Shown one piece after another: positions 1-64,000 of a stretch of DNA of 64,000 bases. The notes beneath the pieces are model-generated. The model ran no database searches. It saw nothing but the letters and a program-made list of their open reading frames with translations, and was not told the origin of the DNA. Position 1 is the first letter of the stretch; the number at the start of each line of letters is the position of its first letter. Origin of the DNA: Thermostichus sp. DRC_bins_24 (GTDB lineage: Bacteria; Cyanobacteriota; Cyanobacteriia; Thermostichales; Thermostichaceae); assembly GCA_039794845.1 (NCBI GenBank), contig JAUQVK010000037.1, forward strand, positions 28,048 through 92,047, read 5' to 3'. The translations under genes were made by a program, and so were the position numbers.

Positions 1-951
1 AATGCGCTGCGTGCCGCTCTAGACGAAGAAATGGCACGGGATCCCAGTGTGTTTGTCTTGGGGGAGGATGTCGGCCATTACGGTGGATCCTACAAAGTCA
101 CCAAAGACCTTTACAAGAAGTATGGTGAGCTGCGCCTGCTGGATACCCCCATTTGCGAAAACAGCTTTACGGGCATGGCGATTGGCGCCGCGATGACGGG
201 GTTGCGCCCGGTGATCGAAGGCATGAACATGGGCTTTTTGCTCCTTGCCTTCAACCAAATTGCCAACAATGCGGGCATGTTGCGCTATACCTCTGGCGGC
301 AACTTCAAGATCCCAGTGGTGATTCGAGGGCCGGGTGGGGTGGGCCGTCAGTTGGGGGCGGAACACTCACAGCGGCTAGAAGCTTACTTTCAAGCGGTTC
401 CTGGGCTCAAGATCGTGGCCTGCTCCACCCCCTACAATGCCAAGGGCTTGCTCAAATCCGCCATTCGCGATGACAACCCGGTTCTCTTTTTCGAGCATGT
501 GCTGCTCTACAACCTCAAAGAAGACCTGCCAGAAGAAGAATACCTCCTGCCTCTGGATAAAGCAGAAGTTGTCAGAGCTGGAGCTGACATCACCATCCTC
601 ACCTACTCACGTATGCGCTATCACGTCTTGAAGGCGGTGGATAGCCTGGTTCAGGCGGAGATCGACCCCGAGGTGATCGATTTGATCTCCCTCAAACCCC
701 TCGATATGGAGACCATTGCCGCCTCGGTGCGTAAGACCCATCGGGTGCTGATCGTCGAGGAAGACATGAAATCCGGCGGCATCGGAGCGGAACTGACGGC
801 CCGCATCACCGAAGAACTGTTTGACGAGCTAGATGCACCCGTGGTGCGTCTGGCCTCACAGGATATTCCTACCCCCTACAACGGAACGATGGAAGCCGCC
901 ACCATCGTCCAACCGGCAGATATTGTTGCGGCGGTGGAGCAAATGCTCTAG
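1..951 (+). CDS. pdhB: Pyruvate dehydrogenase E1 beta subunit (5' end lies before the window)
   Basis: Frame open from base 1 ([39 protein letters not shown] motifs). Confidence 0.95.
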
Positions 952-1022
952 TCCTTCAACCCAGCTCTGCAAAATCCCTAGAGGAACCTTGCTAAGATTT
1001 GCATGGCGAGGCTCCCCGGCTG

Positions 1023-2396
1023 ATGCAAGGCGTACTGCTGATCGTCTACATGTTATTTGTCAGTGGCCTGATTGCCGTCGTGGGGGATCGGGTAGGTTAC
1101 CGCATTGGCAAAAAGCGTCTTACCTGGTTCAATCTGCGACCGCGCCACACCGCCGTTTTGGTGGCCGTGGTGACGGGGGTCACCATCTCAGGCCTCACCC
1201 TGGGCACCCTGTTGCTCCTGAACCGCTCCCTCAGCGAAGCCCTGTTCAGCTACACCAGTCAAATTGCCCAGGCGGAGCAAGAGCTGCGCTCCCTCAACCG
1301 CGAAAAAGCCCGGCTGGAAGCAGAGAACGCCACCCTTAATGCCGAGCGCGACCGCCTCAAAATCGATCTCGACCAATTCCGGAACCAGCAGTCGGCAGCG
1401 CAAACCCGCCTAAGCGAAGTGCGGGATCAATTGACCGTGGCCCTACAGGAGCGGCAAGAGGTGGAGGCCAAACTGGCGGCGGTTAATGAGCAGCTGGCCA
1501 ATGTGCAGCCCAGCCTGGATCAGGCCAATGCCGAATTGAGCAGGGTCAAGGCAGAGGTAGAATCGGCCAGAGAGCAGATCGCCACCCTGGAAGCCCAAAA
1601 ACAGGCCCTACAACTGGATCGGGATCAGCTGGAGCGATCCTTGGACGTAGTGCAGGCGGCTCTGACCAATTTGGAAGAACAGAAAAATCAACTGGAACGC
1701 GAGATCGAGCAGTTCAACCGGTTGGCGGTGAGCTTGCGACGGGGAGAATTGGCCATCTTGGCGGGAGAAGTCTTGGCCACAGGGGTTGTCAATGCTCCAG
1801 AAGGGGCAGCACCAGAAGCGATCCGGCAGCAGTTTGAGCAACTGTTGGCCCAGGCGGAACAACAGGCTCTCACCCTTGGATCCCAGCCCGCGCCACCGAT
1901 GGAAAATGCGGTCATGATTCGCCGAGAAGATGTGGATCAAGCCCTAGAAAAGCTGGAAGAACCGGGCAGCTGGGCGGTGCGCATTCTCTCCCTCACCAAT
2001 CGACTCAAGGGTGAACCTGTGCCTGTGCTCGTGCAGATCTACCCCAATCAGCGGATCTTCCCCAAGGGATCCGTGCTGGCCAGTGGGGTGATTCAGCCGG
2101 GTTTGGACGAAAATCAGATCCAACAACACCTGCTGGGGCTACTGAACCAGGCCAATCAGCGCTCACAGGAGGAGGGTCTTCTTTCCAACCCGATCACCGG
2201 TACCGTTGGGGAATTCTCGCAGGTGAAATTTCTAGAAATTGTGCAGCAACTGCGCCAGAGCACCACCCCCCTGAATGTGAAGCTGGTAACCGATACGGAT
2301 ATTTACACTGCAGGGCCACTGCGGGTGAGCTTCCTGATGGTTGAACCCTCTGCCCAGGCAAACCCTCAAACGCGTCAGCGAGCGGAGCTGCCCTGA
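1023..2396 (+). CDS. DUF3084-type membrane-anchored coiled-coil protein
   Basis: N-term GDRVGYRIGKKRLTWFNLRPRHTA with 2 TM helices, then long coiled coil; directly upstream of yqgF as in other cyanobacteria. Confidence 0.8.
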   Translation: MQGVLLIVYMLFVSGLIAVVGDRVGYRIGKKRLTWFNLRPRHTAVLVAVVTGVTISGLTLGTLLLLNRSLSEALFSYTSQIAQAEQELRSLNREKARLEAENATLNAERDRLKIDLDQFRNQQSAAQTRLSEVRDQLTVALQERQEVEAKLAAVNEQLANVQPSLDQANAELSRVKAEVESAREQIATLEAQKQALQLDRDQLERSLDVVQAALTNLEEQKNQLEREIEQFNRLAVSLRRGELAILAGEVLATGVVNAPEGAAPEAIRQQFEQLLAQAEQQALTLGSQPAPPMENAVMIRREDVDQALEKLEEPGSWAVRILSLTNRLKGEPVPVLVQIYPNQRIFPKGSVLASGVIQPGLDENQIQQHLLGLLNQANQRSQEEGLLSNPITGTVGEFSQVKFLEIVQQLRQSTTPLNVKLVTDTDIYTAGPLRVSFLMVEPSAQANPQTRQRAELP

Positions 2397-2849
2397 GTGA
2401 TGACCCCTTCACCTCATTCATCGGATCCCAAGCAGGGCCGAGTGTTGATTGGCTTTGATCCGGGGCGAGACAAGTGCGGCATTGCGGTTGTGCAAGTTGA
2501 GCCCGGGTTTGCAATTCTACATCGACAGGTGGTGGCCGCTCCCGAAGCCCTAGCGCAGCTCAAAGCCCTCTGGCAACACTTTCAGGCAGAGCAGGTAATC
2601 CTGGGCAATCAAACCACAGCTCAGGAGTGGCAACGCCAACTACAGGCGGTGATCCCGCCGGAACAGGTGGCCTTGGTGGATGAGCGCTACAGTTCACAAG
2701 AAGCCCGTCAACGCTACTGGGAGTTTTACCCGCCCCAGGGGTGGGAGCGGCTATTGCCCCAGGGAATGCGCGTACCGGCCAACGCTTACGATGATTTGGT
2801 GGCTTTGATCCTGGTGGAGCGGTATTGTCGTGGGCGAGATGCGGGTTAG
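2397..2849 (+). CDS. yqgF: YqgF/RuvX-family RNase H-fold nuclease (pre-16S rRNA processing)
   Basis: GFDPGRDKCG, VDERYSS, DDLVA motifs. Confidence 0.85.
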   Translation: MMTPSPHSSDPKQGRVLIGFDPGRDKCGIAVVQVEPGFAILHRQVVAAPEALAQLKALWQHFQAEQVILGNQTTAQEWQRQLQAVIPPEQVALVDERYSSQEARQRYWEFYPPQGWERLLPQGMRVPANAYDDLVALILVERYCRGRDAG

Positions 2850-3957
2850 TCGGCGACGGCTGTTACAAGGGATCCTCTTCGGACTGGCACTGGCGGGGTG
2901 CGGGGGGCCGGATCCAAACCTGCCCCTCATCTTGGCCCTCAAACAGGGGATCCCGGGCAGCCTGCTTAACGAGTTTCGCCGCAACACCCAAGCCCGGTTT
3001 CGGTTGCAATTGTTGGATGAGCGGGCCCAATTGCTGGCCTATCTCAGGCAACGTTTCCAGCCGGCTGATCCCGCCTGGTGGGATCCGTTGGGGTGGTTTC
3101 GACCCCGAGTGCCGCTGGCGGCCCTGACCTTGTTGGGAGCAGATGGGTTGGATCGGGCCATCGCCTCCGGGTGGGTGGATCCTGTACCAGGAGAGCTCTT
3201 GGGGGAAAAGTGGGCAAATTTGGATCCCCGCTGGCAAGAGGCGGTGCAACGCGAGGGGCAAATTTGGGGTGTGCCCTGGCGCTGGGGGGTAACGGCGATT
3301 GCCTACCGTCGGGATCGGGTGACAACCCCGATTCAGAATTGGGGGGATCTTTGGAGAGCGGATCTCACGGGTAAAATAACGCTTCCCGATCATCCCCGCG
3401 AAGTGATTGGGTTGACGCTCAAAAAAATGGGCCGTTCCTACAACGATTCGATCAATCCAGAGGAGGCCGAGCTGCGCCAGGAATTGGGATCCCTACACCG
3501 TCAAGTTTTGGCCTACACCTCCTCCGATTACCTCTCCATATTGCGCATTGCCGATAGCTGGGTAGCAGTGGGTTGGTCTCAGGATCTCTACAAAACCCAG
3601 GCCAGTTATCCCGAATTGGAGGTGGTGATCCCCGCTTCAGGGTCTGCTGTTTGGTGGGATCTCTGGGTGCGCCCCCACGCAGATGCTGCAGAATCGACAC
3701 AGCCGGAGGTGGGATCCCTTTTGGCAAACTGGTTTGATTTTCTCTTGAATCCTGAGTTGGCCCCTCGCTGGGTGAATTTAAGTGGGATCCCTTCTGTTTT
3801 GTCCATAGAGCCCGGCCAACTTGCCCCGCGCCTGCGACAAAGACAAGATTTTCAGCCCTCCACATGGGAACGCTCCGAAATTTGGCAACCCCTTTCTGTG
3901 GATCAGGCCAAATCTTATCTGGATCTCTGGGATCAAATGCGGCTGGGGGTTTTATAG
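2839..3957 (+). CDS. PotD/PotF-like polyamine ABC substrate-binding lipoprotein
   Basis: SRRRLL signal, LAGC lipobox, PWRWGVTAIAY, WGDLW..L.GKI, P.SGS..WWD.W. Confidence 0.75.
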   Translation: MRVSRRRLLQGILFGLALAGCGGPDPNLPLILALKQGIPGSLLNEFRRNTQARFRLQLLDERAQLLAYLRQRFQPADPAWWDPLGWFRPRVPLAALTLLGADGLDRAIASGWVDPVPGELLGEKWANLDPRWQEAVQREGQIWGVPWRWGVTAIAYRRDRVTTPIQNWGDLWRADLTGKITLPDHPREVIGLTLKKMGRSYNDSINPEEAELRQELGSLHRQVLAYTSSDYLSILRIADSWVAVGWSQDLYKTQASYPELEVVIPASGSAVWWDLWVRPHADAAESTQPEVGSLLANWFDFLLNPELAPRWVNLSGIPSVLSIEPGQLAPRLRQRQDFQPSTWERSEIWQPLSVDQAKSYLDLWDQMRLGVL

Positions 3958-4142
3958 CCAGACCTTCTGATTTTCCGGTGGAATTGTTAGGAAAATAGAG
4001 AAAAATGCTCCCAATATCAACCCCTGCAGGGTGAAGCTCCTAAGGGTAGGCAAGGGGACGCCTTCATACGTTTTCAGGAAAGCAGAGGGCTGTATTGCCT
4101 AGAATAAAGGTAAAGCTGAGAGTAGATCAGGAGGATCTAAAC

Positions 4143-4736
4143 ATGAAGGCAATTCTCGCAGCAACCCTAGTTGGCCTAGCCGGGATCCCTCTACTCGCCC
4201 CTATGCCCACTGTGGCTCAGCAACTTTTTGAGCTGGGTACCTATCGTTTACAGCAAGGAACAGTTATTCCAGTGGGTAGTCTCAGTAGCGAGGCTCCGCA
4301 GTACTTTTACCCCGATACGGTTTACCCGTTAGAGCTGGCCGTAACCCAGGGTATTTACGATGCTCAAGGCCGATTGGTCATTCCGGCGGGTAGTCGCATC
4401 TATGGCCAAATGGAGCCGGCACCGGGGGGATCCCGCTTTGTGGGCACTTCCATTGTCATCGGTGGCCGCACCTACAGTTTGCGAGCTTCTTCAAACATCA
4501 TTCATGACGAGAAGGATCCCCGTCAGTACTCGGGTGAGGCGATTGTTGGGGATGCTGCCATCGGTGCTGCTGCTGGGGCGGTGCTGGGGGCACTGACCGG
4601 AGGGGTATCGGTGGGGAATGTGCTCGGTGGTGCTGCCGCCGGGGTGGTGATTGGCAATGTCACGGCTCCGCAGGTGGTGGTGCTGCGCCCGGGCCAATCC
4701 TTGAACCTGACTCTGGAAGCTCCGCTAAACCTGTAG
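4143..4736 (+). CDS. Secreted protein with TrbI/VirB10-like beta region and C-terminal glycine zipper
   Basis: AGGAGG SD, signal peptide, VIPAGSRIYG, GAAAGAVLGALTGG..GGAAAG repeats. Confidence 0.55.
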   Translation: MKAILAATLVGLAGIPLLAPMPTVAQQLFELGTYRLQQGTVIPVGSLSSEAPQYFYPDTVYPLELAVTQGIYDAQGRLVIPAGSRIYGQMEPAPGGSRFVGTSIVIGGRTYSLRASSNIIHDEKDPRQYSGEAIVGDAAIGAAAGAVLGALTGGVSVGNVLGGAAAGVVIGNVTAPQVVVLRPGQSLNLTLEAPLNL

Positions 4737-4828
4737 AACGGGATCCCTATGCGGTAACTCTCGTTTAGAGGCTACAAAACCAGCTGCCTGTGATTCACTA
4801 AGGATCACGTTGCTGGTGCTTTGCTCCC

Positions 4829-6361
4829 ATGGCTGCAGAACCCAAGTCCACTCCTCCGATCCACTCCACAGAACACACGTTTCAGGCTAAGGGTGAGCCC
4901 TTCACCTACCAAGCGCTGGCGGGATGGCAAACCCTCTTTGAGCGGGAAAAGCCCGTGGCAGAGATTTTTCATGTGGCCTACTTGAAGCAAGACTCCGACC
5001 CGGGCTCCCATTCGCAGCATCGTCCCCTCACGTTTGTGTTCAATGGTGGGCCTGGGGCCGCCTCTGCCTATTTGCACATGGGGGCCCTGGGGCCGAAACG
5101 GATTCAATTTGGGCCGAACGGTAGTTTGCCGGCTTCCCCGGTGCGCTTGGTGGACAATGCCGAAAGTTGGTTGCCGTTCTCCGACCTGGTGTTTATCGAT
5201 CCTGTGGGGACAGGCTTTAGTCGCGCCTTGCCGAAAGACAAAGACAAAGAGACTGCTGACCTCAGTAAGGCTGGGGAGGCCCCTAAATCAACAGGTTCAG
5301 AACCCGGCGGCAAGCCGGAGGATCCCCCCAAAGAAGCCCCCTTTTGGGATGTGGAGCGAGATTTGAAATCTTTGGGGGAGTTCATCCAGGGGTTTCTCTC
5401 GCGGCACAAACGCTGGCTATCGCCGGTTTTTATTGCCGGAGAAAGTTATGGGGGGTTTCGGGTAGCGCGATTGGCCAAAGAGCTGCAGTCGAAGTTTGGG
5501 GTGGGGTTATCGGGGGCCATCCTGATTTCCCCGGCCATTGAATTCAGCCTGTTAGAGACCAGCGACTACAATCTCACCACCTGGACGACGCTGTTTCCCT
5601 CCTATGTGGCCTCGGCAGCACATCATGGCCTCTCTACCTGGGGCGAGGACTTATCCACCTTGCTCCCCAAAGCAGAAGCCTTTGCCCGACAGCGACTGTT
5701 GCCCCTGTTGGCGATGGGTGAGGCAATGCCAGAAGCCGAACGCCAGGCTGTGTATCAAGAGATGGCCGCAGGGATCGGCTTATCGGTGGAGTATGTCGCC
5801 CAAAAAGGTGGGCGGATCGATATCAGTGCCTTTGCGCGGGAATTGTTGCGCCCTCAGCGACAGGTGGTGGGGCTGTACGATGCTTCTGTGACGGCGGTGG
5901 ATCCCTTCCCCGATCGACCCACTTTTGAGGGATCCGACCCGACCCTGGATGGATTGGATCGCTTGTTTACCGCCGCCATTAATAGCCACTTGCGGGATAC
6001 TCTGCAGGTGGAAACGGAGCTCACTTACCACTTGCTGAATTTTGAGGTGTTCAAAGCCTGGCAATTTACCCAGAAAGGTGAGTTCAAACAGGGGTTTATC
6101 GGGGCGATGGACGAGTTGCGCACCAGCATGGCCCTCAATCCTCACATGCGGGTAAACATTCACCACGGCTTCTACGATTTGGTCACCCCCTATTTTGCCT
6201 CCAACCACTTGGTGGATTTGATGAAGTTGGATCCTCGCCTGAAGGCCAATCTTACCCTACGTCATTATCGCGGAGGGCACATGTTTTACACCTGGGATCC
6301 CTCGCGGTTGGAGTGGTTTTCGGAAATGCAAAAACTCTATCGAGAAGCTGTTCCAAATTGA
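4829..6361 (+). CDS. S10-family serine carboxypeptidase
   Basis: FNGGPG, DPVGTGFS, GESYGG nucleophile, GFYDL, GGHMFY. Confidence 0.9.
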   Translation: MAAEPKSTPPIHSTEHTFQAKGEPFTYQALAGWQTLFEREKPVAEIFHVAYLKQDSDPGSHSQHRPLTFVFNGGPGAASAYLHMGALGPKRIQFGPNGSLPASPVRLVDNAESWLPFSDLVFIDPVGTGFSRALPKDKDKETADLSKAGEAPKSTGSEPGGKPEDPPKEAPFWDVERDLKSLGEFIQGFLSRHKRWLSPVFIAGESYGGFRVARLAKELQSKFGVGLSGAILISPAIEFSLLETSDYNLTTWTTLFPSYVASAAHHGLSTWGEDLSTLLPKAEAFARQRLLPLLAMGEAMPEAERQAVYQEMAAGIGLSVEYVAQKGGRIDISAFARELLRPQRQVVGLYDASVTAVDPFPDRPTFEGSDPTLDGLDRLFTAAINSHLRDTLQVETELTYHLLNFEVFKAWQFTQKGEFKQGFIGAMDELRTSMALNPHMRVNIHHGFYDLVTPYFASNHLVDLMKLDPRLKANLTLRHYRGGHMFYTWDPSRLEWFSEMQKLYREAVPN

Positions 6362-6460
6362 GGGCATGAAATCCTGTTTTGGATAATAAGATCCCCAACG
6401 GAGCAATCCAGTCCCCACAGGTTTGCATCTTTATCAATTCACAATACAATTCCCAATACC

Positions 6461-6489
6461 TTGACACCCAGAATCGATCTTGATACGAT
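6461..6489 (+). promoter_or_regulatory. Sigma70-type promoter of riboswitch/ABC operon
   Basis: TTGACA(6461-6466)-N17-TACGAT(6484-6489) with extended TGn; predicted start ~6496, just before the riboswitch. Confidence 0.75.
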
Positions 6490-6499
6490 TCGGCTGTGT

Positions 6500-6630
6500 C
6501 GGCCAGCCTAATCCTGTTTGTTCTGCGAACCAGAGCGGGGGAACCATTTCGGGGGCCTACTCTGTGCGACTGCCAGAGGGAGCATCTCTTAGCTCTAGCC
6601 CGTCAGCTAACTCCGTCGGCATTAAGAGGT
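6500..6630 (+). ncRNA. c-di-AMP (ydaO/yuaA) riboswitch
   Basis: GCCTAATC..CAGAGCGGGGGAACC..GGGG..CCCGTCAGCTAACTCCGTCGGC matches ydaO core; pseudoknot pair TCTCTTA / TAAGAGG present. Confidence 0.9.
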
Positions 6631-6693
6631 GGCTATGAAGGTGTGGGTTTGTCTTCGCCGGACTTGACTTACCTTGACTAGATACCCAAGGGG

Positions 6694-6720
6694 CTGAGCA
6701 CCATATCTGAGCACCATATC
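6694..6720. repeat. 13-bp tandem duplication CTGAGCACCATAT x2 in riboswitch leader
   Basis: Read directly at 6694-6706 and 6707-6719. Confidence 0.85.
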
Positions 6721-6792
6721 AGGGATCCACTGGCTTCCGTCAGAGATCCCTGGTTTCGCATAGTCACGTCTCTTCACCCCTCAGACCCAATT

Positions 6793-7632
6793 ATGCAACA
6801 TAATCCTCAGCTTGCGGCCCAGGGGCGCGGGTTCAATCGTTGGATCCAAACGTATCTTTTGCGAGAGAAAACCATCTTGCCTGTGGTAGGGTTTGCCATT
6901 TTGTTAGCCATTTGGTGGGTGATCGCTCTCTTTCGCAGTGAGTTGATGCCCACTCCTCCCGAGGCCTTGGTTGCCAATCTGGATTATATTCTCAACCCCT
7001 TTTACCGACGGGGGCCTGGGGATCTGGGCATTGGCTGGCTGTTGTTGGCCAGCTTGCGGCGAGTGTTGACCGGCTTTTTGTTGGGGGCAATCGTTGCGAT
7101 CCCGATGGGGTTTTGGATTGGAATGTCACCCTCGGCGATGGCAATGTTTAATCCAATCATCCAGATTTTGAGGCCGGTTTCCCCGCTGGCGTGGCTACCC
7201 ATTGCTTTGTCGATTTTTAATTTGGCGAATCCTTCCGCCATTTTTGTGATTTTTATTACCTCGCTTTGGCCGACCATCATCAATACCGCTTTGGGGGTGG
7301 CTAGCGTGCCCAAAGACTACATCGATGTGGCGCTGGTACTGGAGATGCCCCGCTGGCGGCGGATCCTCAAGATCATGTGGCCGGCGGCCTTGCCGTATGT
7401 GTTTACGGGCTTGCGGATCAGTTTGGGCATTGCTTGGTTGGTGATTGTGGCCGTAGAAATGTTGACCGGCGGCATTGGTATTGGCTTTTTTGTTTGGGAT
7501 GAGTGGAACCGGCTGAATCTCAGCGCGGTGTTTTTGTCGGTGCTAGTGATTGGGGCAACAGGTCTGGTGTTGGATGTTGCCTTGGGACGGATCCAAGCCT
7601 GGGCAACCCACCGACCGGCCACTCAAAATTAG
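6793..7632 (+). CDS. NrtB/CmpB-like ABC permease
   Basis: SLRRV..GF, LRPVSPLAWLPI, WPTIINTALGV, GLRISLGIAWLVIVAVEMLTGG. Confidence 0.9.
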   Translation: MQHNPQLAAQGRGFNRWIQTYLLREKTILPVVGFAILLAIWWVIALFRSELMPTPPEALVANLDYILNPFYRRGPGDLGIGWLLLASLRRVLTGFLLGAIVAIPMGFWIGMSPSAMAMFNPIIQILRPVSPLAWLPIALSIFNLANPSAIFVIFITSLWPTIINTALGVASVPKDYIDVALVLEMPRWRRILKIMWPAALPYVFTGLRISLGIAWLVIVAVEMLTGGIGIGFFVWDEWNRLNLSAVFLSVLVIGATGLVLDVALGRIQAWATHRPATQN

Positions 7633-7749
7633 AGCGTTTTCAATTCCATCGACAAGACAATTTGTTGGCAATCAGAGGGATGTCCTGGGTGACAGTTCCC
7701 CAGATGTCCAGATCCAAACTGGCCCCACGTTATCTATCGAGGTTTCACC

Positions 7750-9168
7750 ATGACTGTCCTGGCCCACGGAGCAGATCGGGCAAGTGTAGCCTGTCTGTTG
7801 ATTTCACAACCCTATTCCCGCCGCAAGGTCTTGCAGGGCTTGGGGGCGGTGGGGGCTGGGATCCTGACCGCCAAAGGTTACGGAGCTGTACAGGCTGCCG
7901 ATATCGAGCCGGTGGTGGATCCGGGATCCCTGGAAAAGCCCAATTTGACGGTGGGCTATGTGCCGGTCAACGATTGTGCCCCCTTTGCGGTGGCGCATGA
8001 GAAAGGCTTTTTTCGCAAATATGGGCTGAATGTGCGCCTTAGCCGGGAGGCCAGTTGGGCCAATTCTCGGGATGGGGTGATCTTTGGCCGCTTGGATGCT
8101 TCACCCGTGGTGGCGGGGGCGGTGACCAATGCTCGCCTGGGGGCAGAAGGGGCGCGGCGGGCCCCCATGTGCGCGGCCATGACCATCCATCGCCACGGCA
8201 ATGCCATGACCATGAACCCGGCCATGTGGGATTACGGTTTGCGGCCTTGGTTTGAGTATGGGGGGGATTTAGACGCCTTTGGGGGAGACTTTCGGGGGTA
8301 TTTCGAGGGGTTGCCTAGTCAGCGGCGGTTGTGGGCCACGGTACTCAGCTCGGCTATCTATGAGTATTTCATCCGCTACCTGGCGGGAGCCGCCGGGATC
8401 GATCCGATGGCGGAGTTCCGCATCATCATCATTCCCCCTCCTCAGATGGTGACCAACATCCGCATTGGGGCCATGCAAGCCTATATGGTGGCGGAGCCCT
8501 GGAATACGCGGGCCATCTCGGGCAATGAGGGGGTAGGGTTCACCTTTGCCCATGGCAAAGAGATCTGGCGGGGGCATCCCGACCGGGTGCTGGCAGTGAT
8601 GGAGCGTTTTATTGAAGAGAATCCTCGCACCTATCGCTCGCTGGTGATGGCCATGATCGAGGCCTGCCGCTATTGCGATGAACACCGGGAGGAGGTGGCG
8701 GAGTTGATCTCAGCCCGAGCCTATACCGGGGCTCCCTCTCGCTATACCAGACCCGCCCTTGTGGGCCACTACAACTACGGCGGCTTTGATGGACAAGACC
8801 GCACCCGCCAGATGCCAGACAGCACCTTGTTTTTCAACCTGCCTGAGGATTTGCCTCACCCCGAGCAGGATCACTCCACCTTTTTGTGGCAATCGCAAGG
8901 GATCTGGCTGGTGACCCAGGCGGCTCGTTGGAACCAGATCCCGGAGATCCCCGCCGATGTGGAGGAGCGCATCCGCAGGGCTTGGCGCACCGATCTCTAC
9001 CGAGATATCGCTGCCGAAATGGGGATCCCCTGCCCTGCCGAGGATTTCAAACTGGAGCCAGAGGAGGTTTTTATCGATGGCAAGGCCTTTGACGCCAGCG
9101 ATCCGGTGGGGTATCTCAACAGCTTTGAGATCCGAGCCCATCGCCCGTTAGCCTTCTATTTCTCGTGA
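7750..9168 (+). CDS. CmpA/NrtA-family ABC substrate-binding protein (atypical binding residues)
   Basis: Tat-like SRRKVL, LEKPNLTVGYVPVNDCAP, ASWAN, PPPQM, VAEPWN, IW.GHP. Confidence 0.85.
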   Translation: MTVLAHGADRASVACLLISQPYSRRKVLQGLGAVGAGILTAKGYGAVQAADIEPVVDPGSLEKPNLTVGYVPVNDCAPFAVAHEKGFFRKYGLNVRLSREASWANSRDGVIFGRLDASPVVAGAVTNARLGAEGARRAPMCAAMTIHRHGNAMTMNPAMWDYGLRPWFEYGGDLDAFGGDFRGYFEGLPSQRRLWATVLSSAIYEYFIRYLAGAAGIDPMAEFRIIIIPPPQMVTNIRIGAMQAYMVAEPWNTRAISGNEGVGFTFAHGKEIWRGHPDRVLAVMERFIEENPRTYRSLVMAMIEACRYCDEHREEVAELISARAYTGAPSRYTRPALVGHYNYGGFDGQDRTRQMPDSTLFFNLPEDLPHPEQDHSTFLWQSQGIWLVTQAARWNQIPEIPADVEERIRRAWRTDLYRDIAAEMGIPCPAEDFKLEPEEVFIDGKAFDASDPVGYLNSFEIRAHRPLAFYFS

Positions 9169-9277
9169 GTTCAAGGCATGACCTGAAAGCACCTTCTCGC
9201 CGGTTCAATCCAACGCCAAAATCACCCCTCTCACCGCCCCAAGCTGACGCGAACACTCTTCACCGGAGATTTATCCC

Positions 9278-9835
9278 ATGAAAAGCACTCACCCACCCAC
9301 TTTTTTGCGCCCGATTTTGCAACGGCTCCAAGATGGATTAGAGCATCCTGCTTTACATCCGCCTATGCTGGTTTCGGGATCCCAGATCCATGCCCCTCAA
9401 GAGCATCTCAAGCTGGCGGTTGCCTACAACGGATCCCCGCGCAGCCATGCTGCGTTGGATTTGGCCCTGTGGATCGCCCACCAAACCCGCGTGGCCACCC
9501 CACAACTCGTCACGGTTCATGTGGTGTTTGTCGGCTATCCCGGTTTGACAGCCAATGCACTGGCCCAGGCGGATGAGATTTTGCACCAAGCTCGGTCACT
9601 GGCAGATGAATGGCGGGGACATCTGTATACCCATCTGCGCTTTGGGGATCCCGCCGCTGAGCTCAAAACGGTCGTCGCCCAAGAAGGGATCCATTTGTTG
9701 ATGGTGGGGTGTGAATCGGCTCGGCATCCCTTGGTGAAAGGTTTAGCAGATTGCCCCTGTGCGGTGCTGGGGATCCCGTTAGTGTTTTCCGATTCCGGCG
9801 AGACCCTAAAGCCCATGCCAATGGTTGTCGGGTAA
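9278..9835 (+). CDS. Universal stress protein (USP) family
   Basis: LAVAYNGSPRSHAALDLA, LRFGDPAAEL, LLMVG, CPCAVLGIP. Confidence 0.8.
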   Translation: MKSTHPPTFLRPILQRLQDGLEHPALHPPMLVSGSQIHAPQEHLKLAVAYNGSPRSHAALDLALWIAHQTRVATPQLVTVHVVFVGYPGLTANALAQADEILHQARSLADEWRGHLYTHLRFGDPAAELKTVVAQEGIHLLMVGCESARHPLVKGLADCPCAVLGIPLVFSDSGETLKPMPMVVG

Positions 9836-9891
9836 GAAACGGGCCTGTATCCGCCAAAGATCATCTGTCATCCAATTGGGAGAGGTTTTCA

Positions 9892-10725
9892 ATGAGTTAT
9901 CCGGCTTCCTTTGCGCAAGGATTGAATATCCAAGCTCCATCTGGCGGCTTTTTGGAAATCCGAGGCCTCGTTAAGGCCTATCGGGATCCCCAGGGTCGGG
10001 AACTGGTGGTGCTCAATGGCATTGATCTGACTGTGGGTGAAACTGAATATGTTTCGATGATTGGGCATTCGGGTTGCGGTAAATCCACCCTCTTAAAACT
10101 GGTGGCAGGACTGGAGCAACCCACCGAGGGATCCCTGACCCTAGAGGGCAAGCCCATTCGCAAGCCAGGGGCCGAACGGATGATGGTGTTTCAGCACTAT
10201 TCCTTGTTGCCGTGGCTGACGGTGCGAGAAAACATTCAGCTGGCGGTGGATGAAGTGCTGAAAACGAAGTCGGCTCAAGAGCGGCGACAAATCACAGAAG
10301 AACATATTGGCTTAGTCCATCTGGAAGCGGCTGCCCATAAATATCCCGACCAAATTTCTGGAGGCATGAAACAGCGGGTAGGGATCGCCCGTGCCCTGGC
10401 CATTCGACCGAAATTGTTGTTGATGGATGAGCCTTTTGGAGCCTTGGATGCCCTTACCCGACGCCGACTCCAGGAAGAGGTTTTGGGCATTTGGGAAACC
10501 CATCGACAGGCTGCAATCATGATTACCCACGATGTGGATGAAGCGGTCTATATGTCTGACAAAATCATCTTGATGAGCAATGGCCCTAAGGCCCGGATTG
10601 GGGAGATTTTGAACGTGGATCTACCGCGTCCGCGCCCCAGTCGGCATGATTTGCGCGAGATGAAAGCCTACCATGACCTACGCAATCATGCCTTGGATTT
10701 TTTGGAACGATCCTATCAAGGATAG
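9892..10725 (+). CDS. NrtD/CmpD-like ABC ATP-binding protein
   Basis: GHSGCGKST, ISGGMKQR, LLMDEPFGALD, ITHDVDEA. Confidence 0.9.
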   Translation: MSYPASFAQGLNIQAPSGGFLEIRGLVKAYRDPQGRELVVLNGIDLTVGETEYVSMIGHSGCGKSTLLKLVAGLEQPTEGSLTLEGKPIRKPGAERMMVFQHYSLLPWLTVRENIQLAVDEVLKTKSAQERRQITEEHIGLVHLEAAAHKYPDQISGGMKQRVGIARALAIRPKLLLMDEPFGALDALTRRRLQEEVLGIWETHRQAAIMITHDVDEAVYMSDKIILMSNGPKARIGEILNVDLPRPRPSRHDLREMKAYHDLRNHALDFLERSYQG

Positions 10726-10726
10726 A

Positions 10727-10808
10727 ACGATAAAACCTGCCCTGGGAGAGGAGTCTGGGGATATGGGCTGTGCTCAAATTGAACCGGTGACTCCCACCAT
10801 CTTCAAGG
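10727..10808 (-). repeat. Degenerate direct-repeat copy of tRNA-Val(GAC) 3' half plus flank (att-like)
   Basis: About 67/82 identity by hand alignment with 15280-15360 (ACGATAAAACC..TATGGGCTGTGCT..AATTGAACC..GACTCCCACC..TCAAGG). Confidence 0.85.
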
Positions 10809-10972
10809 ATCCGCTACCAGGGGCATCCACCTTTTGCCGAGGAGGGGGATCCCTGACTGGCTAGCCCGCAGCTCCACCGGGAGGGATCCAAGCCCAAAGG
10901 GATCCCACTTCCACTTCCCGACCTGGAAGAAGCCCGCGCTCTATCGCCTGGGATGGTGCTCCCCACCCCGCG

Positions 10973-11827
10973 TCACGGGGTGAGCGTCGGGTCCTTCACA
11001 GGAGCGGCTCCCTGACGAGGACGACCCAACAACGTGGTTCCCATGACAACCACCAGGGTGACCAGAAGGATCAGTGTCGAAAGTGCGTTGATTTCAGGCG
11101 TAACGCCGCGCCGCACCGTACTGTAAATCAGGATCGGCAAGGTCAGACTCTCTGGTCCGCTGGTAAAGAAAGAAATGACAAAATCATCAATCGAAAGGGT
11201 AAAAGCCAACAGCGCCCCCGCTAGGATCCCCGGCATGGCCAACGGCAGGGTTACATGGCGTAGCTTCTGCCAGGTATTGGCGTAAAGATCATGAGCGGCT
11301 TCTTCTAGGGTGGGATCCAACAGTTGCAATCGGCTCCGCACCACAATGGCCACAAAAGACACCTGGAAGGTGATGTGGGAGACAATCATCGTCCATAGGC
11401 CCAGCTCGAACAGCCCCGTGTAGTAGCGCAAAAACTGGTAGAACAGCAGCAAGGTGATCGCCATGACAATATCCGGGATGATCACCGGCAAGAGCATCAA
11501 CCCCTGGAAGGCATTTTTGCCCGGGAACCGATAGCGATACAGCCCGTAACCCAACAGGGATCCCAAGAAGGTGCTGATCAGGGTGCTGACCAGGGCCAGG
11601 ATCAAGGTATTTTGGGTGGCTCGCCAAGCCATCTGATTCTGGAACAGCAAGAGATACCAGTTGAAGGTGAAACCCGTCCACACCAAGCCAAAACGGGCAC
11701 GGTTAAAGGAGTAAATGACGATCAACAGGATCGGCAGATAGAGGAAGCCATAGATGGCATAGCTAACTCCCCGCAACCAACCCGGAATCTGAACAGGCAT
11801 GGGCAAAACCGGCCCTTTACGCATCAC
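10973..11827 (-). CDS. PotC-like polyamine ABC permease
   Basis: FLYLPILLIVIYSFN, GFTFNWY, LEEAAHDL.A, FTLSIDDFVISFF. Confidence 0.85.
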   Translation of the reverse strand: MMRKGPVLPMPVQIPGWLRGVSYAIYGFLYLPILLIVIYSFNRARFGLVWTGFTFNWYLLLFQNQMAWRATQNTLILALVSTLISTFLGSLLGYGLYRYRFPGKNAFQGLMLLPVIIPDIVMAITLLLFYQFLRYYTGLFELGLWTMIVSHITFQVSFVAIVVRSRLQLLDPTLEEAAHDLYANTWQKLRHVTLPLAMPGILAGALLAFTLSIDDFVISFFTSGPESLTLPILIYSTVRRGVTPEINALSTLILLVTLVVVMGTTLLGRPRQGAAPVKDPTLTP

Positions 11828-11887
11828 TGCCCATGATTTTATTTTTGGTTCAGAAGCTCGGGAATAGGGGTTGAACCCTCTAGGGTC

Positions 11888-12805
11888 TTAACAGGTTGCC
11901 GTCTGCTCACCGGCTGCATCCAACAGGGGCAATTCCACCCGTTCCACCGGGGGCCGAAAGCCCAACCAAGGGGTGGCCAACTGGGCAAATCGCTCCGGAT
12001 CCCCGCTGACACAAAAGCGATGCCCATCCCCCTGAAAAACCGGGACATGAGAACTGCCCCGACGATTCCCCGGGGGATGACGCAGCCCCCACAGTCCCAG
12101 CTCTTGAGCCAGGGATCCCACCAGAGCCACCCCCGGATCCACCCGTCGGACTGAGCGGGGCAAGAGAGGCCGCAAAATCGGATCCAGCACCGGGTAATGG
12201 GTACAGCCGTAAACCAGAGTATCGATCCCGTGTTGCAACAGAGGCTGCAAATACCGTTCCGCCGCTTGACGTAGGGCAGGGCTATCCGACTCTCCCGCCT
12301 CGATCAGGGGCACAAACTCTGGGCAAGCCTGTTCCCAGCACCGGACCGGGTGAGGGAATCGTTTGGGATTGAGGGCGCTGTACTCCCGAATGGCCTTGGA
12401 ATAAGCGCCACTATTCACCGTAGCCGTTGTGGCAATCACCCCAATTCGGGATCCCTGGGCCAGCGCCGCCTGAGCACCGGGTAAAATCAGACCGAAAATC
12501 GGCAGCGCATATTCCTGCCGCACCTGCTCCAGGGCCAAAGCCGAACTGGTATTGCAGGCCATCACCACCAGCTTGACCGGCTGAGCCTGCATCCAAGCCA
12601 AAATCTGGCGCACAAATGCCAAAATCTCTTCTGGGGAGCGCCCCCCATAGGGTACTCGTGCCGTGTCGCCAAAGTAGAGCAGCCGCTCTTGGGGCAGTTG
12701 CCTGCGCAGGGTTCGCCACACCGTCAGCCCCCCCAAGCCACTGTCAAACACCCCGATTGGCCAACAGGGATCCGGCTCTGATCCTGCGCCCCACTCAAAC
12801 TTCAT
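11888..12805 (-). CDS. murI: Glutamate racemase
   Basis: IGVFDSGLGGLTV, PYG, ACNT, GCTHYP. Confidence 0.95.
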   Translation of the reverse strand: MKFEWGAGSEPDPCWPIGVFDSGLGGLTVWRTLRRQLPQERLLYFGDTARVPYGGRSPEEILAFVRQILAWMQAQPVKLVVMACNTSSALALEQVRQEYALPIFGLILPGAQAALAQGSRIGVIATTATVNSGAYSKAIREYSALNPKRFPHPVRCWEQACPEFVPLIEAGESDSPALRQAAERYLQPLLQHGIDTLVYGCTHYPVLDPILRPLLPRSVRRVDPGVALVGSLAQELGLWGLRHPPGNRRGSSHVPVFQGDGHRFCVSGDPERFAQLATPWLGFRPPVERVELPLLDAAGEQTATC

Positions 12806-12901
12806 ACCCCATTCTCCTCAACACCCTCACACCCACCGGTGGGTTGCTGTATCCTATCGCCCTTTCTTGAGTCTCGGCGACAGCCCTTCCCTTGTGCAAG
12901 C

Positions 12902-14749
12902 TCAACGGTTGCGCAAAAAGGCTTCGATCCCATCGACGATGGCTCGGGATAGGATGGCCTGATATTCTGCCGTGGCAAGTTTTCGCCCTTCGGTTGGATT
13001 GGTCAGATAGCCCAGCTCCAGCAGCACAGAAGGCATTCCGGTGGGGGTCTCCCGCACCATAAAGAATCGTGCCCGTCTCACCCCCCGATCCGCCGCCCCT
13101 GTGGCTCTCACCAAGCTGCGGTGCAAAGTGGTGGCCAATTCGGCGCTATCGGGCCGTAGATAATAGGTTTCGATCCCATGGATGGCAGAACGATCTAGAG
13201 CATTGGCATGAATGCTCACCAGCAGGGTAGCGTTGGCCTCTACCGCGATATCCACCCGCGGTTGCAGGAGAATTTCCCGGTCATCGGTGCGGGTCATCAC
13301 CACACCATAGCCCCGTTCTTGCAGCAGTTGTTGCACCTGCTTAGAGATGGACAGAGTAATGTGCTTCTCCTGGATCCCATCCACACCAATAGCGCCGGGA
13401 TCCCGGCCTCCATGTCCGGCATCGATGGCGATGATCGGCCGTCCCACCGGTTGAGGGGGTTGCGGCTGGACGGGGAATTGCGGCTGAGCCATGGGCAAAG
13501 GAGCAGTTAGGGGCTGCAGCTGCAGCGTAATGCGTCGGGATCCCTGGCCAGGATTGGGCTCGAAAACATTAAATTCTTCAGAGGGCTGCACCAGAATATT
13601 GACGGTACGAGCATCCTCCTGCACGAAGCGAATCCGCTCCACCGGGCCATTGGCAGGCAACCCCGGATCCGGCAGCGATTGCGGCAGGCGAGCCGGTGCC
13701 ACACTGATGCGATAGCCGCCACTGGCAGGATCCCATCCGGCCCGATAAAACATGAAGCCATCGGCGCTGATGATCAGTTGGTTGCCCTGGAGTTGCACCG
13801 ATTGCAGCGTGGCCAACGGTCCACTGGCCCCCGAACCATTGGCATCCGGCAAAAGGCTGGCCTGCATTCCCCCCCCGGCGGGCTGAATCCAGATGCCACC
13901 CCGTTGCGCGTCATAACGGGCCTCCCAATCCCCACTCGAGGGATCCACCTCCAACACCACCCGCGCCACCGTCGGCTCAAATTGCCCGATCCTGAGGCGG
14001 GAAACCCCCAGTCGGTTGATCGGGTAAGCCCGCTGGGTGAGAGCCGGGCTGAGGGACGTTTGCAGAAAGTCCACCACCACCCGATCCGGGTCGAGAATCC
14101 GCCGCACCGTGGTGGAGGGGCTGCCCTGGGTACGAATGAAAAACCCTTCCGATTGTGGGGATACCTCTAAGATTTGGTTGCCAGAACGAGAGACTGGGGG
14201 GAGAAGAGGCGAATGGGGGGATTGGCTCCGAGGGGGTGGGGTGAGCAGAGGGGGAGGTAACGATGAGCCACCGGAGGAGGGGAACAGAGGGGCCAAAGAG
14301 AGGTTGCCGGCATGGGTAAATTGAACAGCCCAACGGGAGGGGTTGGCTGTGAGCAGTTGCACTTGGTTAAGGCTGAGGGGTTGATCCGGCTGCAGGTGCA
14401 ACACGAAGCGGGTGATGGTATCGGTCAGTTGGCTGATCTGCAGGGATCCGACACGGCCCGAAAAGGTTTGGGTTTGGGGATCCCGTCCCAAGCGGGTATT
14501 CGGGAAATCCAAAACCACCCTAGGCGGATCCTGCAGGATAAACAGGAAAGGCCGCACCTCCCCTTGGGTATTCACCTCCAGGCGCCCCTGCTGAGGGTTG
14601 TACTGCCAGTTGTCGATCCGAGATAAGCCGGTTGTCGCCGTTTGAGCTTGTACAGGTGGGGGAGAAAACAGCCCTGCCCCAGCCAAACCCAACAGCAGCA
14701 GCGACCCCCACACACTGGAAAGCCGGCCCTGATTTGTCTGTGGCCTCAT
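12902..14749 (-). CDS. N-acetylmuramoyl-L-alanine amidase with AMIN domains (AmiC-like); start uncertain
   Basis: Signal peptide, two AMIN-like repeats (PPRVVLDF, PDRVVVDF), IDAGHGGRDPGA, SIHAN, LLELGY. Confidence 0.9.
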   Translation of the reverse strand: MRPQTNQGRLSSVWGSLLLLGLAGAGLFSPPPVQAQTATTGLSRIDNWQYNPQQGRLEVNTQGEVRPFLFILQDPPRVVLDFPNTRLGRDPQTQTFSGRVGSLQISQLTDTITRFVLHLQPDQPLSLNQVQLLTANPSRWAVQFTHAGNLSLAPLFPSSGGSSLPPPLLTPPPRSQSPHSPLLPPVSRSGNQILEVSPQSEGFFIRTQGSPSTTVRRILDPDRVVVDFLQTSLSPALTQRAYPINRLGVSRLRIGQFEPTVARVVLEVDPSSGDWEARYDAQRGGIWIQPAGGGMQASLLPDANGSGASGPLATLQSVQLQGNQLIISADGFMFYRAGWDPASGGYRISVAPARLPQSLPDPGLPANGPVERIRFVQEDARTVNILVQPSEEFNVFEPNPGQGSRRITLQLQPLTAPLPMAQPQFPVQPQPPQPVGRPIIAIDAGHGGRDPGAIGVDGIQEKHITLSISKQVQQLLQERGYGVVMTRTDDREILLQPRVDIAVEANATLLVSIHANALDRSAIHGIETYYLRPDSAELATTLHRSLVRATGAADRGVRRARFFMVRETPTGMPSVLLELGYLTNPTEGRKLATAEYQAILSRAIVDGIEAFLRNR

Positions 14750-14929
14750 TGCACCGGGATCCCGTCTTGCCCCTAGCTTGTCCAATTCAGGCATGACACC
14801 CCACAAACTCCAGCACACCCGCTGCCCTCAACTATACCAACCTCCTCTCGGAGCGGCCTGAGGAGGAGCGCAATTCCACCCTTGTTTAGCTTAATTCGCG
14901 CAAGCCCCACGCTCTACCCGTTAGGGTGT

Positions 14930-15225
14930 TCGCGTAGCAAATAGAGGGTTCGCACATCATGCCCGGTTTGGGCTACCGCCAAAGCCCTGCCGATGGTATT
15001 GCTCGGATCCCGGCAGATCGACTCTTTCCCCGAGAAGGGATCCCATCTCGGCGGTCATGTTGATGACTCGGGCCTTGCTGTTTTGGTGGACTTGCAAAGC
15101 AAAGATCCGTCAGCCTGTTCGCCCCAGATCCCTTGCCAGATCTCTTGGATGTGAATCACCCAACCCTCAAAGTCCACGTGCCTCCATTGCAAAGCCAAAG
15201 CCTCAGAAGTCCGACACTCTGTTGG
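14930..15225 (-). pseudogene. Degraded tyrosine recombinase (phage integrase) remnant
   Basis: Hand translation: TECRTSEALALQWRHVDFEG..IHIQE (box I Arg), KSTK/frameshift/NSKARVINM (catalytic Lys turn), VAQTGHDVRTLY.Y (box II His/Tyr); HxxR region missing. Confidence 0.75.
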
Positions 15226-15316
15226 CAATTGGCAATCTGTATGGCAAAAGGAACCTCTCCGGTGAGGGATCCCCTAGAGACGATAAAACCCACTCTGGGA
15301 GCGGGTTCTGTGGGTA

Positions 15317-15388
15317 TGGGCTGTGCTGGAATTGAACCAGCGACTCCCACCGTGTCAAGGTGGTACTCTACCTCTGAGTTAACAGCCC
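15317..15388 (-). tRNA. tRNA-Val(GAC)
   Basis: GGGCTGT acceptor, CCACC-TTGACAC-GGTGG anticodon arm, GCTGG-TTCAATT-CCAGC T arm. Confidence 0.97.
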
Positions 15389-15525
15389 CCATTGGGGATC
15401 CGGCTGGGCATCGGCCCCGAAGCTGGAAATCGATGATATCACATCTACACCTGTCTCACCGGGAGCACCGCCCTTTCACCGGGCACTGACAACTTCTACA
15501 CAGGCTGTAGCCTCTCAATCAAGCC

Positions 15526-15837
15526 TCACGGGGATCCCGTCAGCAATTGATAGTGCAACACCTGTGGTGGCTGGGCAAAATAGGGGCCGATCAGGGCTCT
15601 CCACCGGACAAAGTTTTCCGATTGGCGGAAGTTCACCAGATGAGCCTCCAGGGATCCCCACTGAATCAACAGCAGGTAGTGCTGAGGGTGCTCTAGACAG
15701 CGTTGCAGTTGGTGCTGTCGGTAGCCATCGGTTTGCTGCAGATACCCAAAGGCCTGAGCGATTGCGGCTTCAAAGGCAGCTTCAGAACCCGGGGTAATTT
15801 CAAGCCGAGCCACCTCAAGAACAGGGGAAGTGCTCAT
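15526..15837 (-). CDS. Antibiotic biosynthesis monooxygenase (ABM) family protein
   Basis: VLEVARLEITPGSEAAFE, W.SLEAH..FRQS; ATGA overlap with cysH stop. Confidence 0.85.
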   Translation of the reverse strand: MSTSPVLEVARLEITPGSEAAFEAAIAQAFGYLQQTDGYRQHQLQRCLEHPQHYLLLIQWGSLEAHLVNFRQSENFVRWRALIGPYFAQPPQVLHYQLLTGSP

Positions 15838-16580
15838 GTATGCAGGCCACATTCGGTTTTGGCTTTGCCCTGCCAGCGACCAGAACGGGGATCCGCACCG
15901 GGGGCAACAGGGGCGGTGCAGTGAATACAGCCGATGCTGGGATAGTTGCGGTCGTGCAGGGAGTTGTAAGGGATCCCGTGGGTGCGGATGTAGTCCCACA
16001 CTTGGGTTTCTGTCCAGTCGGCCAGAGGGTTGAGCTTGAGGCGGTTGCGTTTGCCATCCCATTGCACTTTGCCAATATCAGCGCGGGTGGGGGATTGTTC
16101 CCGACGCATCCCCGTAATCCAGGTGGTACAGCTGACCAAGGCGCGATTCAAGGGCTCCACTTTGCGAATGCTACAGCAAAGGTCGGGGTTAGAACGATAC
16201 AGTTCCGGCTCGTATTGGGCCGCCTGCTCTTCTGGGGTGAGCAAGGGTTTCAAGCTCTCCAGCTGCAGATGGGGGTAGCGCGCCAAAATCTGTTCCCGCA
16301 GCTCTAGGGTTTCGGGAAAGTGAAAATCTGTATCCAGGAAAAAAGCACGGGTCTGGGGGCGAATGGCGGTGAGCAGGTCGATCAACACCAGATCTTCCGG
16401 GCCAAAGCTACAGGCCAGCAACAACCCATCCCCAAACTCTCGCTCCGCCCAGGTGAGCAAGTCGTTTGCAGGCAAAGACTCGAACTGTTCGCTCAAAAAC
16501 ACAACCTGGGACTGATACTGCTCCTGCAGCGCTTGGGCCGCCAGTTCCCAACGACTCAGGGAAGAACGTGTTGCCGTCAT
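15834..16580 (-). CDS. cysH: (P)APS reductase, Fe-S-containing type
   Basis: SFG, LDT.FHF.ET, CCSIRK, SIGCIHCT, RSGRW, ECGLH. Confidence 0.93.
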   Translation of the reverse strand: MTATRSSLSRWELAAQALQEQYQSQVVFLSEQFESLPANDLLTWAEREFGDGLLLACSFGPEDLVLIDLLTAIRPQTRAFFLDTDFHFPETLELREQILARYPHLQLESLKPLLTPEEQAAQYEPELYRSNPDLCCSIRKVEPLNRALVSCTTWITGMRREQSPTRADIGKVQWDGKRNRLKLNPLADWTETQVWDYIRTHGIPYNSLHDRNYPSIGCIHCTAPVAPGADPRSGRWQGKAKTECGLHT

Positions 16581-16653
16581 AGGGTGAAGACACCGAGTTA
16601 CCGTTATTTTCTTAATCTACATTAATTCGGTCAGGTTTTAGGAGTTTCTAGGG

Positions 16654-17583
16654 CTATCGTGCTGCTGCAGGCAGGGGTAGCCATTGGGATCCCCTGACCC
16701 GGAGGGGAATTTGCCCCCAACGATCCCGCCGGATCCCCATCACCAAGCCATGCCAAAGGGGGCTGGGATCCAGCTCTAGCAAGTTCACCCACTGGTAGCG
16801 CAACACCCCTCGCCGTGGATTCACGTCCAACTCAAAGATCCGCAGAGCGGAAATGGGCCCAACCAAAGGGGGGGCGGTCATGTAGGGGATCCCGTCTCGC
16901 ACGTAGACCTTCGGCACGTGCAAATGCCCACTCAACACCGCCACCACGCGGCCATGGCTGGCCAAGATGCTATGCAGGGTGAGGGCTTGTTCGGTGAGGA
17001 GCCGATACTTGCGGAACAACAGCGAGTCCATTTGGGTAGAAGAGGTGAAGGGAGGCTGATGAATCAGCAGGATCAGCCATTCCTCCGGCAGGGTTTGCAG
17101 GTGCTGGGCGAGCCACTGCAGTTGGGCTGGGCGCAAGACACCCTGGGGCAACGGGAAACGGCCTAAGCTGGCATCCAAGGCGATCAATCGGATCCCGGGC
17201 AGAGGGGAAAGGCTGTAATCCACGTAACCGGTCGGGGCCGGCGACAGCGGAAACTGGTCTTGGCACCAACGGACGAATTGCTCTCGGTTGAAACGCCCCT
17301 TTCTCCCCAAGGTGTCGATGTCGTGGTTGCCGAGGCTGAGGTAGTAGGGCACTCGCAGCCGAGCGAGAATCTCTTGAAAACACTGAAAACTGGCGGGATC
17401 CGCTTGATCCACCAAATCTCCGGTAAAAACCACAAAGCGCAGATCCGGCACTTGGTTGAGGTGGGCGATGGCTGATTCCAACTGGCGACGGGGAGAGTCC
17501 GACATCCACCAACAGCGGCACCCTGTCTCCGGCATCAGGTGAGTATCCGAGACTTGTGCAAAACGAATGCGTTCGGTTGCCAT
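16654..17583 (-). CDS. Metallophosphoesterase (CpdA/Icc-like)
   Basis: SDTH, TGDLVD, GNHD, GHLH motifs. Confidence 0.85.
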   Translation of the reverse strand: MATERIRFAQVSDTHLMPETGCRCWWMSDSPRRQLESAIAHLNQVPDLRFVVFTGDLVDQADPASFQCFQEILARLRVPYYLSLGNHDIDTLGRKGRFNREQFVRWCQDQFPLSPAPTGYVDYSLSPLPGIRLIALDASLGRFPLPQGVLRPAQLQWLAQHLQTLPEEWLILLIHQPPFTSSTQMDSLLFRKYRLLTEQALTLHSILASHGRVVAVLSGHLHVPKVYVRDGIPYMTAPPLVGPISALRIFELDVNPRRGVLRYQWVNLLELDPSPLWHGLVMGIRRDRWGQIPLRVRGSQWLPLPAAAR

Positions 17584-17726
17584 CAGCTTGATACTTATTC
17601 ACACCTCACGCCCGGATCATAGTCAATAACTGCCCTCAGGGCTATGGGCTTCTCTTAACCTCAAGGGATCCCACTCCAAAACTCCTGCCCCACCGTCATC
17701 CCATCCGGGTTTGGGTCGAACTCAAC

Positions 17727-19319
17727 TTAAGAATGCTCCAACAGTTGTCGTTTCGGCTCCCCAAAAGGTTCTGAAGGGAATCTGACCTTGCCCGTTTCGA
17801 TGCGGATTTGGGGTAGGGATTCTGGGTAATGGGTCTGTACAAAATTCAACATTTGCTCGCGCACATCACATCGCAAATCCCAGGCTTTCGGCGAATCGAC
17901 GGCACTGACCAAGACCCGTAACTCTACCGTGCGCTCTCTTAACTCAGTCACCTGTAAGGCGTAAACTCGCCCATCCCAGAGAGGGTGCCGACGTACGATC
18001 TCCTCGAACTTTTCCCGCAACACTTGCACGGGAATCGTGTAGTCCACGTACATAAAGATGGTGCCGATGATCGAGGCGGAGGTACGTGTCCAGTTTTGGA
18101 AGGGCCGCTCGATAAAGTAGCTAATCGGCAATACCAACCGCCGCCAATCCCAAATTTTCACCACCACATAGGTAAGGGTAATTTCTTCGATCCAACCCCA
18201 TTCGTTTTCCACGATCACCACATCACCCAGGCGGATCGGTTGGGTAAAGGCAATTTGAATCCCGGCAAACAGGTTACCCAGGGCCTTCTGCATGGCAAAG
18301 CCGATGATGATCCCGGCCACACCGGCCGAGGCGATGATCGCCTGACCAAACTGTCTGACGGCGGGGAAAAACAACAGCACAGCGGCAACCGTCAACAACC
18401 CCAGCACAAACAGGCCAATGCGTTGAATCACATGCACTTGGGTGTAGATGGTGCGTGCCCTCAGGTTGTCGGCAGCAGAAATATCGAACTTACGCAGGAT
18501 GATGTCATCCAGATTCAGGAAAAACTGAGCCAGCACCCAAGCTAGGCTGAGAATGCTCATTACCCACGACAAAGCCGTGATCCCCTCTTGAAAGGCGGCG
18601 GGCACCGGCACCAACTGAAAAAACACCAACACCGCCAACAACGGGGCGATCACCTCCAGACAGCGAACCGTCGTCGGGATCCAAATGGCATGGAGAAAAG
18701 AAGCCTGTTTGGCTTTGCGGGCCGCGGCTTTGGCGCGATTGCGCACCTGTTCCAACACCAGCAGGGTGAACCAGACCCCACCCACCACCGAAGAGCCGAC
18801 GATCAGGTAGTACAAAACCCTGAACATTTGCCGCCCAGAAATGCGGTCGTAGCCCTCCAGGTAGCTGAGCAGAGGAGCCATGGCCAAAAAGCCCCCATAC
18901 ACCCAAATTTGGAAGCTGAGGGGACGAATTAAGCTAATTAGCAGGGTGCGGGAGAGAAAGTGACGGATCCGTCGGCGCCGTTGGGGATGCAGTTCTCGGC
19001 GAATGAAGCGGCGCACCCCCACCACCAAGCTGCCGATGAGGGCCATCAGCACCCCTGTGGCCACCAGACTCTGCACGCCCAACGGGATCCCACTCGGATC
19101 GGATCCCACCAATTGCACCAGCCTCTGCAACCCTTCCAGACTCAACCGGGTGGTGAAATCGGCCACTTGGTTGAGAAATTCCCCCGTGAAACGGGCCGGC
19201 AAAGATTCGGTGGCCCCCTCAGCGTTCGGGATCCCATCCGGAAGGGTTTCGCCGGCCCCTTGAGCCGGCAACATCCCCAGTGGCCCTTGAGTTAGGAACT
19301 CCAGCATCCGCAACAGCAT
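17727..19319 (-). CDS. MscS-family mechanosensitive channel
   Basis: Multiple TMs, ASAGVAGIIIGFA, NLFAG, PIRLGD, IEEITL, FQNWTR. Confidence 0.9.
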   Translation of the reverse strand: MLLRMLEFLTQGPLGMLPAQGAGETLPDGIPNAEGATESLPARFTGEFLNQVADFTTRLSLEGLQRLVQLVGSDPSGIPLGVQSLVATGVLMALIGSLVVGVRRFIRRELHPQRRRRIRHFLSRTLLISLIRPLSFQIWVYGGFLAMAPLLSYLEGYDRISGRQMFRVLYYLIVGSSVVGGVWFTLLVLEQVRNRAKAAARKAKQASFLHAIWIPTTVRCLEVIAPLLAVLVFFQLVPVPAAFQEGITALSWVMSILSLAWVLAQFFLNLDDIILRKFDISAADNLRARTIYTQVHVIQRIGLFVLGLLTVAAVLLFFPAVRQFGQAIIASAGVAGIIIGFAMQKALGNLFAGIQIAFTQPIRLGDVVIVENEWGWIEEITLTYVVVKIWDWRRLVLPISYFIERPFQNWTRTSASIIGTIFMYVDYTIPVQVLREKFEEIVRRHPLWDGRVYALQVTELRERTVELRVLVSAVDSPKAWDLRCDVREQMLNFVQTHYPESLPQIRIETGKVRFPSEPFGEPKRQLLEHS

Positions 19320-19376
19320 CGGTCAAAATCGCCCCCACCTTAGCAAGGGATCCGTTGCCATCCAACCCGGGCTCGA

Positions 19377-20357
19377 CTAACTGGGCAAAGTTGGGTCCGT
19401 TTCCGCCAAGAAGTTGAGCGCCACCGACAAAAAGGCCGACGGCGCTTCGATGTGGGGGAAAGCCGCCCCGGGCAGGCGGTAAATCGGCACTTCAGGGCGC
19501 AGGGCACGATACCGATCCGCTTGTTCTGGAGCCGTGAGACGATTGCACTCCCCCCAAACCAGGGCCATGGGTTTGGCCACCACCCGAAAATCTTCCTGAA
19601 TCGGCAAATTCAGCTTGCCCGTTAAGAAGGAGCGTGGGGCAAAGTTGGCCCCCGCCTGGTGAGCGGCCCGGTAGTAGTAGTCCACCACAGCTTCCTCCAG
19701 AGCATAGTCCGGCGAGAACAGGCTTTGTTCCGTAAACAGACGCACACTCCAAGGGGCGGTAATGCCGTTGTAGAGGGCCAGGCCCACCACAGGCAGGCTG
19801 AGCAACCCATAGGCCAACTGGGCCAGCGGGATCCCGACGTTGTCGGGCACCAGGCTGTTGTCCCCCAGAGGGGCAATCAGAAGGAGTTTACGCCAGTGTT
19901 GAGGGGACAGGCGGGCTGAGCGCAGGACAAACCCTGCCGAGAGGGAATTGGCGATGACGTGGCAGGGCTGCCGGATCACCTGCGCAACAAAGTCCTCGAT
20001 CATCTGGGCGTAGAGGTCACCGGTGTATTCCAGATCGGGGCGTTCGGAGTTGCCCCAGCCCAACAAATCTAGGGCATAAACCTGATAGCGCTGGCCCAGC
20101 TCGGCCAGGACGGCACGAAATTCGTAGCTGGAGGAGCCTGCCCCGATTCCGTGCAGCAACAGCAACGGCTGTCCGGATCCCGTGACTTTGTAAAACAAAC
20201 GATGACCGCGCCAGAAACAAACTCTTTCTTCTCCCGGCAACAGGCTCTGCAGGGGCTGCGTCTGGGCGGAGATCCAGGCATTGAGGATGGCCAAGATACC
20301 GACGCCCGCAGCCGTGGCCCATAGACCGGTTTTGAGAACTTGGCTCAGCTCTTTCAT
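19377..20357 (-). CDS. Alpha/beta-fold hydrolase, N-terminal membrane anchor
   Basis: LLLHGIGAG, DLLGWGNS, IANSLS, FPHIE. Confidence 0.85.
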   Translation of the reverse strand: MKELSQVLKTGLWATAAGVGILAILNAWISAQTQPLQSLLPGEERVCFWRGHRLFYKVTGSGQPLLLLHGIGAGSSSYEFRAVLAELGQRYQVYALDLLGWGNSERPDLEYTGDLYAQMIEDFVAQVIRQPCHVIANSLSAGFVLRSARLSPQHWRKLLLIAPLGDNSLVPDNVGIPLAQLAYGLLSLPVVGLALYNGITAPWSVRLFTEQSLFSPDYALEEAVVDYYYRAAHQAGANFAPRSFLTGKLNLPIQEDFRVVAKPMALVWGECNRLTAPEQADRYRALRPEVPIYRLPGAAFPHIEAPSAFLSVALNFLAETDPTLPS

Positions 20358-20391
20358 GCTAAGCGGCCCCAGAACAGAGCGGGAGAACTCC

Positions 20392-20616
20392 TCATTTTTT
20401 CTTGAGGCGGTAGGTGATGCGCCCTTTGTTCAAATCGTAGGGGCTCAGCTCCACCTTGACCCGATCACCGGGCAGGATTTTGATGTAGTTGCGGCGAATT
20501 TTGCCGGAGATGTGGGCAAGTACGTTAAAGCCGTTGTCCAGATCAACTCGGAACATGGCGTTGGGCAGCGATTCTGTGACCACCCCTTCCATCTCAATGG
20601 CATCTTCTTTAGACAA
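20392..20616 (-). CDS. infA: Translation initiation factor IF-1
   Basis: [25 protein letters not shown]. Confidence 0.98.
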
Positions 20617-20696
20617 TGAACCCTCCTAAAAACGACACAACAACACCCTTCATCAGACCACTTGACCTCTCCATCCTAGCTTTTGCAGCAAATCCC

Positions 20697-21470
20697 TCAG
20701 GATTGGAAGGGGGTACGATCCGTCAAGATTTCTGCCCCAGACTCGGTGACCAAAACGGTATGTTCAAACTGGGCCGACCAAGCACCATCCACCGTCACCA
20801 CCGTCCACTGATCCCCCAACACTCGGGTTGCCTCTCCCCCGGCATTCACCATCGGCTCGATGGCTACGGTCATGCCAGAGCGCAATTTGGGGTTGGGCAG
20901 ATCGCGGGTGCGGTAGTTGGGGAACTGCGGCTCTTCGTGTAGGTTGCGCCCCACCCCATGGCCGACATACTGCTTAACCACCGAGTAGCCCCGCCCCTCG
21001 ATGTAGTCTTCGATGGCTGCCGAGACATCCTGAAGCAAGATGCCATGGCGCACGTGGTCAATACCCGTCTGCAGTGCTTTGGCGGCAGTATCAATCAGAT
21101 CGCGGGAGGCGTCGCTCAGGGGCTCCAGACCGATGGTGAGACAAGAATCCGCGTGCCACCCCTCGACAATGGCGCCGAAATCCACCTTGACCACGTCCCC
21201 GGCTTGAACCAGCTTGTGGCGGCTTGGGATCCCGTGCACCACTTCGTGGTTAACGCTGACACAGACACAGGCGGGAAAGCCGTAGTAGCCCTTAAAGCTA
21301 GGTAAGGCGTTCAGTTCCGCCACCCGTTTTTCGGCATAGGCATCGATGTCTGCAGTGGTCCAGCCCGGTTGCAAACGCTCCGAAATCTCCTGCAGCACCT
21401 GCGCCACCACCCGGCCTGCCCGTCGCATTTTCTCTACTTCCCGTCGAGACTTGATTTCGATGAGCTGCAT
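20697..21470 (-). CDS. map: Methionine aminopeptidase type I (start may extend to 21524)
   Basis: SVNHEVVHGIP, GHGVG..LHEEP, AIEPMVN, AQFEHT. Confidence 0.95.
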   Translation of the reverse strand: MQLIEIKSRREVEKMRRAGRVVAQVLQEISERLQPGWTTADIDAYAEKRVAELNALPSFKGYYGFPACVCVSVNHEVVHGIPSRHKLVQAGDVVKVDFGAIVEGWHADSCLTIGLEPLSDASRDLIDTAAKALQTGIDHVRHGILLQDVSAAIEDYIEGRGYSVVKQYVGHGVGRNLHEEPQFPNYRTRDLPNPKLRSGMTVAIEPMVNAGGEATRVLGDQWTVVTVDGAWSAQFEHTVLVTESGAEILTDRTPFQS

Positions 21471-21520
21471 GCCACGCCGCTGGGATCCCATTTGGGAGGG
21501 GTTGCCGGCTCCTGTCCTAA

Positions 21521-22102
21521 TCACGCTATCCTCCCGCAGCCTTGTAGCAGGGCCTGGAGATGTTCCTGAACCGACTCCATCGATTGGTCGCCGTTTACCC
21601 GTTGCAAACGGCCCTTGGCTGCATAAAAGTCGATCAGAGGGGCAGTTTGTTGGCGGTACACCTGCAACCGCTTCAGGATCACTGCTTCGTTGGCATCGTC
21701 GCTGCGCCCCTGCTCCCGTCCACGAGCCAGCAGCCGCGCCACCAACACCTCATCCGGCACATCCAGGTTGAGAACGTGATCGTAATCTTGTCCAAGTTCT
21801 TTCAGCAGAGCTTCTAGGGCTTCCGCCTGGGGCAGGGTGCGGGGAAAGCCATCCAAGATCCAACCTTGCTCTGGCGAATGCTGCAGTTGTCCCCTTACCA
21901 TCTCCACCAGCACCGCATCCGGCACCAGTTCTCCCGCATCCATGTAGACTTTGGCCTGGGATCCCAGGGGAGTTTGGGCCTTCACCTCCGCTCGCAACAA
22001 ATCTCCCGTTGAGATTTTGGGCATGTGAAAGGCAGCCGCCAACCGTTCTGCCTGCGTACCCTTTCCCGCTCCGGGCGGCCCCAAAAAAATTAACCGTGGC
22101 AC
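21521..22102 (-). CDS. adk: Adenylate kinase (short LID)
   Basis: [23 protein letters not shown]. Confidence 0.97.
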
Positions 22103-23400
22103 TATTGCTTCACCATCCCTTCGTAGCGTTGCGAGATCACATAGGTTTGGATCTGCTTGGAGGTCTCAATCGCCACCCCCACCAAGATCAAGAGGGAAGT
22201 GGCCCCCAATCCTTGAAAGGTGGTAATGCCGGTTGCCCGTTCCACTGCCGTGGGAATGATGGCCACAGCACACAGAAACAGCGCCCCCAACAGGGTGAGT
22301 CGATTCAGGATTCCTTCGATGTACTCCGCCGTCGCTTTACCAGGACGTACCCCCGGAATGCTGGCTCCCATCTTCTTCAGATTCTGGGAGAGATCCACCG
22401 GGTTGATAATCAAGGAGGTGTAGAAATAGCTGAAGAGGAGGATGAGGACAAAGTAGACCGGAATATAAAACCAAGAGGTGGGGGCCAAAAGATTCGCCAC
22501 CTGCACCAAGGTCAAGTTCTGGGTGTACTGGGCCAAGGCCAAGGGCAAAGACATCACCGAGTAGGCGAAGATGATCGGCATCACGCCCCCCTGATTTAGC
22601 CGTAGGGGCAGGTAGCTTTTCTGCTCACGGAACAACTTGTTGCCCACCTGGCGTTTGGCGTAGACGATGGGGATCTTGCGGCTGCCCTCTTGGACGAAGA
22701 CGATACCGACAATGGTGACCAGGAAGATGGCAGTCAAGAGAAGAATGCCACCGATGCTGCTGCTATCGGTACGGGCCAAGCTAATGGTTTGCCCTAGAGC
22801 TCGAGGCAGGCTGGCGACGATGTTCACAAAGATCAACAGTGAAGGGCCGCTCCCCACGCCTTTCTCGGTGATCAGTTCCCCCAGCCACATTATGAACATG
22901 GATCCCGCTGCCAGGGCCAACGTGGTGGAGGCCATGAAGGCCAATTCGTTGGTGGTACTGGCAAACTCCCGTACCCAGAAGGAGATGCCAATCCCCTGGA
23001 TGATGGCCCAGCCCAAGGTAACGTAGCGCGTGTACTGAGAAATCTGTCGCCGTCCCTGTTCTCCTTCGTTTTTCTGCAGGTTCTCCAAAGCCGGAATGGC
23101 CGGGGTGAGCAGCTGCATGATGATCGAAGCGTTGATGAAGGGCAAGATGCCCAAGGCAAAGATGCCCAGCGCCGAAATCCCTCCGCCCGAGAACACGTCC
23201 AACAGCCCAAACACAGGACTGTTGGCGGCTTCGGCGGCAAAACGAGCCCGATCGATGCCGGGGATCGGAATGTAAATGCCCAGTCGCACCAGCAGCAACA
23301 GACCCAGCGTCAGAAACAGCCGACCCCGTAGGCCGGCGGCTTGGGCCATCTGCATGAAGGTTTCTTGAGCGGAGGGGGTAGAGCCTCGTGAGTCAACCAT
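22102..23400 (-). CDS. secY: Preprotein translocase SecY
   Basis: [39 protein letters not shown]. Confidence 0.98.
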
Positions 23401-23507
23401 AGGGAGGGGAACCTCGCGGGAACAGAAGGGCAAGGTGAGCTACTTACCACTCTACGCCTCGGGTAGGGCAGTCGGCAAAAGCAAGCGGTCAGTGCCAGGC
23501 AGAAAAG

Positions 23508-23960
23508 TTAGGATCCCAGGATTTGCACCTGACCGCCTGCCGCCTCGATCTTGGCCCGGGCGGCGGAGGTGATGGCAGCAGCGCTGATCGTCAGGGGCAC
23601 ACTCACCTCCCCGTGGCCCAAGATTTTCAGGGGGCCATCGTTGGTGGTGACGATCCCCCATTCCATCAGACTTTCCAGAGTCACTTGGCTACCGGAGGGC
23701 AGTTCTGCCAAAGCGCGCAGGTTGATCAGGGTGTAAACCGGGCGCGGCGTGTAGCAAGGGAAATGTTTGAGCTTAGGCACCCGCCGATAAAGGGGGGTTT
23801 GACCGCCTTCAAAACCGGGCCGGGTACTGCCCCCTTTGCGGGCCTTTTGCCCACGCATCCCCTTGCCGCAGGAGGCTCCCTGGCCGGCAGAGATGCCACG
23901 ACCCAGCCGCCGCCGTCGCCGAGTTGATCCCGCTTGGGGTTGAATGTCCTTCAGTCGCAT
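23508..23960 (-). CDS. rplO: 50S ribosomal protein L15
   Basis: [33 protein letters not shown]. Confidence 0.97.
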
Positions 23961-23985
23961 GGTCACCTTGGGTTCACTTGCTGGT

Positions 23986-24522
23986 TCACTTGCTAAATAG
24001 GCGGCGCACATCGATATCGCGATCCTGGGCCACCTGTTCAAAGGTTCGCATCCGCCGCAGCGCATCGACGGTAGCACGGGCGTTGTTGAGGGGGTTGCTG
24101 GATCCCAGTTGCTTGGCCAGGCTGTTGCGTACTCCCGCCAATTCCAGAACCGTACGCACAGCTCCCCCCGCGATCACCCCCGTACCGGGGGCGGCAGGCA
24201 TGACCAATACAGCAGCACCTCCACCGCGCCCGCGCATGGGATGGGGAACCGACAGGCCATTGGTGAGGGGCACATCGATGAGATGCTTCTTGCCATCCAC
24301 CCCTCCCTTGCGCACCGCCCCGATTACATCATTGGCCTTGCCCACGCCAACCCCGACTTGGCCGCGCTCGTTGCCGACCACCACCACAGCTCGGAAGCTC
24401 AGCTTTTTGCCACCCTTGACCACCTTGGTAACACGACGGATCTGGATAACCCGTTCTTGCCACTCGTTCGATTGCTCTTCGCGGTTTTTCTTGCTTCTGC
24501 GACGTTCTCTCTGCTCAGCCAT
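23986..24522 (-). CDS. rpsE: 30S ribosomal protein S5
   Basis: [23 protein letters not shown]. Confidence 0.97.
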
Positions 24523-24629
24523 GTGTATCTGTCCTCAGTGACGGTTGGGATCCCTACCTTGAATTTGGATGTCTGTGCCAGCTGTTTGCCCCATGGGATC
24601 CCCAGGGATCCCGTGGCTCCACTCAACCC

Positions 24630-24998
24630 TTAAAACTGCAAACCTGCCTCTCGGGCGGCTTCGGCGAGGGCGCGGATGCGTCCGTGATAGAGTTTGCCCC
24701 CCCGGTCAAAGACCACCTGCGAAATGCCTACCCGCAAAGCCCGTTCGGCAACCGAGCGACCAACCAGAGTGGCGGCCTCCTGGGTGGCAGCCCTGATCTC
24801 CCCCAACTCCTGCCGCAGTTCGGTGTCAAGGGTAGAGGCCGAAGCCAAGGTATGCTGAGCCACATCGTCGATGACCTGGGCATAGATATGTTGGTGGGAG
24901 CGAAACACGGCCAAGCGAGGCCGCTCCGCGGTGCCAAAAACTTTGCGACGAATCCGCCGGTGGCGACGTTGGGTGGTGGTTTTGCGGTTGGTTTTCAT
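24630..24998 (-). CDS. rplR: 50S ribosomal protein L18
   Basis: [25 protein letters not shown]. Confidence 0.97.
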
Positions 24999-25000
24999 GG

Positions 25001-25546
25001 CTATTTCTTCGCTTTCCCAGATTTACCTGCCTTGCGGCGCACTTGTTCCCCTTGATAACGGATCCCTTTGCCCTTGTAGGGTTCCGGTGGGCGGGTGGCC
25101 CGGATCCGTGCGGCGGTGTTCCCCACCAGCTCCTTGTCAATGCCCGAGACCACAACCGTGGTGTTGCCCTCGACGGCAATTTGAATCCCGGGGGGGAAGG
25201 GGATCTCCACCGGGTTACTGTAACCGACGTTCAAGATCAGCTTGGTGCCCTGGGTGGAAGCGCGGTAGCCCACACCCACCAGTTCCAGCCTACGTTCAAA
25301 CCCCTTGGATACCCCATCCACCATGTTGGCGACCAAGGTGCGGCAGAGGCCGTGCAGTTGGCGGGCAGGCCGAGACTCGTTGACCCGGCTGACCGTGAGC
25401 ACCTGAGCCTCTCGATCTACAGAAACCAGGGGGGGCAGGCTGCGAGACAGTTGTCCCTTGGGTCCCTTGACCGAGATCTGCCGGCCTTCGATCTGGATCT
25501 CCACCTTGGCAGGAAGGGGAATGGGGCGTCTACCGATACGGGACAT
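25001..25546 (-). CDS. rplF: 50S ribosomal protein L6
   Basis: [22 protein letters not shown]. Confidence 0.97.
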
Positions 25547-25598
25547 GGGAAAACTCCTGACAAGAGTACAATTCAACTCAAGAGATCAATCAAATAGA

Positions 25599-26003
25599 TC
25601 AATAGACAAAGCAGAGCACTTCACCGCCGATGCCCTGCTTGCGAGCATCCCGGTCGGTCATGATGCCACTGGAGGTGGAGATGATGGCGATGCCAATGCC
25701 TCCGAGCACACGGGGCAGCTCCTTGTGATTGCGATACACCCGCAGCCCCGGCCGACTCACCCGCTTCAGGCCGTTGATGATCGGCTTACGACCTTTGCCC
25801 TTGTACTTCAGCCGCAAGGTGAGCTGAGCCTGGATCCCTTCTCCCTCTTCTTTCCACTCGCTCACAAAACCTTCCTCGTAAAGGACGCGAGCGATGCTGC
25901 GAGTCATGCGAGTTGCTGGGATCGCCACCGACTCGTGCCGAGCCATCGTGGCGTTGCGAATGCGGGTGAGCATATCGGCGATCGTGTCGTTGGTGTGGGC
26001 CAT
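25599..26003 (-). CDS. rpsH: 30S ribosomal protein S8
   Basis: [26 protein letters not shown]. Confidence 0.97.
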
Positions 26004-26089
26004 GGGTGGGTCGGTACTCCTCAGGAGATCGATTCAGGTCAGTAGAGGCGGTGCACAAGCACACCAGGAGGGGACAAGAAGGCAAAACT

Positions 26090-26632
26090 CTAAGAGGTAA
26101 AGGGCATGCCGAACTCCTTGAGCAGGGCACGTCCCTCCTCATCGGATTTGGCAGTGGTCACGATCGAGATATCCATGCCCCGCAGCTGATCCACAGAGTC
26201 GTAGCTGATTTCCGGAAAAATCAGTTGCTCACGGATACCGAGGGTGTAGTTCCCCCGCCCATCGAAAGCTTTGGGGCTAACGCCTCGAAAGTCGCGGATA
26301 CGGGGGAGAGCAACATTGATCAAGCGGTCAAGAAAGGCATACATGCGTTCCCGCCGCAGGGTCACCATCAAACACCCCCGCATGCCCTTACGGATTTTGA
26401 AGCTGGCAATCGCCTTTTTGGCGCGGGTAATCACCGGACGCTGGCCTGTGATGGTACTGATCTCAGCAATGGAGGACTCCAAAGCCTTGGCGTTTTGAGA
26501 GGCATCTCCAAGGCCACGGTTGACCACGATCTTCTCAAGGCGGGGCACCTGATGAATGTTGGTGTACCCCAGCTCCTTTTGGAGTTTGGGAAGAATAACT
26601 TGGGTGTAGTGGGTTTGTAGGCGTTGAGGCAT
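26090..26632 (-). CDS. rplE: 50S ribosomal protein L5
   Basis: [28 protein letters not shown]. Confidence 0.97.
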
Positions 26633-26694
26633 GGGAGGGTTCTCCTTACGGCTCTGGGCTGGGTCAGAGCCAAACCAATAAAAAGGAATCTTGC

Positions 26695-27093
26695 TTAGTC
26701 GAGGATCTCGCCGGTTTTCTTGAGAACACGGACTTTACGGCCATCGGCAGTGATTTGGTAGCCAATGCGGCTGGCCACTTCCTGCTTTTTGGAATAGGCC
26801 ATCACCTTGCAGACAGGAATGGGAGCTTCTTTGGTTTCGATCCTGCCGCTTTCCCCCTCCCGCTGTGGTTTGCGGTGGTAGGTAACGATGTTCACCCCCT
26901 CCACCAAGACCATGTTGCGTTCAGGGAAGGCCCGCAGCACCTCGCCAATTTTGCCTTTGTCATCCCCAGAGATCACCTGTACCGTATCGCCCTGTTTGAT
27001 GCGCATCTTGTAGCGCAACCCGTTGCGGTGCTTGCGAATGCCAGAGCGTTCGGTCAATCGCCGAATCTGGCTGGGTTTGAGAGGACGAGCCAT
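26695..27093 (-). CDS. rplX: 50S ribosomal protein L24 (basic N-terminal extension)
   Basis: KOW motif [17 protein letters not shown]. Confidence 0.95.
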
Positions 27094-27461
27094 TACAGTA
27101 CCTCCGGGGCAAGCGAGACGATCTTGGTGTAGTTTTTCTCGCGCAGTTCACGGGCTACTGGGCCAAAGACCCGTGTTCCGCGTGGATTGCCTTCGTTGTT
27201 GATGATTACGGCGGCGTTGTCGTCGAAGCGGATGCACATACCATCAGGGCGACGTACCGTATCGACGGTGCGGATGACGACGGCCTTGACGACATCCGAT
27301 TTCTTCACAGGCATATTGGGCAGGGCATCCTTGACGACCCCGATGATCACATCCCCCAAGCTGGCGTAGCGACGGCCACTGCTACCCAGGACGCGGATGC
27401 ACATCATCTTGCGTGCCCCGGTGTTGTCGGCCACCGTCAACATGGTTTGCTGCTGAATCAT
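27093..27461 (-). CDS. rplN: 50S ribosomal protein L14
   Basis: [22 protein letters not shown]. Confidence 0.98.
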
Positions 27462-27709
27462 AGTTTCTTCACCTCCCGCAGAATCTCAGCCACCTGCCAA
27501 CGCTTGGTTCGACTAAGGGGACGGGTTTCGGTGATCCGCACGAGATCCCCCTCTTGACAGCGGTCTTCTTCGTCATGGGCTTTGAATCGCTTGGTTTTGA
27601 CGACGATTTTGCCGTACTTGCTGTGGGCAACCCGATCTTCAACGGCAACGACCACTGTTTTTTGCATCTTGTTGCTGACGACAATGCCAATCTTTTCTCG
27701 AACAGCCAT
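27458..27709 (-). CDS. rpsQ: 30S ribosomal protein S17
   Basis: [23 protein letters not shown]. Confidence 0.97.
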
Positions 27710-27930
27710 CAGTTCTTCTCCTCTGGGCGCTCGCCCCGCTTGCGTTCCCCTTCAACCGTCAACAACTGGGCCAGTTTGTGTTTGCGCAAGCGAATCAAAT
27801 GGGGTTGATTCAACTGTCGTGTGGCCAGCTGTAGGCGCAGCTCAAACAACTCTTTCTTAACTGTGTAGATCTCGTTGCTCAACTCTTCGTCAGACAGGGC
27901 ACGGGCATCGGCAATTTTGGGCATCGGCAT
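27709..27930 (-). CDS. rpmC: 50S ribosomal protein L29
   Basis: [17 protein letters not shown]; operon position. Confidence 0.95.
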
Positions 27931-27935
27931 AACAG

Positions 27936-28409
27936 TTACTCTCCTTGGGCAGTAGCAGCGAGTTCTGCAGCAGCGTCTTTACCGGAGGCTTCTTCCGCAA
28001 AATCAGCCTTGGTGACGAACTTTACTTTGATCGGCAGCTTCTGGGCGGCAAGGCGCATCGCTTCGCGAGCAATCGGTTCTGCCACTCCCCCCATCTCGAA
28101 GAGGATACGGCCCGGCTTGACGACACAGACCCAAAACTCGGGGTTGCCCTTACCGGATCCCATCCGTGTTTCGGCGGCCCGCTGGGTGACGGGCTTGTCG
28201 GGGAAGATGCGAATCCAGATCTGACCACCACGGCGGACGTAGCGGGTCATGGCACGACGGCTGGCCTCAATTTGCCGGGCGGTGATCCAGCAGGGTTCGG
28301 TGGCCACCAGGGCGTACTCCCCAAAGTTAATGCGGTTACCTCGGGTGGCTTTGCCTTTCATGCGCCCGCGCTGTTGCTTGCGGTATTTGGTCCGTTTGGG
28401 GCTTAACAT
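27936..28409 (-). CDS. rplP: 50S ribosomal protein L16
   Basis: [18 protein letters not shown]. Confidence 0.97.
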
Positions 28410-28453
28410 GGCCGTTCCTCAACTGTGAACCGATATCCCTAGGAGTGAAATCC

Positions 28454-29200
28454 TCAAGCATCTGCTGCCGAGCGGTCTTCAAAGGTGGGGCGCCGCCGTT
28501 GTTGCCGCCGCTTGGGCTGTTGCAGCGGGGCTTTTTGCTCCGGTCGCTCTTGGCCGGGAAGCACTTCGCCTTTGAAGATCCAAACCTTGACCCCGATGAT
28601 GCCGAAGGTGGTGCGGGCAACATGCTCGGCATAGTCGATATCCGCCCGCAAGGTATGCAGAGGGATCCGCCCTTCTCGAGTCCACTCGCTGCGAGCAATT
28701 TCGGCCCCGTTGAGTCGCCCGGCAATTTGGATTTTGATCCCTTGCACACCCGCCCGCTGAGCCCGTTGAATCACCTGACGCACAATGCGACGAAAGGCAA
28801 TCCGCCGTTCCAACTGTTGAGCGATGTTTTCCGCCAGCAGGGCCGCTTCCGCATCAGCGCGCGCTACCTCCACCACATTGATGCGGATCGTCCGCTCGGT
28901 GCCGCCCTGTAGGCCAAGTTCCTTTTGCAGACCTTGGCGCAGTGCCTCCAGGCCGGTTCCTCCTCGACCCACCACCACTCCCGGACGAGAGGCCCGAACT
29001 TCTAGGTCAATTTGATCCGCTTTACGCTCAATTTGAATATCCGCCAAACCGGCACTGCTCAGCTGCTTGGTTAGGTAGGTGCGAATGTGCTCGTCCTCCC
29101 GCAGCAAAGCTGGGTAGTGAGCCGGATCGGCAAACCAGCGGCTGCGATGGTCTTTAATCACGCCGAGGCGAAAACCGTTGGGGTGGATCTTCTGTCCCAT
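28454..29200 (-). CDS. rpsC: 30S ribosomal protein S3
   Basis: [32 protein letters not shown]. Confidence 0.97.
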
Positions 29201-29241
29201 GGTGGTGTCGGTTGAAGGGTAAAGGTCTGAGAAGGAGGAGT

Positions 29242-29613
29242 TTAGGAGGCCGTTGCCGCTTCAGCTTCCATGGGCCGGACGGCAATGGTGATGTGACAGG
29301 TGCGCTTGCGAATTGGGTAGGCCCGACCCTGGGCACGGGGGCGAAACCGCTTCAACACGGGCCCCTGATCGGCATAGGCTTGGCTGATGACCAGATCCCG
29401 TGGATCCAGGCCGTTGTTGTGTTCTGCATTGGCTACGGCCGAGCGCAGCACCTTACGGATCGGCTCACAGGCGGCATAGGGCATGAACTCCAATAGGATC
29501 AAGGCGTCGGCATAGGTACGCCCACGGATCTGATCCAGCACCCGACGCACCTTAAAGGGGGACATGCGGATGTAGCGGGCTACCGCTTTGATGTCAGATG
29601 ACGAATCAGCCAT
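29242..29613 (-). CDS. rplV: 50S ribosomal protein L22
   Basis: [26 protein letters not shown]. Confidence 0.97.
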
Positions 29614-29655
29614 AACGCTCTCCTGTTGGATCACTCTCCCAATCGGTTGCTCTGT

Positions 29656-29937
29656 TCAACGACGAGATGCCTTCTTGTCGCTACCCGCGTGGCCGCGGAA
29701 GGTTCTTGTGGGAACGAATTCCCCCAGTTTGTGGCCCACCATCTGATCGGTAATGAACAAGGGCACATGTTGCTTGCCGTTGTGAACCGCGATGGTATGG
29801 CCGATCATCACAGGCAGAATGGTGCTGGCCCGCGACCAAGTCTTCAACATCTGCTTCTCATTGCGCTCGTTCATCTTCTCCACCTTGAGAAGCAGTTTGG
29901 CATCGACAAAAGGGCCTTTTTTCAGTGAACGTCCCAT
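29656..29937 (-). CDS. rpsS: 30S ribosomal protein S19
   Basis: [24 protein letters not shown]. Confidence 0.98.
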
Positions 29938-29986
29938 GAGAACCTCGAAAGTCAAAGCAAGCAAAAACAACAGTAGAAGAAGGGTT

Positions 29987-30871
29987 TTACTGGGCAGCCC
30001 GTCCGCCCTTGTTGCGGCGACCACCCCGACGCCGTCCCCGCACCACCAGTTTGTTGCTGGCCTTGTTGCGCTTGCGCGTCTTGTAGCCCAGGGTGGGTTT
30101 GCCCCAGGGGGTGACAGGGCCGCTGCGACCGATGGGGGCCCGCCCTTCCCCACCGCCATGGGGGTGATCCACCGGGTTCATCACCGAACCGCGAACCTTC
30201 GGGCGGCGACCCAACCAACGGCTGCGCCCCGCCTTGCCAAGGCTGAGGTTGCTGTGATCGACGTTGCCCACTTGGCCGATGGTGGCGTAGCATTCCGCCC
30301 GAATCATGCGCACCTCCCCAGAGGGCAGCTTCAGAGAGACATACTTGCCCTCTTTGGCCACCACTTGGGCTCCGGCCCCTGCAGCCCGCACAATTTGCCC
30401 GCCCCGACCGGGATACAGCTCGACATTGTGAACGACGGTTCCCAACGGGATCCGCTCTAGGGCCATGGCGTTGCCGACCTCGAAAGGTGCATCGGGGCCT
30501 GCGATGATGGTGGTGCCAACTTCCAAATAGCGGGGGGCAAGAATGTAGCGCTTCTCGCCGTCTTCGTACTGCACCAAGGAGATGCGGGCATTGCGATTGG
30601 GATCATACTCGACGGTTTTCACTAGAGCAGGGATCCCACGCTTATCCCGGCGAAAATCGATGAGGCGATAAAGCTGCTTGTGGCCACCGCCGCGCCGCCG
30701 ACTGGTGATGATGCCGCGGTTGTTACGCCCCTTTTTGCGATGAATGAACTGCAGCAGAGACTTTTCCGGTCGGTGCCGCTTGCCATTTTCATCCCGAGAC
30801 AGCTCCTCAAAGTCAGAGACCGTCATCTGGCGGGTGCTGGGGGTGTAAGGTCGGAAGGTACGAATGCCCAT
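29987..30871 (-). CDS. rplB: 50S ribosomal protein L2
   Basis: [21 protein letters not shown]. Confidence 0.98.
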
Positions 30872-30924
30872 GGTTGGAGTGGAGGTGGGGGACTCAGTTC
30901 AAGCAATTGGGGAGAGGAAACGGC

Positions 30925-31224
30925 TTAGCTATCGGGGAAGAGGGTGATGGAATCGCCTTCCGCCAAGGTGACGATCGCCCGCTTGGGGCGCGTACGATAG
31001 CCGATGAAACGACCGACCCGCCGTTGCTTACGGGCTGGCTGCAAGGTGTTAACGGCGGTGACCCGCACCCCAAACATCTCTTCGACCGCAGCCCGGATCA
31101 GCGGCTTAGTGGCAGTGGGCATCACCTCGAAGGTGTACTTGCCTTGCTCCATCAGCACCGTTGCTTTTTCCGTGACGATCGGGCGCAACAACACGTCCGC
31201 CAAGATCCGCTTGCTCTCAGTCAT
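30925..31224 (-). CDS. rplW: 50S ribosomal protein L23
   Basis: PIVTEKA, KRAIVTL. Confidence 0.96.
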
Positions 31225-31948
31225 CGCCTTGCTCCTCTTCTTCTTCCGCTATGTCTTCGGCAGAGTTGATGGCCGCTTGAGGAGATGGGGCAGAGGCCGC
31301 CTCAGTTGCCACCGGCTCGGATCCCCAACGGGCCTTGAGCTGCTCCAGTGCAGAGGTGGTAATCAGCACCCAATCCACATTGAGGAGGTCAAACACATTG
31401 ATCTGATCCAGGCCGATCAACTTGACACGGGCAATGTTGCGCACGGCCCGCTCCAAGACTTCTGAACGATCAGATACAATTAACAAAGCCGACTGGTCTT
31501 CCATAACCCCCCAGCGCAACAAGGCCTGGGCCACCTCGCGGGTCTTGGGAGGGTTGAGCTGCTCCTGAAAGTCTTGCACCACAATCAGGTCTTCAGCGCG
31601 ACTTTGCAAAGCGGTACGCAAAGCCAGCTGCCGCTCCTTGCGGTTCATGGCCAGATTGTATTCGCGCTTGCGGGGGCCGAAGATCACCCCACCTTTGCGC
31701 CAGAGCGGGGAGCGAATGGAACCCGCTCGAGCCCGTCCCGTGCCCTTTTGCTTCCAGGGCTTGCGACCGCCGCCGCGCACCTCGGAACGGGTTTTGGTGT
31801 GGGCGTTGCCTTGGCGGGCATTGGTCATCTGCCGACGCACAGCCAAATGAAGGATGTGGGCTGCCACCTCGGGGCGAGCCACCTTCAGACTCAGCTCCGC
31901 GCTCCCCACGGTTTCCCCTTGCCAATCTTTAACCACACAACTTGCCAT
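31217..31948 (-). CDS. rplD: 50S ribosomal protein L4 (acidic C-terminal tail)
   Basis: [25 protein letters not shown]. Confidence 0.97.
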
Positions 31949-32006
31949 TGTTCCCTCGTCTTTGCGGATGCTGGTCGACTGCGGCGTTTGCTTAGGGATC
32001 CCTCAA

Positions 32007-32663
32007 CTAGCGCTTGTTGCCCACTTGTTTGGCGGGGGTGATTTCCAAAAGCCCCCCCTCCACGCCGGGCACACAGCCTTTGATGAGCAGTAGATCCCGC
32101 TCCACATCCACCTGCACCAGTTGCAACTTACGGGTGGTAACCCGACTGGCCCCCAAACGACCCGCCATGCGCAGGCCCGGAAACACCCGACCGGGGGTCG
32201 TGCCTGCGCCGATGGATCCCGGCTCGCGATGGTTCTTGGAACCATGAGACATGGGACCGCGACCAAAGTGGTGGCGCTTTTGGTTACCCGCAAACCCACG
32301 CCCGATGGAAGTGCCCGCTACATCCAGCAACTGCCCAGGGGTGAACATGTCTACCGTGAGGGTTTGCCCCAACCGGTAACTTTCCGGTTGCTCGACGCGG
32401 AACTCCCGCAAATGGCGGAGCCACTGGCCCACACCTGCTTTGCTGAGATGACCCCGCTGCGCTTGGCTCAGGTGCTTTTCAGCGGTGGGGAGATAACCCA
32501 CTTGCAGAGCGTTGTAGCCATCTGTGGCTTGGGTCTTGATCTGAGTAATGGTGCAGGGACCTGCCTGCACAACGGTGACAGGAATGGCCAGACCCTCTGG
32601 GGAGAAGATCTGGGTCATGCCGACTTTTCTTCCAAGGATGCCAAGCACCACAAGAGCCTCCAA
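32007..32663 (-). CDS. rplC: 50S ribosomal protein L3 (start approximate)
   Basis: [25 protein letters not shown]. Confidence 0.96.
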
Positions 32664-33028
32664 CCGAGCCTGTACGACTCGCCTTTGTCAACTTAACAAC
32701 TGGCCCAACGAGCCGGATCCGTCAGATCTTGCCGGATCTGGGACGCATCGAGACATCACCTATTGAGCGGCCCATCCAGGTGGGAGCAGCACGACGGCAA
32801 TCTGCTCAGCACCAAAACGCAATGGCAGGAGCGATGAAGTTCGAGCGGATGAGAAGCAACCCAGCCGCTGCTGTGTTCTCTACCTCACTCACCCCGAAAT
32901 CACACGCCAAACTGCCTTCTTAAACTGCTCAGACTTGCCCGCAGTGGGGCAGTATCTGGAGTAGCAGCACGCTAAGGTTGCCGAAAACCCTTGTCAAAGC
33001 GGGCGAACCTAATAGGCAACAGTAGTAC

Positions 33029-33058
33029 ATCATAGTGAAGAAAAGACCTGTTTGTCCA
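33029..33058 (-). promoter_or_regulatory. Putative promoter of the r-protein operon
   Basis: Minus strand TGGACA-N18-TATGAT; implies a ~360-nt leader before rplC. Confidence 0.55.
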
Positions 33059-33096
33059 GATTTTCACAGAAGAAATTCGGTCAGTTGAGGAGGCCA

Positions 33097-35130
33097 ATGA
33101 CGGTGACGACAGCTCCGGTGGGGAGAAAGGGCCATTTTGAGGGAAAACCAGCGCCTTTTAAGAGCGTGATTGGCTGGGCAGGCAGCGGGTTGACTCAGGC
33201 TTGCGTCGATCACTACTGCGCTTTGCTGGAGGCGGGATCCGAGCCGGGGCGGATTCTGTTTTTGGTGCGGAGCCAGCGACAGGCTGATGAAGTTCTGCGG
33301 CGTTTGCAGCAAGCCCGTTCCGGTTTGGTGGGGCCCTGGCGGGTCGAGACCTTTCTGCAACGGGTGGGACAATCCTTGGCAGACCATTGGCCGCAGGTGC
33401 GGGCGGGGATCCCGCAATTGCCCCTCAAGTTCGAGCCGGTGCCTCTGGCCAAAGATTTAACCCAATTTCTCTGTGCGCGGGCCTGTGCCCTTTGTCCCCG
33501 CCACGGGGAAGCCTTTGCCAAGATCGGGCTGAAGGAGTTCCAGGTTTGGGATCAAATCAGCAGTGCGGCCTATATTGCGGGGGCTTCTGGCTTGGCGGCT
33601 GAGGCCGTGGGATCTCGATTGGCACAAGCTTGGCCAGAAGATACCGATCCGGCTCGGGCTGAGGCTTTACAGGCCATGGGCTGTTGTGTGGGGCAACTGT
33701 GGGAGGCGGCCCTAGGACTGGGATCCCTGGATTTTGGCCTGCAAATACGGCTGTTTCGGGAACAGATTTTGCCCTTGGCGGAGTTTTGGGCTCAGTGGGA
33801 TCACCTGATTGTGGACCAAGCAGAAGACAGTTGTGGGGTAGCGCTGGAGTTTTACCGGCTGGGCCAAGCCCACCTAAAAAGTCAATTTTTTAGCTACACG
33901 ATTGGCGGCGGCGCTTCGTTCACCGGGGTTCCAGAAAGTGTGGCTCGCTTTTTGATCGAAGAGACCCAATTTCAACCTCTTGAGGGAAGCTACCGTGCCT
34001 CAGTAGGAATGATCCAGCTGGGATTGCAGATCACCCAGGTGTTGGATCCGCAGTTTACCCATCCCTTACCCGAACCGAAATTGGGGCAGTTGCCCGCGGT
34101 GAAACTGTTGGAGGGAGAGACCCAGTTTGCAGCGGTGGAGGAGATGGTTGCCCAGATTAAAACCTTACGGGCAGCAGGGATCCCGGCTTCTCGCATCGCC
34201 ATTTTGCTGCCCCGTATGGATGCTGGGGTGAGCCTGAGCCTGCAGGAGCAACTGCCGCAGGAGCCGATTTTGCCGATTACCCCCTTTCCGGCCCTGATTC
34301 GCTATCCTCTGGTGCGGGCGGTATTGACGGCAGCGGAACTGGCCCACCCCCAGTGGGGAGCCTTTCCCACCTTGCCGGAGTGGCGGCTGCTGTTGGGCAT
34401 GGTGCTGGATTTGGATCCAATCCGGGCGGCGTTGCTGGCCGAAGATACGTTGGATCCGGTGGGACGGTCGCTGCGCCCCCAAACCGCGGTACGCCAGCCG
34501 GAGCGGGTCGGGTTTGCCAACCTGGAGCGCTATCAGAAGTTGTTCCATTGGCTGCGAGGTTATCGCTCGGGATCCCCTCTGGCCTATTTTTTTCAACGAT
34601 TTTTTGCGGATCATTTGGCTCAGGTGATCTCCTCTGCCCAGGATCAAGAGTTGCTGCGGCTGTTGATCGAGGCAGCCCAACGGTTTCGTCGGGCCTTCCC
34701 CTCAGAAGCGGATCCCTCCTTTTTGGCCATGATTCGCTCTGGACAAACCCCCAGCAGCAGCCGTTTTGAGCCTGACTATTCGCGTCATTTGGTGGTCGCT
34801 ACGCCCGTGGCCTACATCAATCGGAGCCTAGAGGCTGATTACCAGTTTTGGTTTGATATCACCAACCCCAGTTGGTCCCGTTCCCTCTGGCACATGCTCT
34901 ACAACGACCGCGTACTCACCCCGGAATGGGATGGCAGCGTTTTCGATCCAGCCCGCGATGCACAGGCGCGTCAGCAACTCTTGGCTCGTACCCTATTGAA
35001 TCTCTGCTGCCGCAATCGGCAAGGGCTGTGGCTGGTGCGCTCGAACTTTAATTATCGCGGCGAGGAGAACACCGGCATTTTGGACTATTTGATTTTGAAA
35101 GCGATGAGGACGATGGCGACTGCTAGATAG
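33097..35130 (+). CDS. Degenerate SF1-helicase-like (UvrD/AddB N-terminal-like) protein
   Basis: GAGGAGG SD; degenerate Walker A GWAGSGLT, degenerate Walker B LIVDQAED, SRIAILLP. Confidence 0.6.
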   Translation: MTVTTAPVGRKGHFEGKPAPFKSVIGWAGSGLTQACVDHYCALLEAGSEPGRILFLVRSQRQADEVLRRLQQARSGLVGPWRVETFLQRVGQSLADHWPQVRAGIPQLPLKFEPVPLAKDLTQFLCARACALCPRHGEAFAKIGLKEFQVWDQISSAAYIAGASGLAAEAVGSRLAQAWPEDTDPARAEALQAMGCCVGQLWEAALGLGSLDFGLQIRLFREQILPLAEFWAQWDHLIVDQAEDSCGVALEFYRLGQAHLKSQFFSYTIGGGASFTGVPESVARFLIEETQFQPLEGSYRASVGMIQLGLQITQVLDPQFTHPLPEPKLGQLPAVKLLEGETQFAAVEEMVAQIKTLRAAGIPASRIAILLPRMDAGVSLSLQEQLPQEPILPITPFPALIRYPLVRAVLTAAELAHPQWGAFPTLPEWRLLLGMVLDLDPIRAALLAEDTLDPVGRSLRPQTAVRQPERVGFANLERYQKLFHWLRGYRSGSPLAYFFQRFFADHLAQVISSAQDQELLRLLIEAAQRFRRAFPSEADPSFLAMIRSGQTPSSSRFEPDYSRHLVVATPVAYINRSLEADYQFWFDITNPSWSRSLWHMLYNDRVLTPEWDGSVFDPARDAQARQQLLARTLLNLCCRNRQGLWLVRSNFNYRGEENTGILDYLILKAMRTMATAR

Positions 35131-35194
35131 CCTCTTAGATGACCTCTTGACCAGCCGGGCGGTCTAAGGACTTCGGTTTCAAGGTTGATCTCTA

Positions 35195-35372
35195 TAACCA
35201 TTGCCATTACAGCCCTTGCGCGGGTTTTCTACAGCAGGTATTGCGATTCCTGTTCTCGCTCCGCGAGGTGCGGAGCACCCTCCTGCTCTGCGGGGCCCGG
35301 AGGGCCATCTCCCTGGGGGGCGGATCGCAACTTCCCCAGTTGTTACACGCGACTGGCGGACACGCCGGTGTG
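35195..35372 (-). ncRNA. ssaA: 6S RNA
   Basis: Rod fold by hand: GGCGTGTCCGCCAGTCGCG closing stem, A-rich central bubble (TGTAACAACT / TGTAGAAAACC), GTTGCGAT/ATCGCAAT stem, terminal two-hairpin cloverleaf as in cyanobacterial 6S. Confidence 0.75.
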
Positions 35373-35500
35373 CCCTGGGCATAAAGGGCTGTAACAGGAC
35401 TTGCGCTTTCTGAGTCAGCTGGAAGGGCTGTATTGATTCACAAGCAGCCTACCCAGGATAATTTAAAGCCATATTCGCCTCTCAGAACCCCATACGCCCT

Positions 35501-36124
35501 ATGACTGCTGCCTTTGTCCATCCCCCTTTGGCCCAAACCCTGCTGCCTCGTCCCTCCCGTGTTCGGGATCTGTTGTTGATCCTGGGGGGAAGTTTGTTTG
35601 TGGCTGTCCTGGCTCAGCTGCGGATCCCTTTGCCTTTTACCCCGGTACCCATTACGGGGCAGACCTTTGGGGTGCTGTTGGTGGGGGCCGGCTTCGGGGC
35701 ACGGCTGAGCTTTCTGACCCTCTTGCTCTATCTACTGGAAGGTCTCTTGGGGCTGCCGGTTTTCACAGGCGGGGGATCCGGGTTTAGCCATTTGGTGGGG
35801 CCCACAGGGGGCTATTTGCTGGCGTTTCCTCTGGCAGCTGGGCTGATGGGCTGGTTTGTACAGCAACTGGGGGTGGATCGCAAGGCGTGGAAAATGGCGG
35901 CGGCGATGCTGGCCTGTACTGCTCTGATTTATCTGATTGGTGCCACTTGGCTGGGAGTATGGCTGAACCAGAATGTCGGCCCAACCTCTCTTTGGGAGGT
36001 GCTGAATAAAGGGGTGTTTCCCTTCTGGGTTGGGGATTTGATCAAGCTGGGGTTGACGGCACTCTTGTTACCCCTCACTTGGCGCTGGCTGGATCGAGAA
36101 AAGCCAACCGAAGACCAGGAGTAA
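35501..36124 (+). CDS. bioY: Biotin transporter BioY
   Basis: PFTPVPITGQT, GLPVFTGG, GPTGGYL. Confidence 0.93.
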   Translation: MTAAFVHPPLAQTLLPRPSRVRDLLLILGGSLFVAVLAQLRIPLPFTPVPITGQTFGVLLVGAGFGARLSFLTLLLYLLEGLLGLPVFTGGGSGFSHLVGPTGGYLLAFPLAAGLMGWFVQQLGVDRKAWKMAAAMLACTALIYLIGATWLGVWLNQNVGPTSLWEVLNKGVFPFWVGDLIKLGLTALLLPLTWRWLDREKPTEDQE

Positions 36125-36417
36125 CGCCAGGATCCTCAGCCAAGACAACTCCACAGGGATCCCGACCAAGCAGAGCACGATCCTGCTGGAGGGTCACTCT
36201 GCTGTGCCTACGGCACCCTGCCGGGAACCGCACGACCCAGAGGGTGGGTCAACGTCTCGGGGTTCACTTCACAGCCGGAGAATCTAAAAAAAAGATAAGA
36301 GCTTCCGGGATCCGGCCTTTTTTCTGAGATTCTAGTAACTGTGTTCAAAGCAGCTTGGTGATGGAGCCCTTTTTTATTTGCTCTAGAGCTTTTATAAATC
36401 GCTGATTGGTCGTGTTT

Positions 36418-36441
36418 AAGCCCCTTTTTGGGGCTTTCTTT
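36418..36441 (+). terminator. Possible intrinsic terminator between convergent bioY and gshB
   Basis: AAGCCCC-TTTTT-GGGGCTT followed by TCTTT. Confidence 0.4.
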
Positions 36442-36541
36442 ATGGCCTGAATGGTGAAGATGGAGGGTATGAGAAAAGGGATCCCTGGCATCTTTGGAAA
36501 CTCTCTAACCAAACTCCCTATTGAAACCCTAGTGGGGCTGA

Positions 36542-37489
36542 TCACCCCTTGATAGGCGCCTTCTTCTCCAACCACCGGGCCACCTGATCCGCCAGATCCA
36601 CCGCTTCCAACTGACACATTTCTCGGAGCATGGTGGGGCTGGTCACATTCACTTCGGTCAGCCGTTCTCCGATGACATCAATTCCGACAAAATAGAGCTT
36701 CTCTTGCCGTAGCACGGGTGCCAAAGCCCCGCACAAAGCACGTTCTTTTTCGGTAATTTCGGTTTTCTCTACTCTACCTCCGGCGGCAATATTGCCGCGA
36801 AAATCCCCCTGACCGGGCACGCGATTTACCGCTCCCAGAGGTTCTCCTTCTAGCAACAAAATGCGTTTGTCCCCCGCCACCGCCTCGGGCAGATATTCCT
36901 GCACCATCACGGGCAACTGGCCAAATTGGGTGCTGATCTCGATTAACGAATTCAGGTTGGGATCCCCGGCATTCACCCGTAGGATCCCTTCGCCGCCCTT
37001 ACCGCCCAAGGGTTTGAGCACGGCTTGGCCTTCCTGCTCGATAAACTGGCGCAACAGTTGTTTGTTGCCGCTGACTCGGGTGCGCGGGGTCCAATTTTGG
37101 AATTGCAGGGCATAGAGCTTTTCGTTGGCGGAGCGGATCCCTGCAGGATGGTTAAGCACCAGGGTTTTGTGGGGTGAGAGGCGATCCAGAAGGTAGGTGG
37201 CGTAGAGATAGGCCGTATCCACGGGGGGATCCTTGCGCATCCACACCGCTTGCATTTGGCTCAAGGGCAGGAGTTGCTGTTCTTTGATCTCATACCAGGG
37301 ATCCGATTCGAGATCCAACACAATTTCTGCCAGGGATCCCCAGGTTTCCCCTTGATCCAGGTACAGATCGGCGATGCCCAGGCAAAAGATGCGGTGCCCT
37401 CGTTTCTGCAACGCCTCCATCAGGGCAACGCTGGTATCATGGCCCACCTGCAACTGGGGCAACGGATCGACGATGAAAGCTACCTGCAT
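36542..37489 (-). CDS. gshB: Glutathione synthetase
   Basis: MRKDPPVD, NEKL, GDKRI, FRGN, TEVNVTSPT. Confidence 0.95.
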   Translation of the reverse strand: MQVAFIVDPLPQLQVGHDTSVALMEALQKRGHRIFCLGIADLYLDQGETWGSLAEIVLDLESDPWYEIKEQQLLPLSQMQAVWMRKDPPVDTAYLYATYLLDRLSPHKTLVLNHPAGIRSANEKLYALQFQNWTPRTRVSGNKQLLRQFIEQEGQAVLKPLGGKGGEGILRVNAGDPNLNSLIEISTQFGQLPVMVQEYLPEAVAGDKRILLLEGEPLGAVNRVPGQGDFRGNIAAGGRVEKTEITEKERALCGALAPVLRQEKLYFVGIDVIGERLTEVNVTSPTMLREMCQLEAVDLADQVARWLEKKAPIKG

Positions 37490-37739
37490 GGATCACCAGG
37501 GAAAGGCTGCCCTGAGTATGCAACAAATCGGAGACCATCCGCCCTTTCTTGTGTCGCGCTCCCAAGGAAGAAAGGTAGGCCCAAGAAAGCAATGCGGAAC
37601 CGCCTTTTTAATGCCCTCTTAACCTCCGTAGGCGGCACAAACGTTAGCTTGATACTATACCTGGTAGCCTCTTTCAACGCTTAGGCACTTCTTCCACTGA
37701 CTGGGTTGGCTCACCTTCTGATCTGCCTGTAGGGATCCC

Positions 37740-38474
37740 GTGTCCGTGACTGCCTCCTCTTCCGAATCCTCTGCCCCGGTTCGTATCGAAAGCACACGAG
37801 AGTTGCTGGCAGCCCTCCGTGAGGGGCGCCCTTTGCTGGGTGCCAACTTGGAAAAGGCCTATCTTTCGCGGGGCCTTTTCGACCGCATTCAAATGCCCAA
37901 GGCCAACTTGGTTCGGGCTAACTTGCGCTCCATCAGCCTGCAGCAAGCGGATCTTCGCCTTTGTAACTTTCGCCGCGCCGATATCGAGCGAGCCAACTTT
38001 GCCGCCTCGGATCTGCGGGGATCCAGCTTCAGCCAAGCCCTGGGAGACTACAGCAACTTCACCGCTGCCAAGCTCGACAAAAGCAGCTTTCAGGCGGGGC
38101 GCTTCAGCCATTCCCTCTTTCGAGGCGCCAGCTTGGTTGCAGCCAACCTAATGGAGGGGAACTTTTTCTCCAGCGACTTCCGCCAAGCCAACCTGTTTCG
38201 CAGCAACCTCTCGGGGGCGGCCTTGGTCAGCTGCCAACTGCAATCGGCCAACCTGGAACAAGCCGTTTTGGTGGGGGCCAACCTGCAGGATGCTCAAATT
38301 GATCAGATGCACTTTGCCGGAGCCGACTTTACCGATGCCAAGCTCTCGGACGAGATGCGTAAGGTTTTGATCGAGCAGGCAACGGGCACCAACGAGCTCA
38401 CCCAGAGGGATACCCTCAACACCCTACTGGCGGGGCTACAGCCCAAATCTCGCAAGTTGTTCGGGTTGCTGTAA
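37740..38474 (+). CDS. Pentapeptide repeat protein
   Basis: Tandem A(N/D)(L/F)xx repeats. Confidence 0.9.
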   Translation: MSVTASSSESSAPVRIESTRELLAALREGRPLLGANLEKAYLSRGLFDRIQMPKANLVRANLRSISLQQADLRLCNFRRADIERANFAASDLRGSSFSQALGDYSNFTAAKLDKSSFQAGRFSHSLFRGASLVAANLMEGNFFSSDFRQANLFRSNLSGAALVSCQLQSANLEQAVLVGANLQDAQIDQMHFAGADFTDAKLSDEMRKVLIEQATGTNELTQRDTLNTLLAGLQPKSRKLFGLL

Positions 38475-38513
38475 GGGCTGACTTTGTTAAGCCCAACCGG
38501 CGAAAGAAAAAAC

Positions 38514-38750
38514 TCAAAACTGGTTCAGGTTGATCCCGGCTTCGCGGGCCATGGCTCCGATGCCTTTGGTCTTGAGGGTTTTCAGGGCTTTGGTGGACAG
38601 GCGCAAGCGAACAAAACGGTTACCCTCTTCCCACCAGATGCGTTTCCACTGCAAATTCACCTCCTGCAGGCGCTTGGTGCGTCGGTGGGAGTGGGAGATG
38701 GAGAAAGCGTTGTTGCGCTTCTTGTTGGTTAACTGGCAGCGACGCGCCAT
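38514..38750 (-). CDS. rpmB: 50S ribosomal protein L28
   Basis: [24 protein letters not shown]. Confidence 0.97.
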
Positions 38751-38773
38751 GGGATCCGGGTAACTCAGCTTTG

Positions 38774-39136
38774 CTATCTTAAGGTATCTTTTTGTTGAGC
38801 AGCAAGCTGAAGCTGACTTTGCAACTGGGCCAACTCTGCCTTCAGTTGGTCAAAGGTTTGTTGGCAATGGTTGACGCTTTTTAGGGGCAGCTCCTCGTTT
38901 TTGGCGATGCAGGTCACCTGGATGGAGCCATCAGCAGTTTGACGGGTGCGATCCATCAACACTTCTACGGTCACCAATTTGGTGTAGGGGTTTTTCCCCG
39001 GGGGTTCGCCGGCCACCCAGTAATCAGGACTGTTGTGGAGGACGTTGAGCTGGCAGCGCTCCAAGATGGCGCGGATCGACTCGCTCAACTGCTCGGCTGA
39101 GCCCACAAGCTGGGTAACGCAAGAGTATCGAGCCAT
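38774..39136 (-). CDS. Conserved cyanobacterial hypothetical protein
   Basis: [25 protein letters not shown] pattern. Confidence 0.65.
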
Positions 39137-39342
39137 AGGAGAAGCAGGTCACCATGGCCATCCTACCACCAAGTTTTCGGATCCTGGCTTGCCTCTAGCC
39201 GACAAAAAGGGATCCGGCAAAATTGCGCTCAAGAGTAATCTACCTCAGTTCCGTCAACCCTTCCGCGCAAGAGGGAACTACGTTACAACAAAGGCAACGT
39301 CTTCCCTTATCTATCACCAGCTCCTTCCCCAGGAGAGTCGTT

Positions 39343-40455
39343 ATGTCTGTGGGCTCTTTTCTAGGCCGTTCTCTTTCCCTGCTGCTACTGGGATCCCTCA
39401 GCATCGGGTGGATGGGAGCGGGGCAAGCGCAACCCTTTCAGGCGGGAGACCTGGATGGTGACGGCCGTTTGACGGTGCAGGATTTGAACCTGCTGGGGGC
39501 CTACTTGCGGGGAGAACGGGGGTTGACCGACGAGCAGATCCGAGCTGCCGATGTCAATCAGGATGGGCGGATCACCGAAGCCGATTGGCAGTTGTTGCAG
39601 CAGCGCATTCAGGTGGCAACAGACGCTCGCACAGGACAGGTGCGGTTGGATTCCGCCTATTCCGGGCAGGTGGTGGATCGGCTGACCGGACAACCCCTTG
39701 CCGGGGCAGAGGTGGCCATTCCGGGAGCAGGCATTTCGGTGCGAACGGATGCTCAGGGTCGGTTTCGCCTGCCAGGGGCCGTACCAGCGGAAGAAATTTT
39801 GGTGGCACGGCTGGAGAATTATTTGCCCTACTCCCAAAGTACGGGCAGCGGTCAAGCCAGCGGGGATCGGCCTTTGCAACTGCAGTTGGAGCGCTGGGAT
39901 CCCAATACGACCTTGGTGCTGGAATCAAACGTAATCCGGCTGGGGGATAACCGGTATTCGCCCGAATCCGCTGCTGCCGGACAATTTCTTGCCCCAGCCC
40001 AGGGGGTGGAGCTGACCCGCTCCTTTACGTTGCAGCAGATGCCCCCACGTCCGCCGGTTTTGCGGATTGGGTCGTTGATTGGGTTGGATACCGCCGAAGC
40101 CTATCGAGCCGGTCAATCGCGGATCCCCAGCGCCAATATGTCACCGATGCAGGTGATCCTCAACGGGGTGGAGGTGGAGCAAATCCGCTTGGGGGGGGAT
40201 AACCTGCGGATTCCATTGCCCCTACAACACCTGCGCCTGGGCATGAATACGGTTACCCTGCGCACGGGCAAAACCGTGATTCAACCCAACCTTGTCACCC
40301 GTGGCCCCCAGGTGCCCATCAGCATTCCCCTACTGGGGGGATCCCTGCAAATTTCCGTGCCGGTGGGGAGTAGCACGGTTGGTCGGCAGGGCAGCGGGTG
40401 GGTGGATTACGACGATGTGCAGTTGGCCAATGTCACCCTCGAGATTCCCAATTAG
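39343..40455 (+). CDS. Secreted protein with type-I dockerin and carboxypeptidase-regulatory-like domain
   Basis: Signal peptide; GDLDGDGRLTVQDL and ADVNQDGRITEAD Ca-loop pair; GQVVD..TGQPLAGAEV..TDAQGRF. Confidence 0.75.
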   Translation: MSVGSFLGRSLSLLLLGSLSIGWMGAGQAQPFQAGDLDGDGRLTVQDLNLLGAYLRGERGLTDEQIRAADVNQDGRITEADWQLLQQRIQVATDARTGQVRLDSAYSGQVVDRLTGQPLAGAEVAIPGAGISVRTDAQGRFRLPGAVPAEEILVARLENYLPYSQSTGSGQASGDRPLQLQLERWDPNTTLVLESNVIRLGDNRYSPESAAAGQFLAPAQGVELTRSFTLQQMPPRPPVLRIGSLIGLDTAEAYRAGQSRIPSANMSPMQVILNGVEVEQIRLGGDNLRIPLPLQHLRLGMNTVTLRTGKTVIQPNLVTRGPQVPISIPLLGGSLQISVPVGSSTVGRQGSGWVDYDDVQLANVTLEIPN

Positions 40456-40707
40456 CCTTCTTCGCCTGTGGCAGGCTGGTATTCCTTAGCTCCTTGGGCC
40501 AACAAGGGGTTGGGATCCCTCCAAAGGGGATCCAAGGCAATGGCCTGGGCAATGCCCACCCGTAGTGGGTTGTGGCAAGAGTGGGATCCGGACCTGGCTT
40601 GGCTATGGCTTGACAGAGGCAAGTGGGGCTGAAGAGAATGCTGAGGGGCAGCCCTGAGCTGCATTGTGGGCTTGCCTGCACGTTATGCCCATCTAGGTCA
40701 CTGTTTT

Positions 40708-41145
40708 ATGGTTCTCTCCGTTGGCACTGCTGCACCCGGGTTTAACACCATCGATACCCAAGGCAATCAGGTTTCTCTGGCCAGTTTTGCAGGTAAAACC
40801 GTCGTCCTCTATTTTTACCCCAAAGACGACACCCCCGGTTGCACCAAAGAAGCCTGTGGATTTCGCGATGCTTATGCCGACTATCAGGGCAAAGATGTGG
40901 TGGTGTTGGGGGTGAGCATGGACGATCAAGCCTCTCACCAAAAGTTCACCGAAAAGTACAACTTGCCCTTCCCCCTACTGGTTGATAGCAGTGGGGTGAT
41001 CACCCGCGCCTACGACGTGGATGGGGGCGGCTACTCCAAGCGGGTCACCTATGTGATCGATGGGGAGGGCAAAATTAGCAAGGTGTATCAAAGTATCCAT
41101 ACCGAAACCCATGCCCGCGATATTCTGGCGGATTTGGGACTGTGA
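40708..41145 (+). CDS. Peroxiredoxin BCP/PrxQ
   Basis: YFYPKDDTPGCTKEAC. Confidence 0.93.
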   Translation: MVLSVGTAAPGFNTIDTQGNQVSLASFAGKTVVLYFYPKDDTPGCTKEACGFRDAYADYQGKDVVVLGVSMDDQASHQKFTEKYNLPFPLLVDSSGVITRAYDVDGGGYSKRVTYVIDGEGKISKVYQSIHTETHARDILADLGL

Positions 41146-41194
41146 ATGGGGCTGTATCCTTGAGTTCTCCTAGCTGGATCCCCTGCCTTTGCCC

Positions 41195-41938
41195 ATGAAT
41201 GACGACATTCCGGTCGCACGTCGCCAACCCACTCAGGTGGGAGGGAAACGCAGTCTGGCTGTGTCGCTGCGGTTGTGGTTGGGTTTGGGGTTGATGGTGC
41301 TGGTGCTGCTGGTCGGGTTGGGGCGCATTCTATGGGCAGAACTTGAGTCGTGGGGAGGGGATCCTGTTGCGATTGTGGAAGAGCCCGGCGAGCTCCTGTT
41401 GCCTCAGCCGACCCTGCAGGATGGGCGCGTTTCTCTGCTGGGTCATTTTGCCTTTTCGGAGGCCCCTCTGGAGAGCCTACAGGTGGTAGGAGCCTACCAT
41501 GGCCGCGAGATCCGCTTGCGCCAAGCAGCCGCTGAAAGCTACCGACGCATGGCAGAGGCCGCTCAAGCAGCCGGGATCCGGCTGGTGCCCATCTCGGGGT
41601 TTCGCTCCATTGCCGATCAAGAATACCTGTTCTTTCAACTGGCTCAAGCCCGCGCTTTGCGGCCAGAAGAACGGGCTGCCGTCAGCGCTCCCCCCGGCTA
41701 CAGCGAGCACCACACCGGCTATGCCATCGATATTGGCGACGCGGGTTTCCCGCAATTTGATACGCAGGAAGGGTTTGAATCCACCCCTGCCTTTCGATGG
41801 CTGGAGAGCAATGCCGCCCGCTTTGGCTTCGAGCTGTCCTTCCCCAGAGGCAACCCCCAAGGGGTGAGCTACGAGCCCTGGCACTGGCGCTTTGTGGGGG
41901 ATCGCAACAGTTTGGAAACGTTCTACAGCCTTCACTGA
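41195..41938 (+). CDS. M15B D-alanyl-D-alanine carboxypeptidase (VanY-like)
   Basis: TM anchor, SGFRS, SEHHTGYAID, YEPWHWRF. Confidence 0.92.
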   Translation: MNDDIPVARRQPTQVGGKRSLAVSLRLWLGLGLMVLVLLVGLGRILWAELESWGGDPVAIVEEPGELLLPQPTLQDGRVSLLGHFAFSEAPLESLQVVGAYHGREIRLRQAAAESYRRMAEAAQAAGIRLVPISGFRSIADQEYLFFQLAQARALRPEERAAVSAPPGYSEHHTGYAIDIGDAGFPQFDTQEGFESTPAFRWLESNAARFGFELSFPRGNPQGVSYEPWHWRFVGDRNSLETFYSLH

Positions 41939-42128
41939 GAAGCCCGGGGCTGTTCTTGGGCGTTGTTGCGCTTGTTCAAATGGTGGGCAATGGGAATCGT
42001 GGCCAGCAGGCTGATCGGGCCCATCACCAGCAGGCCATCCACGATCACGGCGGGCGGTGCGGCCTTGCGCCAGAAGGGATCCCTGCAGCGCCACACCAGC
42101 CCATGCGCAGTCATCCAGAAGGTTACCC

Positions 42129-43400
42129 CTACGGGCCGGGCTGCCGCATTACGAAAAGAAAATCTTCCAAAGCCGTCAGGTAGGTCAGCACCTCATCGGT
42201 AGCCTTTTCCTCATCCAGGGATCCCAACTCGACGACCCCTTGAATCAACTGCCTCACCGGGGTTGGCCCCTGCAGCAACGGAGCCAGCCATTTCAGCTTG
42301 TCCGGGGGAATGCTCAGCCGGCCGTGGGTGGCTCCTGTCCATTGCATTTCATAGTTTTGGTTCCCGTTCAAGGCCTTGGCGTACTCTTGGTGAAAGCGGG
42401 GGTTATCCAGCAACAGCGGGTTCCATTGCACGGATCCCTCCAGCCAGTCGGCATCGCTCCAGGGCAACACCCGTGCAGATCCAGCGTGATCCACCCAAAA
42501 GTCGATGAGGCGATGGGCGGGACGAATGAGTTCGTACAGGTGCAGCCGCTCCATTGGGCTCAGGTCTTCCAGTTTGCGCCGCACGAACTCCGGCACCTCC
42601 TTAAACAAAGACTCCACCGACCAATCGGGCATGTCCACCAAGCGTAAAAAGCCCAGCTCAGCCTTCTGCAACATCTGAAACAAGTCGGGGATGGTAAAAC
42701 CTTTGTCGTTGGAAAGCAGATAGTTGTTCATAATGGCGGGATCCTCTACGTAATTAGCCGGATTCCAGAGCACAGCCCTGGCCACCTCTTCCTGCAGGGA
42801 TCCCATAAACTCCCGCACATGTTTCGCCCCCGTAGCCGGAGCAACATCAAATTGCCCCACCTTTTGAAAGGCCTCTTGCATACGGAAAAACACCTGCCGC
42901 TGGTACCGATGGTGCAGGTTGGCGCGAATAATGCCCTGGGGTTTTAAGACGCTTTTCATCGCCCGCAAGCCGTCGGTGGGATCCTCGAGCAAGTACAACA
43001 CATCGTTTAAACTGATGAAATCGAACTGGATCCCGAGACGATCCAGATCCAGCAAATTGAGCACATAAAATTCGGTATCGGTGAAGCCGTGGTAGCGCAG
43101 CCGTTCTTCCGTCAGCTTGACCGAGGCTGGCGAGAGATCAAAGGCGACAATCTTGGCCCCAGGATTGGCCTCCGCCATCATCAGGGTTTCCCAGCCGGAG
43201 CCGCAGCCCGCATTCAACAAAACCTTGCCCTCAGGCTCGATCACCGCATGGGTACGGACGTACTGAGCCGTGGTGTAGCTCATTTTGAACATCTCCGGCA
43301 GGGCGTTGCGGGCCGTTTGCGAAAGGGGAACATTGGGGTAGGGCAGCGCTTCGTAAAGGGCTAGGGCCCGTTCCGAGGCCGAAAGGGTGCTACTGGCCAT
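42129..43400 (-). CDS. Class I SAM-dependent methyltransferase (cyanobacterial type often linked to pilin loci)
   Basis: YEALPYP, LNAGCGSG, DLS, DVLYLL.DP..GL. Confidence 0.8.
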   Translation of the reverse strand: MASSTLSASERALALYEALPYPNVPLSQTARNALPEMFKMSYTTAQYVRTHAVIEPEGKVLLNAGCGSGWETLMMAEANPGAKIVAFDLSPASVKLTEERLRYHGFTDTEFYVLNLLDLDRLGIQFDFISLNDVLYLLEDPTDGLRAMKSVLKPQGIIRANLHHRYQRQVFFRMQEAFQKVGQFDVAPATGAKHVREFMGSLQEEVARAVLWNPANYVEDPAIMNNYLLSNDKGFTIPDLFQMLQKAELGFLRLVDMPDWSVESLFKEVPEFVRRKLEDLSPMERLHLYELIRPAHRLIDFWVDHAGSARVLPWSDADWLEGSVQWNPLLLDNPRFHQEYAKALNGNQNYEMQWTGATHGRLSIPPDKLKWLAPLLQGPTPVRQLIQGVVELGSLDEEKATDEVLTYLTALEDFLFVMRQPGP

Positions 43401-43466
43401 AAGAAAGGGGGGTAGAGCAAAATTTAAGATGAGTGTAGCCGCTTGGGGATCCCCGAAGTACCCACC

Positions 43467-44285
43467 ATGACCACCGCTTCACTACCCCGTCGCCGTTTCC
43501 GCTTTTCCCTGCAAAGCACCCTGCCCGCCGTGTTGGGGGTGCTGATGTGTGGAGGGATCGTGATCCGGATGCAGTTGCCGATGCTGGAGCGGATTGACCT
43601 GGAGGCGCTGGAAAACGCCGAAGCCCGTAAAGAGCGCAACATCGCTTTGGCCAATGCTTTGGGATGGCTGGGCTACCGCAACTTGGGGGCCTCTTGGCTA
43701 TGGCTGGAGCTGATCCAATACTACGGCGATGGCCTCGCACGCACCCTGACCGGCTATGGCTTGGCCTTCGACTACTTCGACCACATGACCCGGCTGGATC
43801 CCAATTTTTTCTTGGGCTATCGGCTGGCTAGCTTGGTGTTGGCCTACCGGGCCGGGCAACCGGAGCAAGCCATTGAAATCATAGATCGCGGCCTTCAGCA
43901 CTTCACGCCCGAAACCAACCCTGGCGCATGGCGGCTCTACGTGGATCGGGCCCTGCTGAACTTTCTCTTTTTGGGCGATGCGGAAGCCGGTCGAAACGAC
44001 TACTATCAAGCCGCCGCTTGGCGCGAGCAAGTGGGCCTGCCCGGAGATGATTTTCGCCAACTGGGGGACAGCATCGCCCGTAGCCCCCTCAGTCGTCGGG
44101 CCCAGTTTGATGTTTGGATGAGCGTGTTCAACTCCACCACCGACCGGGATACCCGCGTCTTCGTCCTGGAGCAACTGGCCCGACTGGGTACCGTCCTGCG
44201 AACCCTGCCCACTGGCGAGGTCGAGATTCTGGCTCCACCTCTGCCAGAATTCCCGGATGAGGAGCCCTACCTTTTACGCCCATGA
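43467..44285 (+). CDS. Membrane-anchored helical-repeat hypothetical protein
   Basis: N-term TM; LGYRNL.A.WLWL..IQYYGD..GYG..YF..DP.F. Confidence 0.6.
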   Translation: MTTASLPRRRFRFSLQSTLPAVLGVLMCGGIVIRMQLPMLERIDLEALENAEARKERNIALANALGWLGYRNLGASWLWLELIQYYGDGLARTLTGYGLAFDYFDHMTRLDPNFFLGYRLASLVLAYRAGQPEQAIEIIDRGLQHFTPETNPGAWRLYVDRALLNFLFLGDAEAGRNDYYQAAAWREQVGLPGDDFRQLGDSIARSPLSRRAQFDVWMSVFNSTTDRDTRVFVLEQLARLGTVLRTLPTGEVEILAPPLPEFPDEEPYLLRP

Positions 44286-44584
44286 GCGCGTCCGTGAAGA
44301 TTGCGCCTTAGGAGTATGACGCTGGCGAACATTGTAAGCTAAACTCTAACCCAAATCATCCCAAGCTCACGAAGCGATTCCTTCAAGAGTCGCGTCACCT
44401 TTCGTCAAGAAAGTTTACTTTTTTGCACGAAAAAGTGCTAGTCCCAATACCCTCACAGGGGGGACTTATGGCTAGCCTCGTTGCAAGCTCTGATGACGCT
44501 CTGGGTTTCCGCTTTGTTCCCGAAGTTCCCCGACTTCTTATTTCTTAACTTTTGTTCTTGACCTGCACGATAGGAGTGACCCCG

Positions 44585-45562
44585 ATGACCTCAAGAACTT
44601 CCCTCTTGGTGACTGTGGCTGCCCTTGCGAGCGCTGGGTTGACCTTTCCGGCGGCGGCGCAATCTTCCGGTACAGCGCGAGTGCGGTCGGTGGTGGATGG
44701 GGATACCTTCTGGGCGGATTTGAACGGTAGGCCGACCCGTTTTCGTCTTTCCTATGTGGATGCGCCAGAGCTGACCCAAGGGCGGTGGGGGCGGCTGTCT
44801 CAAGAGGCGTTACAAAACCTGATCCCGACGGGATCCCTGGTGCAGGTGGATACCCTCTACGTCACCCCCGAAGGGCTACACATTGCCCAGGTGTACAACT
44901 CCGACGGCCTGGTGAATTTAGAGATGTTGCGGCAGGGGCATGCGGTGGTTTACGAGCGGTTCTTACACGGGGCCAACCGTCAGCGCTACCTAGAAGCCCA
45001 AGAGGAGGCCCAGGCGGCGCGGCTGGGCTTTTGGCAGCAACGCAACCCGGTGATGCCTTGGGAGTTTCGGGAAGCGGGGATGCAAGCCTCTGCCTTTGCG
45101 GGGGCGAATGTTTTGGATGGCTCCTTCATTCGAGAAAACCCGACGGCGGCTGCGGGTGTGGGCATTGCCACGGTGGTGGTGATGGTGGGCCTGAGCAAGT
45201 TGCTCTGGAAAAAGCCCAGTCAAAAGAAGGTTAGCCTGCGGCAGATGGAACGGGATCTGAAACAGCTGCAGCGCAGCCTCACCACAACGCTGGCCAGCCG
45301 CAAACAACTGGAACGGCAGTACGACGAAATTCTGCAAAAGGCGGAGGACTGGTTTATCCGAGCGGAAAAGGCCACCCAACACAATAACGACGACATGGCC
45401 CGAGATGCCTTGGTGCAACGCAACCAACACATGAGCGCGGCAGAGGCAGTGCGCAAATCCCTAGATGAAGTGGAAGAACAAATGATGACGATTCGGGAGG
45501 GCATTTCCCGCCTGGAGAGTCAAATCTCCATGACCAAGCTGGAACGGGAGATGAACAACTAG
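44585..45562 (+). CDS. Thermonuclease (SNase)-TM-PspA/IM30-like fusion protein
   Basis: Signal peptide; VVDGDT, RLSYVDAPE, VNLEMLRQGHA, A..ARLGFW..PWEFR; TM helix; C-term LASRKQLE..W..RAEKA..DDMARDAL..LESQIS. Confidence 0.75.
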   Translation: MTSRTSLLVTVAALASAGLTFPAAAQSSGTARVRSVVDGDTFWADLNGRPTRFRLSYVDAPELTQGRWGRLSQEALQNLIPTGSLVQVDTLYVTPEGLHIAQVYNSDGLVNLEMLRQGHAVVYERFLHGANRQRYLEAQEEAQAARLGFWQQRNPVMPWEFREAGMQASAFAGANVLDGSFIRENPTAAAGVGIATVVVMVGLSKLLWKKPSQKKVSLRQMERDLKQLQRSLTTTLASRKQLERQYDEILQKAEDWFIRAEKATQHNNDDMARDALVQRNQHMSAAEAVRKSLDEVEEQMMTIREGISRLESQISMTKLEREMNN

Positions 45563-45634
45563 CGGGTTGCCGGTCGGTAGAAGGGATCGGCACAGTAAAA
45601 AAGAGGTAAGCCTCCGAGACGGAGTAAGTTGCCC

Positions 45635-46732
45635 ATGGAGTGGCTGCAAGGGCTGGAGATCGACAAAGGTTGGCCCCAAGTGGGGGTAATCACGCTGGTG
45701 GGGGTGTTGGCCTTTGCCTTGGGGCGAGGGATCCCGAAATGGCTGAAGCCGACGGTGAAGCGACTGGCCAGCCCGGATGTGGCGGAGGTGTACGAGCGCA
45801 CGGTGGATCCTTATGCGGGGTTGATCGGGTTGGTGGTGACCCTGTTGCTGGCAGAATCGGCTTTGCTGGTGTTGCCGCGGGGCTTGTGGTTGCACCTGAC
45901 AGAGCTGGGGGTAAGCCTAGCCCTGACGGTGGCCTTGGCCTGGTTATTAACCCGGCTGGTGAAGGGGTTTGCCGATGTTTATCTGCGGGATACGGCCCTG
46001 AAGGGAGGGCGCAAGGTTAACAGCGAATTGCTGATCGTGGGGCGGATCAGTGCCAACCTGGCGATCGGCTTTTTGGCGCTGCTGCTTTTTGCCCAGAGCC
46101 ATCAAATCAATGTGGTGGGGTTGTTTGCCAGCTTAGGAATCGGGGGGCTGGCGGTGGCCTTTGCCGCCCAAAAAACTCTGGAGCAACTGCTGGGGGGCAT
46201 TGTCATCTATGTAGACCGGCCTTTTGTGGTGGATGACTACATTGGTTTGCCGGATGGCACCTTTGGCCGGGTGGAGTCGATTGGGTTGCGCTCGACCCGC
46301 ATTCGCACCTCCGGAAAAGGCACTTTGGTGATCGTGCCCAACAGCGCCCTAACCCAGGTGAGCATTGAGAACTTCACCGGGGCAAAAAAGGTGATGTCCC
46401 TGATTTATCTAACGTTTCAGCGCCTGTTGCCCGAGGAGGAAAAAGCCCTAATCCGGCAGGTGATTTTGGAAAGCACCCGCGATATTTTCGGCATTGACTC
46501 TCGCAACACCGACCTCACCTTTCGGGAGCTGGCAGCCCAGGGATCCCAAGCGGCCCGCAGCCAGGCCCAATTGACCTTTTTTATTCTCGGTTCCGGCGAG
46601 GTATCCATGGATCTGCGCCGACAACTGCTGGATTTGGCCAGCGAGACGATCACCCAAAAGCTGAAGGAATACGGAATCGCCTTCGAGATTCAGGATCCCA
46701 CCATCTATGTAGATGCTCCGATCACCATATAG
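45635..46732 (+). CDS. MscS-family mechanosensitive channel
   Basis: ASLGIGGLAVAFAAQ, DRPF, VESIGLRSTRIR, IVPNS. Confidence 0.9.
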   Translation: MEWLQGLEIDKGWPQVGVITLVGVLAFALGRGIPKWLKPTVKRLASPDVAEVYERTVDPYAGLIGLVVTLLLAESALLVLPRGLWLHLTELGVSLALTVALAWLLTRLVKGFADVYLRDTALKGGRKVNSELLIVGRISANLAIGFLALLLFAQSHQINVVGLFASLGIGGLAVAFAAQKTLEQLLGGIVIYVDRPFVVDDYIGLPDGTFGRVESIGLRSTRIRTSGKGTLVIVPNSALTQVSIENFTGAKKVMSLIYLTFQRLLPEEEKALIRQVILESTRDIFGIDSRNTDLTFRELAAQGSQAARSQAQLTFFILGSGEVSMDLRRQLLDLASETITQKLKEYGIAFEIQDPTIYVDAPITI

Positions 46733-46793
46733 GGTGGTCTGGTGCCCAGTTATATCCCTTTGTGGGAGTTAGGATCCGCTCTCTAGAAGGCTA

Positions 46794-46865
46794 GTGCTCC
46801 GCATCTCGCGGAGCGAGAACAGGAAACACAAGCCCTGCTGTAGAAAACCCGCGCAAGGGCTGTAA
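46794..46865 (+). repeat. 72-bp inverted duplicate of the 6S RNA 3' half
   Basis: 67/72 identical to the reverse complement of 35207-35278. Confidence 0.9.
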
Positions 46866-46880
46866 CCCTGAGCACTTGGC

Positions 46881-47144
46881 TCATATACCATCGTAGGGAA
46901 TGGTGGGGGATTCGTACCAAAGGTGATCTTCCTCAGGCAGGGTAGCGGACAAACGATCCTGAAACGGATCTGTCGAGCCAGACTCGCTTCTCTTCGGAGA
47001 AGTGGAATTAATGGAAACCTCCGGTTCATCCACCAATACCAGCACCCGCACCGTGCGATTTCTTGGCAGCTGATCCTGCGCCTTCATCGGCAAGATCAGC
47101 TGACCCTCGCTGCCAATACGAGCCAAGAATTCGTAGGCTTTCAT
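46881..47144 (-). CDS. Small AbrB/MazE-like antitoxin-type protein (no toxin adjacent)
   Basis: MKAYEF.A.I..EGQLILP....LP....VRVLVLVDEP pattern, ending IPYDGI. Confidence 0.55.
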   Translation of the reverse strand: MKAYEFLARIGSEGQLILPMKAQDQLPRNRTVRVLVLVDEPEVSINSTSPKRSESGSTDPFQDRLSATLPEEDHLWYESPTIPYDGI

Positions 47145-47325
47145 GGTGAATCCCAAAAACTCGAAGGGATCCCTAGGCCGAATTTTCCTGCTGGATTCAC
47201 TGTGAAATTGCATTTTCAATCCAGAGGTGTCATCAGGCTAAGCCCAACGCTTCCGGCCAGAGGTACCCTTCCAGCTTGCCCCAAATCTATCCGTCATGAA
47301 GCAAAAGTTTTACCAGCAAGGATCC

Positions 47326-48186
47326 CTACGCCAACCCATGTTCCCGGAACCAAGCCTGCAGCCGTTCCCAAGCATCGCTGGCTGCTTCTGGGCGATAACT
47401 GGGGCGGTAATCGGCAAAAAAGGCGTGGGGGGCGTCGGGGTAGATAACAAATTGCGAGGGATCCCCGGCAGCTGCCAAAGCCGACTTCATTTGCTCCACC
47501 GTTTCCAACGGAATGCCGGTATCTTCCCCACCGTATAGGCCCAACACGGGCGCATTCAGGCTGGCCGCCACATCCACCGGATGGGTTGGAGTTAGGGGTG
47601 TCGACTCGCCCACCAAACGGCCGTACCAGGCAACACCCGCCTTCAAGTTGGGTTGATGGGCCGCGTACAACCAGGTGATCCGCCCACCCCAGCAGAAGCC
47701 CGTAATGCCAACCCGTTCAGAATCGGCAGCGGCATTGCCAACCGCCCAATCCACCGCAGCATCCAAATCTGCCATCACTTGAGCATCCGGCACTTGGGAG
47801 ACAATGGCGCGGATCTCTTCAAAGCTCTGCAACTGAGACACATCTCCCTGCCGGTAAAACAGCTCAGGAGCCACCGCCACGTAACCCAGTTTGGCAAAGC
47901 GGCGACCAATATCTTGAATGTGTTCATGGACACCGAAGATCTCTTGTACCACCAAGACTAGGGGGAAAGGGCCAGAACCGGTTGGCTTGGCACGATAGCC
48001 GGGGATCTCGCCGTCTGGGGTAGGAATGGTGATGGGGCCGGCTTCTAAGCCTTCGCTATCGGTGGTGATGGTTTGGGCAGAGATCGGCTGCACCGCCAAC
48101 GCAAACCCAGCCGCGACACTGGCCACCACAAATTGACGTCGCTTCAGATGGCCGGGGGAGCTCCACTTCGGTTGTTCCGCATACAT
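47326..48186 (-). CDS. Dienelactone hydrolase family protein (Tat-like signal)
   Basis: [35 protein letters not shown]. Confidence 0.92.
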
Positions 48187-48304
48187 AAGCCCGATCCTCA
48201 AGAACGCAAACATCTCTAGGATAGAGGACGCTTCGCCTACAAAAGTTTCGTCTTCTTACAATCTCAGCGCAAATTGAGATTGGAGGGATGGGATCCCCTG
48301 CCGA

Positions 48305-50290
48305 TTACTGGCGAAATCCGGTTGTTGCGGGATCCCTGCTGTGCACAGCGCGCTCCAAAAAATCGCCCAAGGCGGCCACACACTCTTGATCTTCAAAAAG
48401 AAGATCCCGTCGTCGCTCAATCTCAGTAGCCATATGGTTGCGAAACTCGGGATCGGATCCCAGTTGCACCGCCAGATCCACAAAGGCTGACCAATCGGAA
48501 GCAATCAACGCTTCCAGACCCATTCTTTTCAACATCGCGTAGGTATGGCGGCCCCGCATCAACTCCCCTGGGCAGGTAACAACCGGCAGCCCAACCGTGA
48601 GGGCTTCTAACGTGGTGATCCCTCCCGACCACCCATAGGAGTCGAGCATCACATCGGCACAGCGATTCAAATCCAAGTAGGCTTGATAATCCAGTCGGGG
48701 CAAAATGAGAACATGATCGTTAATGTTTAGACCAACCGCGGAAAAGACCTTAGCCAATCGTTGACGAAACTTCTCCGCAAGGGCTGCATTGGGTAAAGCC
48801 AAAAAGACAAACTGGGCTTTCGGCACTTGCTTGGCAATGGCAGCAAACAGATCATCGTATTGAGGCAGATATTTGCCCAAGTATTGACAGGTGAGATAAA
48901 CAACAGCGTCTTCTCGCAGGCCAAAGTCTGTCCGACCTTGCTTTTGCTTTGGCAAGATGGGCTTTTCAAAACAAGTGCCCAAATGGGGAAGTCGAATCAG
49001 TTGCTCACGGTAGTGGTCTTGCCCATTTTCAGGCTCCATCAAATCACTGGAGAGAAAGTAGTCGATGGTGGAAAGCCCAGAGGTGACCGGATGGGCCCAG
49101 GTGGAGCACTGCACAGGTGCCAATCGCAAAGAGGCCAGTTGTAAGATTAAAGGAGATAACCCAATCTCTAAGTACACCAAAACATCCAACCGATCCTCCA
49201 AAAGTTGCTGTGCCACCGCCTCCAGACCCGTCGGAATGTGGTGAAAAATATCTGCATATTGCCGATACAGGTCGGTCATAAAATCTGTTTTGGGATCCAG
49301 ATGATAGGCGTACACACGGAATCGGTTCTGGTCGGGAGATGAATGGCGGTTCAAATGCTTCACCCAGCCCAGAGAAAGACGACTGTAGGAACAAGCTCGC
49401 ATGGAATCTGAGACAAACCCAATACGAAGTGGATCCCCGGCTGCAGGTGGTCGCACCGGAACAGAAGAAGACCACCTTGGAAAGTTAGCTGCAACAATTT
49501 TTTGAATGAAATCAGCGTACTGTTGCTGTAGTTCAACATCACTGTAGCCTTGATACTGCAGATGGTGGTTGGTGCCCAAACTGGCGGCATCCAGAGCCAC
49601 TTTGCATTGCTCCTGAGTCTCCAGGGGAGTCGATTGAATCAGAATGTTCAAGTGTTGGATAAAACGAGAGCGAAAACTGTTCAGTTCTTCCTCGTCTTGA
49701 TAAAGAGCCGGCAGGTAGAGATGATAAAACCATCTGGCCTGTTCCAAGCAGGGATCCCACTCCAGAGCCTTCTCTAGGTGGTTCAGTGCGTTGGAATGTT
49801 CGCCCTGTTCCCAATAGGCGATGGCCAGGTAGAGGTTTAATTCTGCTGGAGGGATCCCTGCTTGAGGTGAATGGCTTAAGAGTTGAGACAAAAGGGGAAC
49901 TGCCTCTTCACATCGCCGCAGATTGACCAAGAGTTTGCCCGCCTGAAAGGCAGCGTGGTAAGCGCTTGGGTTAAGCCGAAAACTCTCTTGATAGCACGGC
50001 ACGGCAAGCTCAGGCTGCCCCAAACATTCATAAACCACGCCCAAATTGTGATGATAGAGGGAAACATTGGGATTCTGTTCAATGGCAGCAGCAATCAGAG
50101 AGGCGGCAAATTCCCATTGACCGGTGGCTTGAGCCACCGTACCCATCAGATGCAGGGCATCGGGCTGATCGGGATACTCCGTCAGGATCTCCATGTAAAT
50201 GGCTTCTGCCCTCTGAAGATCTCCAGACTGCTGAGCGCGGATCCCGGCCAGAAGCTTATCCGTTACAGCAGAAGGGACGGAATCAACCAT
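48305..50290 (-). CDS. TPR-containing O-GlcNAc transferase-like (GT41/SPINDLY family) protein
   Basis: N-term TPRs; RIGFVS, RLAPVQ..WAHPVTSG..IDYF, LDS..WSGG.TTLEAL..GLPVVT. Confidence 0.88.
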   Translation of the reverse strand: MVDSVPSAVTDKLLAGIRAQQSGDLQRAEAIYMEILTEYPDQPDALHLMGTVAQATGQWEFAASLIAAAIEQNPNVSLYHHNLGVVYECLGQPELAVPCYQESFRLNPSAYHAAFQAGKLLVNLRRCEEAVPLLSQLLSHSPQAGIPPAELNLYLAIAYWEQGEHSNALNHLEKALEWDPCLEQARWFYHLYLPALYQDEEELNSFRSRFIQHLNILIQSTPLETQEQCKVALDAASLGTNHHLQYQGYSDVELQQQYADFIQKIVAANFPRWSSSVPVRPPAAGDPLRIGFVSDSMRACSYSRLSLGWVKHLNRHSSPDQNRFRVYAYHLDPKTDFMTDLYRQYADIFHHIPTGLEAVAQQLLEDRLDVLVYLEIGLSPLILQLASLRLAPVQCSTWAHPVTSGLSTIDYFLSSDLMEPENGQDHYREQLIRLPHLGTCFEKPILPKQKQGRTDFGLREDAVVYLTCQYLGKYLPQYDDLFAAIAKQVPKAQFVFLALPNAALAEKFRQRLAKVFSAVGLNINDHVLILPRLDYQAYLDLNRCADVMLDSYGWSGGITTLEALTVGLPVVTCPGELMRGRHTYAMLKRMGLEALIASDWSAFVDLAVQLGSDPEFRNHMATEIERRRDLLFEDQECVAALGDFLERAVHSRDPATTGFRQ

Positions 50291-50312
50291 TGTGGTGCGC
50301 TCCCGGATGGAT

Positions 50313-51863
50313 TTACCCCAAATCCACCGCAACCCGATGGGCACAGGCAAAGCCGGAAAAGGCAACCGCATTCAGCCCTTGGCCGGGGAACGTGCTATCT
50401 CCCACGCAATAGAGATCGGGGATGGCGGTGCGATTAAACGGCATGCCCAGTAAACCCCAGGGATCCCGGCTGGGAATCGGCCCATAGGTTCCGTTGGCTC
50501 GGCCCAGAAAGCGGCGATGACTACGGGGAGTGCCCACTTCTTTCAGCTCAATATGGGATCCCAATTGAGGCCAAATCCGTTCCAAACGGCGGATGAGACG
50601 AGCAGCGGCTGCTTGCTTTTGCTGTTGGTACTGAGCTGGCGTCAGCCCTTGCCAAGCGGTGATCCAACTGGGGGTGAAGGCGTGCACAATGTGTCGGCCC
50701 GGGGGGGCCAAGTCGGGATCCAACAGGGTGGGAATGGAGACAAAGATCGTGCCCTGCTCGGCTTCCATCTGATCCCAACTTTCCAGCAGAATGTGGTGAC
50801 AATCGCGTTCGCCGCCAAGGCCTTCGGCCCGAACGCCCAAATGCAAACTTAAAAAGCTGGGGGATTGTTGGTAGCGGCTTTGCCAGCGTCGTTCCGCTTG
50901 TGGAAGGGATCCCGGCCACAGGTGCTCAAAGGTATCCCAGCGGGTGGCATTGGAGATCACCTTACGGGCGTAGAGTTTTTCCCCGGTGATCAGCTCCACC
51001 CCGACGGCCCGCCCGCGCTCTTGCAGAATGTGGCGTACACGCGCCTTGTAGCGGATCTGGCCCCCATGGGCCTGCAGCCCTTGCACCAATTTTTGGGCGA
51101 TCTGCCCCACCCCCCCTTTGGGATAGTTGATGCCACCATAATGGCGGTCGCAAAACACCATGCCAGCATTGATCATCGGGGTGCGATCCGCCGGAACCAC
51201 CGACCAGCAGTAGCACTCCATATCCACAAAGCGCAGCAAATTTGGATCCCGTAGGTAGCGCCTTGCCATCTGGCCGACATTCACCGGCAAATACCGCGCC
51301 AAGGTCAAGCAACCGAGAGGATTGCCCACAAAAGAGCGAAACAGGTAGCCCAACTCTTCCAGCGAGAGCAACTCCATCGCATTGAGGCTGTTGAAAATGG
51401 CCCACATGGCATCGTAAAAACGCCGGATCCCGCCGGACTCAGCCGGGAAATACTCCGACAGCTCTTTTAAGAAATGCTCGTACTCTCGATGCACCCGTGG
51501 ATTGAGGCCGTTGGGCAGGTGATAGGCAATTTGCACCGGATCGGGAACAGAGTCAATCCTTTGACCGACCGCAGCCAAGGCCCGGGTAAGCAGGTTGGTG
51601 GTGCCCTCAGTACCCAGGCCGAAGATCATGGAAGCCCCAACGTCAAAGCGATAAGAACCCCTGCCATTGGGATCCGGACGGTCGAAATACCCGGCACTTC
51701 CCCCGGGGATTAAATATTTTTCCAGCACCAGCACCGCATACCCTTTTGCCGCCAGCTGGCTGGCGGTCACCAAGCCACCAATGCCAGAGCCGATGACAAT
51801 GGCATCAAAGGTTGAACTTTTGGGGGCAGGGGCTGAAGCTGTGGCCTGAACTTGGGGGGGCAT
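50313..51863 (-). CDS. crtH: Carotenoid isomerase
   Basis: GSGIGGL, FDVGASMIFG, DRHYGGINYPKGG, GDSTFPGQGLNAVAFSG. Confidence 0.93.
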   Translation of the reverse strand: MPPQVQATASAPAPKSSTFDAIVIGSGIGGLVTASQLAAKGYAVLVLEKYLIPGGSAGYFDRPDPNGRGSYRFDVGASMIFGLGTEGTTNLLTRALAAVGQRIDSVPDPVQIAYHLPNGLNPRVHREYEHFLKELSEYFPAESGGIRRFYDAMWAIFNSLNAMELLSLEELGYLFRSFVGNPLGCLTLARYLPVNVGQMARRYLRDPNLLRFVDMECYCWSVVPADRTPMINAGMVFCDRHYGGINYPKGGVGQIAQKLVQGLQAHGGQIRYKARVRHILQERGRAVGVELITGEKLYARKVISNATRWDTFEHLWPGSLPQAERRWQSRYQQSPSFLSLHLGVRAEGLGGERDCHHILLESWDQMEAEQGTIFVSIPTLLDPDLAPPGRHIVHAFTPSWITAWQGLTPAQYQQQKQAAAARLIRRLERIWPQLGSHIELKEVGTPRSHRRFLGRANGTYGPIPSRDPWGLLGMPFNRTAIPDLYCVGDSTFPGQGLNAVAFSGFACAHRVAVDLG

Positions 51864-52155
51864 GGTTCGGGTCAAGGGATCCCTCGAAAACGGACACCGG
51901 TGTTGTTTTGGACGGCTCGGCTTGGGCTAAAGATCGCAGCCCACCTCACTTTGTGACCCAGAGCCTGGGTCACCTTCTCAACTTACCCGATGTCCAACAG
52001 GAGATTCCCTCTGCAATCGGATCCCTTTGGATCCCTTCTGGTTTTACCATCCGTCTTGGATCCCTTTGAGCAATAGGATTGTGGCACGGGCTACCGAACT
52101 CAGTTCACGAATTTGCTACACAGGATCCGGTTCTTTTGATCGACAATGGTTCCCC

Positions 52156-53199
52156 ATGTTGGTGACTCAACATCCGGTTTTCCGGCGCTTTTGGTATCCG
52201 GTCATGCCCCTGAGCCTGTTGGCGGCGGGATCCCCGCAGCCCTTTGAGCTCCTGGGGGAAAAGATCGTGCTGTGGCTGGACGAGGCCGGACAACCCCAGG
52301 CGGCAGCGGATCGCTGTTGTCATCGGTCGGCGCAACTGTCAAAAGGGATCGTCTGTGAGGGCCGTATCCGCTGCCCCTACCACGGCTGGGAGTTCGATGG
52401 CTCCGGGGCCTGCGTGCGGGTGCCCCAACTGGAGGATCAAGCCGCCATTCCCCGCTCTTACCGGATCCCGACCTTTCACTGTCAGGCCCGCTACGGGTAT
52501 GCCTGGGTGTGCTTGCATCCTGAGCCGTTACGAGGGATCCCGGTGATCCCGGAAGCAGAGGATCCTGAGTTTCGGTTGATTCACGAGTTTTATGAACGCT
52601 GGGAGTGTGCGGGCCTACGCATTTGCGAAAACGAGTTCGATGCCGCCCACATCAGCTTTGTGCATCAAAACACCTTCGGCAGCATGGAAGACCTGGTACC
52701 CAGCCACTTCGAGCTTCAGGAGCTGGACTACGGCATTTACAGCCGCACGGTCATGGGGGTGGCCAACCCGGAGCTGCAACAACAAAACCTGGGCATTGCC
52801 GCCACCAAAACCGAGCGCACCACCACTCTGGTCTGGCATTTGCCCTTCACCAACCACATTCACATCCGCTACCCGAATGGCCGCAGCCATGTCATCGTCA
52901 ATACCCCCACCCCGATCAACGACCGCGCCTCCCAAGTGGTGCAGTTCTGTCTGCGCAACGACACCGAAGCCGATACCCCTGCTGCAGACGTGATCCGCTT
53001 CGACCGGGCCGTCACCCTAGAAGACAAAGCCATTCTGGAAACAACGGATCCGGATGTGCCCCTCACCCTGTCGCTCCGCAACGCTAACGCAAGCAGTGCC
53101 GAACAGCACATGTTCACGGATAAGCCCGGGATCCTGATGCGGAAACAATTGGCCGCCCTGCTCAAGGCCCACGACAACCCCTCAAATCAGATCCTCTAG
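52156..53199 (+). CDS. Rieske non-heme iron oxygenase alpha subunit
   Basis: CCHR..CPYHGW Rieske site; NEFDAAH..VH and EDK mononuclear Fe site. Confidence 0.88.
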   Translation: MLVTQHPVFRRFWYPVMPLSLLAAGSPQPFELLGEKIVLWLDEAGQPQAAADRCCHRSAQLSKGIVCEGRIRCPYHGWEFDGSGACVRVPQLEDQAAIPRSYRIPTFHCQARYGYAWVCLHPEPLRGIPVIPEAEDPEFRLIHEFYERWECAGLRICENEFDAAHISFVHQNTFGSMEDLVPSHFELQELDYGIYSRTVMGVANPELQQQNLGIAATKTERTTTLVWHLPFTNHIHIRYPNGRSHVIVNTPTPINDRASQVVQFCLRNDTEADTPAADVIRFDRAVTLEDKAILETTDPDVPLTLSLRNANASSAEQHMFTDKPGILMRKQLAALLKAHDNPSNQIL

Positions 53200-54150
53200 G
53201 CCACGGGTGCCGGCATAACGACTGTAGCCGTAGAGCAAAGCCAAGGTCAGCCCAGTCACCAAAAAGCTCAGGGCCGCCCCAAAGGGATAGTCGAGGCTGG
53301 AGCCAAACTGCAACTGAATCACGTTGCCGATGAGCAGGGTTTTGCTCCCCCCCAACAAATCCGGCACCACGAACATGCCAAAAGCAGGGATCCCGACCAA
53401 AATCAGCCCCGAGGCCAACCCCGGCAGGGTCTGGGGCAGAAGCACCCGCACAAACACCTGCCACCCATCGGCGTACAGATCTCGGGCGGCCTCCGCCAAC
53501 CGCCAATCGATGCGCTCTACCGCCGTGTAGAGGGGCAAAACCATGTAGGGCAAAAAGGTGTAGACCATGCCCAGATACACCGCCAGCCAGCCGGGATACA
53601 GAGCCGTTTGGGGCGGGATCCACCCCAGCCAAGCGGCCAAACGAGCCGGCCAAGCCTCCGGCCCCAACACCAACATCCAGGCATAGGTGCGAATCACCAG
53701 GTTCGTCCAGAAGGGGATCACCACCAAGGTCAGCAGCAGATCCCGTTGCCGGGGCGGATGGGCGGCAATGAAAAAAGCCAGCGGGTAAGCCAGCAGCACA
53801 CAAAAAGCCGTGGTTACCCCGGCCACCACCAGGCTGCGGCCCAAAATCTGCCAGTAAATCGGCGTCCAACCCAAGGGGCCATACCCGAGAATGCGCAGGT
53901 AGTTGTCCAGGGTGAGGGGCAGCTGGATCTGGCCGAAATCCCCGCGACTGAGGAAGCTGTACACCACCAGCAACAGCCCCGGCAACACCAACAGCAGCAT
54001 CACCCACAGCACCCCCGGCCCGGCAAAAATCAGGCTGCGCCACAGTTCCCCCAGCGGGGTGAGCATTTCCCCAAACCGCACCTGTCGCCGGGATCCCTGG
54101 CTTGGGGGAGGCGGGATCCTTTCCTCTGAGGGAGTTTGCAGCTTTAACAT
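53182..54150 (-). CDS. PotB-like polyamine ABC permease
   Basis: IPFWTNLVIRTYAW, LPYMVLPLY, EAARDL.A, PDLLGG. Confidence 0.88.
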   Translation of the reverse strand: MLKLQTPSEERIPPPPSQGSRRQVRFGEMLTPLGELWRSLIFAGPGVLWVMLLLVLPGLLLVVYSFLSRGDFGQIQLPLTLDNYLRILGYGPLGWTPIYWQILGRSLVVAGVTTAFCVLLAYPLAFFIAAHPPRQRDLLLTLVVIPFWTNLVIRTYAWMLVLGPEAWPARLAAWLGWIPPQTALYPGWLAVYLGMVYTFLPYMVLPLYTAVERIDWRLAEAARDLYADGWQVFVRVLLPQTLPGLASGLILVGIPAFGMFVVPDLLGGSKTLLIGNVIQLQFGSSLDYPFGAALSFLVTGLTLALLYGYSRYAGTRGLEDLI

Positions 54151-55283
54151 CAGGGATCCTCCGTGGGGGGGAGGGGATCCTGCCGCAGGCGAATCAGGCT
54201 TTTCGGGGGCAGGTGGGCCATTAAAGACTCACCAATCTCGAAGCCGAAATCCTCGTTGTCAGTATTGAGGGCGGTGGCCTTGAGGGACTGGCCATTGGCG
54301 GTTTGCAACACGTACTGGTTTTCCGCCCCGGTATAGATCAGGTTCTCCACCCGTACGGGCAGTTGGTTGGGCAGCAGCTCCCAGCCTTTGCGAGAGAGCT
54401 GAATTTTTTCCGGGCGAATCGAGAGGTGTACCCGTTCGTGGCTGGCATGGATCCCCAACACCTTCAACCTCCCGAGGGGGGTGTCCACACAGTCGGTACC
54501 ACAGGCGGTGCCTATAAGCAGGTTGCTCGCCCCCAAAAAATCCGCCACAAACGCTGTTGCCGGACGTTCGTAAACTTCATCGATCAACCCGATCTGCTCA
54601 ATTCGCCCGGCCCGCATCACCGCCACCCGGTCGCTGGTCACCAAGGCCTCTTCTTGGTCGTGAGTCACAAAAATAAAGGTCATCCCCAAACGGCGCTGCA
54701 ACTCGCACAGCTGCACCTGGAGCTGCTTGCGCAACTTGGCATCCAATGCCGAAAGCGGCTCATCCAACAAAAGCACCTCTGGCTCATTCACCAGGGCACG
54801 GGCCAGGGCCACCCGCTGTTGCTGGCCCCCAGAAAGCTCGTGGGGTTTACGCCCGGCAAAAGCCCCAATTTCCACCAATTCCAGAGCCGCTGCTACCTTT
54901 TTGCGAATCGTCTCTGCCCCCATACCACGCATGCGGAGGCCAAACCCGACATTTTCTTCTACGGTCATGAACGGGAAAAGGGCATAGCTCTGAAAGACGG
55001 TGTTGACGTTGCGCTTATGGGCGGGCAAATGCCCCACCTTCCGGCCCCGAATCAGCACCTCCCCGGCATCCGCCATCTCCAACCCCGCCAGAATCCGCAG
55101 CAGGGTCGTTTTGCCGCAGCCAGAAGGCCCCAGCAAGCCAAAAAACTCGCCGCGACGGATTTGTAAATCAATACCATCCAGGGCAACAAAATTGCCAAAG
55201 CGCTTGTAGAGGCCCATCAGTTCTACATCCCAAAGGGTGGGAGAAGCACCAGCGGTCACAGGCGGCAACAAGGACAACAACAC
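54150..55283 (-). CDS. PotA-like polyamine ABC ATP-binding protein
   Basis: GPSGCGKTT, VNTVFQSYALFP, LSGGQQQR, LLDEPLSALD, TOBE-like C-term. Confidence 0.9.
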   Translation of the reverse strand: MLLSLLPPVTAGASPTLWDVELMGLYKRFGNFVALDGIDLQIRRGEFFGLLGPSGCGKTTLLRILAGLEMADAGEVLIRGRKVGHLPAHKRNVNTVFQSYALFPFMTVEENVGFGLRMRGMGAETIRKKVAAALELVEIGAFAGRKPHELSGGQQQRVALARALVNEPEVLLLDEPLSALDAKLRKQLQVQLCELQRRLGMTFIFVTHDQEEALVTSDRVAVMRAGRIEQIGLIDEVYERPATAFVADFLGASNLLIGTACGTDCVDTPLGRLKVLGIHASHERVHLSIRPEKIQLSRKGWELLPNQLPVRVENLIYTGAENQYVLQTANGQSLKATALNTDNEDFGFEIGESLMAHLPPKSLIRLRQDPLPPTEDP

Positions 55284-55422
55284 TTACCCAGTATGCAAGC
55301 CTTGGGCCGCCCTGGAGTTACTTTGGGTACAAGTTCTGCGATTGTCGGTGAGATGGGTCATGCCAAAGAGAAGTTGGGGCGAAAATCTGGCGGGTGGGCC
55401 AGCCCCCAGCTCACAAGATTCA

Positions 55423-55436
55423 GTAGCTAGAGATAC
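55423..55436. promoter_or_regulatory. NtcA-binding site
   Basis: GTA-GCTAGAGA-TAC, with -10-like CACGAT 22 nt downstream toward the amidase. Confidence 0.7.
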
Positions 55437-55478
55437 AAGCATTGGCGGCAACCTGATTCACGATCGGATGCACACATT

Positions 55479-55507
55479 CTGATTTGTCCTGATTTTGTCC
55501 TGATTTG
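55479..55507. repeat. Short tandem repeat (CTGATTT(T)GTC) x ~2.7
   Basis: ctgatttgtc ctgattttgtc ctgatttg. Confidence 0.75.
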
Positions 55508-55546
55508 CTAGAGTTCAGTGCATCTTTTCGGAAGGGATCCCTAGCT

Positions 55547-56512
55547 GTGCCGACTCATACCCTGCGTGCCACCCCCAACACCGTTCACTTGGGCGGGTTT
55601 TCCTCGCAACTGCCCCCGGCCTTGCGGGTGCAGTCGGGAGATGTGGTGGAGGTGGAGACCTACTCGGGGTTTGCCCACTACGGCAAAGCGCCGGATCACT
55701 TCTTTACGCCGGAGTTCATCGAAATTTGTCAAACCTTGCCCGCCGAGCGCCGCGTGGGGCCGGGGCCACATCTGCTGACGGGGCCAATCTATGTGGAGGG
55801 GGCCGAACCGGGGGATGTGCTGGAGGTACGGTTGCAATCGATCACCCCTCGCTTGCCCATCGGCTTCAATGCCATCCGTCCGGGGTGGGGAGCTTTGCCG
55901 GGGGAGTTCGACCAACCTCGGCTGCGCTTTATTGACCTGGATCTGGAGCAGGGGGTGGCGGAATTTCCCCCTGGCAGTGGCATTCGCGTCCCGATTCGCC
56001 CCTTCTTCGGCATTTTGGGGGTAGCCACCGACGAAACCAGCCGCAACTCCGTCCCCCCCGGGGCCTATGGCGGCAACATCGACAATCGCCAACTGCAGGC
56101 GGGATCCCGGGTGTTTCTGCCCGTTTTCTTGCCCGGTGCCTTGTTTTCGGTGGGGGATGGCCACTCTGCCCAAGGGGATGGAGAAATTGATGTGACGGCG
56201 ATTGAAACCTCCATGAACGGCAGATTGCAGTTGATTCTGCGCAAGGATTTACATTTCCAGGTGCCGATGGCAGAAACCCCCAGCGATTTCATCACGATGG
56301 GCTTTGCTGAAGATCTGGATGCAGCCTTTGAGCTGGCCCTGAAGCGGATGATCGACTTTCTGCACAAGTTTGTCGGCATCGAGCGGGAAGAAGCCTACGT
56401 GCTCTGCAGCATTGCCGTCAACTTTCACATTACGCAGGTGGTGAATAGTCCCATGAAAGGGGTACATGGGTTGCTACCCAAGCAGATTCTGCCCCAACCG
56501 GCCTTGCTTTAG
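55547..56512 (+). CDS. Acetamidase/formamidase family protein
   Basis: HLLTGPIYVEGAEPGD, GGNIDN, GDGHSAQGDGE. Confidence 0.92.
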   Translation: MPTHTLRATPNTVHLGGFSSQLPPALRVQSGDVVEVETYSGFAHYGKAPDHFFTPEFIEICQTLPAERRVGPGPHLLTGPIYVEGAEPGDVLEVRLQSITPRLPIGFNAIRPGWGALPGEFDQPRLRFIDLDLEQGVAEFPPGSGIRVPIRPFFGILGVATDETSRNSVPPGAYGGNIDNRQLQAGSRVFLPVFLPGALFSVGDGHSAQGDGEIDVTAIETSMNGRLQLILRKDLHFQVPMAETPSDFITMGFAEDLDAAFELALKRMIDFLHKFVGIEREEAYVLCSIAVNFHITQVVNSPMKGVHGLLPKQILPQPALL

Positions 56513-56542
56513 GGGGATTTTCTCCGGTCTGGCGGCTCCCCC

Positions 56543-57397
56543 TTACTCAGCTTGGGGATCGGTGGGAGCATTCTGCAGCTGCGACGGCCAAACCCAATCC
56601 ATCATCTCTGCCGGTGGGATCCCTTCCGGCAACAGGCCATAGCAACGGGAGCGAAACAGACAGCTGCCGCAGCGTTCGGTGTGGGGTGTCATGGGAAAGT
56701 CTTGGGCTTCCAATTGCCGTAGGTAGGCCAGGGTGGCTTTGAGGTGGGCCAAATCCTGCTCATAGGCGGTGGCGCTGTAGTGCCGTTGGAAGGGGTGCTG
56801 TGGGTGCTGGGCATACCAAAGGGTGAGCTGCACTTGCTCAGGGTGAAAGGGGCTCTCCAGGGGCAGTTGGTCGGCCACCCCACACAGCAGTAAGGGATAA
56901 AGACGCACCTGCCAGTTTTGCTGTAACTGTCGATCAAGGGGGCGTTGGCGCTCGGTTTTCCAATCGACAATCTGGAGAGATGCTGGGGCAACCACCAACC
57001 GATCCAAACGGGCAATCAGCTTAAATCCTTCGATCCGCTGCCACAGGGGCAACTCCGCAAACACCCGTCCCTGCGGATGCGCATGGGGGCTTGCCAAAAA
57101 CACCTGCCACCACTGCTGCACTACCTCATCCAGGCTGGGCAATAAAGGATCCACCCTGCGCCCCTGGCTGTGCAATTCCACCAAACGATGAAACTGCTGC
57201 CCGTGGTGCCGCTCGCTTTCGTGCTCCAAGGCATCTGCGGTAGGCCAGATCAAGCGCTCCAGATACACATAGCGAAACAGGCGGGGGCAGTGTTCCAGCA
57301 GCGCCAGAGAAGAGGCAGACAGGCTAATTTGCTCAAGGCTCACTCCCTCTGGAGAGCGGGCAGAGGTGTAAGACGGGGCAACAGGGATCCCGGACAT
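56543..57397 (-). CDS. PD-(D/E)XK nuclease with Fe-S staple (AddB/Cas4-like)
   Basis: SASSL..HCPR, ARLDRL..IVDWKT, Q.RLY, CGSCLFRSRC. Confidence 0.82.
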   Translation of the reverse strand: MSGIPVAPSYTSARSPEGVSLEQISLSASSLALLEHCPRLFRYVYLERLIWPTADALEHESERHHGQQFHRLVELHSQGRRVDPLLPSLDEVVQQWWQVFLASPHAHPQGRVFAELPLWQRIEGFKLIARLDRLVVAPASLQIVDWKTERQRPLDRQLQQNWQVRLYPLLLCGVADQLPLESPFHPEQVQLTLWYAQHPQHPFQRHYSATAYEQDLAHLKATLAYLRQLEAQDFPMTPHTERCGSCLFRSRCYGLLPEGIPPAEMMDWVWPSQLQNAPTDPQAE

Positions 57398-57613
57398 GAC
57401 CGTAGCAGGGATGCAACTGTCCCCACATTGACATACTTATCCAACCCATCTGGCAGTATGGCTGGAGATTCCTTGGGTCACCCCGAAGAGCTCCTGCTGC
57501 GACGCACGGCCTCTGGCTACGCCACTCCCCGGCCAGGGGTACGGGCGGAGCACTGCGACGGATTCTGGTAGGGGGGCTAGAGTGAAGAAAGCCACTTCCT
57601 TGAACGGGCGGAT

Positions 57614-58666
57614 ATGAAACCTCAGGCTGTAGCCCGGATTCTTGATGCCAACCTCGACCGTGCCCGCGAGGGCTTGCGGGTGTTGGAAGAATGGTTTCGC
57701 TTCGGTTTGGAGGATCCCACTCGCTCCGGCGAGTGCAAAGCCATGCGTCAGGCCCTGGCCCAGTGGCACAGCGATCCCTTGCGATTTGCCCGCGATACCC
57801 CTGCCGATCCGGGCACCCACCTCTCCCACCCCCAAGAGGAGCAGCGGCGGGATCTCAGTCATCTGTTGCAGGCCAATTGCAGCCGCGTTCAAGAAGCCCT
57901 GCGGGTGCTGGAGGAGTACGGAAAACTGGCGGAATCCAGTCATTGGGTGGCTCCAGGGTTGGCCAAGCTGGCCCAGGATATGCGCTATCGCCTCTACGGG
58001 CTGGAAAATGAACTACTGGGGGGATCCCTGCGGCAACGCCTGTCGGAAGCCCACCTGTATCTGATAACCAGCCCTGTCCCCCACTGGCTAGAGGCCGTGG
58101 AAAAAGCCCTGCGGGGTGGAGTAACGCTGGTGCAGTATCGCCAGAAACACCTCTCCGATAGGGAAATGCTGCGGGATCTCAAGCAGCTGCGCCAACTGTG
58201 CGACCGTTACCATGCCCTGATGCTCGTCAACGACCGGGTGGATCTGGCCCTGATCAGCCAAGCCGACGGGGTTCACCTGGGCCAGACGGATCTGCCGGTG
58301 GCCTGGGCGCGGCAACTGTTGGGACCCCACAAGTTGATCGGCCTTTCCACCACCAATGCCGAAGAATTGGCCCATGCCCTTACCACAGGCGTGGATTACC
58401 TTGGGGTGGGCCCCGTCTATGCCACCCCCACCAAAGCCGAGAAACCTGCTGCTGGCCTGGAGTATGTGCGCTTGGCCGCCCGGCAGTCCCACATTCCCTG
58501 GTTTGCCATCGGCGGCATCGATGCCCACAATCTGGCCCAGGTACGGGAGGCGGGTGCTACCCGGGTGGCCGTGGTGCGTGCCTTGATGGAGGCCCCCGAT
58601 CCGGCCCAAACGGCGCGGCTGATGCTAGGGGAATTGCTCCCCCAAGGGATCCCTGCTTTGTCTTAA
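57614..58666 (+). CDS. thiE: Thiamine-phosphate synthase (cyanobacterial long form)
   Basis: [20 protein letters not shown]-domain; [26 protein letters not shown]. Confidence 0.95.
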
Positions 58667-58694
58667 CTTCACTCTTAATCTCACAGTGAATGCC

Positions 58695-60350
58695 ATGACG
58701 GATGCCGCACAACGCCTGAGCGAGAGCAAGAGCAGATTAGACCCTTCCCCCAATGGGATCCCTTCCGGAGGGGATCTGGCTCTCGTCCATGAACCGCAAG
58801 CTGAGTTGGTGACGGCCCTCGATTTGATGATCCGGGCCCGTTACCCTCTCATTTACTTGGTTTCTCCGGAGGAGGAACCTGCCGACGCAGTGCTGGCGCA
58901 AGTGGCCAAACGTACGGATCCCCCCCGCAAGGTACTGATCTGGGATCTGGTACGGGGTTGGCAGGACACCGGCGAAGATCGAGGCTCCGTTATGGCGGCC
59001 CTGGGCCGGGTGATGCGCTCTGCCCCCGGCGAAGACACCCTGTTCGTGTTGCGGGATCTGCACTTTATTTTGCGCAACGCCAGCAGCGACAAAAATGCCC
59101 CAGTTGTGCGCGAGCTGAAAAACCTCAGCCGTGAGCTTAAACGCAGCCGCAAGATGTTGTTCCTCCTCAGCCATACGCTGGAGATCCCCACCGATCTGGC
59201 GGAAGAGATCACCGTCGTCGATATTCCTCTGCCCAGCAGCGACGAGATCAACCGCCTGATCCAGCTCTATGTTGCCCCCGAGAAACTTAAACTCACCCCC
59301 CTTGCCCGCGAACAGTTGATCAAGGCTTGCCAGGGTCTGAGTCGAGAGCGGATTCGCCGCGTTTTGGCCCGTGCCTTGGCCGCCAAACAGGAGGTGAACG
59401 AAGCGGATATCGACCTGGTGTTGGAGGAGAAAAAGCAAGCCATTCGCCAAACGGGCATTCTAGAATTTTTCACCGCCCGTGAGAGCCTTAAAAGTGTGGG
59501 GGGGCTGGATAACCTGAAAGCCTGGGTACGGGTGCGCCAAGAAGCCTTTACGGAAGAAGCGCGTCGCTACGGCTTGCCCAATCCCAAGGGGGTGTTGCTG
59601 GTGGGGATCCAGGGCACCGGCAAGTCTCTCTCGGCCAAGACCATTGCCAATGAGTGGCGGTTGCCCCTGCTGCGGCTGGATGCCGGCCGTCTTTTTGCCG
59701 GAATTGTCGGGGAATCGGAGAGCCGCGTGCGCCAGATGATCCAACTTTCGGAGGCAATGGCCCCCTGCGTGCTCTGGATCGACGAAATCGACAAAGCTTT
59801 TGGCAATATTGCCAGTGGCGCAGATGGGGACTCTGGCACCAGTCGACGGGTGTTTGGCAGTCTGATCACCTGGATGCAGGAGAAAACCAGCCCTGTTTTC
59901 ATCGTTGCCACCGCCAACAATGTGCCCCTGTTGCCGCCGGAGCTGCTGCGCAAAGGCCGTTTCGACGAGATTTTCTTTTTGAACCTACCCACCGAAGCCG
60001 AGCGCAAAGAAATCTTCCGGGTGCATTTGCAGCGGTTACGGCCCAGCCGCTTGCGAGAGTTCGACCTGGGGGCCTTGGCGGCTCAGTCGGAAAACTTTAG
60101 CGGGGCCGAGATTGAACAGGCGATCGTGGATGCCATGTACAACGCCTTTGGGGGCAGCGGCAATGGTGGCCGACGTGACTTTACCCAAGACGATATTCTG
60201 CAGGCGATTGCTGAAACCGTGCCCTTGGCCTCCATCGCCCGTGACCAAATCGAGAACCTGAAATGCTGGGCCGCTCAAGCTGGAGCCAGAACAGCCTCAC
60301 AAGATGCCAGGGTGCTGCAGGAGATGAAACAGTGTTTCGTTCCCTCCTGA
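58695..60350 (+). CDS. ycf46: Ycf46-like AAA ATPase
   Basis: VGGLDNLK, GIQGTGKS, WIDEIDK, LLRKGRFDE. Confidence 0.88.
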   Translation: MTDAAQRLSESKSRLDPSPNGIPSGGDLALVHEPQAELVTALDLMIRARYPLIYLVSPEEEPADAVLAQVAKRTDPPRKVLIWDLVRGWQDTGEDRGSVMAALGRVMRSAPGEDTLFVLRDLHFILRNASSDKNAPVVRELKNLSRELKRSRKMLFLLSHTLEIPTDLAEEITVVDIPLPSSDEINRLIQLYVAPEKLKLTPLAREQLIKACQGLSRERIRRVLARALAAKQEVNEADIDLVLEEKKQAIRQTGILEFFTARESLKSVGGLDNLKAWVRVRQEAFTEEARRYGLPNPKGVLLVGIQGTGKSLSAKTIANEWRLPLLRLDAGRLFAGIVGESESRVRQMIQLSEAMAPCVLWIDEIDKAFGNIASGADGDSGTSRRVFGSLITWMQEKTSPVFIVATANNVPLLPPELLRKGRFDEIFFLNLPTEAERKEIFRVHLQRLRPSRLREFDLGALAAQSENFSGAEIEQAIVDAMYNAFGGSGNGGRRDFTQDDILQAIAETVPLASIARDQIENLKCWAAQAGARTASQDARVLQEMKQCFVPS

Positions 60351-60377
60351 AGCAGTCCGAAGAAGCACACCTCGAGG

Positions 60378-61046
60378 CTAAATGCGCCTCAAGATGCTGG
60401 GGCCGTGGGAATCGGTACCACAGGTTTTCAAGAGGTTGTAGCTTGCCGCCAACACTTCGGCCATGTCCGTCACTTCTGGGCTGGGAGCCCAAACCGGTGG
60501 GTTCTTGTAGGCGTAGTAAACCTCAAGGCCATTCACCCCCAACTCCACCGCCGCCGGAACCACCTCTTCAGCAGGCACCAGATAGCGAAAGGGGTGCGCC
60601 AATACCGCCAAGCCCCCTGCCGCCTGAATTGCTTGAATCGCCTCTGCAGCAGGCAATTCCGGGATCCGCTCCCCTTGGGTAAAAGGATCCAGCGCGGCAT
60701 CGGTGGGGTCAAAGCCGTAGCCAAGAATGTGGACTTCGCAACCCAACAACTCCGCAGTGATCTCGATCCCGGGCCAAAGGATGGGGTCGTTGGGGCGATC
60801 CAGGTAGGCGCGTGCTTGCTCGTAGCCTTTGAGGCTGTGGTGATCGGTAATGGCCAACCCTTGCAGCCCGTATTGACGCGCTTGTTCGGCCAGATCGCAG
60901 GGATCCATCTGTCCATCCGAACAGCGAGTATGCAGGTGAAAGTTGTAGTGCAAAGGGCAAGAGAGAGGGCCGATCCCCCGTAGCACCCGCCGCAACTCTG
61001 CAGCAGAGGCCGCAACACGGGGATCCCGTTCCAAACCGACAACCAT
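60378..61046 (-). CDS. PHP-domain protein
   Basis: HLHTRCSDG, ITDHH, GIEIT, AHP, GTDSHG. Confidence 0.9.
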   Translation of the reverse strand: MVVGLERDPRVAASAAELRRVLRGIGPLSCPLHYNFHLHTRCSDGQMDPCDLAEQARQYGLQGLAITDHHSLKGYEQARAYLDRPNDPILWPGIEITAELLGCEVHILGYGFDPTDAALDPFTQGERIPELPAAEAIQAIQAAGGLAVLAHPFRYLVPAEEVVPAAVELGVNGLEVYYAYKNPPVWAPSPEVTDMAEVLAASYNLLKTCGTDSHGPSILRRI

Positions 61047-61190
61047 GGCTACCCTTGGGTAGAGAACAGGCAAAACGCCTCAGAAGCTAACCTCTGAAGT
61101 TTTATTAAGCATGCCTTCCCATCTTAGCCCTGGGGATTGGTGAGTGCCATGTGCCGAAGGCTACTGAATTGGAGGGGGAGGCGGATACCG

Positions 61191-62351
61191 TTAGCCTTGG
61201 GCCAACACATCAGCCGCCGCACGGGTTCCCGCCCCTGGAGTGAAGTCGCTGTAGCCGACCGTGTGCAAGGCAGATTCCAGCGTGGCCATGGTCATCAAGA
61301 TGTCGCGGTCGCCGATAAACCCCAAATGACCAAGGCGGAAGATCTTGCCCTTCAGATGGTCTTGTCCGGCAGCAGTGGCCAGGTCAAATTGTTTCTTCAA
61401 AACGCTGCGAATCGTATCGGCACTAATGCCTTCCGGAGCCAACACAGCCGTCACCGCAGGGCTGGCAGCCGATTCTGGCTCCACCAACAGCTTCAGCCCA
61501 AGGGCCTTGACTCCCGCCCGGGTGGCTTGGGCCAATTTGGCATGGCGCCGGTAAATGGCTTCCAAGCCTTCGGCCCGCATCATTTGCAGCGTTGTTTGCA
61601 GGGCGTAAAACAGGTTCACCGCTGGAGTAAAGGGGGTGGTGCCCTGTTTGAGGGATTTTTGTGCCAGCTGGAAGCTCCAGTAGTACTTGGGGAAGGTGGA
61701 GCGCTGTGAAGCAGCCATGGCCCGTTCGCTGACGGCGACAAACCCCAACCCCGGTGGGATCATATAGCCCTTCTGGGAGCCGGAAGCCACCACATCCAAG
61801 CCCCATTCGTCCATGAGCACCGGCATCGCCCCAACACTGGTTACCCCATCCACGATTACCAGGGCTTCTCCGTGGGCCCGGGCAGCGGCGGCAATCGCCT
61901 GCACATCGTTGGCCACTCCACTGGAGGTTTCTGAATGGGTGAGAATGACAGCCTTGATGGTCTTTTCGCGGTCGGCGGCCAGCTTCTCTTGAAAGATCTC
62001 AACTGGGTAAGGGATCCCCCAGGTGGTTTCGATCCGTTCACATTGGAGGCCAAACTGTTCGGACATTTCCGCCCAGCGCTCCCCAAACTTGCCATTTACT
62101 CCCACCAAGACGCGCTCCCCGGGGCTGAGGGTGTTGAGGATCCCGGCTTCCATGGCGCCGGTGCCACTGGCGGAAAAGACAAAGACATCGGAGGTGGTTT
62201 GGTGTAGCCAGCGCAGGCCGTCGGTCACTTCTTCCAGAATGGCGGTGAAATCTTTGCTGCGATGCTCGATCGGCCCACGCGCCATCGCCAGCAGAGCACT
62301 CTCGGGAACGGGAGTGGGGCCAGGGATCATCAATATCAGCTTGTCTTTCAT
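61191..62351 (-). CDS. Class V PLP aminotransferase (alanine-glyoxylate/serine-pyruvate family)
   Basis: LMIPGPTP, HSETSSG, SGSQKGYMIPPG, FRLGHLG. Confidence 0.92.
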   Translation of the reverse strand: MKDKLILMIPGPTPVPESALLAMARGPIEHRSKDFTAILEEVTDGLRWLHQTTSDVFVFSASGTGAMEAGILNTLSPGERVLVGVNGKFGERWAEMSEQFGLQCERIETTWGIPYPVEIFQEKLAADREKTIKAVILTHSETSSGVANDVQAIAAAARAHGEALVIVDGVTSVGAMPVLMDEWGLDVVASGSQKGYMIPPGLGFVAVSERAMAASQRSTFPKYYWSFQLAQKSLKQGTTPFTPAVNLFYALQTTLQMMRAEGLEAIYRRHAKLAQATRAGVKALGLKLLVEPESAASPAVTAVLAPEGISADTIRSVLKKQFDLATAAGQDHLKGKIFRLGHLGFIGDRDILMTMATLESALHTVGYSDFTPGAGTRAAADVLAQG

Positions 62352-62381
62352 GCTCGCCCCATTTGGGATGTGAGGTTTGAG

Positions 62382-62453
<72 letters not shown>

Positions 62454-62611
62454 CTACCACTCAACCAGAGAAGTCATTCTAGCTGAAAAGGGGATCCCGC
62501 TTCCAACCCTTAACCGTGGCCTGTGATTCCACTTGGGCTCTGAGGATGGCTTTGAATAAGATCGGTCAACCTGTTCATGCATTCTTAAACCCTTAAACCC
62601 CGATTTCTGCC

Positions 62612-63577
62612 ATGCAACCGGCTGTACCTGCTCAACCGACTCTCCTGAAGGATTTGTCTGTTTGGAAAGACGGGATCCTTTACGCCTTTGGCTTGTTGGC
62701 TTTGGGGCTGCTGGGAACGACGGTGCCAGAAGCGGTGCCCAGCTGGTTTTTGCCCGCGGTTTTGCTGGCCACCCTGATTGGAGGAACGGGGTGTTGGGGC
62801 TTGGGCCGACGAGGGCGGGGCTGGGGGCCTCCCTTGCTGATTTTGCTGTTGGGACTGGTGCTGACCCAAACTTTGCTGGTGGGCTATCGGGTACCGCCGG
62901 GGTTGATGCCGACCCCAACGCGGGTGATGCGGGCGGTGTGGATGGCACGGGCGGCCCTACTGCGGGATGGGATACAAACCTTTGTGCGGCAGGCATTGGT
63001 GGGGTTTGGTCTGGGGGTGGGATCCGGGCTGCTGCTAGGGGGAATCTTGGCTCGTTTTCAGAAGATCGAGCAGGGGGTTTTGCCCTATTTGGCAGCCTTC
63101 TCCAGTATTCCCATCCCGGCCTTGGCCCCGGTGATGGTGGGGGCTTTGGGCATCGACTGGCCCTCCAAGGCGGCGGTGGTTGCGGTGGTGGTGCTGTTTC
63201 CGGTGGTGATCAACACGGTACGAGGCTTACGTTCGGTGGATCCCAGCCAATTGGATTTGATGCGCTCTTACGGAGCCAGTGCTGGGCAGGTGTTTCGGCA
63301 GGTGCGAATCCCACAGGCTCTGCCCTATGTGTTTAATGCCCTGAAGTTGGCGATGACGTTGGCGATGATCGGGTCAATTGTGGGGGAATTTTTTGCAGCA
63401 CCGGGGTTTGGCCTGGGCTTCCGCATCCGGATCGAGGCGGCCCGCTTTAATTTCGATATTGTTTGGGCAGCGATCATCTATGCCACGGTCATCAGCACCC
63501 TAGCCTATGGGTTGATCGTGATGATCGAGAAACGGCTGACCTTTTGGCACAGCTCCATTCGCTCGGGGGACCGTTAA
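62612..63577 (+). CDS. NitT/TauT (SsuC-like) ABC permease
   Basis: P.P..V, FPVVINTVRGL, LMRSYGAS, PQALPYVF, GSIVGEFF. Confidence 0.85.
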   Translation: MQPAVPAQPTLLKDLSVWKDGILYAFGLLALGLLGTTVPEAVPSWFLPAVLLATLIGGTGCWGLGRRGRGWGPPLLILLLGLVLTQTLLVGYRVPPGLMPTPTRVMRAVWMARAALLRDGIQTFVRQALVGFGLGVGSGLLLGGILARFQKIEQGVLPYLAAFSSIPIPALAPVMVGALGIDWPSKAAVVAVVVLFPVVINTVRGLRSVDPSQLDLMRSYGASAGQVFRQVRIPQALPYVFNALKLAMTLAMIGSIVGEFFAAPGFGLGFRIRIEAARFNFDIVWAAIIYATVISTLAYGLIVMIEKRLTFWHSSIRSGDR

Positions 63578-63783
63578 CCTGCCCTCGATACCTTCAGACT
63601 CTGGGTTGATTTTTCGAGGTGCCCGTATGCAAATCCAGCGAAGCCACAGCTGATTTGCAGCCCTTGCCTGGACTTGTGCTTTCTAAGTCGGCTAGAAGGG
63701 GAAGTCGCAGCTTTTGAGATTACTTTTGAGATTATAGGTGACTGGCGACAGAGCTGTACTCCTGCTTCGGCTAGGATTCCGGC

Positions 63784-64000
63784 ATGAGCAAAAAAGCCGA
63801 TATTGGCAGCAAACGCCTGATTGGCCTGGATCTCCAGTCTTGGAGCCGCTGGGTCACCCAGAACCCGCAGGTGCAGGTTCAAGAGATGCTGGATTCTGAG
63901 TTTCAGTGGCTCAGCTGGGAGGGGGATGTCCTGATTCGGGCTTGGAATCCCGATATCGGGGAGTTTCTCATTGCCAACGAGATTCAACTGCGCTACTCCC
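63784..64000 (+). CDS. Rpn-family recombination-promoting nuclease/putative transposase (runs off window)
   Basis: Hand translation MSKKADIGSKRLI..W..WV..SEFQW...DVL...EFLIANEIQLRY (PD-(D/E)XK-like D..EIQ). Confidence 0.7.
   Translation, partial: MSKKADIGSKRLIGLDLQSWSRWVTQNPQVQVQEMLDSEFQWLSWEGDVLIRAWNPDIGEFLIANEIQLRYS

Follow-up and report, generated by a model that had tools for sequence, protein, structure and literature searches.

What might a protein do that carries a secreted nuclease fold at one end and part of a Vipp1 subunit at the other? The question is raised by a gene in the window (the whole 64,000-nt stretch of DNA analysed here, from a hot-spring cyanobacterium), where positions 44585-45562 of the + strand form an open reading frame of 325 amino acids with its ATG at 44585 and its TAG at 45560-45562. 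From its N-terminus the product, P0001, has a signal peptide and an SNase-fold domain, then a single transmembrane (TM) helix with KKPSQKK directly behind it, and last a PspA/Vipp1 hairpin.

Architecture, distribution and genomic setting

Hydropathy windows detect only two hydrophobic segments in P0001 (~5-26 and 185-209). The first belongs to a Sec-type signal peptide that looks cleavable; the consensus at its end is AxAQ in the alignments of the fusion family, and no twin-Arg motif can be read in the signal peptide of P0001. The second is a TM helix, whose G193 is nearly invariant in the fusion-family alignment, preceded by a linker whose length varies between aligned members. By the positive-inside rule, the KKPSQKK patch sets an N-out/C-in topology. 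P0001 is a conserved single-pass type-I membrane protein with the hairpin in the cytoplasm and the SNase-fold domain outside it, in the periplasm or the thylakoid lumen, which are not distinguishable here. Domain order and topology are as an earlier note on this DNA had described them. The features, all on the + strand, are:

44573..44577, +: Shine-Dalgarno-like AGGAG, 8 nt upstream of the ATG (from sequence)
44585..45562, +: coding sequence of the 325-residue fusion, stop included (full-length orthologues have the same size)
44585..44662, +: Sec-type signal peptide, residues 1-26, ending PAAAQ (hydrophobic segment 5-26)
44663..45079, +: SNase-fold ectodomain, residues 27-165 (Pfam, Foldseek, VIA, residue mapping, dN/dS)
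44870..44878, +: codons of E96-G97-L98, in place of Y85-G86-R87 (HMMER alignment, PDB thermonuclease chains)
45080..45142, +: variable, low-confidence linker, residues 166-186 (pLDDT <50 at 163-194)
45143..45208, +: single TM helix, residues 187-208 (hydropathy 185-209; AF2 helix 190-206)
45209..45229, +: KKPSQKK, positive-inside patch, residues 209-215 (read from sequence)
45236..45379, +: helix equivalent to Vipp1/PspA alpha1, residues 218-265 (AF2; ungapped Vipp1 alignment)
45389..45556, +: helix equivalent to Vipp1/PspA alpha2, residues 269-324 (AF2; Vipp1 alignments)

At least one full-length fusion is encoded in 21 of the 23 genomes of the window's family, with two paralogs in seven, and in one of seven genomes of the sister family; none occurs in the 399 genomes sampled from the rest of the phylum. 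Among the sampled genomes the fusion is confined to Thermostichales. Sixteen full-length orthologues of 325 residues share 77-92% identity, the close orthologue clusters coming from several sources, and about 15 more clusters of the fusion at 50% identity lie beyond them. There are two paralog types, A and B, which are 35% identical in the hairpin. Type A, to which the window protein belongs, forms a clade (support 100/99), and type B is more widespread. All ten orthologue pairs compared have a dN/dS of 0.02-0.13 in the SNase part and 0.06-0.22 in the hairpin, and purifying selection acts on every part of the fusion but the signal peptide.

A chimeric assembly or a decaying gene might be suspected from a frameshifted copy in one genome of the genus (G423) and a copy split across two contigs in G420. 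This explanation is refuted by intact copies in the single-contig genomes G272 and G419, by the 16 and ~15 clusters and by dN/dS far below 1, and its chance is negligible. The fusion is genuine, as had been claimed, and the idea that its SNase and PspA parts are separate genes joined in assembly fails on the same single-contig genomes and many clusters. In G416 a complete 178-residue variant has just a short tail besides the TM helix and the hairpin, and its PspA score (41.4 bits) is above the cut-off; this suggests that the TM helix and the hairpin together form the core module. Other candidate SNase-less forms, namely P0087 and the short matches of G414 and G415, are contig-end fragments and were left uncounted; P0057, P0106 and P0151, considered as fusions, are tandem SNase proteins and were dropped. 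A word-indexed search with residues 186-325 returned only 18 close orthologues or fragments and is uninformative on other TM-anchored hairpins, and the ESM Atlas gave no usable match to the fusion.

An MscS-type gene does follow 3' of the fusion on the same strand (45629-46732, +; Pfam 61.1 bits), as reported earlier, and a scan of 44200-45750 found 0 promoter-like sites and, on the + strand, no terminator-like site between the two genes. A functional link to the channel is not borne out: MscS adjoins the fusion gene in only four genomes (G000, G421, G427, G428) and neither the orthologue in G272, G419, G424, G425 or G426 nor the more distant type-A gene in G408 or G417 has it as a neighbour. 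Across 22 loci, mostly compared over +/-6 kb, no gene cluster except the fusion itself is common to different genera; conservation of the 280-aa membrane/TPR-like gene that lies upstream stops at the genus, and no protease, anti-sigma or regulator gene was found near the fusion at these loci. Because no neighbouring gene is conserved across genera, gene order gives no operon support to the role proposed below.

The SNase-fold ectodomain

PF00565 matches residues 52-152 along its whole length (profile 1-107/107; 48.8 bits against a cut-off of 21). The AF2 model of the ectodomain has an SNase fold with pLDDT >90, Foldseek retrieves staphylococcal nuclease (E 1e-9, TM 0.82), and VIA gives Z 16.3-16.4 to SNase and SND1. 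Aligned to S. aureus nuclease, P0001 keeps D19, D21, R35, D40 and E43 as D38, D40, R54, D59 and E62, that is, the Ca site and the equivalents of R35 and E43; T41, which acts through its backbone, corresponds to A60. The motif Y85-G86-R87 has become E96-G97-L98. The second catalytic Arg, whose loss had been noticed from the sequence, is confirmed by this alignment to be replaced (R87 to L98), and the tyrosines of the nucleotide pocket are changed as well (Y113 to E and Y115 to F, besides Y85 to E).

Loss of R87 cuts SNase activity by orders of magnitude. Both the R87-to-L and the Y85-to-E substitutions occur in 9/9 type-A members, which are only 33-43% identical to one another yet all keep D19, D21, R35, D40 and E43, including the Ca2+ ligands. 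No conserved compensating Arg or Lys is present in the type-A alignment; the GRWGR loop after E62, considered as a source of a compensating Arg, is not conserved in P0026 or P0027. Type B is without R35, D40 and E43, so nuclease activity is not the common function of the fusion family. The full catalytic set is found in 0/31 members and the net charge of the ectodomain is acidic in all 31 (-1 to -12). The stand-alone SNase of the same genome keeps DGDT, R..DAPE and DRYGR.

The ectodomain of the fusion is an SNase domain without the canonical catalytic set, acidic, yet under tighter constraint than any other part of P0001, and from its residues it is probably no longer a working nuclease. The earlier note had envisaged binding or cleavage of nucleic acid outside the cytoplasm, which is left unsupported by the missing catalytic set, by the Glu residues at the positions of Y85 and Y113 and by the acidic charge throughout the family. 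Its suggestion of phage-DNA sensing finds no support either: PADLOC returned a single match, PDLC01096 'SNc+LTD', on the SNase part (profile 21-181/279, E 5e-11), a merely domain-level SNase match, and the two genes flanking the fusion had no PADLOC match.

The PspA/Vipp1 hairpin and its possible role

By homology, the C-terminus is a true PspA/Vipp1 relative that comprises the alpha1-alpha2 hairpin only. PF04012 (PspA_IM30) matches residues 218-322 of the whole protein (49.9 bits against 33.9; profile 32-136/220), residues 201-325 alone score 53.9 bits, and paralog B scores 44.9 bits. The next-best Pfam family at the C-terminus (E=0.009) is under its own cut-off, so that by sequence this is not a generic coiled coil, and that objection, raised with the original claim, fails with both Pfam profiles above cut-off. 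A phmmer search of the PDB aligns residues 215-323 with Vipp1 (6zvr) 30-138 without a gap (E 1.8e-10). The genome itself encodes a full-length Vipp1 (L001, 253 aa; profile 1-215 plus tail), whose residues 32-138 align gap-free with the hairpin at 34% identity over 107 aa (BLASTP, E 2e-20); identity to the other PspA-like protein of this genome is 21%.

P0001 ends at about the equivalent of Vipp1 residue 140, without the alpha3 elbow, alpha4, alpha5 and the C-terminal extension of Vipp1 (alpha6). Ahead of alpha1 stand the TM helix (187-208) and then KKPSQKK, with no amphipathic alpha0. A complete PspA domain, alpha0-alpha5, would span profile positions ~1-220, of which 32-136 are matched, and the scores fall below the PspA equivalog cut-offs (TIGR02977, 53.4 against 242.95 bits; NF007974, 38.4 against 336). 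The earlier description of a PspA alpha1-alpha3 hairpin was therefore right as to homology and too generous as to extent, since the hairpin covers alpha1 and alpha2 (Vipp1 32-138). AF2 models both helices (218-265 and 269-324) with pLDDT 89-96. In VIA the hairpin matches E. coli PspA 1-144 (Z 12.7), Vipp1 (Z 11.3) and Snf7, CHMP1B and Shrub (Z 10.5-11.6), and because unrelated chemoreceptor, IpaB and SMC coiled coils reach similar values (Z 11-12.8), the relationship to PspA/Vipp1 rests on sequence homology.

The consensus of the fusion family (identity at least 60%, 30 rows) equals that of Vipp1 (at least 80%, 10 rows) at the hairpin tip, at Q54, K55, W71, R74, A75, A78, L86, A87, R88, A90, L91, K94, A101, L108 and V115, and also at L40 and L43 near the hairpin base; at the open end (D35-A46, L125-K136) the fusion family differs from Vipp1 at the other residues that are invariant in Vipp1. 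Against an acceptor role of the kind proposed below, tip residues of these types (small, aliphatic, W, R) could merely hold a tight helical hairpin together, and structure alone cannot separate this hairpin from unrelated ones. A modelled complex of Vipp1 1-220 (10-row alignment) with residues 210-325, scored without controls at 0.18 against a mark of 0.32, counts neither way.

According to part of the published account of Vipp1 rings, the hairpin tip receives alpha5 of neighbouring subunits at Interfaces 1 and 3, and this domain-swap onto a neighbour's tip is the polymer-forming contact (PMC8281802). The fusion has no alpha4/alpha5 to donate and would therefore be an acceptor-only subunit. 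Our tentative proposal, to which we would give a little less than an even chance, is that P0001 is an integral-membrane acceptor-only ESCRT-III subunit docking, seeding or capping Vipp1 polymers. The TM helix, directly N-terminal to alpha1, would replace the membrane-binding helix alpha0, and the hairpin, appearing to retain the residues of the alpha5-accepting Vipp1 tip, would stack beside Vipp1 hairpins and accept their alpha5. The fusion could thus be the tether, the seed or the end point of a Vipp1 polymer at the membrane it occupies. From the hairpin sequence, recruitment of Vipp1 would be a reasonable expectation. The ectodomain would serve for binding or sensing, not for cutting nucleic acid, and would set where or when docking happens; in type A a capacity to bind Ca2+ or a phosphate ligand may persist. 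The model is vague on this point; the conserved D19, D21, R35, D40 and E43 of type A, with the lowest dN/dS, fit retained ligand binding or residual catalysis. A bolder version, which we regard as doubtful, holds that the fusions are a lineage-specific acceptor-only ESCRT-III family that nucleates or pins Vipp1 at defined sites, with the dead SNase domain, on the periplasmic or lumenal side, setting where or when. The fusion is dispensable for thylakoids as such, because no full-length copy was found in six of the seven sister-family genomes.

The hairpin could instead make P0001 a self-contained scaffold or receptor, only dimerising or oligomerising the fusion, whether hairpins pack on one another or form a simple antiparallel coiled coil, with no contact to Vipp1; the cytoplasmic part would then be a structural stalk and the whole an extracytoplasmic binding protein or signalling receptor. 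Helical hairpins of such size are common oligomerisation modules, many of them unrelated and with similar VIA Z, and this reading also accommodates the divergent open end and the lack of a conserved partner gene. We nevertheless judge it unlikely: the Vipp1 register is gap-free over 107-109 residues, and a Vipp1-specific tip motif (W..RA..A ... LAR.AL) persists in both deeply diverged types, from which one would expect a sequence serving only as a stalk to have moved away. Closer to the acceptor proposal, and sharing its structural logic of an alpha5 accepted and not donated, is a polymer cap or negative regulator that limits Vipp1/PspA growth or sequesters Vipp1, with an ectodomain that may control release. 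Truncations without alpha5/6 have reportedly been tested (PMC8281802). Nothing in our data separates seeding from capping, and the neighbourhood holds no protease, anti-sigma or regulator gene; a cap or negative regulator seems quite unlikely.

We think it very unlikely that P0001 is a working membrane-tethered nuclease, in which the type-A ectodomain would cut or bind DNA or RNA outside the cell or in the periplasm and the hairpin would anchor or cluster the fusion. The Ca2+ ligands and R35/E43 equivalents of all nine type-A members, the full-length match to the SNase HMM and the very strong purifying selection on this part (dN/dS 0.02-0.13) are what such an enzyme would lead one to expect. 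The same nine members have, however, L for R87, and the two Glu substitutions place negative charge in the nucleotide pocket of a net acidic domain, with neither a conserved compensating Arg/Lys nor more than a domain-level PADLOC match. The roles envisaged for such a nuclease are nucleotide scavenging, DNA uptake and defence.

What steers Vipp1/PspA polymers to a given membrane or site is, to our knowledge, an open question for thylakoid biogenesis and membrane repair, and we know of no dedicated Vipp1 membrane receptor in cyanobacteria. Half Vipp1 hairpin and half membrane and extracytoplasmic module, the fusion is a testable candidate for a Vipp1 receptor, seed or cap and a naturally occurring hairpin-only construct with which ESCRT-III assembly could be dissected; its ectodomain is a clean case of an SNase fold under strong selection after loss of the catalytic set. 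If the bolder version of the proposal is true, the fusion could be a naturally occurring connection, across the membrane, from the outside compartment to ESCRT-III assembly in a bacterium. Thermostichales have been placed, in parts of two published accounts, as the earliest thylakoid-bearing lineage (PMC11304991; PMC13174344), and the fusion could then be a surviving example of the first targeting of Vipp1 to membranes, in the earliest-branching lineage that bears thylakoids. In the relevant portion of one of these, Vipp1/PspA homologues were counted only if >200 aa with a bit score >250 (PMC11304991). The PspA part of the fusion scores 50-70 bits (Pfam, own Vipp1), so such a filter would probably drop it, and the PspA-family inventory of Thermostichales genomes may be under-counted by one or two genes.

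Comparison with known systems

Our literature search found no paper describing an SNase-TM-PspA hairpin architecture, which agrees with the earlier note in treating it as unreported. The closest relatives are Vipp1/IM30 and PspA (PF04012), which share the homologous alpha1-alpha2 hairpin, its register and the conserved tip motif. The fusion has a TM helix in place of alpha0 and stops at about residue 140, without the remainder of alpha2/3, alpha4, the domain-swapping alpha5 or the C-terminal extension of Vipp1. It is also integral to the membrane and carries a domain outside the cytoplasm, in contrast to the soluble or peripheral Vipp1 and PspA. E. coli PspA(1-144) (PDB 4WHE) is the same fold segment (VIA Z 12.7 over 116 residues, chain 18-140); it is, however, an engineered fragment of a full-length protein, while the hairpin-only form of the fusion is natural and conserved. 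The hairpin region of E. coli PspA also binds the regulator PspF; we know of no PspF-type regulator in cyanobacteria. Membrane anchors of PspA-family proteins include LiaI for LiaH in Bacillus and PspB/PspC for PspA in E. coli. These are alike in the proposed role, that of an integral membrane protein fixing a PspA-family polymer, but they have no PspA-like domain of their own, whereas the fusion would join the polymer by its own hairpin, and they are unrelated to it in sequence.

Rare fusions (<2%) of the ESCRT-III superfamily have been described, in the fusion section of one survey, as PspA_IM30-NlpC/P60 in a cyanobacterium and Snf7-RND transporter in Actinobacteria (PMC11237479). As described there, both join an ESCRT-III-superfamily domain to another domain, as here, and Snf7-RND is likewise membrane-embedded; the partner domains and lineages are different, in a comparison that leaves domain extent aside (PMC11237479). 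No SNase fusion is listed in that section, and the word 'nuclease' has 0 occurrences across the main text and one supplement (PMC11237479).

On the side of the ectodomain, the best structural matches are the SN domains of Tudor-SN/SND1 (VIA: 4qmg, Z 16.4; 3bdl, Z 16.2). In Tudor-SN/SND1 the SNase fold lacks the canonical active site and is used for binding. These domains are eukaryotic, cytoplasmic or nuclear and in tandem, and the likeness, at 15-17% identity, is one of fold only. With the SNase family (PF00565), including the 154-aa secreted L078 of the same genome, the fusion has in common the fold, the signal peptide, DGDT, R..DAPE and a PWEFR-type motif at the C-terminal end. It departs from that family in its L for R87 and its Glu for Y85 and Y113, in being acidic and not basic, and in being tethered through a TM helix to a cytoplasmic domain.

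Architecture and predicted topology

The fusion gene (window 44585-45562, + strand) is a single ORF of 325 codons whose ATG is preceded by AGGAG at a distance of 8 nt. Scored against Pfam gathering scores, its product contains two domains:

Residues 52-152: SNase (PF00565), 48.8 bits (cut-off 21), full profile covered
Residues 218-322: PspA_IM30 (PF04012), 49.9 bits (cut-off 33.9), profile positions 32-136 of 220 only

The runner-up Pfam family reached only E=0.009, under its own cut-off, and by sequence the C-terminus is therefore more than a coiled coil. In a search of PDB sequences, residues 215-323 aligned without gaps to residues 30-138 of Nostoc Vipp1 (E 1.8e-10), and the Vipp1 of the same genome aligned, again ungapped, over 107 residues with 34% identity and 69% similarity (E 2e-20). 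Hydropathy analysis identified just two hydrophobic segments, at about 5-26 and 185-209, the first terminating in PAAAQ (AxAQ in the consensus of the family alignments) and the second followed directly by KKPSQKK. The architecture observed in the earlier note is thereby confirmed. Applying the positive-inside rule to KKPSQKK, the SNase domain is predicted to lie outside the cytoplasm, in the periplasm or thylakoid lumen, and the hairpin inside.

An AlphaFold2 model built on a family alignment of 18 rows gave a confident SNase fold, followed by a disordered linker, a helix at 190-206 and two long helices (218-265 and 269-324, pLDDT 89-96) separated by a 3-residue turn. Foldseek (TM 0.82) and VIA-align (Z 16.3-16.4) confirmed the SNase fold. 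The hairpin matched E. coli PspA 1-144 (Z 12.7) and Vipp1 (Z 11.3) in VIA-align; unrelated helical hairpins give similar Z, and thus the fold by itself is not diagnostic.

Distribution, neighbours and relatives

The fusion belongs to a real, conserved gene family. A word-indexed search returned 24 matches, 16 of which are 325-aa proteins with both Pfam domains and 77-92% identity, named 'PspA/IM30 family protein' or 'micrococcal nuclease' at source and derived from Thermostichus and hot-spring 'Synechococcus'. Of 1.84 billion cluster representatives searched exhaustively with HMMER, 9917 matched at E<=0.001; in the top 150 of these, at least 15 additional clusters covered both halves at 28-43% identity, and named clusters were cyanobacterial 'thermonuclease family', 'endonuclease YncB', 'hypothetical' or 'PspA/IM30 family' proteins. 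Three further candidates were dropped as tandem SNase proteins. When the family profile was run through whole genomes of the order Thermostichales, which includes Thermostichus, at least one intact full-length copy was found in 21 of 23 genomes of the window's family (two copies in 7) and in one of seven from the sister family. In a 401-genome sample of the phylum, with five candidates scored per genome only, two-domain matches came solely from the window's genome and that of a single congener; the best of the remaining matches (E 6e-32) was confined to the SNase part. The intact gene is also carried by two single-contig genomes, which excludes an assembly chimera of separate SNase and PspA genes, a check set by the earlier note. 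In the 10 pairs formed by five orthologues, the SNase part had a dN/dS of 0.02-0.13; the TM helix gave 0.00-0.21 and the hairpin 0.06-0.22.

Some copies are irregular. The gene of G420 lies in pieces on two contigs, and the G423 orthologue (L076 866-1788, +), of paralog type A like the window protein, is frameshifted into two overlapping frames with an early end, through either pseudogenisation or an error in that genome's assembly. The sole fusion-bearing sister-family genome has two tandem family genes (L070, G402 contig C24), the second of 250 aa and stopping about 54 residues past the TM helix.

Two genes flank the fusion in the window:

43443-44285 (+): upstream 280-aa gene with an N-terminal hydrophobic segment and weak TPR-like matches under cut-offs
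45629-46732 (+): MscS-family channel gene (MS_channel_2nd, 61.1 bits), 66 nt downstream, same strand

The upstream gene is syntenic in all seven congeneric loci examined, within the genus only. The MscS-type gene does follow on the same strand, as had been noted, and adjoins the fusion in four genomes only (G000, the window's genome, G421, G427 and G428); G272, G419, G424, G425 and G426 lack this adjacency, as do the type-A genes in G408 and G417. We treat it as a coincidental neighbour and not a functional partner.

The window's genome has four PspA-family genes: a complete Vipp1 of 253 aa, the window gene, a second fusion and an atypical PspA-like gene. The last two are listed here with a stand-alone nuclease of the same genome:

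L004 904-1800 (+), contig C97: second fusion paralog, 298 aa, architecture as in the window protein, both Pfam domains above cut-offs
L003 1327-2136 (+), contig C33: atypical PspA-like protein, profile 27-216, 48 bits
L078 1393-1857 (+), contig C40: canonical secreted SNase, 154 aa, with DGDT, RLACIDAPE and DRYGR

The L003 protein has an unusual hydrophobic, Trp-rich N-terminus and 21% identity to the fusion hairpin; it may equal the 'group II' PspA of Thermostichales, for which two Vipp1/PspA groups are described by Tan et al. 2024 (PMC11304991). The L078 gene, immediately after a 399-aa P-loop ATPase-like ORF and ahead of a coiled-coil ORF, may lie on a mobile element. In genome G002, L033 1159-2277 (-) encodes a 372-aa Vipp1-like protein with a Gly/Ala-rich hydrophobic insert of ~120 residues between alpha0 and alpha1, perhaps an alternative route to membrane-embedded Vipp1; G394 and G246 also have long frames resembling this one.

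Full-text literature searches found no published description of a PspA/Vipp1/IM30 plus SNase architecture, nor of the fusion in work on Thermostichales, thylakoids and Vipp1. In the main text and one supplement of the PSP survey PMC11237479, more than 98% of PspA homologues are single-domain, the fusions named are NlpC/P60, PspAA and one Snf7-RND, and 'nuclease' does not occur; it is likewise absent from the phyletic PSP preprint. The available sections of PMC13174344 make no mention of the architecture. The homologue filter given in PMC11304991 (length above 200 aa, bit score above 250) would probably exclude the window protein, because its PspA part scores no higher than 50-70 bits, whether against Pfam or against the Vipp1 of the same genome. 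The fusion places a hairpin of the PspA/Vipp1 family in a conserved, membrane-spanning architecture without precedent, auto-annotated in databases and apparently undescribed. PMC11304991 and PMC13174344 both present Thermostichales as the earliest thylakoid-bearing lineage. The fusion is relevant to the ESCRT-III/Vipp1 and thylakoid-evolution fields, although its narrow distribution tempers this.

Active-site residues of the ectodomain

To place the catalytic residues of S. aureus nuclease, HMMER alignments to PDB chains were combined with a family alignment of 31 rows. Type A, a single clade of nine rows (support 100/99), retains D19 (Asn in one row), D21, R35, D40 and E43. R87 is Leu in all nine, bearing out the reported loss of the second catalytic Arg, and the window protein has Glu at Y85 and Y113 and Phe at Y115. 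Type B (22 rows) is without R35, D40 and E43, the Arg at R87 being retained in 10 rows; the L004 paralog reads GGDD and VDLVYVRPP (R35 to D, D40 to R, E43 to I) and keeps the R87 equivalent. The full catalytic set is present in none of the 31 rows, and every ectodomain is acidic (net charge -1 to -12). Since the L078 SNase retains DGDT, R..DAPE and DRYGR, these losses are not alignment artefacts.

These observations lead us to reject nuclease activity as the common function of the family and to regard canonical nucleic-acid binding as unlikely, against the external nucleic-acid binding or cleavage proposed in the earlier note. Of that interpretation, the genuine fusion and the PspA/Vipp1 hairpin are supported; the nuclease function and MscS link are not. 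Type A keeps a constellation resembling the Ca2+/phosphate site under very strong constraint, so that some ligand binding or weak catalysis is conceivable there, if rather improbable.

Relation of the hairpin to Vipp1

Positions were counted as shared where the family consensus (at least 60% of 30 rows) was the same as that of Vipp1 (at least 80% of 10 rows). They cluster at the hairpin tip (Vipp1 Q54, K55, W71, R74, A75, A78, L86, A87, R88, A90, L91, K94, A101, L108 and V115). Near the base only L40 and L43 are shared, the Vipp1-invariant residues of the open end (D35-A46, L125-K136) being otherwise not retained. In G416, a complete 178-aa gene (L075 995-1531, +; PF04012 41.4 bits) encodes a short N-terminal tail, TM helix and PspA hairpin only, with SNase domain and signal peptide absent; the core module would thus seem to consist of TM helix and hairpin.

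We tentatively propose that the fusion is an integral-membrane, acceptor-only ESCRT-III subunit that would dock into Vipp1 polymers and so tether, seed or terminate them, its repurposed SNase-fold ectodomain acting as a binding or sensing module; taken whole, this is plausible but somewhat short of probable. Against docking, the tip residues could be structural only, one copy may be a pseudogene and the gene is missing from most sister-family genomes; neighbourhood comparison across genomes found no conserved operon partner. A self-contained scaffold or receptor is unlikely, and a cap or negative regulator slightly more so. A working nuclease would suit the constrained type-A site and not the missing catalytic residues, and is less likely again; an artefact is barely conceivable beside the intact single-contig copies.

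The docking proposal draws on the published build of Vipp1. According to Liu et al. 2021 (PMC8281802), the hairpins (aa 24-142) of the polymer pack laterally, alpha5N contacts a hairpin tip one rung down (Interface 3, a contact that an L86C-L193C cross-link validated), and alpha0 lines the membrane-facing lumen. Because the hairpin is what the fusion keeps of this build, it would, unlike Vipp1, have the receiving surfaces and none of the donating helices, and its TM helix occupies the exact place of alpha0.
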